Positions 1-64,000 of a DNA stretch of 64,000 nt are shown here, one piece after another. The notes beneath the pieces are model-generated. The model was not told where the DNA came from. It saw only the letters and a list, made by a program, of their open reading frames with translations, and did no database searches. The DNA lies in contig CM059432.1 in NCBI GenBank assembly GCA_030390025.1, positions 77,440,001-77,504,000 on the forward strand. The letters are read 5' to 3'. The number at the start of each line of letters is the position of its first letter. Positions within the stretch are counted from its first letter, which is position 1. The stretch is from Squalus acanthias (lineage: Eukaryota). A program made the translations under genes and the position numbers.

Positions 1-790
1 CTCAACTCCACTTTCCTGCCCGCTCCCCAAAACCCTTGACTCCCTTATTGTTCAAAAATCTGTCTATCTCCATCTTAAATATAGTCAATGACCCAGCCTG
101 CACAGCTCTCTGGGGTAGAGAATTCCAAAGATTCATGACCCTCTGAGAGAAGAAATTCCTCCTCATCTCCGTTTTAAGTGGGCGACCCCTTATTCTGAAA
201 CTATGCCCCCGAGTTCTAGATTCCCCCACGAGGGGAAACATCCTCTCTGCATCTACCCTGTCAAGCCCCCTCAGAATCTTATACGTTTCAATAAGATCAC
301 CTCTCATTCTTCTAAACTCCAATGAGTATAGGCCCAACCTGCTCAACCTTTCTTCATAAGACAACCCCTTCATCTCAGGAATTAACCTAGTAAACCTTCT
401 CTGAACTGCCTCCAATGCAAGTATATCACTCCTTAAATAAGGAGACCAAAACTGTACGCAGTACTCCAGGTGTGGTCTCACCAACGCCCTGTACAGTTGT
501 AGCAAGACTTCCTTACTTTTATACTCCATCCCCCTTGCAATAAAGGCCAACATTCCATTTGCCTTCCTAATTACTTGCTGTACCTGCATGTTAACTTTTT
601 GTGTTTCATGTACGAGGACCCCCAGATCCCTCTGTACCGCAGCATTTTGTAATCTCCCTCCATTTAAATAATAATTTGCTTTTTTATTTTTCCTACCAAA
701 GTGGATAACCTCACATTTTCCCACATTATACTCCATCTGCCAAATTTTGCCCACTCACTTAACCTATCTATATCCCTTTGCAGATTCTTT
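1..790 (-). mobile_element. CR1 LINE, 3' part of ORF2 (RT C-terminus); continues at 4045 after a Harbinger insertion
   Basis: ORF 2..754 has CR1 motifs LYRALVRPHLEYCVQFWSP, RGDLIETYKIL and FFSQRVMNLWNSLP. The sequence rejoins seamlessly (cagattcttt|gtgtcctc) when 791-4047 is removed. Confidence 0.95.
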
Positions 791-1319
791 GGGCTCGATT
801 TTGCCAGGCCTGAGGAGGCGGGATTGGAGGCGTGTGAGGTGGTAAAATCGCAAAAAATGGTGGGTGGGCCCAATCCCGCCTCCATCCCGCCTCCGAGCAA
901 TTTTCCCAAATGTGTGTTTTTGACCCCGTTTCCATCATGTCTCCAAGAGGCGGGATAGGCCCTTAAGGCCCTTAACAACCAGTTAAGTACCTCTATAATC
1001 CCAGTTTGAGAGGCCTTTCTGATTTTCCCACTTTTCCCACATCCTGCACGTCTCCTCTGGAACACGCCAGTGAATCCTGGCGGCCTCACAAGTGGATTGC
1101 TTACTAACAGCTGCAGCTCCACCATTAAAAAGGAGTTTTCACCAATCATCATTTGCAGGTGGCAGAACTTTGTTGTCTCAGGTCTGGAGGAATTTTTAGC
1201 AGGCATACCCATTGTTGTGGAAGTTTGGAGCCTGAGACCTATCTCCAGTCTGACCTCCTGGGAAACCACTCTCGCCACCTTGACTGAGCGCTTTCTGAAC
1301 TGAGGCATATCCCAGAAGC

Positions 1320-1500
1320 ATGGGAACCATTTATTTCCTTTCCTCCTGGACATCAGATTCGGACGAAGACCAGCCATGGCAGCAGCAGAACCATGAACAA
1401 CAGCACCACCAACAGCAGCAGCAACAACAGGAGCGCCAAGCTGCTGCTCACCCACCTAAAGCTGCACAGGCCAGAAGGCACCAGCGCGCGACCACATTGC
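1320..1500 (+). pseudogene. 5' remnant of Harbinger transposase (acidic/Gln-rich N-terminus only)
   Basis: WTSDSDEDQPWQQQNHEQQHHQQQ resembles WTSDEDQYEHQQQQHQHQQQ, which precedes the transposase in the 37323-39168 element. No DDE core follows. Confidence 0.55.
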
Positions 1501-1804
1501 TGCCCGGGATGCAAGGGACGCACTCATCTTGGCCAGATTTGCTTAACCTGCACAATCAAACACTTTTGCCTCATACCTTCTTATCAGACCATTGACAATG
1601 GCCAAGAACCTACGGATTCCTATCACTCTGACCACCATACTGACAATTGCAAGTCGCCCTAAGCCCTCAATGTAGAAGTCCCATTAGCGAAATGACACAC
1701 GTCAGAACTGCAACAATTTGCCATCAGAATTTTTAATGACAATAAGCAACTGATGGCTTTTCAAAATTAAACACAACATTACACCCAAGTGACTACTCTT
1801 GTGA

Positions 1805-3764
1805 CTACTTGTGCATTATCTTCTTCTTACGCATGCTCCTACGTGGTGCTTCCCCTGTGGCTTCAGCAGATGTGGAGGCCCCTTGCTCACTTTCTTGCTG
1901 CTCCTGTCTCGACACCTTTGGTGGGCGTCCTCTGGGGTTGCGAACCTGTGAGGGCTCAGCAACAGTCTGCTGCTCCTGCGGCTGTGCAGGGGTTGAGACG
2001 CCAATCTCAGTTGGGTGGGGACTCTGGTAGGGCTCTGACCGAGGGCTCTGCAGTGGCATGGTTGTGTGTGCTCTTGGAGAGGAGCCCCCACTTCCTTGTT
2101 CTCTGCCACCAACATCCCTCTCATGGGTCAGCCCCACTTCAGACCTAGCAAATGGCTGGACAGCCCCTTTGTGCACTTCAGGGGGGTCATAAGGACCCGT
2201 TTCTGCGCTGGAAGTCCTACTCCAGAGGACTTCCATGAAGGTCTGGTTTCTCTGCTCAATAGCTGACCATCGCTCCTCAAGAGATGTCAGTCTATTCTGA
2301 ACAATGACCATGTTTTCACGACCCTGGTGACTAAGCTCCTCCATGGCCGTAGCCATCCTCTCCTCTACGGTAGCCATCCTTTCCACAGAGGTTGCCATCC
2401 TTTCCGTGGTGATGCGTTATGCGCCAACACCTCCACAAAGGCTCTGCTCATGTTTGCGATGGACTCTTCCATTCGCTCCACACTCGCAGCGACCCTGGAG
2501 ACTAAACCTGCCAGAGACTCCTGCACCTGTTCCTGGAGTTCCAGCACCGCTCTTCTTCTGGATGGACCCGGAGGCACAGGGTCGACATGCAGCCGAGCCA
2601 AGCTGGCAGAGTCCTGCACCCTCTGACGAGGGCTCTCCACTGCTGTCCCTGTCTCCACCATCTGCTGATGCCCACTTGTGAGCTGTGATACACCAGGTGA
2701 CAACACTACTCTATCTTGCGCAGTTCCCACCGAGGTGTGAGTGTCTGCGCTGGTGCTGGGTGCACTGAATTCTGCTGACGCTACGCCTTCAAAGGTTGCA
2801 GCTTCCTCTGAGGAGTCTTGAAGCTCAGGCTCTTCCTCTTGGACAGTGGGGACAGGGGCTGTCGATGGTCCTGTGAGGAGTAAAGGAAAGAGTTGGAGAT
2901 GTGAGGTAAAGTTTGCATGCACATTGAATTGTGCAGATGATCATAAGTCAATCTGTTAGACCTTCAGAATCATTATCAGTTACTCATGCAATATCAATGA
3001 GAGAGATGCAAAGTTATTCTGTCACCAGCTTGCTGTGATGCACCCGTCTGTCCATCCCCCACTTGCGCATCTTCCTTCACTCCCACAATCTCCAGGGCCG
3101 CCTCCTCCACAGTGGTGAGCTGGGCTACTGAGGGTGGCCCTCCTCCTGTCCTCGCCCTCTCCCTCTTATTGTGGGCCCTCTTTTCCTGTAATGAGGGACA
3201 CAAGTGGAGTTTGAGTGAAAATGAAGGAGTGAGTGTAGAGATTCCATAGCATAGATGCTTAGAAGGAGACAAAGATGGAGTGAGGTGCCAAGACCAAGGG
3301 CCCTCCCTGTGTATTGTAAGTTGTTGTCATAGCATCACAGCGATAGTGTGAGGGCTGCATAGTCCAATAGTTAAGTGAATGTGAACATACAGAGAGAGGG
3401 AATGGGTAAGGGTGCAGGGATGTCAGTGTCAAGTGGGATGTGGAGGAAGAGGTTGGCAAAGCTGAGTGCTGGTGAGGAGAGGCGATGGGGATCAGATTGA
3501 AGGTGATGGGAAAGGCATACTCACTTTTCCTGTGTGGAGATGGTCATGAAACCTCTGTCTGCACTGCAGCCAGGTTCTGCGGCACATAGACATTGAGTTG
3601 ACCTCCTGGTCCACTTGCATCCACACAGCATTAGTCTGCTGGGGTGGCTTTTTTCTCCCTGAGGAAGGGAAGAGCACCTCCTTATTTGCTCTTGCTTCCT
3701 CCACCAGAGCTTGGAGGGAGGGCTCATCGAACCGTGGAGCACACTTTGACCTACTGCTGGACAT
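1805..3764 (-). pseudogene. Harbinger Myb/SANT-like DNA-binding protein, 3 exons (3764-3525, 3185-3026, 2870-1805), one frameshift near 2400
   Basis: APRFDEPSLQALVEE...W...RTWLQCRQRFHD trihelix/Myb motif; KRAHNKRERARTGGGPP in exon 2; GT-AG sites that keep frame (phase 0 then 1); coiled coil and basic C-terminus. Confidence 0.85.
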
Positions 3765-4044
3765 ATTTGCTGAATGAAGCGATCACAACAATGGGCATAA
3801 AGTTTAAAGTCTCCAGAAGAAGCAAGGCTGCTTGCAGGCCTTAAATCGAGCAGCATTGATGATGTCATCGGAGGCGACTTTCTGTATGAAAAGACTCATT
3901 GGGCCAGGGGTTCCCACACGCTGGAAATCAAGTGCCCAATTAGGGGAAAATAGCACTTTTTTCCCACTTCATTTCGGAGTCGGAGTCCTGACACGAAAAC
4001 CACCCGACACGCCCCAGCCCGACCCCAATGGCAAAATCGAGCCC

Positions 4045-5780
4045 TTTGTGTCCTCTTCACAACTTGCTTTCCCACCTATCTTTGTATCATCAAAATTTGA
4101 CTGCATTACACTCGGTCCCTTCATCCAAGTCATTAATATAGATTGTAAACAGCTGAGGCCCCAGCACTAATCCCTGCGGCACCCCACTAGTTACCGTTTG
4201 CCAACCTGAAAATGACCCATTTATCCCGACTCTCTGTTTCCTGTTAGTTAGCGAGTCCTCTATCCATGCTAATATATTACCCCCAACCCCAGGAGCTCTT
4301 ATCTTGTGCAGTAACCTTTTATGTGGCACCTTATTGAATACTTTCTGGAAATCCAAATACACTACATCTACTGGTTCCCCTTTATCCACCCTGCTCATTA
4401 CATCCTCAAAGCAAATTTGTCAAACATGATTTCCCTTTCATAAAACCATGCTGACTCTGCTTGACTGTATTGTGATTTTCTAAATGTCCTGCTATTCCTT
4501 CCTTAATAATGGACTCCAGCATTTTCCCAATGACAGATGTTAGGCTAACTGGTCTATAGTTTCCTGCTTTCTGTCTCCTCCTTTCTTGAATAGGGGCGTT
4601 ACATTTGCAGTTTTCCAATCTGCTGGGACCTCTCCAGAACCCAGGGAATTTTGGTAGATTACAATCAACGCATCCACTATCTCTGCAGACACTTCTTTTA
4701 AGACCCTAGGATGCAAGCCATCAGGTCCAGGGGACTTGTCCACCTGTAATCCCATAAGTTTGCCGAATACTTTTTCTCTAGTGATAGTGATTGTTTTAGG
4801 TTCCTCCCTCCCTATAGCCCCTTGATTACCTATTATTACTGGGATGCATTTAGTGTCTTCTACCATGAAGACTGATACAAAATATTTGTTTAAAGTCTCT
4901 GCCATTTCCCTGTTTCCCATTATTAATTTGCCAGTCTCATCCTCTAAGGGACTAACGTTTACTTTAGTTACTCTCTTCCTTTTTATATACCTGTCGAAGC
5001 TCTTACTGTCTGTTTTTATATTTTTTGCTAGTTTACTCTCATAATCTATCTTCTCTCTATTATTTTTTTAGTAGTCCTTTGCTGGTTTCTAAAAATTTCC
5101 CAACCCTCTGGCCTACCACTAATCTTTGCATCATTGTATGCCTTTGTTTTCAACTTGATACCATCCTTAACTTCCTTAGTTAGCCACGGATGGTTCATTC
5201 TTCTCTTCGAGTCTTTCTTTTTCACTGGAATATATCTTTGCTGAGAGTTATGAAATATCTCCCGAAATATCTGCCACTGCTTATCTACTGTCTTACCCTT
5301 TAATCTATTTTTCCAGCCCACTTTAGCCAATTCTGTCTTCATACCTTTGTAACTGCCTTTATTTAAGTTCAGGACACTAGTTTGAGACCCAAGTTTCTCA
5401 AGCTCAAACTGAATTTGAAATTCTAACATGCTATGATCACTCTTCCCTAGAAGATCCTTTACTATGAGATCATTAATTAATCCTTCTCATTACACATTAC
5501 CAGATATAAAATAGCCTGCTCCCTGGTTGGTTCCACAACGTATTGTTCTAAGAAACCATCCTGAATACACTCTATGAACTCTTCCTCAAGGCTACCTTTG
5601 CCAATTTGATTTGTCCAATCTATATGAAGATTAAAATCGCCTATGATTATTGCAGTACCTTTCTTACAAGCGTCCATTATTTCTTGAATTATACTCTGTC
5701 CTACAGTGTAGCTACTGTTAGGGGGCCTATAGACTGCTCCCACCAGTGACTTCTTTCCCTTATTATTTCTTATTTTACGT
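4045..5780 (-). mobile_element. CR1 LINE ORF2 (endonuclease end to RT), degraded, 5'-truncated
   Basis: ORF fragments [58 protein letters not shown]. Confidence 0.95.
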
Positions 5781-6323
5781 GAACTTTACTCGTTAAAACT
5801 ATTTAAAATGATTTGCAAATTAAACATTACAGTGCACTTGCCTCCTTAAAGACACCTTTGCAACTGCAAATTTGGTCCGGTTCAAATAAACCAATTTCTG
5901 ACATTTGCACAGTGGCAGTTTCTCTTCAAAATGCAACACAGGGTTTGTTTGAGACTGGAAAGCTCTGTTTAGTAGTATGGTTACTTTAAACTAATTGCTT
6001 TATCACCCCATCATAAAATTTTACAATCCTTTCAGTGAATTATTTGGTGATACAAGAAGTTTAGAAACAGTGCCTCAACTACCTAATTACACTACAGAAA
6101 ACACAACTACCTAATGGGCATATCATGATCAGAACCTTTTAGTCACACACAGTGTTTTATGGCCTAGATGGGATTCCGCATCAGTGATTGTAACTATCCT
6201 AGGCTGATATATGAAGGGAGAGCCTGTAAGAGTCTTTCCTAGCCCAGAGAGTTAGGGAGGGCTCATGCAGTCGATGTGGAGAAATGATTTAGCAGCCAAC
6301 CTGAGGACATTTTCTCCACTATT

Positions 6324-7083
6324 GGGCCAGAAATTCGGCTCTCCGGCTTCCCGCGGGTGCAAGGATCGCACGCGTACTTACCTACTGCGCCTGCCGTTGT
6401 GCTTCGGGCCCGCGTGGACTTTGGCTCCTGGGCCTCCTGCAGCTGCCGGCGCGCAGTGCTTGCGTATCCCAGGGGCGCAGTTAGTTCGAAGCATCCCCTG
6501 GGATCACGTGGGCCATGGCGAGCCAATCGGAGCAGGGAATCTCCATTCATAGATTTTGACAGGAAGACCTGTCAAATCTATGAATAGAGATCACCCCCCA
6601 AAACCTAACTAAAACTTCAAATAAATTAAAAAAAATCACATTTTTAAAATAACTATAAATTACATAAATTAACTACTTTAAACAAAAATTTAAATTTTTG
6701 AAAAAATTAATTACACTTTTTAACGGTGCTAAAAATAAACTTACCTTTCTTTAAAGTATGTAAAAAAGATAAACCTGTTGAAAAATTTTTAAATTGTATT
6801 TAATTCACCACTTACCTTGTTAAAAACAGGCCTCGCGCCTCCTTTTTTCCTGCGCAGCTTCTCCATACTTACCCTCCCGGAGAAACCTGAAAAAAAAACG
6901 AAGTTCGCTGCGTGCACGCTGCCTCTCCGGCGCACGCGGTTGACCCTCGAACCCCTTTTTTCACGAGACCGGAAGTTCCGGTTTCCCGTGCATGCGCAGT
7001 GCATGCGCGAAAACGGCACTTCCGGTGGCCCTACGGGTAAGTACACAGCGCGTACTCACCCATGGAGACCCAAATTTCTGCCC
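6324..7083. mobile_element. Harbinger-type MITE (GC-rich arms, AT-rich centre)
   Basis: Imperfect TIRs gggccagaaattcggctctcc / ggagacccaaatttctgccc; TSD ATT on both sides. Confidence 0.75.
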
Positions 7084-7344
7084 ATTAACTTTTGTTTAAA
7101 CTCAAGCTGAGTAAATGCTAAGGTACGGTCTACATGTATCTCAACTATGTATTTTTATTTTAGTTGTATTGACTAAAGCAAAGGATTATTAAGAAAATTT
7201 CTTTTGATATATCTTACAAATTAAATAATTTTGAGTCAACAGGCAAGTTACTTCAAAGTATCCTTGTCTGGTGTTAGTTTGGCAGTATTGCTCATTATTT
7301 TATTTCAAAATATAGCAGCCTTGAATTTCCCTTGTGGTAACCCG

Positions 7345-8188
7345 AGGCGCAATCTTGCCAGCCCTGGGAGGTGGGTTTGGAGGCAGGACTGCCGGGAAAA
7401 TGGCAGAATCTGGGGGCGGGTGCCCAACCTGCCCCCAACCCACCTCTGTGCCATCTTGCCAGGAGGCGGGTAGCCGACCCGCACCGGGTCCCATCTCCTT
7501 GGAGGCGGGAAGGGGATTAGTGTCACTTATCTGCCTGTTAACAGGTAGTTAACAGGCAGATTAGAGGATTATCCTCATTTTACCCACACAAGTGCAGGCT
7601 TCCCGAAGGCTGCGAACCCTGCCAGGGTCACCGAGGCGAGCAGTGGGTCTGCGGGGGTCGGAGGGGTGCAAAAGTGCGCTGTGAATGTAAGTGATGGGTG
7701 CAAGTGTGGAGAGTTGAGTATGTGAGGTAAGTGGAAAGTGTTAGTAAAAGTTTACTTACCTTTGTTTCTTCCTGCAGGCTTCAACAGTTCGGTATGTGGA
7801 GAGTCTCGCACCTCCGCGGCAGAGATGACAGATGGCTGTTGCATTCTCCAATGTAGCAACCATCTAATTTTTGCTAAATAAAGAGGTTTGATGAGTCTTG
7901 AATTCAAGGACTCATCAAACTACAGAGAATGACAGTGTTTGACAGCTTCACAGAGCTGTCAAACGATGACAATTAATCTGTCAAAATTTTTGACAGATGA
8001 AACGTCATACATTGACGTTCTCTGTAACCGGCTTTCACTTAATTGGCCTGCTAAACCCGCTGGGCGGGCTGAACAAGGTCAATCAAGGAAAAATAGCGTG
8101 GGTTGGCCAGAAGTTGATGGAGGTGGGACTGAAACCCGACAAGTGGGAGTCCCGCCTCCAAAAGCTCCCCATTGGCAAAATCCAGCCC
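7345..8188. mobile_element. Harbinger MITE related to family A; second copy inverted at 49564-50379
   Basis: TIRs aggcgcaatcttgcca / tggcaaaatccagccc; TSD CCG; subterminal similarity to 791-870. Confidence 0.8.
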
Positions 8189-8196
8189 CCGGTGTA

Positions 8197-11100
8197 ACAT
8201 AGAAACATAGAAGATCGGAGCAGGAGTAGGCCATTCGGCCCCTCGAGCCTGCTCCGCCATTTAATGAGATCATGGCTGATCATCCAAATTCAGTACCCTG
8301 TCCCTGCTTTCTCCCCATATCCCTTGATCCCTTTAGCCTTAAGAAATATATCTAACTCCTTCTTGAATATATTTACTGACTTGGCCTCAACTGCCTTGTG
8401 TGGTAAAGAATTCCACAGGTTCACCACTCTCTGGGTGAAAAAATTCCTCCTCATCTCAGTCCTAAATGGCTTACCCCTTATCCTTAGACTGTGACCCCTG
8501 GTTCTGGACTGCCCCGCCATCGGGAACATCCTTCCTGCATCTAGTCTGTCTAGCCCTGTTAGAATTTTATAAGTTAGAAACATAGAAACATAGAAACTAG
8601 GAGCAGGAGTAGGCCATTCGGCCCGTCGAGCCTGCTCCACCATTCAATACGATCATGGCTGATCATCCAAATCCAGTACCCTGTCCCTGCTTTCTCACAC
8701 AGAATCCCCATCGAGCCTGCACCGACACATATCCCACCCTATCCCCGTAACCCCACGTATTTAATTCCTCCTAACATATCCCATCCTATCCCTGTAACCC
8801 CACATATTTAATCCCCCCCTAACACTAAGGGTCAATTTATCATAGCCAAATCAACCTAACCCGCACATTTTTTGGACTGTGGGAGGAATGAGATCTCCTC
8901 TCATTCTTTTAAACTCCAGCAAGTATAAGCCCAATCGACCCAATCTCTCCTCGTACGTCATTCCTGCCATCCCAGGTATCAGTCTGGTGAATCTTCGCTG
9001 CACACCCTCCATGGCAAGAACATCCTTCCTCAGATAAAGCGACCAAAACTGCACGCAATACTCAAGAAGTGATCTCACCAAGGCCCTGTACAGCTGCAGC
9101 AAGACATCCTTGTTCCGGTACTCAAACCCTCTCGCTACGAAGGCCAACATACCATTTGCCTTCTTAACCGCCTACTGTACCTGCATGCTTACCTTCAGCG
9201 ACTGGTGCACAAGGACACCCAGGTCTCGTTGCACTTCCCCTTTACCCAATCTATTGCCATTCAGATAATAATCTGCCTTTCTGTTTTTGCCACCAAAGTG
9301 GATAACCTCGCATTTATCCACATTATACTGCATCTGCCATGCTTCTGCCCAATCACCCAACCTGTCCAAATCATACTGCAGTTTCTCTGCATCCTCCTCA
9401 CAGCACACACGCCCACCCAGCTTTGTGTCATCTGCAAACTTGGAGATATTACATCTAGTTCCCTCGTCTAGATCATTAATATATATATAGTGAATAGCTG
9501 GGGTCCTAGGACCGGTCCCTGCGGAACCCCACTAGTCACTGCCTGCCACTCAGAAAAAGACCTGTTTATTCCAACTCTTTGCTTCCTGTCTGCCAACCAG
9601 TTCTCTATCCAAGTCAATACCTTGCCCCCAATTCCATGTGCCTTCACTTTACACGCTAATCTCTTATGTGGGACCTTATCGAAAGCCTTCTGAAAGTCCA
9701 AATACACCACATCCACTGGTTCTCCCTTATCTATTCTATTAGTTACATCCTCAAAAAATTGCAGTAGATTAGTCAAGCACGATTTACCTTTCGCAAACCC
9801 ATGTTGACTTTGTCCAATCCTGTCACTGTTTTCCAAGTGCTCTGCTATTACATCTTTTATAATGGACTCTAGCATTTTCCCCACAACCGATGTCAGGCTT
9901 ATAATTCCCCGTTTTTTCTTTACCACCCTTTTTGAACAGTGGGGTAACATTAGCTACCCTCCAATCCATGGGAACTGTTCCAGAGTCTATAGAATTTTGG
10001 AAGATGACCAGCAATGCATCTACTATTTCTAGGGCCACTTCCTTTATTACCCTAGGATGTAGATTATCAGGCCCTGGGGATTTATCGGCCTTTAATGCCG
10101 TCAATTTCCCTAACACCATTTCCCTACAAATACTGATTTCATTCAGTTCCTCCCTCTCATTAGACCCTATGTTCCTCGACATCTCTGGGAGGTTATTTGT
10201 GTTCTCCTTTGTGAAGACAGAGCCAAAGTATGTATTTAATTGGTCTGCCATTTTTTTGTTCCCCATTATAAATTCCCCTGATTCTGACTGCAAGGGACCT
10301 ATGCTTGACTTCACCAATCTTTTTCTCTTCACATATTTATAAAAGCTTTTACAGTCAGTTTTTATGTTCCCTGCAAGCTTACGCTCGTACTCTATTTTCC
10401 CCCTCTTAATTAATCCCTTTGTCCTCCTTTGCTGAATCCTAAACTGCTCCCAATCCTCAGGTTTACTGCTTTTTCTGGCCAATTTATATGTCCTCTCCTT
10501 GGATCTTATGCTATCCCTGATTTCCCTTGTCAGCCATGGTTGAGACACCTTTTTTGTTTTATTTTTATGCCAGACAGGGATGAACAAATTCTGTAGTTCA
10601 TCCATGCGATCTTTGAATGTTTGCCATTGCCTATCCACCATCAACCCTTTGAGTAACACTCCCCAATCTTTCCTACCCAACTCGCGCCTCATACCATCGT
10701 AGTTTCCTTTATTTAAATTCAGGACCCCAGTCTCTGAGTCAACTATTTCATTCTCCATCTTAATGAAGAATTCTATCATATTATGATCGCTCCGCCCCAA
10801 GGGGCCCCGCACAACAAGATTGCTAATTAATCCTTTCTCATTACATAATACCCAGTCTAAGACGGCCTGGTCTCTAGTTGGTTCCTCGACATATTGGTCC
10901 AGGAAACCATCCCGTATACACTCCAGGAATTCCTCCTCCACAGTATTGTTACTAATTTGGTTAGCCCAATCTATATGTAGATTAAAGTCACCCATGATAA
11001 CTGCGTGCCCTTATTGCACGCATCTCTAATTTCCTGTTTAATGCCATCCCCAACCTCTGCATTACTGTTTGGGGGTCTGTATACCACTCCCACTAACGTT

Positions 11101-11595
11101 TTCTGCCCCTTGGTATTTCTCAGTTCTACCCATACGGATTCCACATCATCAGAGCTAATATCCTTCCTTACAATTGTGTTAATCCCCTCTTTAACCAACA
11201 ATGCTACCCCAGCTCCTTTTCCTTTTTGCCTGTCTTTCCTGAATATTGAATACCCCTGGATGTTGAATTCCCAGCCTTGGTCACCCTGGAGCCATGTCTC
11301 CATAATCCCAATCACATCATATCCGTTTACCTCTATTAGCGCAGCTAATTCATCCACCTTATTACGAATGCTCCTCGCATTAAGACATAAAGCCTTCAGG
11401 CTTGTTTTTTTAACACTCTTAGACCTTTTAGAATTATTATTTACTGTGGCCATGTTTGATTTAAACTCTTGATTTCTCTGACTGTCACCTTTGCTTTTCT
11501 CCTTCCTGTCTTTTGCTTCTATCCTTGTTTCCCTTTCCTCTGTCTCCCTGCTCAGGTTCCCAATCCCCTGCCATTTTAGTTTAAACCCTCCCCCG
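8197..11595 (-). mobile_element. CR1 LINE: near-complete degraded ORF2, end of ORF1, 3' UTR and (ttctatgt)n tail; interrupted by a SINE
   Basis: Endonuclease start LKALCLNARSIRNK, ETWL and GDFN; RT motifs; ORF1 end ggggagggtttaaactaa (minus) near 11577-11593; tail acatagaaacatagaa at 8197. Confidence 0.95.
8576..8886 (-). mobile_element. 5'-truncated V-domain (HE1-like) SINE with CR1-derived 3' tail, inserted in CR1
   Basis: Shares its body with 13573-13879 and 34969-35395; the host CR1 continues across it (compare 28283-28325). Confidence 0.8.
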
Positions 11596-11757
11596 GGTGG
11601 GCACCAACCAGTGCCAAGCCTCGGAAAGATTTTTCTCAAAAGTGGCATCAGTATGAATGGGCGTATTGTAATGCAATGCAATTGATGAGATGACATCATA
11701 CAACATACTTACAATGCAGGAATGTGCTATAAAGTGCCATCACTGTTGAAACTCTTA

Positions 11758-12648
11758 GGGGGAGAAATTCGGTATCGCCCCGTTTGGGGTGCAATTATCG
11801 GCTGGGTGCAAAGTTTAGCGCCTGGCGCTAATTATTGCCTCTGACTGCAAACTTGGCCTCTATTGCCCCTGGAGGTGATTTGAGCGCTAAATCAGGCGCT
11901 ACACACCTCTCTTAAGGCGCTAACGCCGAGGAGCGAGGCGTTACCTCAGAGCTCTGGCGAAGCTCATGTGATGCCAGTTAGCAATGGGACACAGACACAC
12001 TGGCGCCAGGCCAGTTCTTAAAGGGGAGGGTCGATCTTGCTCTCCAGCCACACCCTGCTCATTGTAGCCTTGCATCTCAGCCTAGAGAGACCTGTGCATC
12101 AATTCTGCTGGAAAAAACAATGGAGAGGCCCAGGGAAAGAGCTCAGAGTGCAGCCCCCATAGTCTCTTCTACATCGATGCAAGGAAGATCAAATCAAAAT
12201 GAACCTGCAAAGTGCTGCTCAGTACCCAAAACTCCTTCACACAGTGTTGAATCTCTCCAGAAGTCTCTCTCTCTCTCAGAATGCGTGGTGCAAAAATGTC
12301 GCCGACAAAAAAAGGCAAGAAGCGGACGCCTTTAAATAGCGTTCCCCCAGTCCCTTCCCGACTGCAAAACGTTCCCCTCTACCTGTCGTTGCTAGCGGCA
12401 GGTGGAAAGGCAGGGGGCGCCACTCAATATCCGGTCCGGGGCGCTACCGGGGCATTGCACGCTTGACTGACGTCACGATCTGCAGGCACAGGAGATTGTG
12501 GTGGTAGTGTTTAGCGCTACCGCAAAATGTCTGGTCAATTTCGCGAGCGGCGCAAACATCGCCGCGCCCGGACGCTAGTTGCTTTGCGCCCCATTAGCGC
12601 CCTCTTAGGACGCTAACGGAAGGCGCAAAGCAACCAAATTTTTCCCCC
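11758..12648. mobile_element. Harbinger deletion derivative/MITE of family B
   Basis: TIRs gggggagaaatt / aatttttccccc; both arms align with the ends of 32563-37139; keeps the Myb start MERPRERAQ (12120). Flanks are TTA/TAA (imperfect TSD). Confidence 0.8.
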
Positions 12649-13281
12649 TAATTTTGTAAGAGCGCATGGGAGACTTGTACACTCCTAGTATCCAGCACTT
12701 CTGTGGACTGGTGAGTATGGGGTTAAAACATATATTGTCAGTTAGCACAATGTAATCAGTCACAGAGGAATCATTTAAAAGCTAAATTTAAATTATTGGC
12801 CTAGAAATTGGGTTACTTACTGCTACCCGTTAGCGCTGGAATCCTGTAAAAAATGGTGGCTGCCGCTCTAATGCCCGCCTCTGGCGCAGGACTTGGTGGC
12901 CACCATTTTGGTGAGGGCCATAACCCTGCTGATAGCAGTGCTGGCCCTGGACATGCAAAATGGAGAGCGTGGAACGCCGACTTAATACCACACTCTGCAA
13001 ACTTGGACCTTTGCACTGAGTTCAGTGCTTGGTCCTAAGCTCGCTCTGAAAAGCGAGCGTGCAGCAGACTGACAGAGATGCTGTCAGCACTTCTTAAGGG
13101 GACACACTCATTTTTCAGGTAAGTATGCATTTCAGTTTTTGAACAGGATTTTTAAAAATTTTACTGCAGTAGTGGCTTGGTGTAATACATGTTAAAAGTT
13201 TTTTTAAGTGTGCAGAGAGTGCAGGGAGTGCTGCTGGACAATCATAAGGCCTCGGATGGTAAAGGAAGGCATCTGAGAAAA

Positions 13282-13395
13282 CAGAAAATGCTGGAAATAT
13301 TCAGCAGGTCAGGCAGCATCTGTGGAGAGAGAAACAGAGTTCACATCTCAGGTTGAGATGCTGCCTGACCTGCTGAGTACTTCCAGCGTTTTCTG
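13282..13395. repeat. 40-bp-arm inverted repeat made of Penelope-type terminal sequence, inside family C
   Basis: Arms 13282-13321 and 13356-13395; same sequence type as 55190-55270 and 43078-43140. Confidence 0.8.
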
Positions 13396-13572
13396 CTTTT
13401 ATTTCAGATTTACAGCATCTGCTTGCAGAGGGAAGAGGAAGACACAGAAGGGGGAGATGCAGAAGAGAAAGACGCAGAAGAGAAAGATGCAGAAGAGGAA
13501 GAAGCAGAAGAGGAGGAGGTGGAAGAGGAGGAAGCATGCAACCCAGACAGCCCTTTTCTGGCCGGGATATCA

Positions 13573-13879
13573 CAGAATCACAGAATCCCCACAGTGCAGA
13601 TAGAGGCCATTTCGACCCATCGAGCCTGCACCAACACATATCCCACCCTATCCCCGTAACCCCACGTATTTAATCCCCCCTAACACACTAAGGGTCAATT
13701 TATCATAGCCAAAGCAACCTAACCCACACATTTTTGGACTGTGGGAGGAAACCGGAGCACCCGGAGGAAACCCACGCAGACACGGGGAGAATGTGCAAAC
13801 TCCACACAGACAGTCACCCGAGGCCGGATTCGAACCCGGGTCCCTGGCACTGTGAGGCAACAGTGCTAACCACTATGCC
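13573..13879 (-). mobile_element. tRNA-derived V-domain (HE1-like) SINE
   Basis: B box gggttcgaatcc; V domain gtgtggagtttgcacattctccccgtgtctgcgtgggtttcctccggg; (attctgtg)n tail; absent from family C copies 2 and 3. Confidence 0.9.
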
Positions 13880-15439
13880 GGGATGGAATCATTCGCCTGC
13901 GGTGCCAGTGACCACAACCCCAATTCCCCTTTCAAAATTTGTCCCACTCCTTACCTTCCCTCTGTTACTGACCATTACAGCATCCTCCTGGCCACAATGC
14001 TGAAATAAAATCCACCACAAAGCAAATTTTCCAATCCAACCTTTTACCTCTATCATCCAATATGACATCAAGAACTTAACTCATTACCCTTGTGCATTCT
14101 CTTAGTGACTGTCTTGTGTGTGCCTTTGCCTATCCTGGTGATGTTACGCAGTGCTACCCCAGTGGCTACAGCATGGCTGGTGGAAGGCTACTGACTTTCA
14201 GTGGGGGAGACTGCAAATGGACTTGCAGGTCGACCTTGAGGAGCTGGTGGCTGGGAGTGTGAGATCGAGTGATGGTGTTCCTTCTTCTTCTTCTTCTTCT
14301 GGCTGGGCAAGCTGCATTTCTTGGGTGTCTGAAATGAGGAAGGCACAAGAGTAGAGTTGTGGTGAGGGGAGGGCGGAAAGCAAGAGGTGCATGCGAGAAG
14401 GAGAATAACGTATGAGGATACCCGCATCTTGTATCCTTTCTGCCCCGCCGCTGGCCAAGGGCTCAGCCATGCCCCTGGCAAGGATGGCCAGCAGCATCTC
14501 CTCCAAGGGGGTGAGGTATAGCTAGGAATGGGAGGTGTGCCTCGTGATTGGTACAGATTGTTGGTAGGTGTGTGATTGGGGGTTGTGCATTGAGCAGAGA
14601 GTGAGGCTAATGGTGCAGTTGGTAGGAGATGGTTTTGAAGATGCATTCACTGACCTTGATCACTGGTCTGAGGTCATGAAGCTTCTTTGGGCACTGGAGC
14701 CAGGTTGTGGGGGTGACACTGCTGGCAGTGACGGCCTTGGTGATCTGGTCCCACATCATTCTTTCTAGAGGGCCTCCTGGCCCCTGTGGGTAGAGGACCT
14801 CTCTTGCAGTGTTGACCCCCTGCACAGAGCTGGAGTGTTGCGCGCGACACGCTGGGTGCCCTTCCCTGGCTTGCTGAGCCATTTGTGTTAGTGCTAAAAC
14901 ACTTTTCCCAGTTTTTGAGGTGCAGAAGGCAATTCAGCTTTAAGAACTGAAGACTCCCATTTGGGAATTCTTTTTAACTTTTTTCAGAATGCAGTTGAAC
15001 TCTAAGGGCTAAAAACTGCTCTCTAAAATGACAACCCTGCTTTAAGAAAAGGCTGTTCTTGCTGCAATGATGCTACGGCCATGCTACTTGGGTCTCATTC
15101 TGGGACTACCGCCAAGAGAACCAGCCTTGCACAGTAAGGTTAGCACTGGGCTAATGTTAATTAGCGACCAGCACCAATTTACCGGTCCTGCCAGCAGCCA
15201 TTAACTCCGGCCCCGCAGTGGCACCGGCAGGTTTATCGCGCTCTCCAATTTTTAGCCCATACGATTTTAAAAATGTTTTTTAAATCTTTGGCTGGAACCA
15301 CCAACCAACCTAAGTTACAACAATGGTGCTGTTGCAATGAATCGCCCTCCCTCCTCCCCACCCCACCACCTGAGGTGAGGGCCACACTGGTGCTGTAAGT
15401 GACTCATCAATATCTATATTACCTTCACCCCCAAAAAAT

Positions 15440-16600
15440 GGGCCTTGGTCAGGGGTTCAGGAAAGAGACGGGCGATGTTATAGAGGTGGAAGTAGGTGGT
15501 CTTTGCGATGGACCGTATAGTCAGCAGAAGCTCAGCTTGGATCAAGTAGGACGCCAAGGTTGCAAACTGTCTGTTTCTGCCTAGGAGAATGACCAGGGAT
15601 CAGGATGGAATCGGAGTCAAGGGTATGGAGTTTGTGGAGGGGTTGAAGCCAATGGCTTTGGTCCTCCCAGTGTTTAACTGGAGAAAATTACAGCTCATCC
15701 AAGACTTTATGTCAGACAAACAGTCTGAAAACAGAGGGCGTGGCGGGGTCTAGAGAGGTGGTGGAGAGATAGAGCTGAGCATTGTCAGCATACATGTGGA
15801 AGCTGACCCCATGTCTTTGAATGATGTTGCCAAGGGACAGCATGTAGATAAGGAAAGGGAAGGGACCAAGGCTAGATCCTTAGGGAAATCCAAAGATAAT
15901 GGCGCGAGGGGGTGGAAAAGAGAACCCATTGTTGGAGATGCTCTGGCTATGATCAGATAGGTAAGAAAAAAACTTAACGATGACAGTCCCACTGAGCTGG
16001 AGAACAGAGGAGAGGCATTGGTAGAGGATAGTTTGGTTGACCGTGTCAAGGGCTGCAAAGAGGTCAAGAAGGATAAGGAGAGATAATGTACCACAGTCAC
16101 AATCACAGAGGATGCCATTTGTGACTTTAGTTAGGGCTGTTTCAGTGCTGTGGAATCTAATTGGAGAGATTCAAATATGCAGCTGCGGGAAAGATTGGCA
16201 CAAATTTAGGAGGCGACAACACATTCGAGGACTTTGGAAAGGATAGGAAAGCTGGAGATGGGGTGGTAGTTTGCAAGGAAAAAAGAAGTTGAGGGTGTTT
16301 TTTTGAGGAGGGGGATGATGATGACAGTTTTAAAAGGGAAGGGGACAGTATCCAAGGAGAAGGAACAATTTATAATATCAGCTAGCATAGGGGCCACGAA
16401 GGGAAGTTGTGTGCTCAGCAGTTTAGTAAGAATAGGGTCAAAGGGAGCAGAAGGTGGGTCGCCGACAAGATGAGCTCAGAGAGGGCGTGAGGAGAGATGG
16501 GAGAGAAATTAGAGAGAGACATGGACTTGGGGCTAGGCCAGAAGTGAACCTGGGAGGGGGTTTGACTTGGTGGGCAAGGGGCGTAAGAAACAGCTGTTAG
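15440..16600 (-). mobile_element. Old L2-like LINE RT fragment
   Basis: IINCSFSLDTVPFPFKTVIIIPLLKK...NYHPISSFPILSKVLE; heavily frameshifted. Confidence 0.75.
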
Positions 16601-17549
16601 ATTCATAGATGAAGTTTGACTCTCAGAACAGAAATTAAAATGCAGCCAGGAACAAATGGGTGAAGTGTCAGCAAGGTCGAGTAACAAACACCAAAATGAT
16701 AAGAAGGTCGTAAAATGCAAGAAAACACGGGAGGATAGTCATTGCTAGACAATAAGGAGCCACAAAGCCATAAAGTGTCCTTGAAGAAACATAACAAAAC
16801 ATTCCTCAGAAAGATAAGAGAAAAGGCCTCTGCAGCCATGCAGAAAGAAGCAGTGAGGGATGTTTTCCGGCACCACACTTGGGATATAGATGATTATAGG
16901 TGATTGACATTAGCGAGATCACAGCCCACCGAAATAATTATAAATATAGTGGGCTGAGAGCAGAAGTCAGACAGCGAGGGACGAAGGCTTCTTCGAGGTG
17001 GAAATCAATGCTGGCTCAGGCCTAACACCTTGACTAGGTTCAGCCTCTGAGGTGGATCAATGCTGGCTTATGCTGAACACCTCCAACAGCCAGGGGGACA
17101 AATCAACAGAGGCGACTGCTGTTGCTGACTGCAGAGACTCGCTGACCCAAGACCTCCACGCTGTCTCTTCAGACATCTAACCAACCGTTCGTCCAGTCGT
17201 GGTGTTCCGCTTCGGGAGTCGTAGATCGCTCTCTACTGTCAAGGGTTGTATGTCTATTATATTCAGCTTAAACCATATGTAATATCTGATTATGCTTTAA
17301 AACTGTAGCTCTTTAATACAAGCCTTGCAACTCCTAAAACCCTTTGGGTAATCTGTGTGTGACCTGTGATCTGGATCTTACAGGGAAAGGGAGCAATCAG
17401 CAGAGGCAGCTGAATGAAGGGCCTCATTCTTAGATATCCATCACCTCCTTGCACTTGTTCTTGGAGGTGAGGGTTGAGGGGGCAGGGGATAGGTGGAAAA
17501 ACATCACCTCCAATTTCTCCTGCAAATCAAACAACATTCTGTTTTGGAC

Positions 17550-17735
17550 ATATATCGCTGTGCCTTTGTCATTGCTGGGTCAAAATCTTGCAATGACCTA
17601 CCTAACACCATTGTGATAGAATCATTAGTACAAGTCCTGCAGTAGTTCAAGGCGAAGGCCCATCATCACCATCTCAGGGTAACTAGGGATGGACAATAAA
17701 TGCAGCTTTACCAGCATTACACACATTCTAAGAAC
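17550..17735 (+). mobile_element. 3' end fragment of the LINE family at 53923-55750
   Basis: gctgggtcaaaatc...aaggcccatcatcaccatctcagggtaactagggatggacaataaatgc matches the reverse complement of 53945-54105. Confidence 0.7.
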
Positions 17736-20700
17736 ATTTTTTTTTAAAAGCTTCCCTCATCAGGTTCAGGCATCAACATGGGTGTAGACCACAAAGCTGC
17801 TGTGAGGTGATGGAAGCGCTTCATCAAGGCCTGGTTCAGATGATCCCCTAGCAAGCATGATCCCTGAGATGAGCTGATGTGAGTGGAGCAGAAATTCCAC
17901 TGCCCTTCTGGTTCACCCTTGCCGTAACTCTGGCAAGAGTGCTCTGAAAGTGTTGGCAAATAATTTGGGACCCAGAAACGCCAGGTCCTGACCTTGCATG
18001 GGGATTTCTGTAAGTCCCTGGTCATTCAAGGGAAAGCTATCAGCAATATAACGACTCATGGGAAGCCGACTAAGAAATAATCTAACTCACAAGAAAGAAT
18101 TTCTGAAAACTGGCAACTCAGGGATGGTAATGCACAGAAAAGGGATACAAAAGCACAAGCAGAACCCATGTTACTTACTATCTCCTTGTTGGGCCTGGCA
18201 TCCAGTGGAGAGGGCCAACATTAAACATTTTTGAAGCAGCCTCTCCTTCAGCACCCAGTGGAAATGGGCACTCTGCACCTAGAGCACTAATCAGAAGTTC
18301 CAGTCATGTTGTGGGGTGGCCCCCTAATCTGCATAAGGTTTGGGCCCTTAATGAGCCTTGCGCAGAGTTTGTGTGCAGTCTCTGAGCACCAGCAACACTT
18401 TGAGCCAACACTGGAGGGCATAGGGTGCATCAAGCATTAGTAAATCTCAGGGCTCCATACCCGACAATGCAGGACACGTGTCATCAACTTACCACACCCC
18501 ATGTTATGTTGATTTTATGGTTTCCAAGAATCCAGTGTTCAACAATAAAAGAATAACAATTAGATTTATTATGGTGAAAACAACTTTTTATTAAGGCAAC
18601 ATTCAACTTCTGCCTACAGCCTCCATCTTACAGATTGGCCAACTTCTCCAGTCTACCTGATTGTCTTTAATTGAAGCATTGGCACTTACTGATGGTATGG
18701 GAACATCTATAAAATCTCATACTCCATTTGATATATCATTATACTGTCTCCATACATTTCTGGGAGCATATAAGAGAAGAAAATAAAGCTCTAATAAGGT
18801 GAAAAAGAGATAATTGCAGTAATGGTTTAGAACAGCTGTTGACATCAGTAATATTTTAGGAGTGAGAATTGCAATCAAAAAGAGGAATACATATTACAAA
18901 CCCATTCAACAGCCCAGGATTATTAATTTTCCACACTATGATACATAAAATAGATTACATTTTTAAACCAAGACCAGTGAGCCTAAAATGAGTGAAACTT
19001 AACAGATCTGATACTGTGTTCTTGTGGACATTAAGGCTAATCACAGAAACATTCACACCTCAACATACTGTTCAAAAGTTTGACATTACATGAACTTGTA
19101 TGGAAACAAATAGAAAGTGGTTTAGTGTCTTGGAATTCTGTTATAAATGCTGAAAAAACAGTGTACATATTCTACTGATATAAAAGTAACAATTGTTAAC
19201 TTTTAGACCGCGATTGAGCAATGAAATACTGGGCGCACTACACAGAGGTCGTGTCTCTCAATGTTGATAGCTGATAACATCTGTGTGAAGATATGATGTG
19301 TGCACAATTTTAAGGTAGATGGATAAAGATACAAGACAATATGAGAACACTAAAGTTTGATTATGCTGGCTTTGCTTTCTCATTAATAAATTAAATATCA
19401 TCCCACGATGTACTGTTTATTTAATATTAATGAATTTTATGAATAAAAATTCCACTATCCCTGTATTTTGCAGTTTATGTCTAATAATGCAACATTATGA
19501 TGCCACAATCGTTGATATTTTCAGTTTACAATTTAGGGCTGGAATTCACTATTAAATAATAAAAAATAAAATGTAGTAATGGCTACAGTGATAGATGCTG
19601 CTGCTGATTTAATTTTGCATGCAGGGTTGGAAATTCATAGCCTTCCAAGTAAACTTTACAAATGGACACCTGCACAGGGTCACTGCAAATGCAGATACCA
19701 CATTTACTGGAGAGATGACCTTGAAAGAGGTCTCATTAATGGGCATTTGCCAATAAGGAAACTGCACTGCATAATCATTGTACATTACAGGATATGGTGC
19801 AGATGTCAGTGAAGCAAATTTGTAAAAAAGAGTGTGTGCAAGGGACCAATATATTATTTTTTATAGTTACTGCTTATGGTATCAAAGCAAATTATTCAGG
19901 TTTTTATTGTTTACATTTGCCAATTATTAAGTAATATTAATCACTTTATTAATTGGAATTACATCAACTAAAGAAGAGAACCCTGAAGTATTGGAAGCTA
20001 CCACAAATTGCTCAACTAAAAAATAGCATCATCTGCGCAATCCCTATAAAGTAATTTTTATGATGGTACATTTTTATGTCTAATGTTCCCTAAAATGATG
20101 AAAAGAATCCAGCTTACTCACTGACCCGTTCACAGCAGCAATTATTTGGGGTTTATGTTCTATATTTCCATTTATGAGCACTTGCCACAGTCTCACTGTC
20201 CTGCACCATAAAGGTAGAGATTGCCTAATAACGGCTGATAGCGTTTCATGAATAATGTGATATTAGTCATCACTTCAGCATCAACAAATGCTTCAGATTA
20301 ATGCACATAATCTCAGTCTGCCTGATAGTCTAGATCCTGGAATGCTAGTCAGTGCTCCATTAGAATGAGTGACATCTGATTCTATGAGCCAGTCACAACA
20401 GAGACACCTTACTGCTGCAGTGCCACCATGTAGATGACAATGTCAGCAGCCGTGAGTGACATTCAGCAATTTGTTACTTCCTGTCTTAAATTGTAGTTAA
20501 TCTTTCATCCTAAACTGTACACATGTGTGGCTTTAAGTAGGCTATCACAACAAGTACCCAGTAATACTACAGCACATGGAGAGTGACAGAAGGTAAATTG
20601 CTTGTCAGGAGGCCTGTATTTCAATTCGAAGCATATTCCTTCTACGCTGCAAACATTTTCCAATGAAACCTCTTCTGAACAGCTGCTTTCAGAGCTAACT

Positions 20701-21514
20701 ATTTTTGATTTAAATGTCAATAAAGCTCCAAGCCCTTTCAGAATTTTGGCAGGGTATTGCACAGACTGTCCTTCTTTCTCTATGCTTGCTGGCAGGTTGA
20801 GTTCTATTTACCTAATCCTAGGAGCATGCCCCATAATAATTATCATCTCAAGAGACTGTTTACAGTGATAGAAAATGCTGATCGGGACAATAGGTTGCTG
20901 AATTTCATTTTTGGATTACTGTGACAGGTGACTGCAGTTGTAAATACAAATCCCTCTGGAGGATTCAAGCAGTTTGTAGCAGACCAACAGCTGTGAAAAT
21001 GTTGTCTTGTGAAGCACATAAAAAGACAGAATGTCTAAAATGCCGAGGTATTTAACTTCTACTTTAAACAAAAGAAGTGATGTTTTCCTTTTTGTATTAA
21101 CGAGAACAAATTCAGCAAACTAACAAGCTGCTTGTTGGAGCTTGAAGGTGTTCAACCTTGTCAATAAAAAGTGGGAGGTGTTTCTTCAAGCTGAAAACTA
21201 AACAATTATCACCACAAACAAAAACAGAAACTGTTGGAAATAATATCAGGTCAGTCAGCACCTGTAAAGAGAAAAGACAGGTTAACTTTTTGGGTGTAAG
21301 ACTTTTCCTCACAACTGGAAGGGTCTCCCAGCAATTTATTTTCTTTTTAGTTGTACTGTTACGACCACATTTACTGCCAATTATAACCTCTGCCTAGAAA
21401 GACAAATTGGCACATAGTCAGCTATGTTCTTTTATTTTATTTTATGTTCTTTAAGTATTACACAAGATAAGTTTAAATTTTGCTCTAACGAAGGATGGCA
21501 GAACAATTCGAAAA

Positions 21515-24500
21515 AACTTTAAGAATGGATACAGGATCCTAGGCTTTATAAATAGAGGTGTAGAGTACAAAAGAAGAAAGTTATACTAAACCTTTATAAA
21601 TCATTGGTTAGGCCTCAGCTGGAGTATTGTGTCCAATTTTGGGCACTGAGGTCTAGAAATTCTCTGTTGTAGCGCCAGCCGTTAAGGCTGGTTTTGTTGA
21701 AAAAATTGCAGCCACCTCACTTCCACTTGCTTCCGGTGCGGGACACGCAACCACCATTTTGGTGAGGGTCATATTGCTACCGTTGCCAGCGCTGGCCTCT
21801 TAAATTTAAATGAGCAGATTGTGACGTTAATTGGCGTGCAAAACCTGATTTGATGCCACAACTGCTATTTTGGACGCCGCACGCCATAATGCCCTGTCCT
21901 AGCTATACATGGATAAACATGCATGTAGCAGTCCTGCAGAGACGCTGTCAGTGATTCTTAAAGGGACACACACATCTTTCAGATAAGTTTGGATTTTTTA
22001 AATATTTTATTGAAGTAGTGGCTTGGTGCAATACATTAAAAAAATTGTTAAAGTATGCAGAGAGTGCAGGGAGTGCTGCTGGACACTTGCAAGGCCTCGG
22101 ATGGTAAAGGAAGGCCTTTGAGAAGACAGAAAATGCTGGAAATACTCAGCATGTCAGTTAGCATCTGTGGAGAGAGAAACAGAGTTAACGCTTCAGGTCA
22201 AGATGCTGCCTGACCTGCTGAGTATTTCCAGCATTTTCTGCTTTTATTTCAGATTTCCAGCATCCACAGTATTTTGCCTCTGAGAAGACCACTTGCTCAC
22301 AGTCTTGGGGGGAACATGGAGATGAAGCAGAGGCAGCAAAAGGGACAAGCTGCTCACAGAGGGAAGAGGAGGAAGGAGAAGAGGAAGAAGCAGAAGAGGA
22401 AGACACAGAAGAGGAGGAAGCAGAAGGAAGAATGCAACCCAGACAGCCCCTTACTGGCAGGGATATCTGGGATGGAATCATCTGCCTGCGGTACCAGTGA
22501 ACACAACCCCAATACCCCTGTCAACATTTGTCCTACACCTTACCTTCCCTCTGTTACTGACCATCACAGCATCCTCTTGGCCATATTGCTGAAATAAAAG
22601 CCACCACAAAGCAAACTTTCCAATCCAACTTTATCCATATATGCATCCAATATGACATCAATAAATCAACTAATCACCTTTGTGCATTCCCTTAGTGACT
22701 GTCTTGTGTGTGCCTTTGCCTGTCCTACTGATGTCACACAATGTTACCCCAGTGGCTGCAGCATAGCTGGTGGAAGGCTGCTGACTTTCAGTGGAGGACA
22801 CTGCAGATAGCCTTGCAGGACGACCTCAAGGAGCTGGTGGCTGGGAGTGTCAAATCAAGTGACAGTGTTTCTTCTTCTTCTTCACTCTCCTCTCCCTCTT
22901 GGTCAACCTTCTTGGCTGGGAAGGTTGAATTTCTTGGGTGTCTGAAATGAGGAAGGCACAAGGGTAGGGTTGTGGTGAGGGGAGGGCAGGAAAGCAAGAG
23001 GTGCATGCTTACACCATGTGCAGCTTGTACATCAGAAGATATTGTGGGATGAGGGGGAAGTGGAATGTGAGAAGGAGGATAACGTATAAGGATACCAGCA
23101 TTTTGTATTCTTTCAGCCCCGCCGCTGGCCATGTGCTCAACCATGCCCCTGCAAGAATGGCCAGCACCGTCTCCTCCAAGAGGGTGAGGTGAAGCTAGTA
23201 ATGCGAGGTGTGCCTCATGTTGGGTATAGATTGCTGGTAGGTGATTGATGGACTGGTGGTTGTTCATTGAATAGTGTGTGAGGCTAGTGGTACAGTTGGT
23301 AGGAGATGGCTTTTGAAGAGGCATTCACTGACCTTGACCACTGGTCTGAGGTCATGAAACGTCTTTGGGCACTGGAGCCAGGTCCTGGGGGCGAAACTGC
23401 TGGCAGTGACAGCCTCGGTGATCTGGTCCAAAATCCTTCTTTCTGGAGGGCCTCCTGGCCGCTGTGGGTAGAGGACCTTTCGTCCAGTGTTGACCCCTCT
23501 GCACAAAGCTGGAATGCTGTGTGTGAGACCCTGGGTGCCATTTCCCTGGCCTGTTCTGCCATTTGTGTTGGTGCTGAAGCACTTTTACCATTTTTGTTAC
23601 ATGCAGAAGGCAGTTCAGCTTTAAGAACTGAAGACTGCCATTTTTGAATTATATTTTTAAACATTTTCAGAAGGCAGTTGAGCTCGAAGGGTTAAAGACT
23701 GCCTATTTTTAAATTATTTTATTTTATTTTAGATGGCAGTTCCCCTTTAAGGGCTCAAGACGGCTTTCTAAAATGACAGCCTAGCTTTAAGAAAACGCTG
23801 CCTCGATCCAGGAACGCTACGGCCATGCTACATTGGGCCTCCTGCTGAGCGCACCGCCTGAAACAGCTCGTTGCACAGTAGGTTCTGTGCTGCAATTATT
23901 TAAATCAGCAGGCAGCACCAAAATAACAGTGCTGCCTGCGCTCTTTTTACGGGTGCAAGTTAACCTCGCCCCGCGGTGGCACCACCCATTTTCACGGGTT
24001 ATCGGATTTCTAGGCATATATTTTAGGAAGGATGTCAAGACCTTGGAGAGGGTGCAGTGGAGATTTACCAGAATGGTACCAGGGATGAAGGACGTCAGTT
24101 ACGTGGAGAGACTAGAGAAGCTGGGATTGTTTTTCTTAGAGCAGAGAAGGTAAAGGCGATATTTAATAGAGGTGTTCAAAATTATGGAGGCTTTTGATAG
24201 AATAAATAAGGAGAAACTGTTTCCACTGGCAGGAGGGTCGGTAACCAGAGGACACAGATTTAAGACAATTGCCAAAAGAACCAGAGAGGAGATGAGATGA
24301 GATGAGGAGACTTTTTTTTACACCGTGAGGTGTTGTGATCTGGAATGCACTGCCTGAAAGGGTGGAGGAAACAGATTTAGTAGTAACTTTCAGAAGGGAA
24401 TTGGATAAATAATTGAAAAGGGAACATTTGCAGGGCTGTGGGGAAAGAGCAGGGGCTAATTGAATAACTCTTTCAAAGAGCCGGCACAGGCACAACGGGC

Positions 24501-24535
24501 GGAATGGCCTCCTTCTGTGCCGTATGATTCCATGA
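21515..24535 (+). mobile_element. CR1 3' fragment split by the family C insertion (CR1 parts 21515-21649 and 24017-24535)
   Basis: LVRPQLEYCVQFWA before the insertion and FRKDVKTLERVQWRFTRMVPG after it; 3' UTR with tatgattc tail. Confidence 0.85.
21650..24016. mobile_element. Non-autonomous Harbinger family C, copy 2
   Basis: Ends ggtctagaaatt / atttctaggc; colinear with copy 1, including the hairpin at 22127-22240; Myb remnant 23264-23560 (minus). Confidence 0.85.
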
Positions 24536-24846
24536 ACGATCATTGAAAATTGGTTGCACCCATCCCAACTAAGCTGCTCTAGCTAACTTATTTAAACAGA
24601 TTTAAACATGTAGCTTTGCAGTTTATTATTTTTTGACACATACAGCACAGCGCCATCTGGCGTACACGCAGGTGAGAAGATTGCAGTTTATGTGAAAAGG
24701 GAGTGAAATTTCTCGAACAGGTTTTCAGTATCAAAATATTTGACTAATAATAGTTGCCTGGTATGTAGATGTATGAAAAGTTATATGCAAGCTTTTACAA
24801 GTTTTTGAAATGAATCTATTTTGCTTAAGTGTCCGTGTCATTGATG

Positions 24847-25311
24847 TGTCAGCTGAGGCTCAATGGGCAGCACACTCACCTCTGAGTCAGAGGTTGTGGG
24901 TTTCAGCCCCACTCCAAAGACTTGAGCACATAAATCTAGGCTGACATTCCAGTGCGGTGTTGAGGGAGTGCTGCACTGTCAGAGGTGCCGTCTTTCGCAT
25001 GAGACGTTAAACCGAGACCCCGTCTGCTCTCTCAGGTGGAAGTAAAAGATCCCGTGGCACTATTTCAAAGAAGAGATGGGGAGTTATCCCCGGTGTCCTG
25101 GCCAATATTTATCCCTCAGCCAACATAACAAAGAGATTATCTGGTCATTATCACATTGCTGTTTGTGGGAGCTTGCTGTGCGCAAATTGGCTGCAGTGTT
25201 TCCCACATTACAACAGTGACTACACTCCAAAAGTACTTCATTGGCTTTAAAGCGCTTTGAGGAGTCCGGTGGTCATGAAAGGCGCTATATAAATGTAAGT
25301 CTTTCTTTCTT
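24847..25311 (+). mobile_element. tRNA-headed Deu-domain SINE (SacSINE1-like)
   Basis: Core gaggtgccgtctttcgcatgagacgttaaaccgag; tail aaaggcgctatataaatgtaagtctttctttc; further copies at 47353 and 51405. Confidence 0.8.
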
Positions 25312-26656
25312 TAAGTAGGTCAGGTTTTGTTAGTGTGTACAAGGGTGACCCAATGTAGATTCAGCAGATACAAGTGTTCCTACCCGGACACTGTGTTCAA
25401 CTCAAGAAGTGGATTATAAATTAGGATTCGGCATTACCTAAGTCAGATCAGAAGAATTCTGGTCCATCTAGAATCACATGGGGAGCCAATAATATGGCGT
25501 TTGGAGCTTCTAGCATCTTTGCACGTCGGGAACAGACAACCCGTATTATTTGTTGTTAAGGCCTAAGGCCTTGCTGTGAGACTGATGCATGTAGTACAGG
25601 ATAATGCGATGGGAAAGCACCTGTGGTGCTGAGGAATTGTGCACCAAGAATGCACTAGGCACATTTAGGCCTCAAAAAAACATATTAATAAGGTCCTTGC
25701 CCCAAAATGCAGTCTCAGTACCTGGACAGTGCTACTGGAACTCAGTGCCCATATATAGCAGGTGTTGACTATTGGCCTGCTCAGACATGTTGGTTCTTTT
25801 TCCTGCAAAGGGAGTCTACTGGTAGTTGCACCAAGTAGCTGCATATTGACCTGGCAATTTATTGTTTATTTCATGGTGTCTTTGGACATTAGTATTATAG
25901 CAGTTCACATCTTCTTAAAAACCCATCTGCCATCTATGGGTGCTCGCTGAGGGAATAGGAATTGAGCTCTGCCCAAATTAGACCTCTATGTATCCCTCTG
26001 GCCACCCTGCTCTATCTGCTGGTTTTGGAAGAGAGAGAACAGGATCAGAAGAGATATAAAATACAGGCTGGCCTAAATATCTAAGATGATTCCAATCTGA
26101 TGTGTCTTATACAACCACATCTAAAAAAAAGTGGCACAGGATTGGCACAGGCTTTGGGGCGCTGCATATTGTGTTCTTGCCTACAACATCCATAATGGTC
26201 TGCTCTTAGCTGTTAAGGGTTTTATCTGTTCTGTGTCACCACCAGTGCCATCAATGGTCATGCTTATTGAAGGCCATCTTTTTCTGCAAAGAAAAGAACA
26301 TTATGCATTTCTTTAGATGTAGTTTTTCAGGCAGAAGCACAGGTTGCATCATAATGTATATAACTCTGGTAGAATGCAATGTAAAACAAAATTTAGCTTA
26401 CTAGCTGAAAATGGAAAAGAAGGCGAGCTATTTTTTTTAGTCGCTTCTATTTGTGCACAGGAATAGTTAGTGAATAATCTTTCTCAGGTACTGACACATG
26501 TTTTTGTCTTTTCTAGCCTGTTGCAGAAATGCAGAAATATTCTCACTCCCTCCCTTTTCTATTTCATTTATAGCAAGTTACTGGCTAAACTCAAGTCTAA
26601 CAACGTTCAGGCAAATATGGCCAACACCCGCAACCTCTTTGGTTAGGTTATTGCAT

Positions 26657-26745
26657 TGAGTTACATCGAGTCTACAGCACAGAAACAGGCCATTCAGCCC
26701 AACTGGTCTATGCCAGCATTTATGCTCCACATGAGCCCCCTCCCA
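26657..26745 (-). mobile_element. Short CR1-type 3' tail fragment
   Basis: acagcacagaaacaggccattcagccc, the motif found in the other CR1 3' ends. Confidence 0.55.
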
Positions 26746-26845
26746 ACTGTAAGATAACTGCACTCACATTGATATACAGCAATGTGATATAATTGACACT
26801 GCTTCTCATTGCTTACATTGGTAATTTTCTTCAAATCAGGCACCT

Positions 26846-27707
26846 GGAGGGGAATTTTAACTCCCAAAAACAGGTCATTTGGAACAGGTGGGATGTAAAA
26901 AAAATTTTAAATCTCAAACCCGAACCCAACCCGCATCAAACCCACCCACTTCCAGTTTTAACGGAGGCGGGATGGAGGGCGGGCAACCAACCCACTCCCA
27001 GGAGGTGGGTTGGTTATTTAAATATTTTAATGAGGCTGTGCACCTCAGATTTTATCTCTCTTCCAGGTTTAACCCTGGCCGGCCAGGTTTCCCGTGCCTC
27101 GGGAAACCCGACTGCTAAAGAGAAACGAGGACTGCTGCATGGAAGAGTTAAGTGCCTTTCCAGCACTGTGTGTGGGCCAGGACGAGCAGGTGTGCTTCTC
27201 CGAGCCCCCCAAGCTAACCTGTTTCACTCCCCGTAATCGGATCACTCCCTCACGATTGGACCCTCCCTCACGATCGGATCCCTGCCTGTGATCTGACCCC
27301 CCCATCCCTGCGATCGGATCACTCCCTCACGATCGGACCCTCCCTCATGATCGGATCCCTGCCTGTGATCTGACCCCCCCATCCCTGCGATCGGATCACT
27401 CCCCTGCAATCAGACCCTCCCTCATGATCGGATCCCTGCCTGTGATCTGACCCCCCCATCCCTGCGATCTGATCACTCCCTGCGACCTGACCTCCCCCTC
27501 CCTTGCAATCTCTCCCCCACCAGCACAATCTTACCTGCTCCTGGGCTGCGGCTTCTTCTGGAGAGTTCCCTACCTGACAGGGAGTCAAGCCTGTCAATCA
27601 GGATGGCTTCCAGGCGGGGATCCTGTTGAAAAAAACCACGCACACTGTGCAGTCAAAACTCCACAGTGTTGAAGAACTCCTCACCCAACTCCAGTAAAGA
27701 TCGGGGC
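26846..27707. mobile_element. Harbinger-type MITE (family D-related); second copy at 42237-43074
   Basis: Start ggaggggaattttaac is shared with 42237 and resembles the reverse complement of 39110-39168; internal colinearity between the two copies. Confidence 0.7.
27236..27495. repeat. 77-bp tandem repeat, about 3.3 copies, built of gatcgga-led subunits
   Basis: Unit starts at 27236, 27313, 27390 and 27467. Confidence 0.9.
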
Positions 27708-27920
27708 TCTTCTTTCAGGCACAGCAGGTTGTGATCACATTGATCTCCTACATAATTTTCTCCCATGTTTGCTCTGCCCCGTGTTTAGTGATGCATTGTG
27801 ATTTCTTCATGTGATCCCCAATAATCTGAAAGGCCCCATCAGTAAAATGCATCTTTCTATGCCTTACTCCCTCAATTAGCTCTCCAATTTGCACACACTA
27901 CAGCTGAATTGACACTGTGA

Positions 27921-28325
27921 AGCATAGAAGCATAGAAGATAGGAGCAGGAGTAGGCCATTCGGCCCCTCGAGCCTGCTCCGCCATTTAATGAGATCATGG
28001 CTGATCATCCAAATTCAGTACCCTGTCCCTGCTTTCTCCCCATATCCCTTGGTCCCTTTAGCCTTAAGAAATATATCTATCTCCTTCTTGAATATATTTA
28101 ATGAATTGGCCTCAACTGCCTTCTGTGGTCGAGAATTCCACAGGTTCACCACTCTCTGGGTGAAGAAATTCCTCCTCATCTCAGTCCTAAATGGCTTACC
28201 CCTTATCCTTAGACTGTGACCTCTGGTTCTGGACTCCCCCGCCATCGGGAACATCCTTCCTGCATCTAGTCTGTCGAGTCCTGTTAGAATTTTATAAGTT
28301 TCAATGAGATCCCCTCTCATTCTTC
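27921..28325 (-). mobile_element. CR1 3' fragment, same subfamily as 8197-8575
   Basis: ORF 28015..28320 RGDLIETYKILTGLDRLDAGRMFP; near-identical 3' UTR. Confidence 0.92.
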
Positions 28326-29924
28326 AGTGTTACATATAGTGCTTATGCGCTATTAGGTGAGTTAACGGGTAATTCAGCAGCATTATTGTAAGATTTTTCA
28401 GATAGGCTATTCAATTGTATGTTAGTTGTGGGTGCATCTTAGTTATAAGAACACACTCTGAGTAAACCTACATGTTAGTGTGCTTCAGCAAACAGGAGGG
28501 AAAAACCTTTCATTTAAAGCACAAACCATGCATTATGGCCTGACGCTCATTGTGTATACACTACAAAACAGTTAATGGGTGTTCTGTTAATGGAAACCCT
28601 CATTTGAGGAAAACATTTCCTCAGGCACTGTTAACCCTCACACATTCTACATTGGTTGCTTAATAGCAGCAATTGCATCAGAACATTTCACTTGCCACAG
28701 GTGTGTTTCTATTAAGAGGCTTCCTAATATTTGCTGGTCAGCCTGTGCCAAGTCTCAAAGCCATGATCAGAACAGTATGAAACAGATACATATACTACTG
28801 GGCCTCTCGAAGCTTGAATTCAGTTTGTTTTATAGCAAGTGAAATGCAGTTAAGTATCCAACTGCTGATTGTGAACTCAAGTGCTGTTTCTGTTAGCTAC
28901 CCCATACTGAGTGCAAATAGCCAGATAAAAGTTTGTTTACATGCACGCTACATAAGAACCATCTGCATATTTCTCCTAAAGGTACCTATTACAGTGTTAT
29001 TAATCCAATTTTTTTTAAAATTCAGTTTAAATACCAAACTTGTTTGCTTTTTATCTGCTCTGACGAGAGGATCATGCAAGCTGAAGACTGAAAATAAATA
29101 TGCCAGTACTTGTTTCATGTCATTAATCCCAATTGAAGAGGATTGCAGCAACTACTGTGCCTTATGAACATATTTCTTTCAAAATAATTGTAACAATTCA
29201 TGTGTAGTGTATGGCACATATATCTGAAAGCAAAGACAAACAGCACTGAACAGAAAGGTGAAAAAGATTGGCACTTGATCATATTGTCTGTAATGTGCTG
29301 TATATGCAGACGTCCTACATGTACTAATTAAATATGAGGCTTCATCTGCCTGGGGATGCGGCAGTTCTCAGCACAGACCAGGCCACATCCGTCCCAAGAG
29401 GAGGCAATGCTGCAGTGGGGCACTTTTTCATGGGCTACCTGCTTCAGCTCATCTAAGCAACAATGATAGCCATATGTGAAGCTGCAGGAAAACAGATGCT
29501 GTTTTTCCATTTGTGAAATCAAGTTGTTGGAAAATGGTCAGGTTTTCAATAGCCGAATGTCTGACAGGAAAACAAGGAGAAAGGGACTAAATATCTGACA
29601 TGAATTCTAGTTGCCAGTTTATGGGTTACTTGCACTGCTTGTATCAATTAATTTTTTTTTAAAAAACTTACTCTTGCTGCAGAGAGCCTCAGCCTTAATG
29701 AAGAACATTAATTTCTCTACATGTGTGCCTGTGGTCACATTACTGCTAATTACTGGGCATTCTCCTTCATCTGTTTCCAAGAAAGCCTCCTCTGGTTGGA
29801 GACAAGAAAAAATGTTTATGATGCTTTCGTTTTCTAATCAGCATAAATTAAATACATCAATCAGTGCAGTTTTAAATTAAAACTGCATTTGACAAACAAA
29901 TATATACATTTTACTTAAGATACT

Positions 29925-30648
29925 GAGAAGTGTCGAGGAACAGAGGGACCACAGCGTGTCCACCGATCCCTGAAGGTAGCAGGACAGGTAGATAAGGTGG
30001 TTAAGAAGGCATACAGGATACTTTCCTTTATTAGCTGAAGCATAGAATACAAGAGCAGGGAATTTATGCTTGAACTGTATAAAAAACTAGTTAGGCCACA
30101 GCTAGAGCACTGCATCCAGTTCTGGTCACCACATTACAGGAAAGATGTGATTGCGCTAGAGAGGGTACAGAGGAGATTTACGAGGATGTTGCCAGGACTG
30201 GAGAATTTTAGCTATGAGGAAAGATTGGATAGGCTGGAAATGTTTTCTTTGGAACAAAGGAGGCTGAGGGGAGACTTAATTGAGGTGTATAAAATTATAA
30301 GGGGCCTAGATAGAATGGATAGGAAGGACTCATTTCCCCTAGCAGAGAGGTCAATAACCAGGGGGCAGAGATTTAAAGTAATTGGTAAAAGGATTAGAGG
30401 GGAGTTGAGGAGAACTTTTTTCACCCAGAATGTGGTGGGGGTCTGGAACTCACTGCCTGAAAGGGTGGTAGAGTCAGAAACCCTCAGCACATTTAAAAAG
30501 TTCTTGGATATGCACTTGAAGTGCCGTAACCTACAAGGCTATGGACCAAGAGCTGGAAAGTGGGATTTGACTAGGTAGTTTTTTTTTGGCTGGCACAGAC
30601 AGGCTGAATGGCCTCCTTCTATGCCATAAATTTCTATGATTCTATGAT
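29925..30648 (+). mobile_element. CR1 3' fragment
   Basis: ORF 30066..30578 LVRPQLEHCIQFWSP...WNSLP; tail ttctatgattctatgatt. Confidence 0.92.
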
Positions 30649-31044
30649 TTCGGTGAATCAGAATTATTTAATAGGATGTCTACTCCCATTTCAGATATTA
30701 TGAGTACTTTAGTATGAGCCTGTTATAACTAACCATGATATTGTCTTACAAGTATATTAAAAGCATGGCATTGTGATAAATATTGTACCATGATAAAGAG
30801 AATGAGTAAACTTGGCTTGCTTTAGTGGTTCAGTTCAATTTAATCCAAGCCAACCCAAGGTCACTGAATGCAGTGCTAGAAGTGGGTTTCCAACGCATGT
30901 ATTTCTACTGTCCATACTATCTTTCCAGTCCCAACTCCACTCACTTGCTATCCCCAGTCATTGCACCCATCCAGATGTTTTCACAGTTTCAGCTTGTGTC
31001 TATGGCCATTTGGGCCAAACTTCCATCCATGGTTATGTTCCAAC

Positions 31045-31300
31045 TTTTCACAAAGGGAATTGGATAAATACTTGAAGGGAACAAAATTACAGGATTATAG
31101 GGAAAGAGCAGGGGAGTGGGACTAATTGGACAGCTCTACCAAAGAGCCAGCACAAGCACGATGGGCCAGATGGCCTCCTTTTTTAAAAATTTGTATACGG
31201 GATGTGGGTATCGCTGGCAAGGCCAGCATTTATTGCCCATCCCTAATTGCCCTCGAGAAGGTGGTGGTGAGCCGCCTTCTTGAACCGCTGCAGTCCGTGT
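31045..31300. mobile_element. CR1 3' tail (+) abutting a 3' end (-) of the 53923-type LINE
   Basis: 31055-31178 resembles 24395-24513; 31199-31297 resembles 53931-54021. Confidence 0.65.
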
Positions 31301-33074
31301 GTAAAATTGAGCAAATGGCCCTTACATTTTAGATGTAACAAATTGCAATGTCTATGGCCCCAAAATTCCAGGAGTCCTGCTACTTTGGTGGAAGTGTGGT
31401 GGAGTGGACCTCTTGGCCACCCATGAAGAAAGAATCGGCTTATAACCCAAATGGCAAGGCAATCGGAGGGGTACCATGATTCTCCAGTTGCTGATCGAAA
31501 GCTTGGGAACGGCCGTAGAGAAACAACACAGCTTTTTCAAAAAATGATCCTAAGGGAGAATAGTGCCACTTAGGAAATGCAGTTGATCCACACTCAGATA
31601 GATTATCTTTGTCTGCAAAACATTTAGGGCCTTTTCAAGGATCTCAACAGAACTCCCACCTATACGCAGCTGGCAAGAGTTCTGTAGAGGTCTGAGAAGT
31701 GCGTAATAGGCAGAATTTCCAGGATAGCCTGGGAACTCCCCAGACACACCCCATAGACATGGGAGGGGTTGGCGGAACACTCGCCCACTCCTGCCCACCC
31801 CCCACCCCCCCAACAATTTCCTGGGCTTCTTAGAGGGTTACTAATTATACAAGTTGACTTCCTAACTCATTTTCTCACTCAGGCAAAGTGCTTCATTTTC
31901 CCTTGACACTTCAGTAGATAACAGTTGGCTAGGGTCAGATGTCCGCTTTTGCTAATTACTGTATGATGCAGTGTTTCAGCACACGAACTGAAAGTGGTAA
32001 GATTCTGGATTACATATGCGATCCCTTTCATAGTGAGTTTTCAATCCTCACTAGGTTGTCAGGTGAGGTACCAAGCAGATGTTATATGCTACCCCACAGA
32101 GACTGAAGAAAAATCAAAGGCAAGTCACCTATTTCATTCTCCTGAGACAACTGAATAGGCAAAAGCCTGTAAGATGGTTATCCGTTAGCCAGTTGACCAG
32201 AGATGGTGCATGACATAGGGAAACGAGGAGAAATATAAGGGTAGGTTCCACGCTCTCGTGCTGCCAGCAGGAAGCAACACTTGAAAGGATTCAGAGAGAG
32301 GGCTACAACACTGTAACATTGATTCATCGACCATTTGAGCGTAGGTTCCCAACGGGAGTGCTGGAGCTCTCAATTTTCCCTATAAAATAAAAGTGCTTTG
32401 GCTTTGCTGAACTTTAACCTAGCACCCTAGCATGGGCACTCCTATTGGATGAAATTATCTGAGACACAGTGATTGCAGTACACACTTCATACCAGCACCA
32501 AAATGTACTGGAGCTTCCACAAACTGATTGCACCATGTGCTAAGGCACAAATTTTACACCATGGGGTAAAAATTCAGTTGGTTGCGCCTCCCGTTAGCGC
32601 CTTAAGAGGGCGCTAATGGGGCGCAAAGCCGCTAGCACCCGGGCGCAGCGATGTTTGCGCCGCTCGGGAACTTAACTAGACATTGTGCGGCGGCGCTAAA
32701 CCTTACCGCTGCGACCACCTGCGCGCGCAGATTGTGACGTCATTCCATGGTGCAACGCCCTTGTGGCGCCCCGGAGCGGAAATTGAGTGGCGCCCCCTGC
32801 TTTACCGCCTGGCGCATCCAACGACCGGAAGACTGGAACGCTATCAATCGCTGTGGGGCTGGGGGGGGGCGCTATTTAAAGGGGGCCTCTTCCTGTCTTT
32901 TTCTGTGGTTGACATTTTTGCACCACTCGTTCTGAGAGAGAGAGAGAGATTCGGAGAGAGAGAAAGAGAGACTTCTGCATTGAGTCAACGCTTTGTGAGG
33001 TAGTTTTGCCTACTGATCCTAACTTCGCTGCTACTTTGGTTGCTGTCCTTCATAACTTTGCTTGCAAAGAGACT

Positions 33075-34259
33075 ATGGGGGCTGCACTGATTGGGGGCGT
33101 CGTCCTGCTCCAGCTGAATCGGAGGACACAGAGACGCAGAGAGAGAGTGGCAATGATGGCCAGACGGAGGAGGGCCAACAGGCGTATGTACAGGAGAGCT
33201 TACCCTCCCAGGGTATATCGTGAACAGCTCTCCTACATTCATATGTCTGAGGAGCTGTGTTTGCGAAGGCTGCGATTCAGCAAGGAGGTGGTCACTGAGC
33301 TCTGCCACCTGCTGCAGCCAGATCTGCAGCCTCAACTGAGGTCCAGGACGTCTCTGTCGGTGGCAGTGAAGGTCACAGTGGCTCTCAACTTCTATGCTAC
33401 TGGCTCATTTAAAGCTGCTGCTGGGGACCTCGCCAATATCTCCCAGTTCGCGGTGCATTGCTGCATCCGGCAGGTCACAAATGCCCTCTTTAAAAGGAGA
33501 CGAGAGTTCATCTCTTTCCCCATGACCCCAGACAAGCAGCGTGACCGCGCTCTGGGCTTTGCGAGGATAGCGGGCTTCCCCATGGTGCAGGGCGCCATTG
33601 ACTGCACGCATGTGGCTTTGCGTGCTCCACATGAGAATGCCGAGGAATTCCGGAACAGAAAGGGGTTCCATTCCTTGAATGTTCAGTTGGTCTGTGACCA
33701 CAGACAGCTGATACTCGCTGTCAATGCCCACTATCCTGGCAGCTGCCACGATGCTTTCATCCTGCGCCAGACTACTGTGGCAGAACTTTTCGAGGCACCG
33801 CATCAGCCAGTTGGTTGGCTTCTCAGGGACAAGGGGTATCCATTGAGCACCTGGCTGATGACACCGCTCCGTACGCCCAACACCCCTGCTGAGCTGCGGT
33901 ACAATGAGAGCCATCAAGCTACCAGGAACATCATTGAGCGCACAATCGGCGTGCTGAAGTAACGGTTCCGCTGTCTCGACCATTCTGGAGGAGCCCTGCA
34001 GTACTCGCCTGAGCGAGTATCCAACTTCGTAGTTGTGTGCTGCATGTTGCATAACATGGCAATCGTCAGGACCCAGCCAATGCCACCAGGCCTTGGAGCA
34101 CCACCAGAGGAGGAGGAGGAAGAGGAGGAAGAGGACGAGGAGGATGATCATCAGCAGCACCAAGGCGGGAGGGCGGCCCACAATGGTGAAACTGCAAGGG
34201 CCGTCTGTCAACGGCTGATAGCAAGCCGCTGCTGTGGAAATGGCTTCTGCCATTGCTAA
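33075..34259 (+). pseudogene. Harbinger (HARBI1-like, DDE_Tnp_4) transposase with one in-frame stop at 33960-33962
   Basis: [41 protein letters not shown] and RNIIERTIGVLK*RFRCLD; the same frame continues through CCMLHN to 34259. Confidence 0.93.
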
Positions 34260-34536
34260 CAACATCAATGAACCCAGCACGCAACCCCTAAGCCGGCCAA
34301 GGCACCAATGATTCCAAACACCAAACATGTATATTTTGAATACAAAAACTTATTTATTTTACAAACTCTGTGTGTGTCATTTCCTCATGACAAACTCATA
34401 GAAATAAACACAAAAAAACAGTCATTAACATAACTGGTTCTCACAACCTGGAGATAATGTCCAAAACACTAGACAAAAGTTGGACCACGAACCTCGGCCT
34501 TTAATAAAAAAAATGACCAGCATTTTGTCACACCTC

Positions 34537-36780
34537 CTACTTTTTGCCCTTCGAGGGTGATCTCCTTCCCTTGCGCACTTCCCCCCTTCTAACCCTACTG
34601 CTCCTCCGTAATGGGACCTCAGTGGCTGCAGCAAGGCTGGTGGAAGGCTGCTGATCGTCAGACCCTGACACTGCAGATGCCCCTGAAGGACGGCCTCGAC
34701 CAGTTCTGGGCCTGGAGGGCCCGGCTGCAGACTGCACCAACTCTGCATGGGCGGCAGCAGTCTGTCCTACAGGCGGTGGCAAGTGCAGTGGAGAAGTGAC
34801 AGTGTTGGCAGCAGGAATGCTGTCATCGTGAGAGAGGACAGCAACTCCCTGCTCGCCCAACACACTGGCACTCCCACGGGGCAGCACTTCAGCATCCGGA
34901 GCAATCTGCTGGAGCACAGATTGCTGGCCTGCTGCGGCGCGGTGAGAGCCCCGGGGACATGTGAACGAACATAGAAACATAGAAACATAGAATCTAGGAG
35001 CAGGAGTAGGCCATTCGGCCCGTCGAGCCTGCTCCACCATTCAATACGATCATGGCTGATCATCCAAATCCAGTACCCTGTCTCTGCTTTAATCCCCACA
35101 GTACACATATCCCACCCTACCCCCGTAACCCCACGTATTTAATTCCCCCTAACATATCCCATCACCCCACATATTTAATCCCCCCCTAACACTAAGGGTC
35201 AATTTATCATAGCCAAATCAACCTAACCCGCACATTTTTTGACTGTGGGAGGAAACCGGAGCACCCGGAGGAAACCCACGCAGACACGGGGAGAATGTGC
35301 AAACTCCACACAGACAGTCACCCGAGGTCAGATTCGAACCCGGGTCCCTGGCGCTGTGAGGCACCAGTGCTAACCACTATGCCACCGTGTTGCCCTATCG
35401 AGGTTGGCAGCAGTCAGTGCTCGCGTGGCCTCAATCTGAGTCTGCATGAGAGCAGTCAGAGATGGGATCACGGCAGTCAGTGACTGAATTGCAGCACTAA
35501 GCGTTAGTGTGGCATCCGCCTGTGCTACAGCGAAGTGCTCCACACTCCTTGCCAGTGACTCAATGCATTCGGGCACCCTTCCCACTGCACCCATGAGCTC
35601 AGTGTGCATGCCCACCGCCTGGGTGTTCATTTCTGCGATCAGCCGCTCCTCCTCTGCGTCCATTGCAGTAGGAGTCTCTGGCATACTCTCCCTCTGGGGA
35701 GAAGGCCCCCGTTCTTCCCTACCCCCATGGCGTTGCTGCAGCCCGCTGGGTCCTGGAGCTTCACCCTCATCAGACCCTTCCCCCCTGCTCCCCTCCAGGG
35801 AAGGCGTGTTCCCAGTGTGGGCATGGGCTTCCTCGGGAGAGGGTGGCACTGATGCTCCGGCTTCCTCTTCCTCCTCGGCTGCAGCTTCACTCCCACTGGC
35901 AGCTTCAGGGCCCGTCTCCTCAGCTGGTGAATCACCATCTGAAAGCAGGGAGGTACAAGAGTGGCTTTAGCGTGAGGACAGACTGGCAGCAAGGGAGGAA
36001 TAAGTGCAGCGAGTTAGCAAGTTGGATTGAAAGTGTCAAAGGCTGGTGTTGTGAGGGACAAGTGGAAGGACAGAGGACAAAAAGGTGATGACCTTACCAT
36101 TGCTGTCCAGAACGGGGTCGGCGTCTCCAGTGGCGACGGGACCAATCACCCGGCTTGCCACAATCCTGTGGACGCGCTCCTCAAGATCGCTGAGGGGTTG
36201 CAGCTGAGGCCGCCCTCCACCTGTCCGTTGCTGCTGTCTCCTATTATGCGCCAGCTTGGCCTGCAAGAAAAAGGACAGCATCTGAGTAAATATACAGCCA
36301 TGGTCTTGCCTGATGTCCTCCCATAGGTGAATAGCCCTTACTGTATACAGCCATGGTCTTGCCTGATGTGCCTCCCATAGGTGAATAGCCCTTACTGTAT
36401 GCAAAGTGTGGAATGTGTGTGTGTGTTTCATGAAAGGGCCATAGGTGTTGGATGAGTGTTGTGCATTGGGGTTTTAAGACCCTCTGGCCATAGAGTGAGG
36501 TTGAGATGGAGGGATGGAGAGGTATTGAGAAAAAGCCACTCACCCTGACGACCCGAGTGAGGTCGTTGAACTTTTTGCGGCATTGAACATGGGTCCTGGG
36601 CACCATGCTCCTGGAGGAGACGCTCTGAGCCACCTCCCTCCACACTCTTCTGTACTCGTGTGGCAAAGGCCTCCTGCCACTCTCAGGGAAGAGTATACAT
36701 CTTCTGCGCTCCACCGCGCCAACCAGAGCATCCAAGGCCCGCTTGGTGAAGCACTGAGCTCGTTCTCTCACCCTCTCCAT
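34537..36780 (-). pseudogene. Harbinger Myb/SANT-like protein, 3 exons (36780-36544, 36260-36098, 35938-34537); exon 3 interrupted by a SINE
   Basis: RERAQCFTKRALDALV...W...RTHVQCRKKFNDL; AKLAHNRRQQQRTGGGRP; GT-AG junctions preserve frame (phase 0 then 1). Confidence 0.88.
34969..35395 (-). mobile_element. Full-length V-domain (HE1-like) SINE with CR1-derived tail
   Basis: Head gggcaacacggtggcatagtggttagcac; B box gggttcgaatc; V domain; tail nearly identical to 8576-8692. Confidence 0.9.
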
Positions 36781-37322
36781 CCTTGGCAGCAAAATGGATT
36801 CACAGGTCTCTCCAGGCCGAGATTCAAGGCTGCAATGAGCAGGGTGTGGCTGCGGAGCAAGTTGGCCCCCCCCGCTTTAAGAACTGGCCGGCGCCAGTGT
36901 GTCTGTGTTCCCTCGCTAACTGGCAGCACCTGCGCTGCGCTCGCGCGCTGAGTTAGCGCCTCACTGCTCGGCCTTTGCGCCTTAAGACAGGTGTGCAGCG
37001 CCTGACTTAGCGCTCCACTCACCTCCCGGGGCGGTAAAAGTGAAGTTTCCAGTCAGTGGCGATAATTAGCGCCAGGCGCTAATATTTGCGTCCAGACGAT
37101 ATTTACGCCCCAAACGGGGCGCGACCTAATTTTTCCCCCCATGTGTCTTAACTCAGAGGTATTTTTTAGGGCAGCAGGTGTCATAGCTGCGACCCTCAGG
37201 CCATATGCAGTCTCAAACACTGTCAATCTGGCTCTCACAGCACAAGAAACGTAGTCCTAATTGCATTTATACTTTGCATTTTCTCATCCGTCCTGTTTGA
37301 ATTTTGTATACTTGGACATTTG

Positions 37323-39168
37323 GGCTGTAATTTTCACTGTCCGATGCGCTGGCAACGGGTGAGCCATGTAGCGTGTGGGGAACCCGAAAGTTTCAGCAGT
37401 GCATTCGTCAGTGGCTTTTTAACGAAGCCACTGCATTAGCATCTGACTTTCGGGTTTCCTGACCAATTAACGCGAGTGGGCGTGATGACAACACGCATGG
37501 GTCTATTTCAGCTGAAATATTTAGAGGGACTCTGCAAAGATGAAGATTGAAGGATTGTCCAGGTGGGGGAACGGAGGAAGAAACTGTATTAATGGACTCC
37601 CAACATGGCAAGGCTGCACCTCGCTTAAATGATGACTCCCTGGAGCTGATGTTGTGTTCTGTCAGAGCCCGCAGGAAGATTCTCTTCCCAAGCCAACTCC
37701 AGAACATCTCTCCTCATATGTACTTACCTTGCAGGTGCACCCATTTCTATCTGTCCAGGCACCTAAAGCGCATCTTCAGCATTCCGATTACTTGCGCGAT
37801 GACAGTTCTTGTGGTTATGTGGCTTTGATTGTCTCTCTCCTGGGCCTCATTGTTAGGGCTCCTAACAGGTGTCTTCAGCCAGGGGGTAGCCCTTATCTCC
37901 AAGGAGCCAGCCGCTAATTCTGCTTCGATGTCCGAAGAGCTCTGGAAGGGTGGACTGGCGAAGGATGAAAGCATCATGGCAGCTGCCTGGGAATCTTGCA
38001 CACACCTGCATGATGATCTTTTTGTGGTTGCAGATGAGCTGCACATTGATGGAGTGGAAGCCCTTGGGGTTGATGAAGACTCCAGGGTGATTTGAGGGGC
38101 ACCTTGAGTGCCACATGTGTGCAATCAATGACTCCCTGGACCTGTAGGAAGCCAGACAAGGCCGCAAAGCCGCGCGCCCACTCATTCTGGTTGGCCCCAT
38201 CGGTTGCAAAGTGCACATAATTGCCAGGCCTGGCAAACATGGCATCGGTCACCTGAGTGATGCATTTGTGGGCAGCAGATTGCAAGATTCTGCAGCTAGC
38301 TCCTGCACATCCCTGGAAGGAGCCTGAGGCGAAGAAATTGAGGCTGGTGGTGATTTTGGCAGCCACTGACAAAGTGTGCCCACCAGGTCCACTTGGCAGA
38401 AGGTCTTCTTCCGGGAGGGTGCAAATGTCTGCGACCATCTGATGTGATGCCCTGAGCCTCCTGAGGCACTGGTATTCCGACATGTCCAGGAAGCTGATCC
38501 TCTGCCGATACACCTGTGTGCTTATCCCCTCTCTCCTGTGGAGTGGCAGGTTGGTGAGGGGAAGGCTACTGCTGCTGGTGCTGGTGCTGTTGCTGCTGAT
38601 GCTCATATTGGTCCTCATCTGAGGTCCAAGGTAAAGCTGCATAACTGGCACCCACGCTGAACTGATGCTTGACAGATGGAAAGTGTAGATCAGACTTACA
38701 AAAATCCAAGGTAGCAGAAATGACCTCCAACGTAGTGGAAATCAGCTGCAAATTAGTGACAGCACACTCTCCAGAAGCCTTTCACTTAGGCAAGGAAGTA
38801 GGTGTGAGGTCTGAGTACTTATAGAATTGTTTGCCTGTCATTTGGTCAGCCCTCTCAATTTGCGCTGTCATCTCACCTTGCTTTCACTGGAGAGTTCCAG
38901 GAAGCCCGGTAAACCTGTACACTCAGAGTTAAAGCTCAAATCTGTAGTTAGAACAGCTCCTAATTGCCTCTTAACAGCTCCGAATTGCCTCATTCAATTG
39001 CCAGCCCGCCTTTCCCATGGGGGTTTCTCGCACGCAGCCAAAAGCGCTGCAGTTAAAAGCGGAAGTCGGCGGGTTCAAGCTGGCTCCCCGACCCCCTGTC
39101 AGTTTCATCCCTTTTAACCACCCACCCGCTCCCAAACACACTCACTCTTTTAGGTAAAAACTCCCCCC
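37323..39168. mobile_element. Harbinger element (family D), central deletion joining the Myb 5' part to the transposase 3' part
   Basis: Imperfect TIRs ggctgtaattttcac / gtaaaaactcccccc; TSD TTG; Myb start MDSQHGKAAPRLNDDSLELML at 37592 (+). Confidence 0.8.
37747..38651 (-). pseudogene. Frameshifted Harbinger transposase
   Basis: [40 protein letters not shown] and IGMLKMRFRCLDR spread over three frames. Confidence 0.9.
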
Positions 39169-40317
39169 TTGGAAAAAGATGTTCCAGTGCATTGCCTCAT
39201 TGGTGGAAAATCCCAAATCAGAGCACTTCGATCTTTGAGTATTAGCAACACAAGATATATGCAAATGATGGAAACATCCTCCATGATATGCATCGATGCA
39301 GCCCATACAAGCAGCCAGTATTAGAGTCTGATATAATAATGTTTAAAATGTTATTTTCTATCTTTCTGACAGCCTTCCCATTTTGAGAGGCTCCAGAGTA
39401 ACTCTGTGGATCAACTGTGAAACACAACATCTCCTCCACTTTTTGTATTTTGAACAGATGAAGAAATAAAAGAATTAATATAACAATCATAGATTAATTG
39501 AGCAAAATAAGTCATTCATGCGTGGATTTTAATACAATTATTGCATTCTGTATTTAACTAGGTATGTGGTCTTCTAAGAATTAGGTTATTATTACACAAA
39601 GGATGACATCCAGTTTAGTATTCTGTAGTTTGATAGCAATAGAGATCATTATTTATAATGAAAAAATGCTCTACATTAATCATTAATTACATATTTTGCA
39701 AAGTAATTTATATTCCACTCAATGGGTGAATAGGAAACACAGCACAAACAGCATTATTTCATCCATTTTAGAAACACAATTAAATATTTTATTAATAGTT
39801 TCATTTTAGTCCATCAGAAGGCTGATTTTAATAAATGAATATCCTAATAATTTACCACATGAGGCATTCATAACTGTTACATATTTTCATAGTCCCTCGT
39901 GAAATTGTGTTATGTTTAATTCAAGAGTATCAATTCTAAACCAAATTGTTAGAATGAAAGTAACACTTCTGTTCCAACATACCCTAAGGCTTGAAGTAAG
40001 GAATAAAAAAGACCATTTAAATTGCAGTGCAGCCAAAGTTTTAGAAGAAAATAAATTATTCTATAAAATTGACCTGTTCAATTGTACATTTACATTATTT
40101 GACATCTTCACTCCAATCACTGAATATGTTGTTCACTGCATGGTTGTCTGGAAGGTTCATTACCATGAATATCTGATTTACTAAGAATGACTATTACCAA
40201 ATACAGTTATGGTAAGTGGAACAGCATGCACTGGGATACAGATAGAACCCCAAGATGGCACCTCCAAAGAAGAGAAGGGACAGCTACAGAGAGTCGCAAC
40301 ATTCAAAGAATATGTGA

Positions 40318-42180
40318 AACTACAGGCCAGTTAACCTGACATCAGTCGTCGGGAAAATGCTGGAATCCATTGTTAAGGAAGTGGTATCAACTCACTTAGA
40401 AAATCATAACATGATTAGGCAGAGTCAGCATGGTTTTATGAAAGGGAAATCGTGTTTGACAAATTTATTAGAGTTTTTTGAGGCTGTAACAAGCAGGGTA
40501 GATAAAGGGGAACCAGTGGATGTAGTATACAGTAAACTCTTGTTTAAACGGCACTTAATCATCCGGAATTCTTTAATAACCGGCAAAATTCAGGAGTAGG
40601 TTTTGAGGCTTCCGCCCCAGAAGGAACGGGGCAGTAGTGTCCCGAAAATGGTGGGGAATGACTTACCACTTGTTCCCGCCGTCGCTGTGTGCGCTGCAAT
40701 CTTCCCCGCACAGTATCAGCTGGCTGTCCAGCCAAAGAGGAACCCAAAGGTAAGTTTTACTGTATATTTGTGGGGCCAGAATAAGCAGGTGTGCTCCTTC
40801 GGCTTTTACAAAACCAGCTTGGGCCATTGCCACTCCATGTCCCACCTCCCCTCCTGAGTTCGGAACACCCCCACAGAATTACCGATATATAAATTGCCTC
40901 GGTAGGTATACCTCTCCGTTATCCGGAATTTTTAATCAACCGGCACCATCCTGGTCCCGTAGGTGCTGGATACGAAAGAGTTTACTGTATTTGGATTTCC
41001 AAAAGGCATTCGATAAGGTGCCACATAAAAGATTATTACACAAGATTAGGGCTCATGGGGTTGGGGGTAATATAGTAGCATGGATAGAGGATTGGTTAAC
41101 GGACAGAAAACAGAGAGTAGGGATAAACGGATCTTTTTCAGGTTGGCAGGCTGTAACTACTGGGGTGCCGCAAGGATCAGTGTTGGGGCCTCAGCTATTT
41201 ACAATCTATATTAATGACCTAGATGAAGGGACCAAGTGTAATGTATCCAAGTTTGCTGATGATACAAAGTTAGGTAGGACAGTAAGCTGTGAGGAGAACA
41301 CAGAGTCTGCAAAGGGATATAGATAGACTAAGTGAGTGGGCAGTAATGTGGCAGATGGAGTATAATGTAGGGAAATGTGAGATGTTTCACTTTGGTAGGA
41401 AGAATAGAAAAACAGAATATTTTTTAAATGGTGAGAAACTTTCAAATGTTGGTGTTCAGAGAGATTTGGGTGTCCTCGTGCAAGAAACACAGAAAGCTAG
41501 CATGCAGGTACAGCAAGCAATAAGGAATGCAAATGGCATGTTGGCCTTTATTGCAAGGGGGTTGGAGTATAAGAGTAAGGAAGTCTTGCTACAATTGTAC
41601 AGGGCCTTGGTGAGACCACACCTGGAGTACTGTGCACAGTTTTGGTTCCTTATCTAAGGAAGGATATACTTACCTTGGAGGTGGTGCAATGAAGGTTCAC
41701 TAGATTGATTCCTGGGATGAGAGGGCTGTCCTATGTTGATAGGTTGTGTAGAATGGGCCTATACTCTCTGGAGTTTAGAAGAATGAGAGGTGATCTAATT
41801 AAAACAGACAAGATTCTGAGGGGGATTGACAGGGTAGATGCTGAGAGGTTGTTTCCCCTGGCTGGAGTGTCTAGAACTAGGGGGCATAGTCTCAGGATAA
41901 GGGGTAGGCCATTTAAGACTGAGATGAGGAAGAATTTCTTCACTCAGAGGGTTGTGAATCTTTGGAATTCTCAGCCCCAGAGGGCTGTGAATGCTGAGTC
42001 TTTGAGTATATTCAAGGCTGAGATAGATAGATTTTTGGACTCTAGGGGAATCAAGGGATATGGAGATTGGGCGGGAAAGTGGAGTTGAGGTTGATGATCA
42101 GCCATGATCCTATTGAATGGCGGAGCAGGCCCGAGGGGCCATATGGCCTACTCCTGCTCTTACTTCTTATGTTCTTATGT
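40318..42180 (+). mobile_element. CR1 RT and 3' end, split by a Tigger-like MITE
   Basis: [17 protein letters not shown] is rejoined across the insertion; FADD motif; tail ttcttatgttcttatgt. Confidence 0.93.
40530..40987. mobile_element. Tc1/mariner (pogo/Tigger-like) MITE, 458 bp
   Basis: TA TSD; TIR cagtaaactct / agagtttactg; subterminal direct repeat atccggaatt...aaccggca at 40561 and 40921. Confidence 0.88.
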
Positions 42181-42204
42181 TAACAAGTCAACATGGAGAT
42201 AAAT

Positions 42205-43150
42205 ATTCTGACAAAAGGTCATTGACCTGAAACATTGGAGGGAATTTTAACCCCAAAAAACAGGTGGGTTGGGGGTCGAGTGGGAGTTCAAAGTATTAAA
42301 AAATGTGAATCCCAACCACAACCCGCCTCCAACCCGCCCACTTCTGGGTTTACCGGAGGTGGGACGGGGGCGTGCAGGAGGCAGGTTGGCACGTTAAATA
42401 ATATAATGAGGATGGAAGCCTCGGATTTACCTGCTGTGCAGGTTTAACTGTGGCCGGCCGGGGTTCCCAGGCCTCAGGATTCCCAGCAGCTGCAGCAAGG
42501 TGAAGACAGCCTTGGGGAGCACTTCTTGTTGGTCGGGAGGAGCAGGACTGTTTCCTCCTGGCCCCCCAAGCTCCCCCACTATAAACCACACCCCCCCCTG
42601 CCCCTCCAGATCGGAACCCCCCCGGGTAGGTAATCGGACGCCACCCCTGATCGGACTCCTCCCGGGATCGGGATTCGGAACCCTCTCCGGGGTTGGAAAC
42701 CCCCCCCCCCCCGGGAAGGTAATCAGACACCCCGGGGCGGGGATCGGACCCTTCCCGGGGTGAGGGATCGGACCCTGCCCCTGAGATCAGACCCAACCCC
42801 GGGCTCGGGGCTCACACCTACCTGGGGTTGCGGCTCCTTCTCCAGAGTTCCCTGCCTGACTAGAAGCCAGCCTGTCAATCAGGCTGACTTCCGGGCGGGG
42901 AACCTGTCGGTGATGTTACACACCGCTGTGGACTTCAAACTCCACAGAGTGCACGGAAACCCGGACTGGTTTCCCGCACTCTAGCGCCCCCCACCTCCCC
43001 CACCCCCCGCCCCCACCCCCCGCCCCCCACCCCCCTCCCCCCCACCGCTACCGGCAGGTCAAAAACTTACGGCCAATAACTCTGTTCCTCTCTCCACAGA
43101 TGCTGCCTAACCTGTTGAATATTTCCAGCATTTTCTGTTTTTTTCCCGAT
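42205..43150 (+). mobile_element. Penelope-type terminal fragment with degenerate hammerhead, split by MITE 42237-43074
   Basis: ctgacaaaaggtcattgacctgaaacatt | aactctgttcctctctccacagatgctgcc, colinear with 55157-55250. Confidence 0.75.
42237..43074. mobile_element. Harbinger-type MITE (family D-related)
   Basis: Ends defined by the interrupted Penelope fragment; flanks ATT/AAT; homologous to 26846-27707. Confidence 0.78.
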
Positions 43151-43679
43151 TTCTAGCTGTTCTGTGGCTGTACGCTGTCAGCATTTTCATCTTACTTTCA
43201 GCTTGAACATTTGCAGAGTATTCTGGGAGTCATGGGGAATATATTCAATGTAAGCAAGAAGGCATTTGTTTGTCAGATTATAACTTTCCAAGTGTTACTA
43301 CAAGGTAAGTACAAATAAGACCATTTCAGCTCAACCACCTAGAAAAATGTCGAGTTCCCATCCCCTCCCATCACAGCACCCAATTGTCTCTTAAGTGACT
43401 CCAAGGTTTTTGCATGCATCACCCTACATGGAGGTCCATTTTGAGTGTTAATCACTCTTTGTGCAAAGAACTTCCTGACATCACTTCCAGGATGATCCCA
43501 CAGTAATGTGCAGTTTTGGCAGAAACAGTTCAGGCCAAATAGTGCTTGATGTGGTCCAGCCAGATCAGGTAATGGATAGATGAGCTGTGGCCCAAATAAG
43601 TTGAAGTCTGTGCCCCTTGGAGTGCAGTCTAGAGCACATCCACAGCACCTTGGGGCAAATGACTTCACATGGGGGTACA

Positions 43680-44599
43680 GCAAAGTGTAGAAATGCAGTC
43701 ATAGGGGATTCGATAGTCGGGGGATAGACAGGCGTTTCTGCAACTGCTAATGTGAGTCTCATGTAGTGTGTTGCCTCCCTGGTGCCAGGGTAAAGGACAT
43801 CACTGAACAGGTGCAGAACATTCTGCATGTGGAGGGGGACAGCCAGAAATCATGGTCCATGCTGGAACCAATGACGTAGGTAGGAAAAGGGTCGAGGTCC
43901 TACAGACAGAGTATCAGGAGCTAGGGAGGAAGTTAAAGAGCAGGACCTCAAACTGTAGTAATGTCTGGATTACTCAGAGTGCCACGTGCTAGTGAGTATA
44001 GGAGCAGTGAGATCAATGCGTGGCTGGAGAAATAGTGCAGGATGGAGTTCTTCAGATTCCTGGGGCCCTGGGATCAGTTCTGGGGCAGGAGGAACCTGCA
44101 CAAAGTGAACAGATTGCACCTCAACCGGGCTGGGACCAATGAACTTGCAAGGAGGTTAACTAGTGTTGTAGGGGAGGGTTTAAACTAATTTGGCTATGAG
44201 AGGGGCACTGGGATGAAGCAGGAGAAAGGAGATACAAAGTGCACAGAGGACTGGGAGAGGCAAACAGCATTAGAATAAAGAGTAGTTCAAAAATAGGAGG
44301 GATCAAATATGAGCAAATGTAAGCCAGACTAAGATGGGTTTAGAGTGCGTGTGCATAAATGCCCGGAGCATGATAAATAAGGTCCGTGAGCTGCAGGCAC
44401 AAGTCGCCACATGGAATTATGATATAGTGGCAATAACGGAGACCTGGCTCAAAGAAGGGGAGTTGGGAACTTAATATTCCTGGCTACAATATATTCAGGT
44501 AAGATAGGGAAGGAAAAAAAGTAGGGGCATGGCAGTATTAATCAAAGGTACTGTTACAGCACTGGAAAGGGATAATGTACTTGAGGGTTCAAAGACAGA
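43680..44599 (+). mobile_element. CR1 5' region: degraded ORF1 SGNH-esterase domain and start of the ORF2 endonuclease
   Basis: VIGDSIV, CCLPGARVKDI and VHAGTND; ORF1 end ggggagggtttaaactaa; later INARS and ITETWL. Confidence 0.85.
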
Positions 44600-45890
44600 G
44601 GCCTAGAAATCAGACATCAACAAAAACCTGCCGGTGTCACCGCGGCCTCGGGTTTACAAAAAACATTAACATTAAAAAGAATTCCCAAATAGGAGTCGTC
44701 AGCACTTAAAGCTGAATTCCCTTCCGAACCTCAAAAAATGGGAAAGGTGCATCAGAAATAACACAAATCACAAATGGCTCAGCAAGCCAGGGAAGGGGCA
44801 CCCAGGGTCCTGCATGCATCATTCCAGCTTTGTGCAGAGAGTCAACACTGCAAGACTGGTCCTCTACGCACAGGGGCCAGGAGACCCTCCAGAAAGAACG
44901 ATGTGGGACCAGATCACCAAGGCCGTCACTGCCAGCAGTGTCGCCCCCACCACCTGGCTCCAGTGCCCAAAGAAGCTTCATGACCTCACATCACTGGTCA
45001 AGGTCGGTGAATGCATCTTCAAAAGCCGTCTCCTACCAACTGCATCAGTAGCCTCACACACTGTTCAATGTACGACTCCCCCCTCCCCCACCCCATCACT
45101 CACCTACCAACAATCTGCACCAATCACGAGGCACATCTCCCATTCCAAGCCTCACCTCACCCCCTTGGCGGAGACAGTGCTGGCCAGTCTTGGCAGGGGC
45201 ATGGCTGAGCCCTTGACCAGCGGCGGAGCTGAAAAGATACAAGATGCTGGTATCCTCATACATTATCCACCTTCTTGCAAGCACCTCATGCTTTCCCTCC
45301 CTCCCCTCAACAAAAGAAATACAACCTGTCCACCCAGTGGTTGGCCAAGAAGAGGGAGAGGAGAGTGAAGAAGAAGAAGAAGAAACACCATCACTCGATT
45401 TGACACTCCCATCCACCAGCTCCTCAAGGTCGACCAGCAAGGCCATCTGCAGTCTTCCCCACTGAAAGTCAGCAGCCTTCCACCAGCCATGCTGCACCCA
45501 CTGGGGTAGCACTGCATGACGTCACTAGGATAGGCAAAGGCACACACAAGACAGTCAGTAAGGGAATATAAAAGGGCGATGAATTGATTTCTTGATGTCA
45601 TATTGCATGGATAGATGTATAAAGCTGGATTGGAAAGCTTGCTTTGTGGTGGCTTTTATTTCAGCATTATGGTCAAGAGGACGCTGTGATGGTCAGTAAC
45701 AGAGGGAAGGTAAGGTGTGGAGCTAATCTTGAAATGGGAATTGGGGTTGTGGTCACTGGTACTGCAGGCAGATGATTCCATCCCAGATATCCCGGCCAGA
45801 AAGGGGCAGTCTGGGTTGCATCCTTCCTTCTGCTTCCTCCTCTTCTGCTTCCTCCTCTTCTGTGTCTTCCTCTTCTATGTCTTCCTCTTC
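44600..45890. mobile_element. Harbinger family C copy 3, inverted, truncated at the acidic repeat
   Basis: Starts ggcctagaaatc; Myb remnant ORF 44814..45368; reverse complement of 13880-15230 and 22380-23660. Confidence 0.85.
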
Positions 45891-46518
45891 CTAGAGTTCT
45901 TTGCTATGTTGTCATGCCAACTCTTGTTATCCACTTCAGTACTATAGCCTTCATGCAGTCACCTGCAATTGAAATAAAAAACTGTATCCGGCAAAACGTT
46001 TATTTTTGTGCAAGCTATACTATGGGTTCTAGATTTTATTCATATAAAGAAATGATCACAGCATAGAATGGAATCAAAAAGCTGATCTTCTCGCTGGTCA
46101 CACTGCAATCTCCTTTGTTGTTTCAGCCCGATTTGCTGTTTATCAGCTTTTTTTTTACAAATGCTTGTCTTGCCAGGTGGTTTGCAAAGCAATACAATAG
46201 GTTCACTATTCCAGCTGTATCCTACTAATGAAAATAAGGAGTATGGTAAAAAATGAAATTCAGAGAATTGGAAGAAATTGCAAATATAGCGATATTTTCT
46301 TTTGCAAATATAACCTGTTTTCAGTTTATACCAATTTTCTATGCCTAAAGTTAGCAACTCAGTTTTATTATGTGTTTCCCAAGATTACTGTAGCAAGAAC
46401 AAGAATAATATTCTATTGCTGAGTTTTCTAATGCCTTGCGAGGGATAGACTTCATACATATGTGACTCAGAGCAACTTGAGAGAATAAACGCATTTAGTG
46501 TAACAATATTTTTGCTCA

Positions 46519-46677
46519 CTGATTCTGCGGTTGGCGGATGGTGTGTAATGTTAAGTGCAGTGTTATTGGTCTGATTCTGCGGTTGGCGGATGGTGTGTAA
46601 TGTTAAGTGCAGTGTTATTGGTCTGATTCTGCGGTTGGCGGATGGTGTGTAATGTTAAGTGCAGTGTTATTGGTCTG
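46519..46677. repeat. Perfect 52-bp tandem triplication
   Basis: ctgattctgcggttggcggatggtgtgtaatgttaagtgcagtgttattggt at 46519, 46571 and 46623. Confidence 0.95.
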
Positions 46678-47352
46678 GTAGCCAAGTTCTCAGGATTCTG
46701 TTATCACAATGAATTTTGGCCTGGCCAACATTATCAACAGGAATGAAAATATAGGTGCCAATTGATAAGTTATCTCTTCGGTATTGCACCATTTGTCCAC
46801 ATATTTAATGATAATGGCATGAAGATTTGGCTGATGAATCCCTTTCAAGATCCAAGAACTTCTGATCAAGCCTGATAAACATGGCATGCTTTACCACCTC
46901 CTGAAATAGTATTTTGACACTTTATATTTCTATCAGTGCATTTCACCACAGACTGCATAGTCTATACATGGTTATCTTTCACAACATCAATATGACCTGT
47001 AGAGATGGAATGACAATAATGATATCTTATACATTCCCAGTAATTCTTACTAGCCAGGAATGCCAGGAAAAAATTAATTTGAGATGTCATCAATTAATTG
47101 GTGTGTTGTATGTTAAATGCAAATCAATAAATTGAATCAAGTTACAGGGCTGAAAACCTAAAAGAAAACTTCCTGTTTGTATGTTTTGTCATCTGTTCTG
47201 CAGAGCAACCCTAAGAATCCTTAACTAAAAGAAGTTAACAGTACAGCTGCCTATGGTAAAGTACCTGAATACTTTGTTTTTGTTCAAAAATGTTAATTCA
47301 TTTTTTGGAAGAAGACATAGGTAATGCTGTACTCTGTAGTTATATAGTGCAA

Positions 47353-47790
47353 GTGACAGCTGTGGCTCACTTGGTAACACCCTCGCCTGAGGGTTGTAGG
47401 TTCAAGTCCCACTCTTGAGCACATAAATCTAGGCTGACACTCTAGTGCAGTGCTGAGGGAGTGCAGCACTGTTGGAGGTGCCGTCTTTCAGAGGAGACAT
47501 TAAACCGAGGCCCCCATCTGCCCTCTCAGGTAAATGTAAAAGATCCCTTGGCATTATTTTGAAGAAGAGCAGCAGAGTTATCCCCGGTGTCCTGACCAAT
47601 ATTTATCCCTCAATCAACCTTACTAAAACAGATTAGCTGTCATTATCACATTGCTGTTTGTGGGAGCTTGCTGTGTGCAAATTGGCTGCCGCGATTCCCA
47701 CATTACAACAGCGACTACACTTCAAAAGTGCATCATTGGCTGTAAAGTGCTTTGGGACGTCCGGCGGTCGTGAAATGCAAGTCTTTCTTT
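47353..47790 (+). mobile_element. Deu-domain SINE
   Basis: Colinear with 24847-25311; B box ggttcaagtccc. Confidence 0.8.
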
Positions 47791-47844
47791 TTTATTTAAG
47801 ACTTCAGGATTGTAATGGTTGGATGTGATGTACACCAGAGGTCA

Positions 47845-50445
47845 GAACATAAGAACATAAGAAATAGGAGCAGGAGTAGGCCATTCGGCCCCTCGAGCTT
47901 GCTCAGCCATTCAATAAGATCATGGCTGATCTTTGACCTCAACTCCATTTTCCTGCACTATCCTCAAATCCCTTGATTCCCTTAATATCCAAAAATCTAT
48001 CGATCTCTGTCTTGAATATACTCAATGACTGAGCCTCCACAGCCCTCTAGGGTAGAGAATTCCAAAGATTCACCACCCTCAAATTTCTCCTCATCTCAGT
48101 CCTAAATGGCCAACCCCTTATTCTGAGACTGTGAGCCCTGGTTCTAGACTCCCCAGTCAGGGAAACATCCTCCCTGCATCTACCCTGTCAAGCCCTGTAA
48201 GAATGTTGTATGTTTCAATGAGATCACCTCTCATTCTTCTAAACTCCAGAGAATATCGGCCTAGTCTACTCAATCTCTCCTCATAGGACAATCCCCCCAT
48301 CCCAGGAATCAGTCTGGTGAACCTTCGTTGCACTCCCTCTATGGCAAGTATATCCTTCCTTAGGTAAGGAGACCAAAACTGTACACAATACTCCAGGTGT
48401 GGTCTCACCAGGGCCCTATATAATTGCAGTAAGACGTCTTTACTCTTATACTCAAATCCTCTTGTAATAAAGGCCAACATACCATTTGCTTTCCTAATTG
48501 CTTGCTGTACCTGCATGTTAACTTTCAGTGATTCGTGTACAAGGACACCCAGGTCCCTCTGAACACCAACATTTCCCAATCTCTCACCATTTAAAAAATA
48601 CTCTGCTTTTCTATTTTTCCTATCAAATTGGATAACTTCACATTTCTCCACATTATATTCCATTTGCCATGTTCTTGCCCACTCACTTAGCCTGTCTATA
48701 TTCCCTTGAAGCCTCTTTGCATCCTCCTCACAACTTACATTCCCACCCAGCTTTGTATCATCAGCAAACTTGGATATATTATATTTGATCCCTCATCCAA
48801 ATCATTGATATGGATTGTGAATAGATGAGGCCCAAACACTGATCCTTGTGGTACCCCACTAGTTACAGCCAGCCAACCTGAAAATGACCCGTTTATTCCT
48901 ATTCTCTGTTTTCTGTCCATTAACTAATCCTCAATCCATGCTAGTATATGAACCCCAATCCCTTGAGCCCTAATTTTGTTCAATAATCTCTTGTGTGGCA
49001 CCTTATCGAATGGCTTCTGAAAATCCAAATACACCACATCCACTGGTGCCCCCTTATCTATTCTGCTAGTTACAACCTCAAAAAACTCTAACAGATTTGT
49101 CAAACACAATTTCCCTTTCATAAATCCGTGTTGACTCTGCCCAATCCTATTATTATTTTCTAAGTGCCCTGTTTCCACGTCCTTAATAATAGATTCTAGC
49201 ATTTTCCCTACTACTGATGTCAGGCTAACTGGTCTGTAGTTCCCCGTTTTTTCTCTCCCTCCTTTCTTAAATAGTGGGGTTACATTTGCTACCTTCCAAT
49301 CCGTGGGAACCGTTCTAGAATCTATGGAATTTTGGAAGATGACAACCAATGCATCCACCATCTCTATAGCCACCTCTTTCAAAACCCTAGGATGTAAGCC
49401 ATCAGGTCCAGGGGATTTATCGGCTCTCAGTCCCATTAATTTCTCCAGTACTATTTCTTTTACTAATACTAATTTCTTTCAGTTCCTCATTCTCGCTAGA
49501 CCCTTGGTTCTCCACTATTTCAGGGAGGTTTTTTGCATCTTCTTCCGTGAAGACAGACACAAAGGGTTGTATTTTGTCAATGGGGAGCTTTTGGAGGCGG
49601 GACTCCCACTTGTCGGGTTTTAGTCTTGCCTCCATTGACTTGTGGCCAACCCACGCTATTTTCCCTTGATTGACCTTGTTAAGCCCGCCCACCAGTTACT
49701 GGTGACGTCAGCGAGTGACGTTTCATCTGTCAAGAGCTTTTGACAGATGAAATGTCATTGTTTGACAGACTTGTGAAGCTGCCAAACACTAACAATCTGT
49801 CTTCTAAGTTGAGTCTTTACTCAGGACTCAATTAGAAAGCCTTCCTGAGTAGAAAGCAGAAGGCTGCAGCTTTAGACAGTTCAGCGGCCATTCTGCTTTC
49901 TGTGCCGGTGAGCTGAGGGACTCCCGAGACCTGAAGGGAGGAAGCCTGCAGGAAGAAGTAAAGGTAAGTAAAACTTATTAAAACACTTTACACACACCTC
50001 ACACACTTACCTCTGCACACATGCACCCATCACTCACCGGACATCTCGGCCCCTCTGACCCGCGCAGACCGACGGCCCACCTCGCTGACCCTGGCGAGGT
50101 TCGGAGCCATCGGAAGCCCACACTTCAGGGCTCAAAATAGGGATTCTCCAAAAAACTGCCTGTTAACTACCTGTTAACTACCTGTTAACAGGCAGTTAAT
50201 TGGCACTAATCCCCTTCCCGCCTCGAGGAGACGGAACCCGACGCGGGTCGGGTACCCGCCTCCTGGGAAGATGGCATGGAGGCGGGTTGGTGGCGGGATG
50301 GGTACCCGCCCTCAGATTCTGCCATTTTCCCGGCAGTCCCGCCTCCAAACCCGCCTCCCCAGGGCTGGCAAAAGCCCCCAAAGTATTTGTTTAATTTCTC
50401 TGCCATTTCCTTATTCCCCATTATAATTTCTCCTGTCTCAGCCTG
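47845..50445 (-). mobile_element. CR1 LINE (RT and 3' end) split by a MITE
   Basis: ORFs 48157..48663 and 48924..49436; rejoins as gacacaaa|gtatttg. Confidence 0.95.
49564..50379. mobile_element. Harbinger MITE (family A-related)
   Basis: TSD AAA; ends gggttgtattttgtca / tggcaaaagccccc; reverse complement of 7345-8188. Confidence 0.85.
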
Positions 50446-51404
50446 TCAGTGTTTGGTTCACGTTTGTTCTCAGTGTATATGGATATTGGGTTTAGGGGAA
50501 ACAATCCTGAAATTTGCTGACAAAACAAAAGTAGGAGGTTTGGCCTCAGTGAGGAGGACAGTAAAAGTGGGGGAATAATGGCAAATGGCTAAAGAAGAGT
50601 ACTTGCAAACTCATCATCTTACAGCTTTCTGAGTTGGGCGAGGGGATCTACATTTCACTTGAGCTCCATCGTTTACAATGGAGCAGTGCTAATCAGTTGT
50701 GCTCTGGAAAATAATGATAGGCAACCACAACATATTTGACCTCCCAGACTCCGACATCCTCAGTACATATTTGAAGTATTTCCCCATGAGAAAGGAGATC
50801 AGAATAGTAGGTGTAGAGTTATCAACATGGTCAATGACAAATGGCCAAAAATAATAAAGTGAGTTTGAAATATCAGATTATGTGGTAGTCACAGATAATA
50901 AAAGGAGGCAGATTAACAATATAAGATTCACATTTGTTTGTTCTCATGAAATTCCTAATGTATGTTAAAGTCAAACCATTATTACATATACTACAGCAAA
51001 TTCATTCAGACTTTAGGCTGGGATTGTTTTTGGAGGGAATTATAGCCTCTATTGTCTACCACAATCAATTTCGACTCCAAACTGTGGAAAAGACAACATA
51101 AACAATAGACCATGGCCTATATTTTCCTCGTGATGTAAACAGTTAAGAAAAAGGTGCAGTGGGTAAGCTGAGGACATGTTTTTTTTGTAAATTCCTTTAA
51201 AACTGTTATTATCCAATTGGTAAAGAGTTGAGGTATAAATAAACAAATGGGAAAAAACCTAGTGAAGGGTTTGTTCACTGCTCAATAATGTTGGGATGTT
51301 GTTTGTTGGCCCTTTTGTTAGAAACAGACCCTAACAAATAACATCATGCATTTAGTCACTCACCATGCACTCAGCTTAAATTCAAGAAGTTCTGCAAAGC
51401 TATT

Positions 51405-51688
51405 AATGAAAGAACTTGCATTTATAAAGCACCTTTAACAACCTCAGGATGTCCCAAAGTGCGTCGCAGCCAATTACGTACTTTTGAAGTGTAGTCACTG
51501 CTGTAATGTAGAGAAACACAGCAGACAAATTGCACACAGCAAGGTCCCACAAACAGGAATGAGATAATGAGCAGTTAAATTGTTTCATTGATGTTGGTTG
51601 AAGGATTAATATTGGCTCAGACACTGGGAGAACTCTGCCACTTTTCTTCCAATAGTGCCATGGGATCTTTTACGTCCATCTGAGAGCA
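51405..51688 (-). mobile_element. Deu-domain SINE, 3' half, old
   Basis: Reverse complement of 25028-25305. Confidence 0.7.
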
Positions 51689-54600
51689 GCTACTTGCAGG
51701 GGAAAATGCATGTAAGTGGCAGGAAGGGGGTTTCAGGAGGGTCATGCAGGACAGAAAGAGGACCTGGAACTGAACTTGGTTAGTGAACTACCCTCTGGCC
51801 CCAGAAAGGTCATCTTGTTTGTCATACATAGCACAAAAAAGGATAGAGCAACCTTGGTGAGAAATTGGTGTTTTTCAATATTGTGGGCACCAAGTGCCTG
51901 CACATTCCGATTTCTTCATTGCACAGTTGTACTTAGGGCCTGCTCAAAGCTTTAGTGATTAAGCAGTTTGTTAACTGCTTGAGAAGCAAGATAATGAGCA
52001 TCAGTGCAGGTATACAGTGATTGGCCGATTTCTGCCTGATGAGATTATCCAACCAATTCTGACAGGGTGACACACCGATACACCTGCCATTTTATGGACA
52101 GGTTAAAGGAGGAAAATATTCAGCTGTGACTGCTATCAAACATTGGTGTTATGCAAACTGTGATGACTTCTCTTTTGTTGAACTTTACATCAGTAGAATT
52201 TTAAGTAAGATTAACCCACACTACTTTTACAATTGCTTTTACCACCAAGTTATACTTCCACTTTCCAGTAATCCTACAATTCCCAGATCATAGACACTGC
52301 AGTCTCAAGAGTACTGTCACTATGGCAACTTCTGGATTTTATACATGTTGTCTATTACTCACTGAACACCAAATGGATTGGAAAATGTTCCTGCAATAAC
52401 ATGTTGTAATATGATACAAGAATGCTAGTAACAGTAAAGGAGTGGCACTACTTAATCAACTTTAAAATTAATTTCCTGCTTCTTAGACAGAACCACCAAT
52501 TTGAATCTCAGTTGGATGTATATCTTTGTCCATTTACAATCTGAACCAATTTTGCGCACAGATCAATGAACTCCGATAAACAGAGCTGCATTCACCATAA
52601 CTCTAATACAATCACTATTGCCTCTTGGAGATAGGTGGGACCAGCTGGGCTAGATATGTGCTTGAGCAATTTAACAAAAGAAAGGGGAAAAAATTGGGTT
52701 TGATGGCGGAGGCCCAAGGCTCACTGCACATTGGGCCACAGGCCTCATCTCCATAGCACTGGCGAGCTGCGGACACCAGACAGGCGACCCAATGCAGCTT
52801 GCCGGTCCAGCCGGCAGATAAGTCGGCAAGGGGCGGGGAGAGGGGAATGGGAGTTAGGGAAATCGCAGGCCCAATTTCGCCCCCCACCCCCAGTAAAACA
52901 AATGATATTTTTCGCATGTCCTCTAAAGAAATCAGGGGAAAAGAAATCTTAATGTATAAGCAGTCCCATTCCTTTAACATTTTCAGTTGTGCATCTTTCA
53001 AGATAGCTTCATACACAGAGATTTTGTATCATATCCTGTGAAATGCACAGAATTGATTTCCTAATTACTCTCTAACATAAATTAAAATAAGCTTGATGGA
53101 TGTCAGACCATTGCTAGGGCTGCATATTGCTGTCATCATCTTGCATTTTGATATTGAAACACCAGAATGTGAGAGCAGTAAAATTCTTTCAAGTTAAATT
53201 TAAATCTGGAAGATTCAGTCTAACTTCAGTCCAAACATGAAATTATTGTCACTCTTCCAAGTGCGAAATTATGTAAATGTTGGCTGCAGGAGGGTTACAT
53301 ATGTGCAATGTAATTTTTCTCCACTGAGAGCAGTAATTTTAAAATTACTTTGTATTCACCACCCCTAAAGTAAGTATGTCATTGTATTTCCAGTAGAGTT
53401 TTGAATAATAATTAAAATTAATACCCCATGCTACAATAGTGTTGGAATTGGCTTGTGACTTGAAACATTCCAAATCTGTTGAGAGAATAAATCAGATTGT
53501 GAATCAATTTTTAATAAAATGCTGTGAAATTATGCTCCGAATCCAAACTAAAGAACAGAATTCAACATGAATGACACATGCCTGTCATCAGTGTTCTGGT
53601 GTATGGTACAAGCATAAAGGACTAAATATACCAGATTTCAGGACTATTGAGTAGAAGACCATGTGGGTTAAAATGGGAGGAATAACTTGCCAAGTAATAC
53701 TGGAGGGGAAAACAACTCTTTATATTGCACACTGCTTCAAGAAATGGTGCTGTAATATTATAGGTTCCTGATGCTGTGGAACATGGCTCAGTTCTTGTCA
53801 CCTCTGGAGGCAGCATCATCACTTCATTTACTTTATAATACTGCCAGGAAGTCAGGTTACCATAGTCAAAGTACTATATCTATATATATATATTTATGTA
53901 GATACATGAAATATTTTTTTTACTCGTTCCTGGGATGTGGGCGTCGCTGGCATTTATTGCCCATCCCTAGTTGCCCTTGAGAAGGTGGTGGTGAGCCGGC
54001 TTCTTGAACCGCTGCAATCCGTATGGTGAAGGTACTCCCACAGTGCTGTTAGGGAGGGAGTTCCAGGATTTTGACCCAGCGACTATGAAGGAACGTTGAT
54101 ATATTTCCAAGTCATGATGGTGTGTGACTTGGAGGGGAACTGGGAGGTGATGGTGTTCCCATACGCCTGCTGCCCTTGTCCTTCTAGAGGTTGTGGGTTT
54201 GGGCGGTGCTGTCAAAGAAGCCTTGGCGAGTTGTTGCAGTGCATCTTGTAGATGGTACACACTGCAGCCACGGTACGTCGGTGGTGGAGGGAGTGAATGT
54301 TTAAGGTGGTGGATGGGGGCCAATCAAGCAGGCTGCTTTGTCCTGGATGGTGTCGAGCTTCTTCAGTGTTGTTGGAGCTGCACTCATCCAGGAAAGTGGA
54401 GAGTATTCCATCACACTCCTGACTTGTGCCTTGTAGATGGTGGAAAGGCTTTGGGGAGTCAGGAGATGAGACTCTCACCGCAGAATACCTAGCCTCTGAC
54501 CTGCTCTTGTTGCCACAGTATTTATGTGGCTGGTCCAGTTAAGTTTCTGGTCAATGGTGAACCCCAGGATGTTGATGGTGGGGAATTCGGTGATGGTAAT

Positions 54601-55131
54601 GCAATTGAATGTCAAGAGGCGGTGGTTAGACGCTCTCTTGTTGGAGATAGTCATTGCCTGGCACTTCTGTGGCGGGAATGTTACTTGCCACTTATCAGCT
54701 CAAGCCTGAATGTCGTCCAGATCTTGCTGCATGCAGGCATGGACTGCTTCATTATTTGAGGAGTTGCGAATGGAACTGAAAACTGTGCAATCATCAGCGA
54801 ACATCCCCACTTCTGATCTTATGATGGAGGGAAGGTCATTGATGAAGCAGCTGAAGATGGTTGGGCCTAGGACACTGCCCTGAGGAACTTCAGCAGCGAT
54901 GTCCTGGAGCTGAGATGATTAGCCTCCAACAACCACAACCATCTTCCTTTGTGCTAGGTATGACTCCAGCCAGTGGAGAGTCTTTCCTCTGATTCCCATT
55001 GACTTCAATTTTACTAGGGCCCCTTAATGCCATACTCGGTGAAATGCTGCCTTGATGTCACGGGCAGTCACTCTCACCTCACCTCTGGAATTCAGCTCCT
55101 TTGTCCATGTTTGGACCAAGGCTGTAATGAG

Positions 55132-55288
55132 CATTTTCTGCTTTTTTTTCTCAGTTCTGACGAAGGGTCTTCGACCTGAAATGTTAACTCTGTTTCTCTC
55201 CCCACGGATGTTGCCTGGCCTGCTGAGTATTTCCAGCACTTTCTGTTGTTATTTCAGTTTTCCAGCATCCGCAGTATTTTGCTATTGT
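55132..55288 (+). mobile_element. 157-bp Penelope-type mini-insertion carrying a hammerhead motif
   Basis: Perfect 14-bp TSD aaggctgtaatgag (55118-55131 and 55289-55302) inside the LINE RT. Confidence 0.85.
55153..55189 (+). ncRNA. Minimal type I hammerhead ribozyme motif
   Basis: agtt-CTGACGA-a-gggtc-ttc-gacct-GAAA-tg-TT-aact; stem I agtt/aact. Confidence 0.7.
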
Positions 55289-56066
55289 AAGGCTGTAATG
55301 AGGTTTGGAGCCGAATGGTCCTGGCGGAATCCAAACTGAACATCGGTGAGCAGGTTATTGGTGAGTAAGTGCCATTTGATAGCACTGTCGACAACACCTT
55401 CCATCACTTTGCTGATGATTGAGAGTAGACTGATGGGTAGCAATTGGCCAGATTGGTTGTGTCCTGTTTTTTGTGGGCAGGACATACCTGTGCTGTTTTC
55501 CACATTGTCGGGTAGATGCCAGTGTTGTAGCTGTACTGGAACTGCTTGGCTAGAGGCGCGGCTAGTTCTGGAGCACAAGTCTTCAGCACGGGATATTGCT
55601 GGGGTCCATAGCCTTTGCTCTATCCAGTGCACTCAGCCATTTCTTGTTATCTCTTGGAGTGAATCGAATTGGCTGAAGACTGGCCTCCATGATAGTGCGG
55701 ACCTCAGGAGGAGGCCGAGATGGATCATCCACTCGGCACTTCTGGCAGGTTATTGATAGCATTCCCACCTGTGAGTCAGAGGTGACGGGTTCAAACACTG
55801 CTCCAAACAGTCTTGGCAAGTGGAGACCAGAGCTCTGGCTCTGAATTCTGGGTTAACACCCAATGAGATACTTGCATCTGGTGTGTGTGGGTGGCCTACC
55901 ACTCATCATATGGTTTGTGGGACACCATAAAATCCTCCCCACATATAGGACTAACCACACTAACGGCTGGTATAAAAATGATGCGGAGATGCCGGTGTTG
56001 GACTGGGGTGGACAAAAATGAGAAGTCGCACAACACCAGGTTATAGTCCGACAGATTTATTTAAAA

Positions 56067-56104
56067 TTACAAGCTTTCGGAGCTGTTGCCCCTTCGTCAG
56101 GTAA
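56067..56104 (-). ncRNA. Minimal type I hammerhead ribozyme, intact core
   Basis: ttac-CTGACGA-a-ggggc-aaca-gctcc-GAAA-gc-TT-gtaa; palindromic AAGCTT in place of stem III. Confidence 0.8.
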
Positions 56105-56421
56105 AGGTACAATGAGGGAATCTACAATATTACACAGTATATAAACACAGAAAGCAATTTGTCAGGGAGGCATTACATCAAAGACACACCAGAGCACAGC
56201 CAAGACAATGAGATGGGTCACAGGGGGTCCAACGTGTCAAATCCTGCTGTCTGCAGTTGAGCTTTTAACCTTTTTTTTGGTGTTTTTTTTTAAAAACTGG
56301 AAAGACAGACAACGATGTCGAGTCACGTTGTGTAGCGTGACATGAACCCGATATCCCTATTGAGGCCATCCTCATGGGTGCGGAACTTGGCTATCAGTTT
56401 CTGCTCGATGATTTTGCGTTG

Positions 56422-56961
56422 TCATGTGTCTCGAAGGCCGCCTTGGAGAACGCTAACCCGCAGTTCCGAGGCTGAATGTCCTTGGCTGCTGAAGTGTTCC
56501 CCGACTGGGAGGTAACAATCCTGCCTGGCGATTGTTGCGCAGTGTCCGTTCATACGTTGTCTCAGTGTCTGCATGGTCTCGCTGATGTACCATGCTCTGG
56601 GGCATCCTTTCCTGCAACGTATCAGGTAGACAACGTTGGCCGAGTCACATGAGTATGTACCATGTACCTGGTGGGTAGTGTCCTCACGTGTGATGATGGT
56701 ATCTGTGTTGATGATCTGGCATGTCTTGCAGAGGTTGCCATGGCAGGGTTGTGTGGTGTCGTGGTCGCTGTTCTCCTGACAGCTGGGTAATTTGCTGCGA
56801 ACGATGGTACTTTTGAGGTTAGGCGGCTGCTTGAAGGCGAGTAGTGGAGGCGTGAGGATGGCCTTAGCAAGGTGTTCGTCGTCATCGATGACATGTTGAA
56901 GGCTGCGAAGAACAAGGCGTAGTTTCTCCGCTCCGGGGAAGTACTGGACGACGTAGGACAC
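56422..56961 (-). pseudogene. Penelope GIY-YIG endonuclease fragment
   Basis: CHGNLCKTC, YSCDSANVVYLIRC...WYISET...LRQRMNGH and VGEHF. Confidence 0.88.
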
Positions 56962-57503
56962 CTACGGACACTGAAAGACGCCCTCATAAGAACGGGATAT
57001 GACGCTCGACTCATCGATCAACAGTTCCGACGGGCCACAGCGAAAAACCACATAGACCTCCTCAGAAGGCAAACACGGGACACAACCAACAGAGTACCCT
57101 ACGTCGTCCAGTACTTCCCCAGATCAGCGGGTTAGCGTTCTCCAAGGCAGCCTTCGAGACACACGACAACGCAAAATCATCGAGCAGAAACTGATAGCCA
57201 AGTTCTGCACCCATGAGGACGGCCTCAATAGGGATGTCGGGTTCATGTCACGCTACAGAACGTGACTCGACATCGTTGTCTGTCTTTCCAGTTTTTTTTA
57301 AAAAACACAAAAAAAAACCAAAAAAAACCCAAAAAAAGGTTAAAAGCTCAACTGCAGACAGCAGGATTTGACACGTTGGACCCCCTGTGACCCATCTCAT
57401 TGTCTTGGCTGTGCTCTGGTGTGTCTTTGATGTAATGCCTCCCTGACAAATTGCTTTCTGTGTTTATATACTGTGTAATATTGTAGATTCCCTCATTGTA
57501 CCT

Positions 57504-57541
57504 TTACCTGACGAAGGGGCAACAGCTCCAAAAGCTTGTAA
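57504..57541 (+). ncRNA. Hammerhead copy with GAAA>AAAA core mutation at 57530, probably inactive
   Basis: ttac-CTGACGA-a-ggggc-aaca-gctcc-AAAA-gc-TT-gtaa. Confidence 0.7.
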
Positions 57542-57753
57542 TTTTAAATAAATCTGTTGGACTATAACCTGGTGTTGTGCGACTTCTCATTTTGGTATAA
57601 AAATGGTTCAGGTTATGAAAGGAGAATTAATGTCACAGACTGTTAATCAGCTTACGAATTCTTCCAGTACTTCACACAATTCTCCAAGGGTAGGGTGTTG
57701 AGATACAAAAATAACAACAATATATGAGTAAAAAATTAATATCATAATCCAGA

Positions 57754-59208
57754 TCAAAACAGCAAATTCAGCAAAGTGTCAAAGCCTTTGGGAGGGAGGG
57801 GAAGAAATTTGGTGAAGAAAAAGATGAGATGAGTGGTGAGGTGTTTGTTACTTATCCAGGACGGAACCAAACCTTGTTTTAAATCCTCCAAATTACTGCG
57901 GCCCTCGCCCAGTAACCACGCCCCGTAAAGCACGCACACCTCGTTCTGCGCAGCTTGATCGGATGCATTCCGATCTTCCCTAATCAGGGCATTTACCGTC
58001 TTTGCATGTTTCTCCAACTCTGCTATAATTTCCTTTAAATGGAGAGTCATGGCTTGGTCCTCGTGTAAACCTGACCCTACCACTTTATTCTCATCTGTTA
58101 GAATGTCTTTTAATTGTGTCTTTAAACCATTAATCTGGGTCTGCAGCTCCACACTGTCTAGAGCGTTGACCACAGATGTACCCGTGTTAAAAGCAGTGAA
58201 CGCATCGTTCACCAAACCCCTTCTTTGCCTCCCTGCTTGATTCAGAACTTCCTGTGGTGCGGTGTACAAACTTGTTTTATCAATTTCCGCGAAATCGAAT
58301 TCGTAAAATTGTCTGAACATCTTGGTCAACAGGACCTGATACAACTGTTCCGTCTTTTTGGGGCACCACTCTGGTAACCACACCTCGGTGAGATTTAAAA
58401 TCACCGAGGCCACCGCGTAATGTACTCCCTGAAATAGTATCTGGTCTGTGGGGACCAGTACCAAACCATTCCCGGGTCCCTTACTAGTTTTAGGGCACCC
58501 TTCTTCCTCAGCTAGAACCACCGGAATCGTGGGCGGGGCTTTGCGTGGGCACGTAATGAGCTCAGTGGCATTTACTGGGATCGGGGAGAATGGGGCTCCG
58601 CACCCCCTGGTGCTCGCATCCCACCTCATCCCCTGTCCGTTATCCTGCCATTGATTAATGAAAAATATGGAGATGCCTTTGGGGCAAACGTACTTTGACC
58701 CCCACATACATACATAAATTCCCTCGTCCGGTTCCCACCATTTGTCCCAACAGACTTTCACTTGTCCGTTTGTCCCCGTAATTGTCCGATGGGTATTATT
58801 ACCCAGTCGTTCCCACTCGACCGAAGAGTTCCTCATAGTTTTGCTCAGCTTTCGCAGCCACCACCATCGGCTCAATGGGACCTTCCCACTACAAGTCAAA
58901 CAAATCCGTTTGCCGACGGTGACGCTAATCCTGGGTGCGATGATCCTTACTTTGGGGCACATTAAAGAAGTCTCTTTGTAGGCAAACCCCGATGTGCTAG
59001 AATACTCCGTTGAGTTCGTTCCCAGCCATCCTGGCCACCTTCCCTTGTGGAAATAGGTGCTGGTCTCCTCTGCCTCCCGTCTTCCGGTCCCATCCATCGC
59101 GATGGGGGCCGTGTCCCCGGAACATCCAAACACCACGACATCCTTGGTGCGGCCTCGATAGGCCAATCCACATCCGATTGCCACGAGCAATACTAGAATT
59201 CGTTCCAT
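57754..59208 (-). CDS. env: Envelope glycoprotein: signal peptide, Ig-like domain, furin site, F-type fusion subunit; C-terminally truncated
   Basis: MERILVLLVAIGCGLA; CLTC...WWW...DEGIYVC; N-glycosylation sequons (NST, NSS, NNT, NAT, NLT, NAS); RQRR|GLVNDAFTAF followed by heptad repeats. Confidence 0.8.
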   Translation of the reverse strand: MERILVLLVAIGCGLAYRGRTKDVVVFGCSGDTAPIAMDGTGRREAEETSTYFHKGRWPGWLGTNSTEYSSTSGFAYKETSLMCPKVRIIAPRISVTVGKRICLTCSGKVPLSRWWWLRKLSKTMRNSSVEWERLGNNTHRTITGTNGQVKVCWDKWWEPDEGIYVCMWGSKYVCPKGISIFFINQWQDNGQGMRWDASTRGCGAPFSPIPVNATELITCPRKAPPTIPVVLAEEEGCPKTSKGPGNGLVLVPTDQILFQGVHYAVASVILNLTEVWLPEWCPKKTEQLYQVLLTKMFRQFYEFDFAEIDKTSLYTAPQEVLNQAGRQRRGLVNDAFTAFNTGTSVVNALDSVELQTQINGLKTQLKDILTDENKVVGSGLHEDQAMTLHLKEIIAELEKHAKTVNALIREDRNASDQAAQNEVCVLYGAWLLGEGRSNLEDLKQGLVPSWISNKHLTTHLIFFFTKFLPLPPKGFDTLLNLLF

Positions 59209-59496
59209 CCTTCCTTGGTTCCTGTGATCAGATAGAATGAGGTAGCCAGCCTCGCAAGAGTCTCTGGCTTTTGTGAAGGGTGAGCGGGTCCCCTGACCTC
59301 GCCTCACGTAAACTTCAACGTTCGCTGAATAAACTTTAACTAAACCTATCTTTAAAGCTCCCATCATTTTATCGTTTTCTGTTAAAAACACTACAATCTT
59401 AACCTTATCAAAAAACTATAAACTTAACCTTGAACTATTAACTTAAAACTTAAAACTTATAACTTTACAGTGCCGCCCGTTCTCAGGGCGGCCCCT

Positions 59497-60618
59497 TTAA
59501 ATTCTGAGAAGGCTGCTGCGAGCTCTTCCCGACGGTGGGAGGGCACTGACCCTTCCCTCTGATCTGCCGCAGCCTGTTGCTGCTGCGATGTGGCCGGCCT
59601 GTATCTGGGTTATCTTAACCTTAACTCTACGCCTTGGGGCAGTCTGGGGACATGACCACATCCTCCTGGGCTGGGGTTCTCTACTTGACCTACGGGGAGT
59701 TGCTATGGGCGGGGGTTCCGTGACGGACGGACCGGGTTCCGAGACTTCCATCGGGATGACCTGGGGTTCCATCACAGTCGCTGGCTCCGCCTCCGCTGAC
59801 TCCGCCTCCCTAACCTCGGGGCTTGCAGTTTGTGGCCCCGCCCTGCTTGGCCCAGCAGGTGGCCCTTCACTCGTGATCTCTGCCTCCCCCAAGGACGGGA
59901 CGTTCAAAGCGGGCGGCCACATCTCTGGGAGCCACACCGGTACTCTCTGTGCTCCCATAGCGGCTGGCCCTGCCTCCCCTAGCTCCTCCCTCCTGTCTTC
60001 GGGACCTGCAGCTTGTGTGTCCACCCTGTGTGGATCTCTACCTGCAGCCCCCGTCCCCTCCATATCGTAAATGGGACCGTTCCTGAGAAACCACCCGTCG
60101 TCATCACTATTCTCATCTGCACTGTCCTCATCTGACCCGGGTACCCTGAATTCTTCCTCATCTAACCCCCAATTCCAGAAAAACGCTGTCTGATCTTCCG
60201 GGATGTCCCCTCCCCTGATGCAAGCTGCTATGCCTGCCTGTGTGCCTTGTGGTCCTACCTGGGGCTGTGCTTTCCCACTGGCGGGATTTACCCCTGTAGT
60301 TTTCCCTTGCGCACCTGGCTGGTACAGTTTGCATTGGTTTACATCCTCATACTCCCGGCTTTTGGCTACCCTGTAGGCTGCTTTTATCTCTCTAAGCTGC
60401 CCTTCTAGCCTGAGCACGTCTAACTTTCCCATTGATCGGGCGTTCTCCTCCTGCAGGGCCTGCTCTCTAAGCTGCCCTTCCAGCCCATCTATTTTCCCTA
60501 TTAAGCGGGCGTTCTCCTCCCGCAAGGCCTGCTCTTTTAACCTGGCCTCCTCACCGCAGACCCCCTCCTGTGCGTGTCTTTTAAAAGGACACAGGTAGGC
60601 AGGCTGCGTGGGCTCTAG
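59497..60618 (-). CDS. Unknown ORF in frame with gag (coiled coil, acidic/Trp patch, Pro/Glu-rich, basic tail); predicted readthrough extension
   Basis: Open from the codon after the gag TGA (LEPTQPAYLCPFKRH...) to TAA at 59497; the ORF-track start is TTG, and the first ATG is about 60 codons in. Confidence 0.65.
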   Translation of the reverse strand, partial: LEPTQPAYLCPFKRHAQEGVCGEEARLKEQALREENARLIGKIDGLEGQLREQALQEENARSMGKLDVLRLEGQLREIKAAYRVAKSREYEDVNQCKLYQPGAQGKTTGVNPASGKAQPQVGPQGTQAGIAACIRGGDIPEDQTAFFWNWGLDEEEFRVPGSDEDSADENSDDDGWFLRNGPIYDMEGTGAAGRDPHRVDTQAAGPEDRREELGEAGPAAMGAQRVPVWLPEMWPPALNVPSLGEAEITSEGPPAGPSRAGPQTASPEVREAESAEAEPATVMEPQVIPMEVSEPGPSVTEPPPIATPRRSSREPQPRRMWSCPQTAPRRRVKVKITQIQAGHIAAATGCGRSEGRVSALPPSGRARSSLLRI

Positions 60619-62430
60619 TCATTGGGTACTATTAGACGGTCCTGCGGCACCTACGGGGCCGGTTGCGACCGCCACCTGTCCACGCGCATTCAAGATTAGA
60701 TTGCGCATGGCTCCTAACACTACTTCGAGGTCGTCAGGAGGGGTGGGTGCCTTAGCTTCCTTAGCCGGGACAGGCGCCTGGGCTCGGACCGCGGGATTTT
60801 TATCCTTGGAATCCTTCCAAGGGTTCCTGCAATGCTTGCGCCAGTGCCCTGTCTTCCCACACCCGTAACAAGCATTACCTGCCTGTGGGGCGCGATTACC
60901 CTCCTGATGCCACTCTCTTTGATACGGGGCTGCGGGTCGTACCTCATGTACTCTTCCCTTAAGGGGACGTGTTGCCATACCCCTTATATTGCGATATCCT
61001 AACGTGAGTCGATTCAAGACCGACTCTTCCGTAATGTTGGGGTCATTGGGATCAAACCATGCTTTTGCCTGCTCTCTGACGGCTGGTAAACTGTTGGCTA
61101 TTATGCACCTAAGCCAATGAGTTAAAGCGGTGCCTTCCACATCTTCGCGCTCTGGCGCACCTAGGCAGCTGCGCTCATAAACTGGCCACAGCCTGTCGGC
61201 AAAAACCTTCGGGGGTTCTCCCTCCATCTGCACTGTCTGTCCCACTCTAGCAAACGGACCTTCATCGTTCGCCCCCAACACTTCCAGGACCTCATCCCTC
61301 AATTCCTCATAAGTCTTGGTTCCCCTCTTGCTCTCGCCTGAGAGACACTGAAGAACCGAGCTGTCTAGTGAGAACAGCAGCATTTTTGCTGTCTCCCCAT
61401 CATCGCAGCCGTTAATGGCTGCGGCTTGCTCAACTTCTCTGAAATGTACGGAAGGGTCGTCTGACTCGGTCAGCTTCCGTACGTGATTTATCATAGCTCT
61501 CAGCTGGTGTGAGCTGTGAGGCAACACCAGCTGTCCGAGGAGATCCCCCGGTTCTTCCCCACCGTTTCTGTTTGGGCCCCTTTTAATGCCCGTTACTGGA
61601 TACAACGGTCCCTTTCCTACTTCTTTTTCAATGGGCTCTTTTGTTTCTTCCATTGCTTCCTCCCTTACCCAGGTTTCCGAATAGCTGGGTGGCGCGGAGG
61701 GCGCAGTGGCTACTACTTCTTCTGCTTTGCTTGGTGGGGATTTCTTAAACTTCTCACTTACTAGCGGCTGGTGTGCTGACGGACTGATCAGGCACACCAT
61801 GCCGTTCGCTTTGTTTACGGCCTTCTTGAGGTGCTCTATCTCCCTTTGGCAGGCGCTATGGTCGGCTCCCTCAAACTTATCCTCAAGGGCCAACTTATAT
61901 GCCGCCCTAACCCCCGTTAAGCTCTCTTCTTGAGTTCTTATCTGGGCAGCTTGGCGGTTACATCTTTCCTTTAACCTGCTCTCATTCAACTTTGCCTCAG
62001 TGACCTGGCACTCGAGATAATCTATTCTTGTTTTAAGGTGACTGGAGATTTCCTGGCTTTCTTGGTGCAACTCATTTAACTTCTTAATGAGCACTTCCCC
62101 TCCAGAAACCTTCTCATCCATTTCTCCCTCTAAATGACTGATTCGAGCTACTAGCGCTGTAATGGTCTGGTTTGAAATCTGAACCTGCCTTTTGTAACAC
62201 ATAAGCCAGACTGCTTTCTCAAGTGTCTTTCTATGTTCTTTACTATCTGTCCACCTTTCGGCTGCCTCTAGCGGGCTTTTATCCGCTAACAATTCACTTA
62301 TCCATTTCTTAGTTAAATTAACCTTTCCGAACACATAATCTGCTATCTTTTCCTGCATAACATTTCGTACAGTCATTCCAAAGTCTAACACACTACCCTC
62401 TCGCTGCCAGTGTCCTGCCGCGGTCGCCAT
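60619..62430 (-). CDS. gag: Gag polyprotein, 603 aa, intact
   Basis: Good Kozak context (aaaATGG); long coiled coil; PSAPPSY; MHR-like QMEGEPPKVFADRL; CYGCGKTGHWRKHC knuckle (60870-60829). Confidence 0.9.
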   Translation of the reverse strand: MATAAGHWQREGSVLDFGMTVRNVMQEKIADYVFGKVNLTKKWISELLADKSPLEAAERWTDSKEHRKTLEKAVWLMCYKRQVQISNQTITALVARISHLEGEMDEKVSGGEVLIKKLNELHQESQEISSHLKTRIDYLECQVTEAKLNESRLKERCNRQAAQIRTQEESLTGVRAAYKLALEDKFEGADHSACQREIEHLKKAVNKANGMVCLISPSAHQPLVSEKFKKSPPSKAEEVVATAPSAPPSYSETWVREEAMEETKEPIEKEVGKGPLYPVTGIKRGPNRNGGEEPGDLLGQLVLPHSSHQLRAMINHVRKLTESDDPSVHFREVEQAAAINGCDDGETAKMLLFSLDSSVLQCLSGESKRGTKTYEELRDEVLEVLGANDEGPFARVGQTVQMEGEPPKVFADRLWPVYERSCLGAPEREDVEGTALTHWLRCIIANSLPAVREQAKAWFDPNDPNITEESVLNRLTLGYRNIRGMATRPLKGRVHEVRPAAPYQREWHQEGNRAPQAGNACYGCGKTGHWRKHCRNPWKDSKDKNPAVRAQAPVPAKEAKAPTPPDDLEVVLGAMRNLILNARGQVAVATGPVGAAGPSNSTQ

Positions 62431-64000
62431 TTTCTGTAAGGGATTCTGACCCTGCGTGTCTCGCAGCCTGTGAGATTCACGCGGCTCTGTGCAGCCTGTA
62501 TGTCAGTGCGGGTCTAGGCCTTGTTGCCTGTTCTGGTCTCCAGCCAGTCTGGGAACACTAGACACACCTGTGAGTGGTTCGAATCACTCGCCCTTACGGT
62601 TCTAGACACTGGACTTAGATGCGAGAGCAGTAATGGAGATGAAACTCATGTAGACTCGGTTGAATGGTACGAAATGGAAAATCTTTATTGCATGATACTT
62701 AAGATTATGAAATACATGTCATAAGCACAGATTAATGACAGTACAATCTTACAAGCAGTTATATAGTCGATCTTAGGGAAACGAGGAACGAACGGCACAT
62801 AGTAAATAGGGGCACACATTACAAATATCCTTAATCCTTAAACCCTCCCCTATCAATATCTATCCTAACTAGATTCGTAGGATTTCGAGACTCATGCTCA
62901 CCACTCGTGATAACTCGGAGAAATTCCGAATAGCTGATCGGATGTTTTTCACCGCAGCACCCACGTGTCGGTCAGGAGATCTCCTGGTCCCACTTGTTTA
63001 CTTGCTTCTGCTGCTCCGGCTAGCAGGCTGGACCGTCTGCTGTGATGAAGACCTGTGTTGGTTGGTTTAACAGGTACTTTCCGAGCACAGTTGTCAATAT
63101 CATCGATGTGATATGTTCTTTGCAAGTTCGAAGAAGTCTTCCTGGCAAGGAAAACTTGGCTATTCGACCTACAGGCGCGGTCGGGATTTACTGACCGTGG
63201 CGATGGATATGGTCTTCCTCTCTTCTCATCTCATCTCATCTCATCTCGGGCCTTTGGTTCCGCTGCCAGTTACCAACATAGGTCTTCGTTACGCGACACG
63301 AGGTAGATCCGAATGGATCAGAAAGTTCAACAGTCTTTTTCAAAAAGGCAACAGGCAAGCAGGAGCCCGACTACGAGTACACAGGAGCAGCCACGAGGTT
63401 ACGAAATAAGATAAGAGCACAGGAGCAGCCACGATGATAAGAGTCGATCGGATAAGAGAAAGATGGACGGTTTGGAGCCTGCAATTATAGTGCAAAATCT
63501 TCCGTTTCCCGCCCAACCTTAATGTCCATTCTTTTGTTTAGGGTCTGGCGCTCAAATGTCTTGTATGGGTGATCTCCGTTCTTAATGGGTTTCGGGGCTA
63601 CTCGTAAATGTCTGAGTACCTGTTAATATTTCTCCCATTGTTAAATCGGTCGGTGTTCTCCCTGGAGGGGTTGTGGGGCTTCCAAGTGTTTTGTATAACT
63701 ACCTGCTAACGGCTCTCTCATCGTAGAGTCGTTGGGATTTTACATATTAATGTCTTTTGGATGGGCCCTTGATTACTCGGTACAATAGCTTTCATTTGTA
63801 CCTGGGAGACCGATTTCAGTATTTATGTGTATACTGCAAACCCATAATGTCTCGTGTATTATCTTCACTGTGCTGAATCTTAATCGATCTTGCACAAATG
63901 TTTATTGGAACGCCATCTTGTCTGCCTGTTGAAAAGTCTAGAATGTTCTGTCACGAGGTGCGGCGGCCATTTTACAGGCTGCTTGTGTCCACTTTAAACC

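Follow-up and report, generated by a model that had tools for sequence, protein, structure and literature searches.

A probable satellite-helper system in a shark endogenous retrovirus family, with a pol-lacking cassette found in many helper backgrounds

Described systems closest to the shark element

Non-autonomous endogenous retroviruses (ERVs), fusions created by in-frame deletion and recombination with helpers are each already known; comparisons with published systems draw here on the available portions of the papers cited. By analogy, the closest precedent for the satellite described below would be mouse IAP 1Δ1, a non-autonomous, amplified ERV in which an in-frame deletion produces a Gag fusion and helper enzymes are needed (PMC6466679). 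Action in cis has been reported for its Gag-Pol fusion (PMC6466679). IAP 1Δ1 has lost part of gag and has no env, whereas the shark element has a whole gag and retains env. The shark fusion, unlike that of IAP 1Δ1, would also require readthrough, includes gag sequence captured from another family and belongs to a cassette that recurs across many helper backgrounds. Chicken ENS-1/ERNI is likewise young and non-autonomous, its Gag has a coiled coil, and its pol-bearing partner, ENS-3, lies near the ERV-L clade, but the available part of that account describes neither a retained env nor a pol-tail fusion nor an exchange of cassettes (bioRxiv 2024.03.25.586437).

Two retroviral groups resemble the pol-bearing members of the shark family. 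Snakehead retrovirus (SnRV) and clade Huo, which includes the elephant-shark CmiERV lineage I, have similar reverse transcriptase (RT) motifs and the same gag-pol-env order (PMC12193657, PMC6001957, PMC4422223), and through CmiERV lineage I this clade also has a cartilaginous-fish host in common with the shark family (PMC4422223). In SnRV, as far as the available descriptions go, a non-coding leader separates the primer site from gag, and there are 3' accessory ORFs. The shark family, by contrast, has a primer site that overlaps the gag ATG, an env splice donor that apparently lies in the LTR and a Pol tail of ~280 aa. Lokiretroviruses and zebrafish Bhikhari elements resemble the shark family in a coiled-coil Gag and in an Env with a basic cleavage site, their Env being F-like, as the shark Env may also be (PMC7947760, bioRxiv 2024.03.25.586437), and they too have non-autonomous, gag-bearing derivatives (bioRxiv 2024.03.25.586437). 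Bhikhari-2 differs from the shark satellite in having neither pol nor env (bioRxiv 2024.03.25.586437), and the Loki sequences in the available material differ in their RT motifs and in Envs that start at the F core, without the 240-residue head of the shark Env (PMC7947760).

Autonomous and defective LTR elements are known to mix through co-packaging and template switching, as may happen here, although the elements in the available account are from plants and yeast and have no env (PMC6894440). The shark case differs from these in that the mobile part is a defined internal cassette, and gag, env and LTR go with the helper. LTR swapping has reportedly been described in a soybean study. With respect to the envelope, foamy Env and paramyxovirus/pneumovirus F (subclass Ib) exemplify an F scaffold that takes added receptor-binding modules, as the shark Env may do (PMC11468914), and the IgV-type receptor-binding domains of gamma-type Env are a case of Ig folds serving retroviruses in this role (bioRxiv 2024.03.17.585361). 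The available parts of these last two papers do not describe an Ig head on an F-type retroviral Env.

The element in the window and the composition of X

The window, which is the whole 64,000-nt stretch of Squalus acanthias DNA that was analysed, carries an element with the order LTR-gag-X-env on its minus strand, and all features below lie on that strand. The 5' LTR (62435..64000) is 1,656 nt long with TG...CA ends, starts 90 nt past the window end and doubles as the 3' LTR of an upstream tandem copy. Four bases separate its end from the gag ATG. An 18-nt primer-binding site (62412..62429) overlaps this ATG and the first gag codons and is the complement of the 3' end of the genomic tRNA-Arg(TCG) genes plus CCA. 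The gag ORF (60619..62430, 603 aa) has an N-terminal region that is coiled-coil by sequence pattern, a CCHC knuckle at 60829-60870 and a terminal TGA. This single stop separates it from X (59497-60618, 373 aa), which is in the same frame. The surrounding TGA-CTAG context (60615..60621) is common to pol-bearing copies, where pol continues the gag frame, and readthrough is predicted at this position.

The env frame extends from stop to stop over 57754-59415 (553 aa). Within it, env itself (57839..59208) encodes residues 1-457 of 783, including the start of the F1-like part, and is then broken at 57839; the frame runs on for 27 codons into a non-viral flank (57754..57838). Other copies agree with the window copy down to 57839 only and continue past it. 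The three co-oriented, stop-free ORFs of the preliminary description are all present with no nested insertion, and they exceed every other stop-to-stop frame in the window (the next longest has 395 aa; four of nine other frames scanned had LINE endonuclease, DDE or Myb matches). The env among them is not intact, as had been supposed, but stops short in flanking DNA after 457 of its 783 residues. The window copy has neither a membrane anchor nor a 3' LTR. In the family as a whole, a polypurine tract, primer site, paired LTRs and target duplication are found, the 3' end being what the window copy lacks. Together with an upstream copy, from which a common middle LTR separates it, the window copy forms a tandem LTR-internal-LTR-internal pair, and the two halves are 99.66% identical, with 14 differing sites and 3 gaps over 6,167 nt. 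Copy L111 likewise stops early in env, at a similar place.

Searches of gag, X and env gave no Pfam match above cut-off, and X had no homologue among proteins of 205-653 aa. Pro-pol is indeed missing from the slot that X occupies, since no PR, RT, RNase H or IN core is found there, but X is not the unrelated frame that had been proposed. The window matches pol-bearing copies to 32 nt past the gag stop and resumes matching at the integrase end, and the intervening 245 nt are absent from pol. In the most divergent X copy, the insert matches gag of a sister family (family C) with 88% identity over 224 nt, and the window's insert, part of which is duplicated, matches the same gag at 78-81% over shorter pieces. 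Because its flanks match pol and its insert matches family-C gag, X is composed, in the gag frame, of the first ~11 pol codons (60587..60618), a 245-nt insert (60342..60586) that stems from the coiled-coil part of family-C gag and contains a 75-nt duplication, and the integrase end (NQCKLY) followed by a Pro/Ala/Gly/Glu-rich Pol tail of ~280 residues (59497..60341). An accessory gene of new origin was considered for X and rejected, as was an smc-like gene, since the coiled-coil piece in X derives from gag.

Whole copies encode an Env of 783 residues from the ATG, with a signal peptide, the cleavage site RQRR and a hydrophobic C-terminal stretch, and ~440 nt separate the env stop from the polypurine tract. 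In the window, the signal peptide is at 59161-59208, the furin site RQRR at 58219-58230 and a probable Ig-like domain at about 58700-58935. Env is probably spliced from a donor within the LTR (G|GTGAG, 62896..62901, one contig) to an acceptor 13 nt before its ATG (59221..59245); the corresponding 59220-62901 joint, with CT..AC ends and a short side of 21 nt, occurs in a single contig of run X2, which, like X1 and X6, is RNA by guess, as none of the public runs is recorded as RNA. A truncated Env with a secreted function was rejected, the truncation being known from the window copy only.

The proposal that env is related to F proteins stands as a lead. Residues 290-800 of the whole-copy env frame score 0.91 in the ESM Atlas to Baculo_F and Fusion_gly (paramyxovirus-F) clusters, a score that 4-10 in every 100 shuffled proteins also attain. 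On the other side, Pfam gave no PF00523 match, and AlphaFold models of Env are poor (mean pLDDT 32.9 for the single sequence, 31.6 with 13 rows). A search of the Env fold against a viral structure library gave no meaningful match, and the F fold is thus not recovered structurally. Residues ~95-170 form the only region at pLDDT ~50-70 and gave antibody V-domain matches (E 0.002-0.008). A DxGxYxC motif, Pfam Ig_3 (E 0.32), CRTAM (E 0.37) and the Atlas (0.82-0.83) agree with these, each result alone being below threshold, and Env probably carries an Ig-like head. None of 52 candidates in metagenome contigs proved to be an env relative.

Copies, helper and spread of the cassette

A pattern search of the 3.7-Gb genome found 1,099 matches to the gag-X junction and 2,169 to the pol junction, each with up to 2 mismatches, and 5,509 to one LTR-start pattern; these are pattern counts that may include unplaced duplicates. 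The 18-nt primer site occurs 2,835 times, and the first 20 of its loci on one contig (C1) contain 21 elements, 14 with pol, 6 with X and 1 with a cut gag. When 18 stretches were examined with their flanks, 14 had both complete LTRs and the rest were one assembly gap and three tandem halves. Every one of the 14 complete X copies has its own distinct 4-bp target duplication, and their LTR pairs (~1.6 kb) differ by 0-7 substitutions. This divergence corresponds to an age of 0 to ~10 million years at a rate of 2.2e-10 per site per year, itself a guess, from the available text of PMC4422223. Of the 25 closest copies, 21 have an open gag, 21 an open X and 16 a full-length env frame. The junction count and the near-identical LTRs bear out the earlier view of a young, high-copy, non-autonomous satellite with its own gag and env.

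The pol-bearing partner that had been anticipated was also found, with LTR, gag and env in common with X copies; as ~2,170 copies have pol at the X position, a helper exists. The 10 closest of the 14 pol copies at those C1 loci are 89-96% identical in DNA to the window in gag and in tail-env. Behind the same TGA-CTAG, helper pol comprises PR, RT, tether, second RNase H and IN, with Pfam matches to RT_RNaseH, RNase_H and rve, and env follows it. The best named matches of helper Pol are frog and coelacanth 'NYNRIN-like' proteins (41-43%), and its integrase has foamy-like matches. Named relatives of gag come from catshark and horn shark, with frog more distant, and those of env from skate and sawshark, all of which points to a cartilaginous-fish host.

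An RT tree of 40 rows, from which five chosen rows without full RT had been dropped and in which no named SnRV sequence was included, places the helper apart from the Ty3/Gypsy rows at 100 and leaves its place among the retroviral rows unsettled. By motif, as compared by eye and not by tree, the helper RT resembles that of SnRV. It reads LDISNGFWSI, LPQGFHxSPxIFHQ and QYVDD, and in the available alignment of the lokiretrovirus paper DISNGFW and PQGFH occur in the SnRV row only (3/3 matches each), while two Loki RT rows read PFGYxNSPA (PMC7947760). SnRV-like ERVs have already been reported in a cartilaginous fish, the elephant shark (available text of PMC4422223). The literature searched holds no description of the family or the cassette, Repbase, Dfam and most subscription journals being outside its scope. 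None of three short DNA motifs was found in the elephant-shark CmiERV supplement and none of five peptide motifs in 300 of the 318 pages of the Loki supplement, both weak results because line breaks can hide matches. As to the suggestion of an undescribed chondrichthyan lineage, SnRV-like ERVs are known from this group of hosts, and the satellite is not a separate lineage.

This last point follows from how X and pol copies are related. They interleave in all three regions, with at least 8 changes of state on the gag tree, 7 on the tail tree and 6 on the env tree (26 gag, 26 tail and 24 env rows from 12 pol and 14 X copies, two rows having no env). The trees were built by a quick SH-aLRT procedure, and closeness guided the choice of 8 of the 14 X rows (the window itself and 7 near copies). 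Monophyly of X is rejected on gag (AU p 4e-31). Six X copies chosen to represent different sub-lineages show differences of 0.4-3.9% in the insert and 1.5-12.5% in gag. An insert so much less diverged than the gags around it, together with the interleaved trees, indicates that the cassette moves between helper lineages. On these sequence comparisons, the cassette is younger than its backgrounds and has moved among them, and the satellite is best described as a cassette exchanged among helper lineages.

It is likely that the two kinds of copies form a satellite-helper system. The satellite would make its own Gag and, from unbroken copies, spliced Env, and pol-bearing members of its family would supply it with protease, RT, RNase H and integrase. 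If its RNA is co-packaged with helper RNA, then template switching during reverse transcription, an established route between co-packaged RNAs, would bring the X cassette into new gag/env/LTR backgrounds. Readthrough at TGA-CTAG would yield Gag-Pol in the helper and Gag-X in the satellite, and the Pol tail would thereby be kept. Mobilisation by the helper in trans is inferred from the new target duplications and the recombination. The combination of a mobile cassette in about one third of copies and two independent cassettes (see below) with the same tail motif was not found in the literature searched. Thousands of young copies here record a satellite-helper pair in a vertebrate germline, and rates of co-packaging and cassette exchange should consequently be measurable from one genome.

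The Pol tail, a second cassette and competing readings

A search with a distant gag identified another family (family B) with a deletion cassette of its own. Among 30 loci, 12 continue into pol, 16 have a common mosaic deletion, one has the mosaic deletion interrupted by other sequence and one has a different deletion. What the cassette retains is one half of the protease, small pieces of RNase H and integrase, and the tail, with three joins in frame. In nine of the 17 deletion copies, a frame of 305-410 residues is open behind the stop; the other eight have no open frame of at least 300 aa through the junctions. The first junction recurs in a family-C copy, and the inner pieces are ~70% identical to the family-B helper, compared with 91-94% for the tail in some copies. 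This cassette also appears, from these identities, to have moved. An independent mini-pol deletion cassette in families B and C also preserves the tail in frame.

The tails of families A, B and C are unalignable past the integrase end except for one block, the conserved motif RRSxRxPQxxxxW (59656..59694 in the window). It persists through synonymous codon swaps, including serine TCN to AGC, and is present in the 59-residue tail of a family-C copy. Frog and coelacanth relatives have a Pol that stops at integrase and has no tail, so Pol does not need one in general. All 5 shared indels in the tail have lengths divisible by three, as do 2 of 9 in the 3' UTR (19 and 13 of 23 rows anchored, respectively). 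The pol-insert join, the 75-nt duplication and at least three different insert-tail joins, all specific to the X cassette, are in frame. Values of dN/dS are 0.75-0.92 for the insert and 0.83-0.95 for the tail, compared with 0.10 for the pol core and 0.27-0.28 for gag; values this near 1 imply no overall purifying selection on the amino acids of X.

Several other explanations of these observations were weighed. The gag-X layout could have been a one-off deletion or misassembly, as the window copy is truncated and stands in tandem beside a near-identical copy. The preliminary description had left the number of copies with the same layout to be counted, and the 1,099 junction matches combined with distinct target duplications in 14/14 exclude this explanation. 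The 14 sites that differ between the tandem halves and the contigs of two other public runs (X6, X9) that cross the gag-X junction with 0 and 2 differences also oppose it, and its probability is negligible. X copies might instead have spread by ectopic gene conversion or unequal crossing-over of integrated proviruses rather than by co-packaging, for which ~3,000 similar proviruses offer many substrates and tandem arrays at this locus and at L042/L043 give some precedent. This is improbable given that the LTRs of each X copy are nearly identical, that every such copy has its own target duplication and that the same X and pol copies group together whether the tree is built from gag, tail or env. 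The source of the insert is also ~30% diverged in pol, which template switching fits better. A similarly low probability attaches to the view that this is a lokiretrovirus family and that the element is a non-autonomous derivative like Bhikhari, but with env retained. The F-like Env, its GP..G.VL start and spacing to the furin site (like Loki Env by eye), the dual RNase H, the NYNRIN-like annotation of the best matches, the foamy-like integrase matches and the coiled-coil Gag are all in its favor. However, the RT motifs given above match snakehead retrovirus and differ, by eye, from the two Loki rows, contrary to the lokiretrovirus link drawn earlier. In the available parts of PMC7947760, the six cartilaginous-fish assemblies that were looked up stand in the genome table without the asterisk that apparently denotes a positive, and sharks are missing from the hosts given. 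No smc gene, which is present in some lokiretroviruses, was found, the coiled-coil piece in X being gag-derived. If an SnRV-like RT paired with an F-like, Ig-headed Env is confirmed for the helper, then F-type envelopes reach beyond foamy viruses and lokiretroviruses.

The closest competitor accepts the same satellite-helper system and denies X a protein role. The frame would then reflect inheritance from helpers, RNA-level constraint or chance, and the tail would be kept for a nearby env acceptor or RNA signals. We give this only a little less than an even chance. It accounts for dN/dS near 1 in insert and tail and for an env acceptor ~280 nt past the X stop, and because tails are exchanged with helpers, constraint on the tail may be inherited from them. 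Against it, both cassettes have several specific joins in frame, and the motif is conserved as protein even in the short family-C tail. These sequence features suggest that X may act as a protein. Its tail motif could be a nucleosome-binding arginine anchor that aids integration of the element's own genome, in cis as for IAP 1Δ1, a tentative proposal made by analogy. The fuller picture, in which germline 'defective-interfering' cassettes of shark SnRV-like retroviruses cross helper lineages and families by recombination and two independent ones, having lost every enzyme, keep a lineage-specific Pol tail that is fused to Gag by readthrough and is a cis nucleosome tether for the incoming genome, must be regarded as doubtful. 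Retention of the same Pol piece by two independent deletions makes it a candidate chromatin tether that is missing in the frog and coelacanth viruses. As a lead only, the arginine-to-tryptophan spacing of the motif, with the tryptophan eight residues on, resembles that of R522 and W530 in the acidic-patch anchor of CENP-C, as given in the available source.

Primer site and primer tRNA

At window 62412-62430 the gag start codon of the element overlaps its primer site, and the same overlap occurs in 28 of the 30 loci that were sampled, the two exceptions both belonging to the sister family C. With the start codon overlapping the primer site, there is no untranslated leader following the LTR. The 3' end of tRNA-Arg(TCG), the primer tRNA of this family, has 431 matches genome-wide. 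Arrays with a period of ~1.62 kb, each carrying this tRNA 3' end, are found in the source genome at about 39.0-42.2 Mb of contig C26.

Proviral arrays and insertion flanks

Tandem-repeat arrays are present in a flank of eight of the 25 closest copies (L004, L007, L013, L016, L017, L018, L023 and L024). Loci L030 and L041 are on different contigs, yet they occupy the identical position within the same ~67-nt repeat. If the tail motif of the X cassette (RRSxRxPQxxxxW) guides integration, then these flanking arrays would bear on that process. Further tandem or nested proviral arrays occur at L113, at L042/L043 and at G000:C1:143657918-143673392 in the source genome; on C1, three X junctions are spaced at 7.72 kb.

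Neighboring transposon remnants

Immediately past the env break at window 57839 is an element with nested inverted arms (window 56012-57596), which we take to resemble a Penelope-type remnant. Its arms measure 277 nt at 98% and 201 nt at 93%, and a Pfam search with the element's 179-aa frame returned no matches. A comparable inverted pair is located in the upstream flank, at 9312-9618 of L044. Elsewhere, the window contains a fragmented DDE_Tnp_4 frame (plus strand) and Myb/SANT frame (minus strand) at 32913-36876, presumably a PIF/Harbinger transposon gene pair, and frameshifted LINE endonuclease fragments at 9826-11708.

Apparent env loss in other copies and env pieces in sawshark proteins

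Four copies with the family-B mini-pol (L083, L091, L094 and L095) appear to be missing most of env as well, and this combination would give them a layout like that of zebrafish Bhikhari. Long env pieces are also found within the sawshark proteins P0004 and P0005, named 'Niban 1-like' and 'ZFP2-like', entries that are probably gene-model chimeras.

What the first reader, a model, noticed from the sequence alone, without database searches (positions are those of the whole stretch)
60567..60624. Gag stop lies in a UGA-CUAG readthrough context, in frame with the next ORF
Seen on minus: CAA TGA CTA GAG CCC..., then 373 sense codons in the same frame. A candidate hairpin (cctgtgtc-cttttaaaa-gacacgcacagg) starts about 23 nt downstream. 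Known: UGA-CUAG is the best-characterised leaky stop context in vertebrates, and gamma/epsilon retroviruses make Gag-Pol by readthrough (of UAG). Inference: a Gag-X fusion of about 977 aa is made at a low ratio, so the Pol-packaging mechanism has been reused to load a different cargo protein. The ORF track hides this by starting ORF X at a TTG.
Basis: partly seen in the sequence, partly recalled or inferred. Interest (0 to 1): 0.82.

Follow-up and report, generated by a model that had tools for sequence, protein, structure and literature searches.

The report
Leaky stop kept by pol-less retrovirus
In a young, many-copy endogenous retrovirus of a shark-like fish that has lost its enzyme genes, the gag gene still ends in the same stop signal that relatives with enzymes carry in frame between gag and pol, and the frame behind it, mostly the leftover tail of pol, stays open, so ribosomes likely read through the stop and that likely helps the element spread.

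Summary
In detail: gag (603 codons), TGA CTAG, then 373 open codons. The element is a young pol-less ERV (LTR-gag-X-env, over 800 copies). Pol-bearing relatives in this genome have TGA in 43 of 43 copies (CTA next in 41), with protease in frame and its first AUG too late, so gag-pol readthrough is very likely. I found no UGA-CUA retroviral site in print; UGA junctions with other contexts are known. ORF X is no foreign cargo: it is pol codons 1-19, a Gag-like coiled coil and the integrase tail. Its frame is conserved (14 of 14 shared indels in frame; 0 shared stops, about 10 expected), its residues mostly are not (N/S about 1). A second pol-deleted family from a distant Gag lineage independently kept TGA CTAG and an in-frame path to the same tail. 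The hairpin has no compensatory support. Readthrough itself is untested. Best reading: readthrough translation to the old pol stop helps the element in cis, as in mouse IAP I-delta-1. This scan earlier noted ORF X as a pol remnant on other copies; the readthrough analysis and second family were not in the notes I saw.

The parts
62435..64000 (-). 5' LTR (in-window part; it starts about 64090, about 1.65 kb, TG...CA) shared with a tandem copy just outside the window; holds the env splice donor near 62901
   Evidence: joint
62412..62429 (-). Primer-binding site complementary to a host tRNA-Arg(TCG); overlaps the gag start codon
60622..62430 (-). gag, 603 codons: N-terminal coiled coil, capsid-like helical region, one CCHC knuckle
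   Evidence: Atlas neighbours Retrotrans_gag/zf-CCHC at 0.95; N/S 0.34-0.44 among shared variants; AlphaFold model low confidence
60615..60621 (-). TGA CTAG: inherited gag-pol stop and readthrough context
60567..60595 (-). Candidate 7-pair stem (+24..+30 with +46..+52); role unproven
60562..60618 (-). ORF X codons 1-19: start of pol (spacer before the protease and the probable protease N-terminal cleavage site, inferred); one extra base near codon 17 relative to pol puts the insert in frame
60343..60561 (-). ORF X codons 20-92: Gag-like coiled-coil insert with a 23-codon duplication; nearest to the Gag of an older related family (67% DNA)
59497..60342 (-). ORF X codons 93-373 and stop: the C-terminal tail of Pol after the integrase C-terminal domain, ending at the native pol stop
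59656..59694 (-). Short basic motif RRSxRxPQP(R/K)xxW, the most conserved part of the tail in all families
57839..59220 (-). env (acceptor at 59221/59220, ATG 59208), broken at 57839 in this copy by unrelated repeat sequence; about 780 codons in unbroken copies

Best explanation
The TGA CTAG is the gag-pol stop of this retrovirus lineage, kept by a helper-dependent derivative that lost protease, RT and integrase; a few percent of ribosomes likely read through it and would make a 977-residue Gag fusion ending in the old integrase tail, and the element likely gains in cis from translating that frame to the old pol stop rather than from a new cargo protein. Shown: the stop and context are shared with pol-bearing families, X is a pol remnant plus a Gag-like insert, and its frame is conserved while most residues are not. 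Inferred: readthrough in pol-bearing copies (about 0.9), readthrough into X (about 0.75), and a cis benefit such as protection of the unspliced RNA from nonsense-mediated decay or preferential packaging of the translated RNA (about 0.4 of all readings; the tail-protein reading is the first rival).
For: Pol-bearing copies found by a protein query: TGA in 43 of 43, then CTAG 22, CTAA 19, other 2; a more distant pol-bearing family has TGA CTG in 7 of 7. 10 of 18 pol-type loci in a hand-picked sample have 1494-1511 open codons right after the TGA. The first pol AUG is codon 24, after the start of the Pfam protease match (residue 17) and 12 residues before DTG; codons 2-23 keep their residues with synonymous changes while codon 1 stays CTA in 59 of 61. 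ORF X is full length in 53 of 60 position-picked copies; 14 of 14 shared indel clusters are in frame against 3 of 13 in the X-env spacer; shared stops 0 against 10.3 expected, private 0 against 7.2, while the two other frames show 15 and 6 shared stops. 110 of 113 X loci reach the tail in frame over six multi-copy and three single-copy junction types; a microhomology-guided switch would be in frame 40-45% of the time. N/S is 1.08 in X, 0.44 in gag, 0.18 in env. A second pol-less family with a Gag only 42-48% identical keeps TGA CTAG in 30 of 30 and joins protease, RNase H/integrase fragments and the tail in one 363-377-codon frame; three of its copies share an in-frame deletion that removes the basic motif. 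Precedents read: UGA-CUAG supports efficient readthrough in reporters (PMC4132726, passages); readthrough protects long-3'UTR mRNAs from NMD (PMC5360307, passages and two sections); the IAP I-delta-1 gag-pol fusion works in cis (PMC6466679, passage).
Against: No ribosome, protein or reporter data. In-frame indels and lack of stops in the tail may partly be inherited by recombination with helpers, where the tail is translated (the 39-nt duplication occurs in both). About 4 kb of env and U3 still follow the X stop, so readthrough clears only a fifth of the 3' region, and PMC5360307 shows that longer 3' regions need more readthrough. The second family's own statistics are weak: 1 shared stop against 2.7 expected, 2 of 4 shared indel classes in frame. 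The insert shows some amino-acid constraint (dN/dS 0.23-0.69 in nine non-independent pairs; 0.71, not significant, within the family) and the basic motif is conserved, which fit a protein role better. Within family A the stop context is hardly better kept than its neighbour.
Confidence: 0.55

Rival explanations
1. Readthrough occurs and the selected product is the protein: Gag-X enters particles, the helper protease would cut it at the retained site before codon 11, and the freed piece (coiled coil plus integrase tail with a basic motif) would act as a chromatin tether or nuclear-import aid.
For: RRSxRxPQP(R/K)xxW is the most invariant stretch of the tail in all four groups and in a tail from another organism, with different synonymous codons between families. 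Insert dN/dS below 1 in between-family pairs. Frog and coelacanth Pol relatives end 10-17 residues after the integrase C-terminal motif (5 proteins), so the 230-300-residue tail is a lineage-specific addition. Tethering by integrase tails is known (Ty1, MLV: search listing only); likeness of the motif to nucleosome-binding motifs is recalled, not tested.
Against: Particles must carry helper Pol, which already has the tail. The second family lacks the coiled coil, and three of its copies lack the motif. N/S about 1 over the tail; motif conservation in pol-less copies may be borrowed from helpers.
Confidence: 0.25
2. Relic: the signal and open frame are inherited from pol and refreshed by recombination with helpers; readthrough may occur but brings the pol-less element nothing.
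For: Family is very young (LTR pairs 99.3-99.9% identical); tail variants are shared with helpers; N/S about 1; context no better kept than its neighbour.
Against: Non-homologous junctions that exist only in pol-less elements are in frame: six multi-copy types in X families (0.45^6 about 0.008) and four joins in the independent second family; insert constraint.
Confidence: 0.12
3. ORF X is made from its own mRNA: splicing to the CAG/G at codon 17-18 and initiation at the AUG of codon 40 or 63, independent of the gag stop.
For: The change from pol near codon 17 creates CAG/G after a pyrimidine-rich stretch; an in-frame AUG lies at codon 63 in 81 and codon 40 in 28 of 117 loci.
Against: In most family-A loci the first AUG downstream is out of frame (75 of 117 at nt 130); another AG lies 11 nt upstream of the candidate acceptor (sequence); codons 1-39 are open in 116 of 117 loci; the second family has no such insert; four runs showed the env joint (one contig) and no joint into X, though contigs cannot show absence.
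Confidence: 0.08

Closest known systems
Gag-pol stop codon readthrough in gamma- and epsilonretroviruses and unclassified fish/frog retroviruses (MoMLV, WDSV, SnRV UAG-GGC; SSSV UGA-AGA, ZFERV UGA-CGA, cane toad ERV UGA-AGU; PMC13517186, passages) and XtERV-S (in-frame TGA; PMC8278194, passages)
   Same: gag and pro-pol in one frame, split by one stop after the zinc knuckle and before the DTG motif
   Different: Context is UGA-CUA/CUG, not among the retroviral contexts listed in that review; no MLV-type pseudoknot seen; here also kept in elements without pol. The bases after the XtERV-S TGA were not seen.
Type II (UGA-CUA) readthrough of alphaviruses and PSIV, and UGA-CUAG of vertebrate OPRL1, OPRK1, AQP4, MAPK10 (PMC13517186, PMC4132726; passages)
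   Same: Identical stop and tetranucleotide; a possible stem downstream
   Different: Those are measured, this is not; the stem starts at +24 and lacks compensatory support
Mouse IAP I-delta-1 (PMC6466679, passage; the primary paper PMC2413153 was not held)
   Same: Non-autonomous, internally deleted ERV whose deletion keeps an in-frame gag-pol fusion; highly successful; fusion reported to act in cis
   Different: I-delta-1 deletes part of gag and makes the fusion constitutively; here gag and env are whole, the fusion hangs on a leaky stop, and it arose at least twice
Pol-less Gag-encoding ERVs Bik-1 (zebrafish) and ENS-1 (chicken) (bioRxiv 10.1101/2024.03.25.586437, passages)
   Same: Young, helper-dependent, Gag with N-terminal coiled coil
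   Different: They are described with a single Gag ORF; no readthrough frame or env described in the passages read
Lokiretroviruses (PMC7947760; part 1 of text, passages, supplement searches)
   Same: Coiled-coil Gag, tether plus RNase H, env with RxRR site and F-like look (F likeness recalled; no Pfam hit)
   Different: Paper does not list cartilaginous fish as hosts; their 'smc' is annotated fused ahead of gag-pol, so it is not ORF X; RT here is about 50% identical to frog and coelacanth ERVs and 34% to the one loki-like hit

Membership tests
Retroviral gag-pol readthrough junction | Single in-frame stop between gag and pro-pol, fixed across copies | tested here: met
   TGA in 43 of 43 and 7 of 7 pol-bearing loci; 10 of 18 with about 1500 open codons behind it
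Retroviral gag-pol readthrough junction | No usable own start for Pol; codons after the stop under purifying selection | tested here: met
   First AUG codon 24, inside the protease match; synonymous variation in codons 2-20
Retroviral gag-pol readthrough junction | Measured readthrough or Gag-Pol protein | not testable with these tools
   No ribosome or protein data
Type II (UGA-CUA) readthrough signal | UGA followed by CUA (or CGG) | tested here: met
   CTA in 41 of 43 pol loci, 836 of 848 family-A matches, 30 of 30 second-family loci; CTG in two other families
Type II (UGA-CUA) readthrough signal | Downstream stimulatory stem-loop supported by covariation | tested here: inconclusive
   Stem kept in X copies and as a bulged form in 43 of 43 pol loci, one-sided changes only; one pair broken in 7 of 7 of the distant pol family; z mostly above -2.5. 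Counts were partly fixed by my search anchor.
Non-autonomous ERV with in-frame gag-pol remnant (IAP I-delta-1-like) | Enzymatic pol deleted, LTRs/PBS/TSD intact, amplified | tested here: met
   No pol in 20 fetched stretches; 4-bp TSD in 3 of 5 examined, 2 cut off; over 800 matches
Non-autonomous ERV with in-frame gag-pol remnant (IAP I-delta-1-like) | Remnant frame kept open | tested here: met
Non-autonomous ERV with in-frame gag-pol remnant (IAP I-delta-1-like) | Fusion acts in cis on mobility | not testable with these tools
   Needs experiment
New accessory (cargo) gene | Origin outside gag/pol and amino-acid constraint | tested here: not met
   Pol- and Gag-derived; N/S about 1; only related hit in 1.84 billion representatives is another Pol tail
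Retroviridae-type or loki-type Pol | PR-RT-tether-RNase H-IN | tested here: met
   Pfam; best PDB matches MLV/XMRV RT, then foamy, then Ty3
Snakehead-retrovirus-like ERV | RT groups with SnRV | tested here: inconclusive
   No labelled SnRV row; shark rows sit in an unresolved group with frog, coelacanth and turtle ERVs (38 rows; 6 short hits left out). Arg PBS met (SnRV's Arg primer is recalled).
Lokiretrovirus | RT groups with lokiretroviruses | tested here: inconclusive
   The one loki-like row (my label) is a long branch of unsure place; 34% identity

The most novel reading that the evidence does not exclude
This cartilaginous-fish retrovirus lineage makes Gag-Pol with an alphavirus-type UGA-CUA(G) signal, and its pol-less parasites are repeatedly forced to keep that leaky stop and an open frame to the old pol stop: readthrough has a second, enzyme-independent job (RNA survival or delivery of an integrase-tail tether) that is exposed by two independent natural deletion experiments, each amplified to many copies.
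Probability: 0.5. Interest if true: 0.7.

Novelty: new variant of a known kind. Interest (0 to 1): 0.52.

Why it matters
Readthrough in fish retroviruses has not been verified experimentally and its signals are unclear (PMC13517186, section 4.1.2 passage). Here thousands of copies in several families give a natural mutagenesis of one junction and point to a type II signal, not listed for retroviruses in that review. The pol-less families separate readthrough from enzyme supply: if the frame is kept with no enzyme to make, recoding has a cis role in the retroviral life cycle, a question raised by IAP I-delta-1 and by NMD reporter work. A short reporter can test it. It is not a new cargo system.

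Tried and rejected
Idea that X is the lokiretrovirus 'smc' gene: rejected; smc is annotated ahead of gag-pol and X maps to pol's ends. Frameshift at the TTTAAAA run: not needed, the frames agree, and the run is absent in the other families. Pfam, PDB, representative and Atlas searches gave no family for X; a search for the insert's donor among public proteins found none. Relatives in viral and metagenome contigs: none, so the DNA after the stop in other species was not seen; two outside Gag proteins end at the same position. Sequencing runs: no RNA holder listed; four runs laid as contigs cover the element and one shows a GT-AG env joint, RNA status guessed. AlphaFold of Gag was too poor to search (pLDDT 49). 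My first stem and junction tallies used anchors that fixed codons 9-10 and, for X, the 3' arm; I redid them without anchor and rely on that. One published loki consensus has TGA then CTA after gag, but its annotated pol starts in another frame: not used as evidence. Papers on SnRV (PMC190236) and IAP I-delta-1 (PMC2413153) were not held. Not-in-print claim rests on searches (open-access library only) and the review's table; subscription papers, Repbase notes and unseen supplements may describe this junction.
Full report
Observation. On the minus strand a 603-codon gag (ATG 62430) ends CAA TGA CTA GAG CCC (TGA 60621-60619) and 373 sense codons follow in frame, then env. The fusion length of 977 is right. 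The proposed hairpin folds at +24..+52 but is only modestly better than shuffles (z -0.5 to -2.4).

The element. It is LTR-PBS-gag-X-env-LTR, about 9.3 kb, with 1.65-kb LTRs 99.3-99.9% identical and no pol in the 20 stretches fetched. It has TG...CA ends, 4-bp target duplications (3 of 5 examined, 2 cut off) and a tRNA-Arg(TCG) primer site overlapping the gag ATG. In this copy env is broken at 57839. One contig of a run guessed to be RNA shows a GT-AG joint from 62901 to 59220, the env splice. The nearest named Gag is from a skate (51%), so the host is a cartilaginous fish (inference).

The stop is the gag-pol junction. Searching the genome with the skate Gag gave 74 loci. Mapped without a motif anchor, 43 are pol-bearing and all have TGA, followed by CTAG (22), CTAA (19) or another base set (2); 31 are X-bearing, 29 with TGA, mostly CTGG. 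A more distant pol-bearing family has TGA CTG in 7 of 7. In 20 loci hand-picked from 2167 pattern matches, 18 were pol-type and 10 of these have 1494-1511 open codons right behind the TGA. That frame encodes protease, RT, tether, RNase H and integrase. Its first AUG is codon 24, inside the protease match, and codons 2-20 vary synonymously while codon 1 is CTA in 59 of 61. A splice into codon 1 is unlikely because 19 loci lack the AG. Readthrough is thus the plain reading for Pol (about 0.9, inferred). A 2026 review lists UGA-CUA as the type II signal of alphaviruses and gives other contexts for retroviruses, including three UGA cases; it says readthrough in epsilonretroviruses is unverified (PMC13517186, passages). 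XtERV-S also has an in-frame TGA (PMC8278194, passages). UGA-CUAG alone gives efficient readthrough in reporters (PMC4132726, passages). Searches showed no retroviral UGA-CUA case.

What ORF X is. Codons 1-19 are the start of pol; one extra base near codon 17 puts the next piece in frame. Codons 20-92 are a Gag-like coiled coil (probability 97.7 against the Gag alignment; 67% DNA identity to an older family's gag). Codons 93-373 are the tail that follows the integrase C-terminal domain, 79-92% identical in DNA to five pol-bearing copies and ending at the same stop. Five frog and coelacanth Pol relatives end 10-17 residues after that domain. So the cargo is pol's own tail. The scan noted this on other copies (e1-7807165, e1-9902137); I reached it first.

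Is the frame selected? In 60 copies picked by position (of 848), X is full length in 53 and gag in 37, the latter count including copies cut by the fetch window. Shared indel clusters are in frame 14 of 14 in X, 3 of 3 in gag, 3 of 13 in the X-env spacer. Shared stops in X are 0 against 10.3 expected, private 0 against 7.2; the other two frames have 15 and 6. Amino acids are barely constrained: N/S 1.08 for X (insert 0.71, tail 1.20) against 0.44 for gag and 0.18 for env. The tail is also loose in pol-bearing pairs (0.61-0.98 against 0.07-0.14 for RT). Between families the insert gives 0.23-0.69 (nine non-independent pairs). Of 117 X loci, 113 had a tail match and 110 reach it in frame, across six multi-copy and three single-copy junction types; chance under microhomology is 0.40-0.45 per junction. 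Against this, tail variants are shared with helpers, so part of the signal may be borrowed, and within the young family the stop context (836 of 848) is kept about as well as a neighbouring hexamer (836 of 855).

A second, independent case. A search with a distant Gag found 12 loci, 5 of a different pol-deleted family. Its Gag is 42-48% identical to ours; after TGA CTAG (30 of 30) come a shortened protease piece, an RNase H-integrase linker piece, an integrase piece and the tail, all in one frame of 363-377 codons. Four of six fetched copies carry env; LTRs are 97-99% identical. It is older and its statistics are weak: no stop among column-commonest codons (15 and 20 in the other frames), N/S 1.06, 1 shared stop against 2.7 expected, 2 of 4 shared indel classes in frame. 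The common element of both families is not a cargo but an open path from the leaky stop to the old pol stop.

Hairpin. Without anchors, the seven pairs are kept in 59-60 of 60 and 30-31 of 31 X loci and in a bulged form in 43 of 43 pol loci, with one-sided changes only; one pair is broken in the distant pol family and the second pol-less family has a deletion there. Predicted pair probability is 0.89 in X and 0.18 in pol. Its role is open.

Mechanism. Most likely a few percent of ribosomes read through and run to the old pol stop, and the element gains in cis. This fits frame without residue constraint, two different fillers, three copies sharing an in-frame loss of the motif, helper Pol already supplying the tail, and the IAP I-delta-1 precedent (PMC6466679, passage). 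NMD protection by readthrough is documented (PMC5360307, passages and sections 15 and 19), but about 4 kb remain behind the X stop, which weakens it. The main rival is a protein role for the tail: RRSxRxPQP(R/K)xxW is conserved in all families with differing synonymous codons. Relic and own-AUG readings are less likely.

Classification. Pol is retrovirus-type; best solved matches are MLV/XMRV RT, nearest public proteins are frog and coelacanth ERVs at about 50%. The tree (38 rows) does not name the clade. Lokiretrovirus and SnRV-like membership are unresolved (PMC7947760: first part, passages, supplement searches; PMC4422223: first part; PMC12440569, PMC10435555, 10.1101/2024.03.25.586437, 10.1101/2024.07.05.601823: passages).

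Verdict. Observation confirmed; readthrough well supported by comparison but unmeasured; 'different cargo' not supported. New variant of a known kind, interest 0.52.

Noticed in passing
window 62412-62430 (-): The tRNA-Arg(TCG) primer site overlaps the gag ATG; related copies carry two alternative Arg primer sites, which changes Gag residues 3-6.
   Followed up: partly
window about 58700-58950 (-): Env has an immunoglobulin-like stretch near its N-terminus (weak PDB matches to antibody and JAM domains, E 0.7-0.9); a GPxxG-VL and RQRR region behind it looks like an F-type fusion protein (recalled; no Pfam hit).
   Followed up: no
window 64090 upward; G000 C8 and C5, C3 loci: Copies often lie in tandem sharing one LTR (7.7-kb period), including mixed arrays of pol-less and pol-bearing junctions a few kb apart.
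   Followed up: partly
window 56012-57596: An element with 98% inverted arms and a 179-codon ORF (Penelope GIY-YIG look, recalled; no Pfam hit) sits just past the env break.
   Followed up: no
window 59370-59460 (-): T-rich tract right after the X/pol stop (43% T), variable in length among copies; an in-frame upstream AUG leader of env at 59370 shows no constraint.
   Followed up: partly
L226:3334-4425 and L236-L271: Second pol-deleted family with its own in-frame readthrough ORF; two of six fetched copies also lack env.
   Followed up: yes
L221-L223; G000 C26 about 39-42 Mb: Hundreds of tRNA-Arg(TCG) genes in 1.6-kb tandem arrays with tRNA-Ser (426 matches).
   Followed up: no
L047, L049: Copies with internal inversions in env or LTR.
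   Followed up: no
window 13194-14866, 22039-23497, 44791-45891: A further multi-copy repeat of about 1.6 kb with a GA-rich tract occurs three or four times in the window.
   Followed up: no
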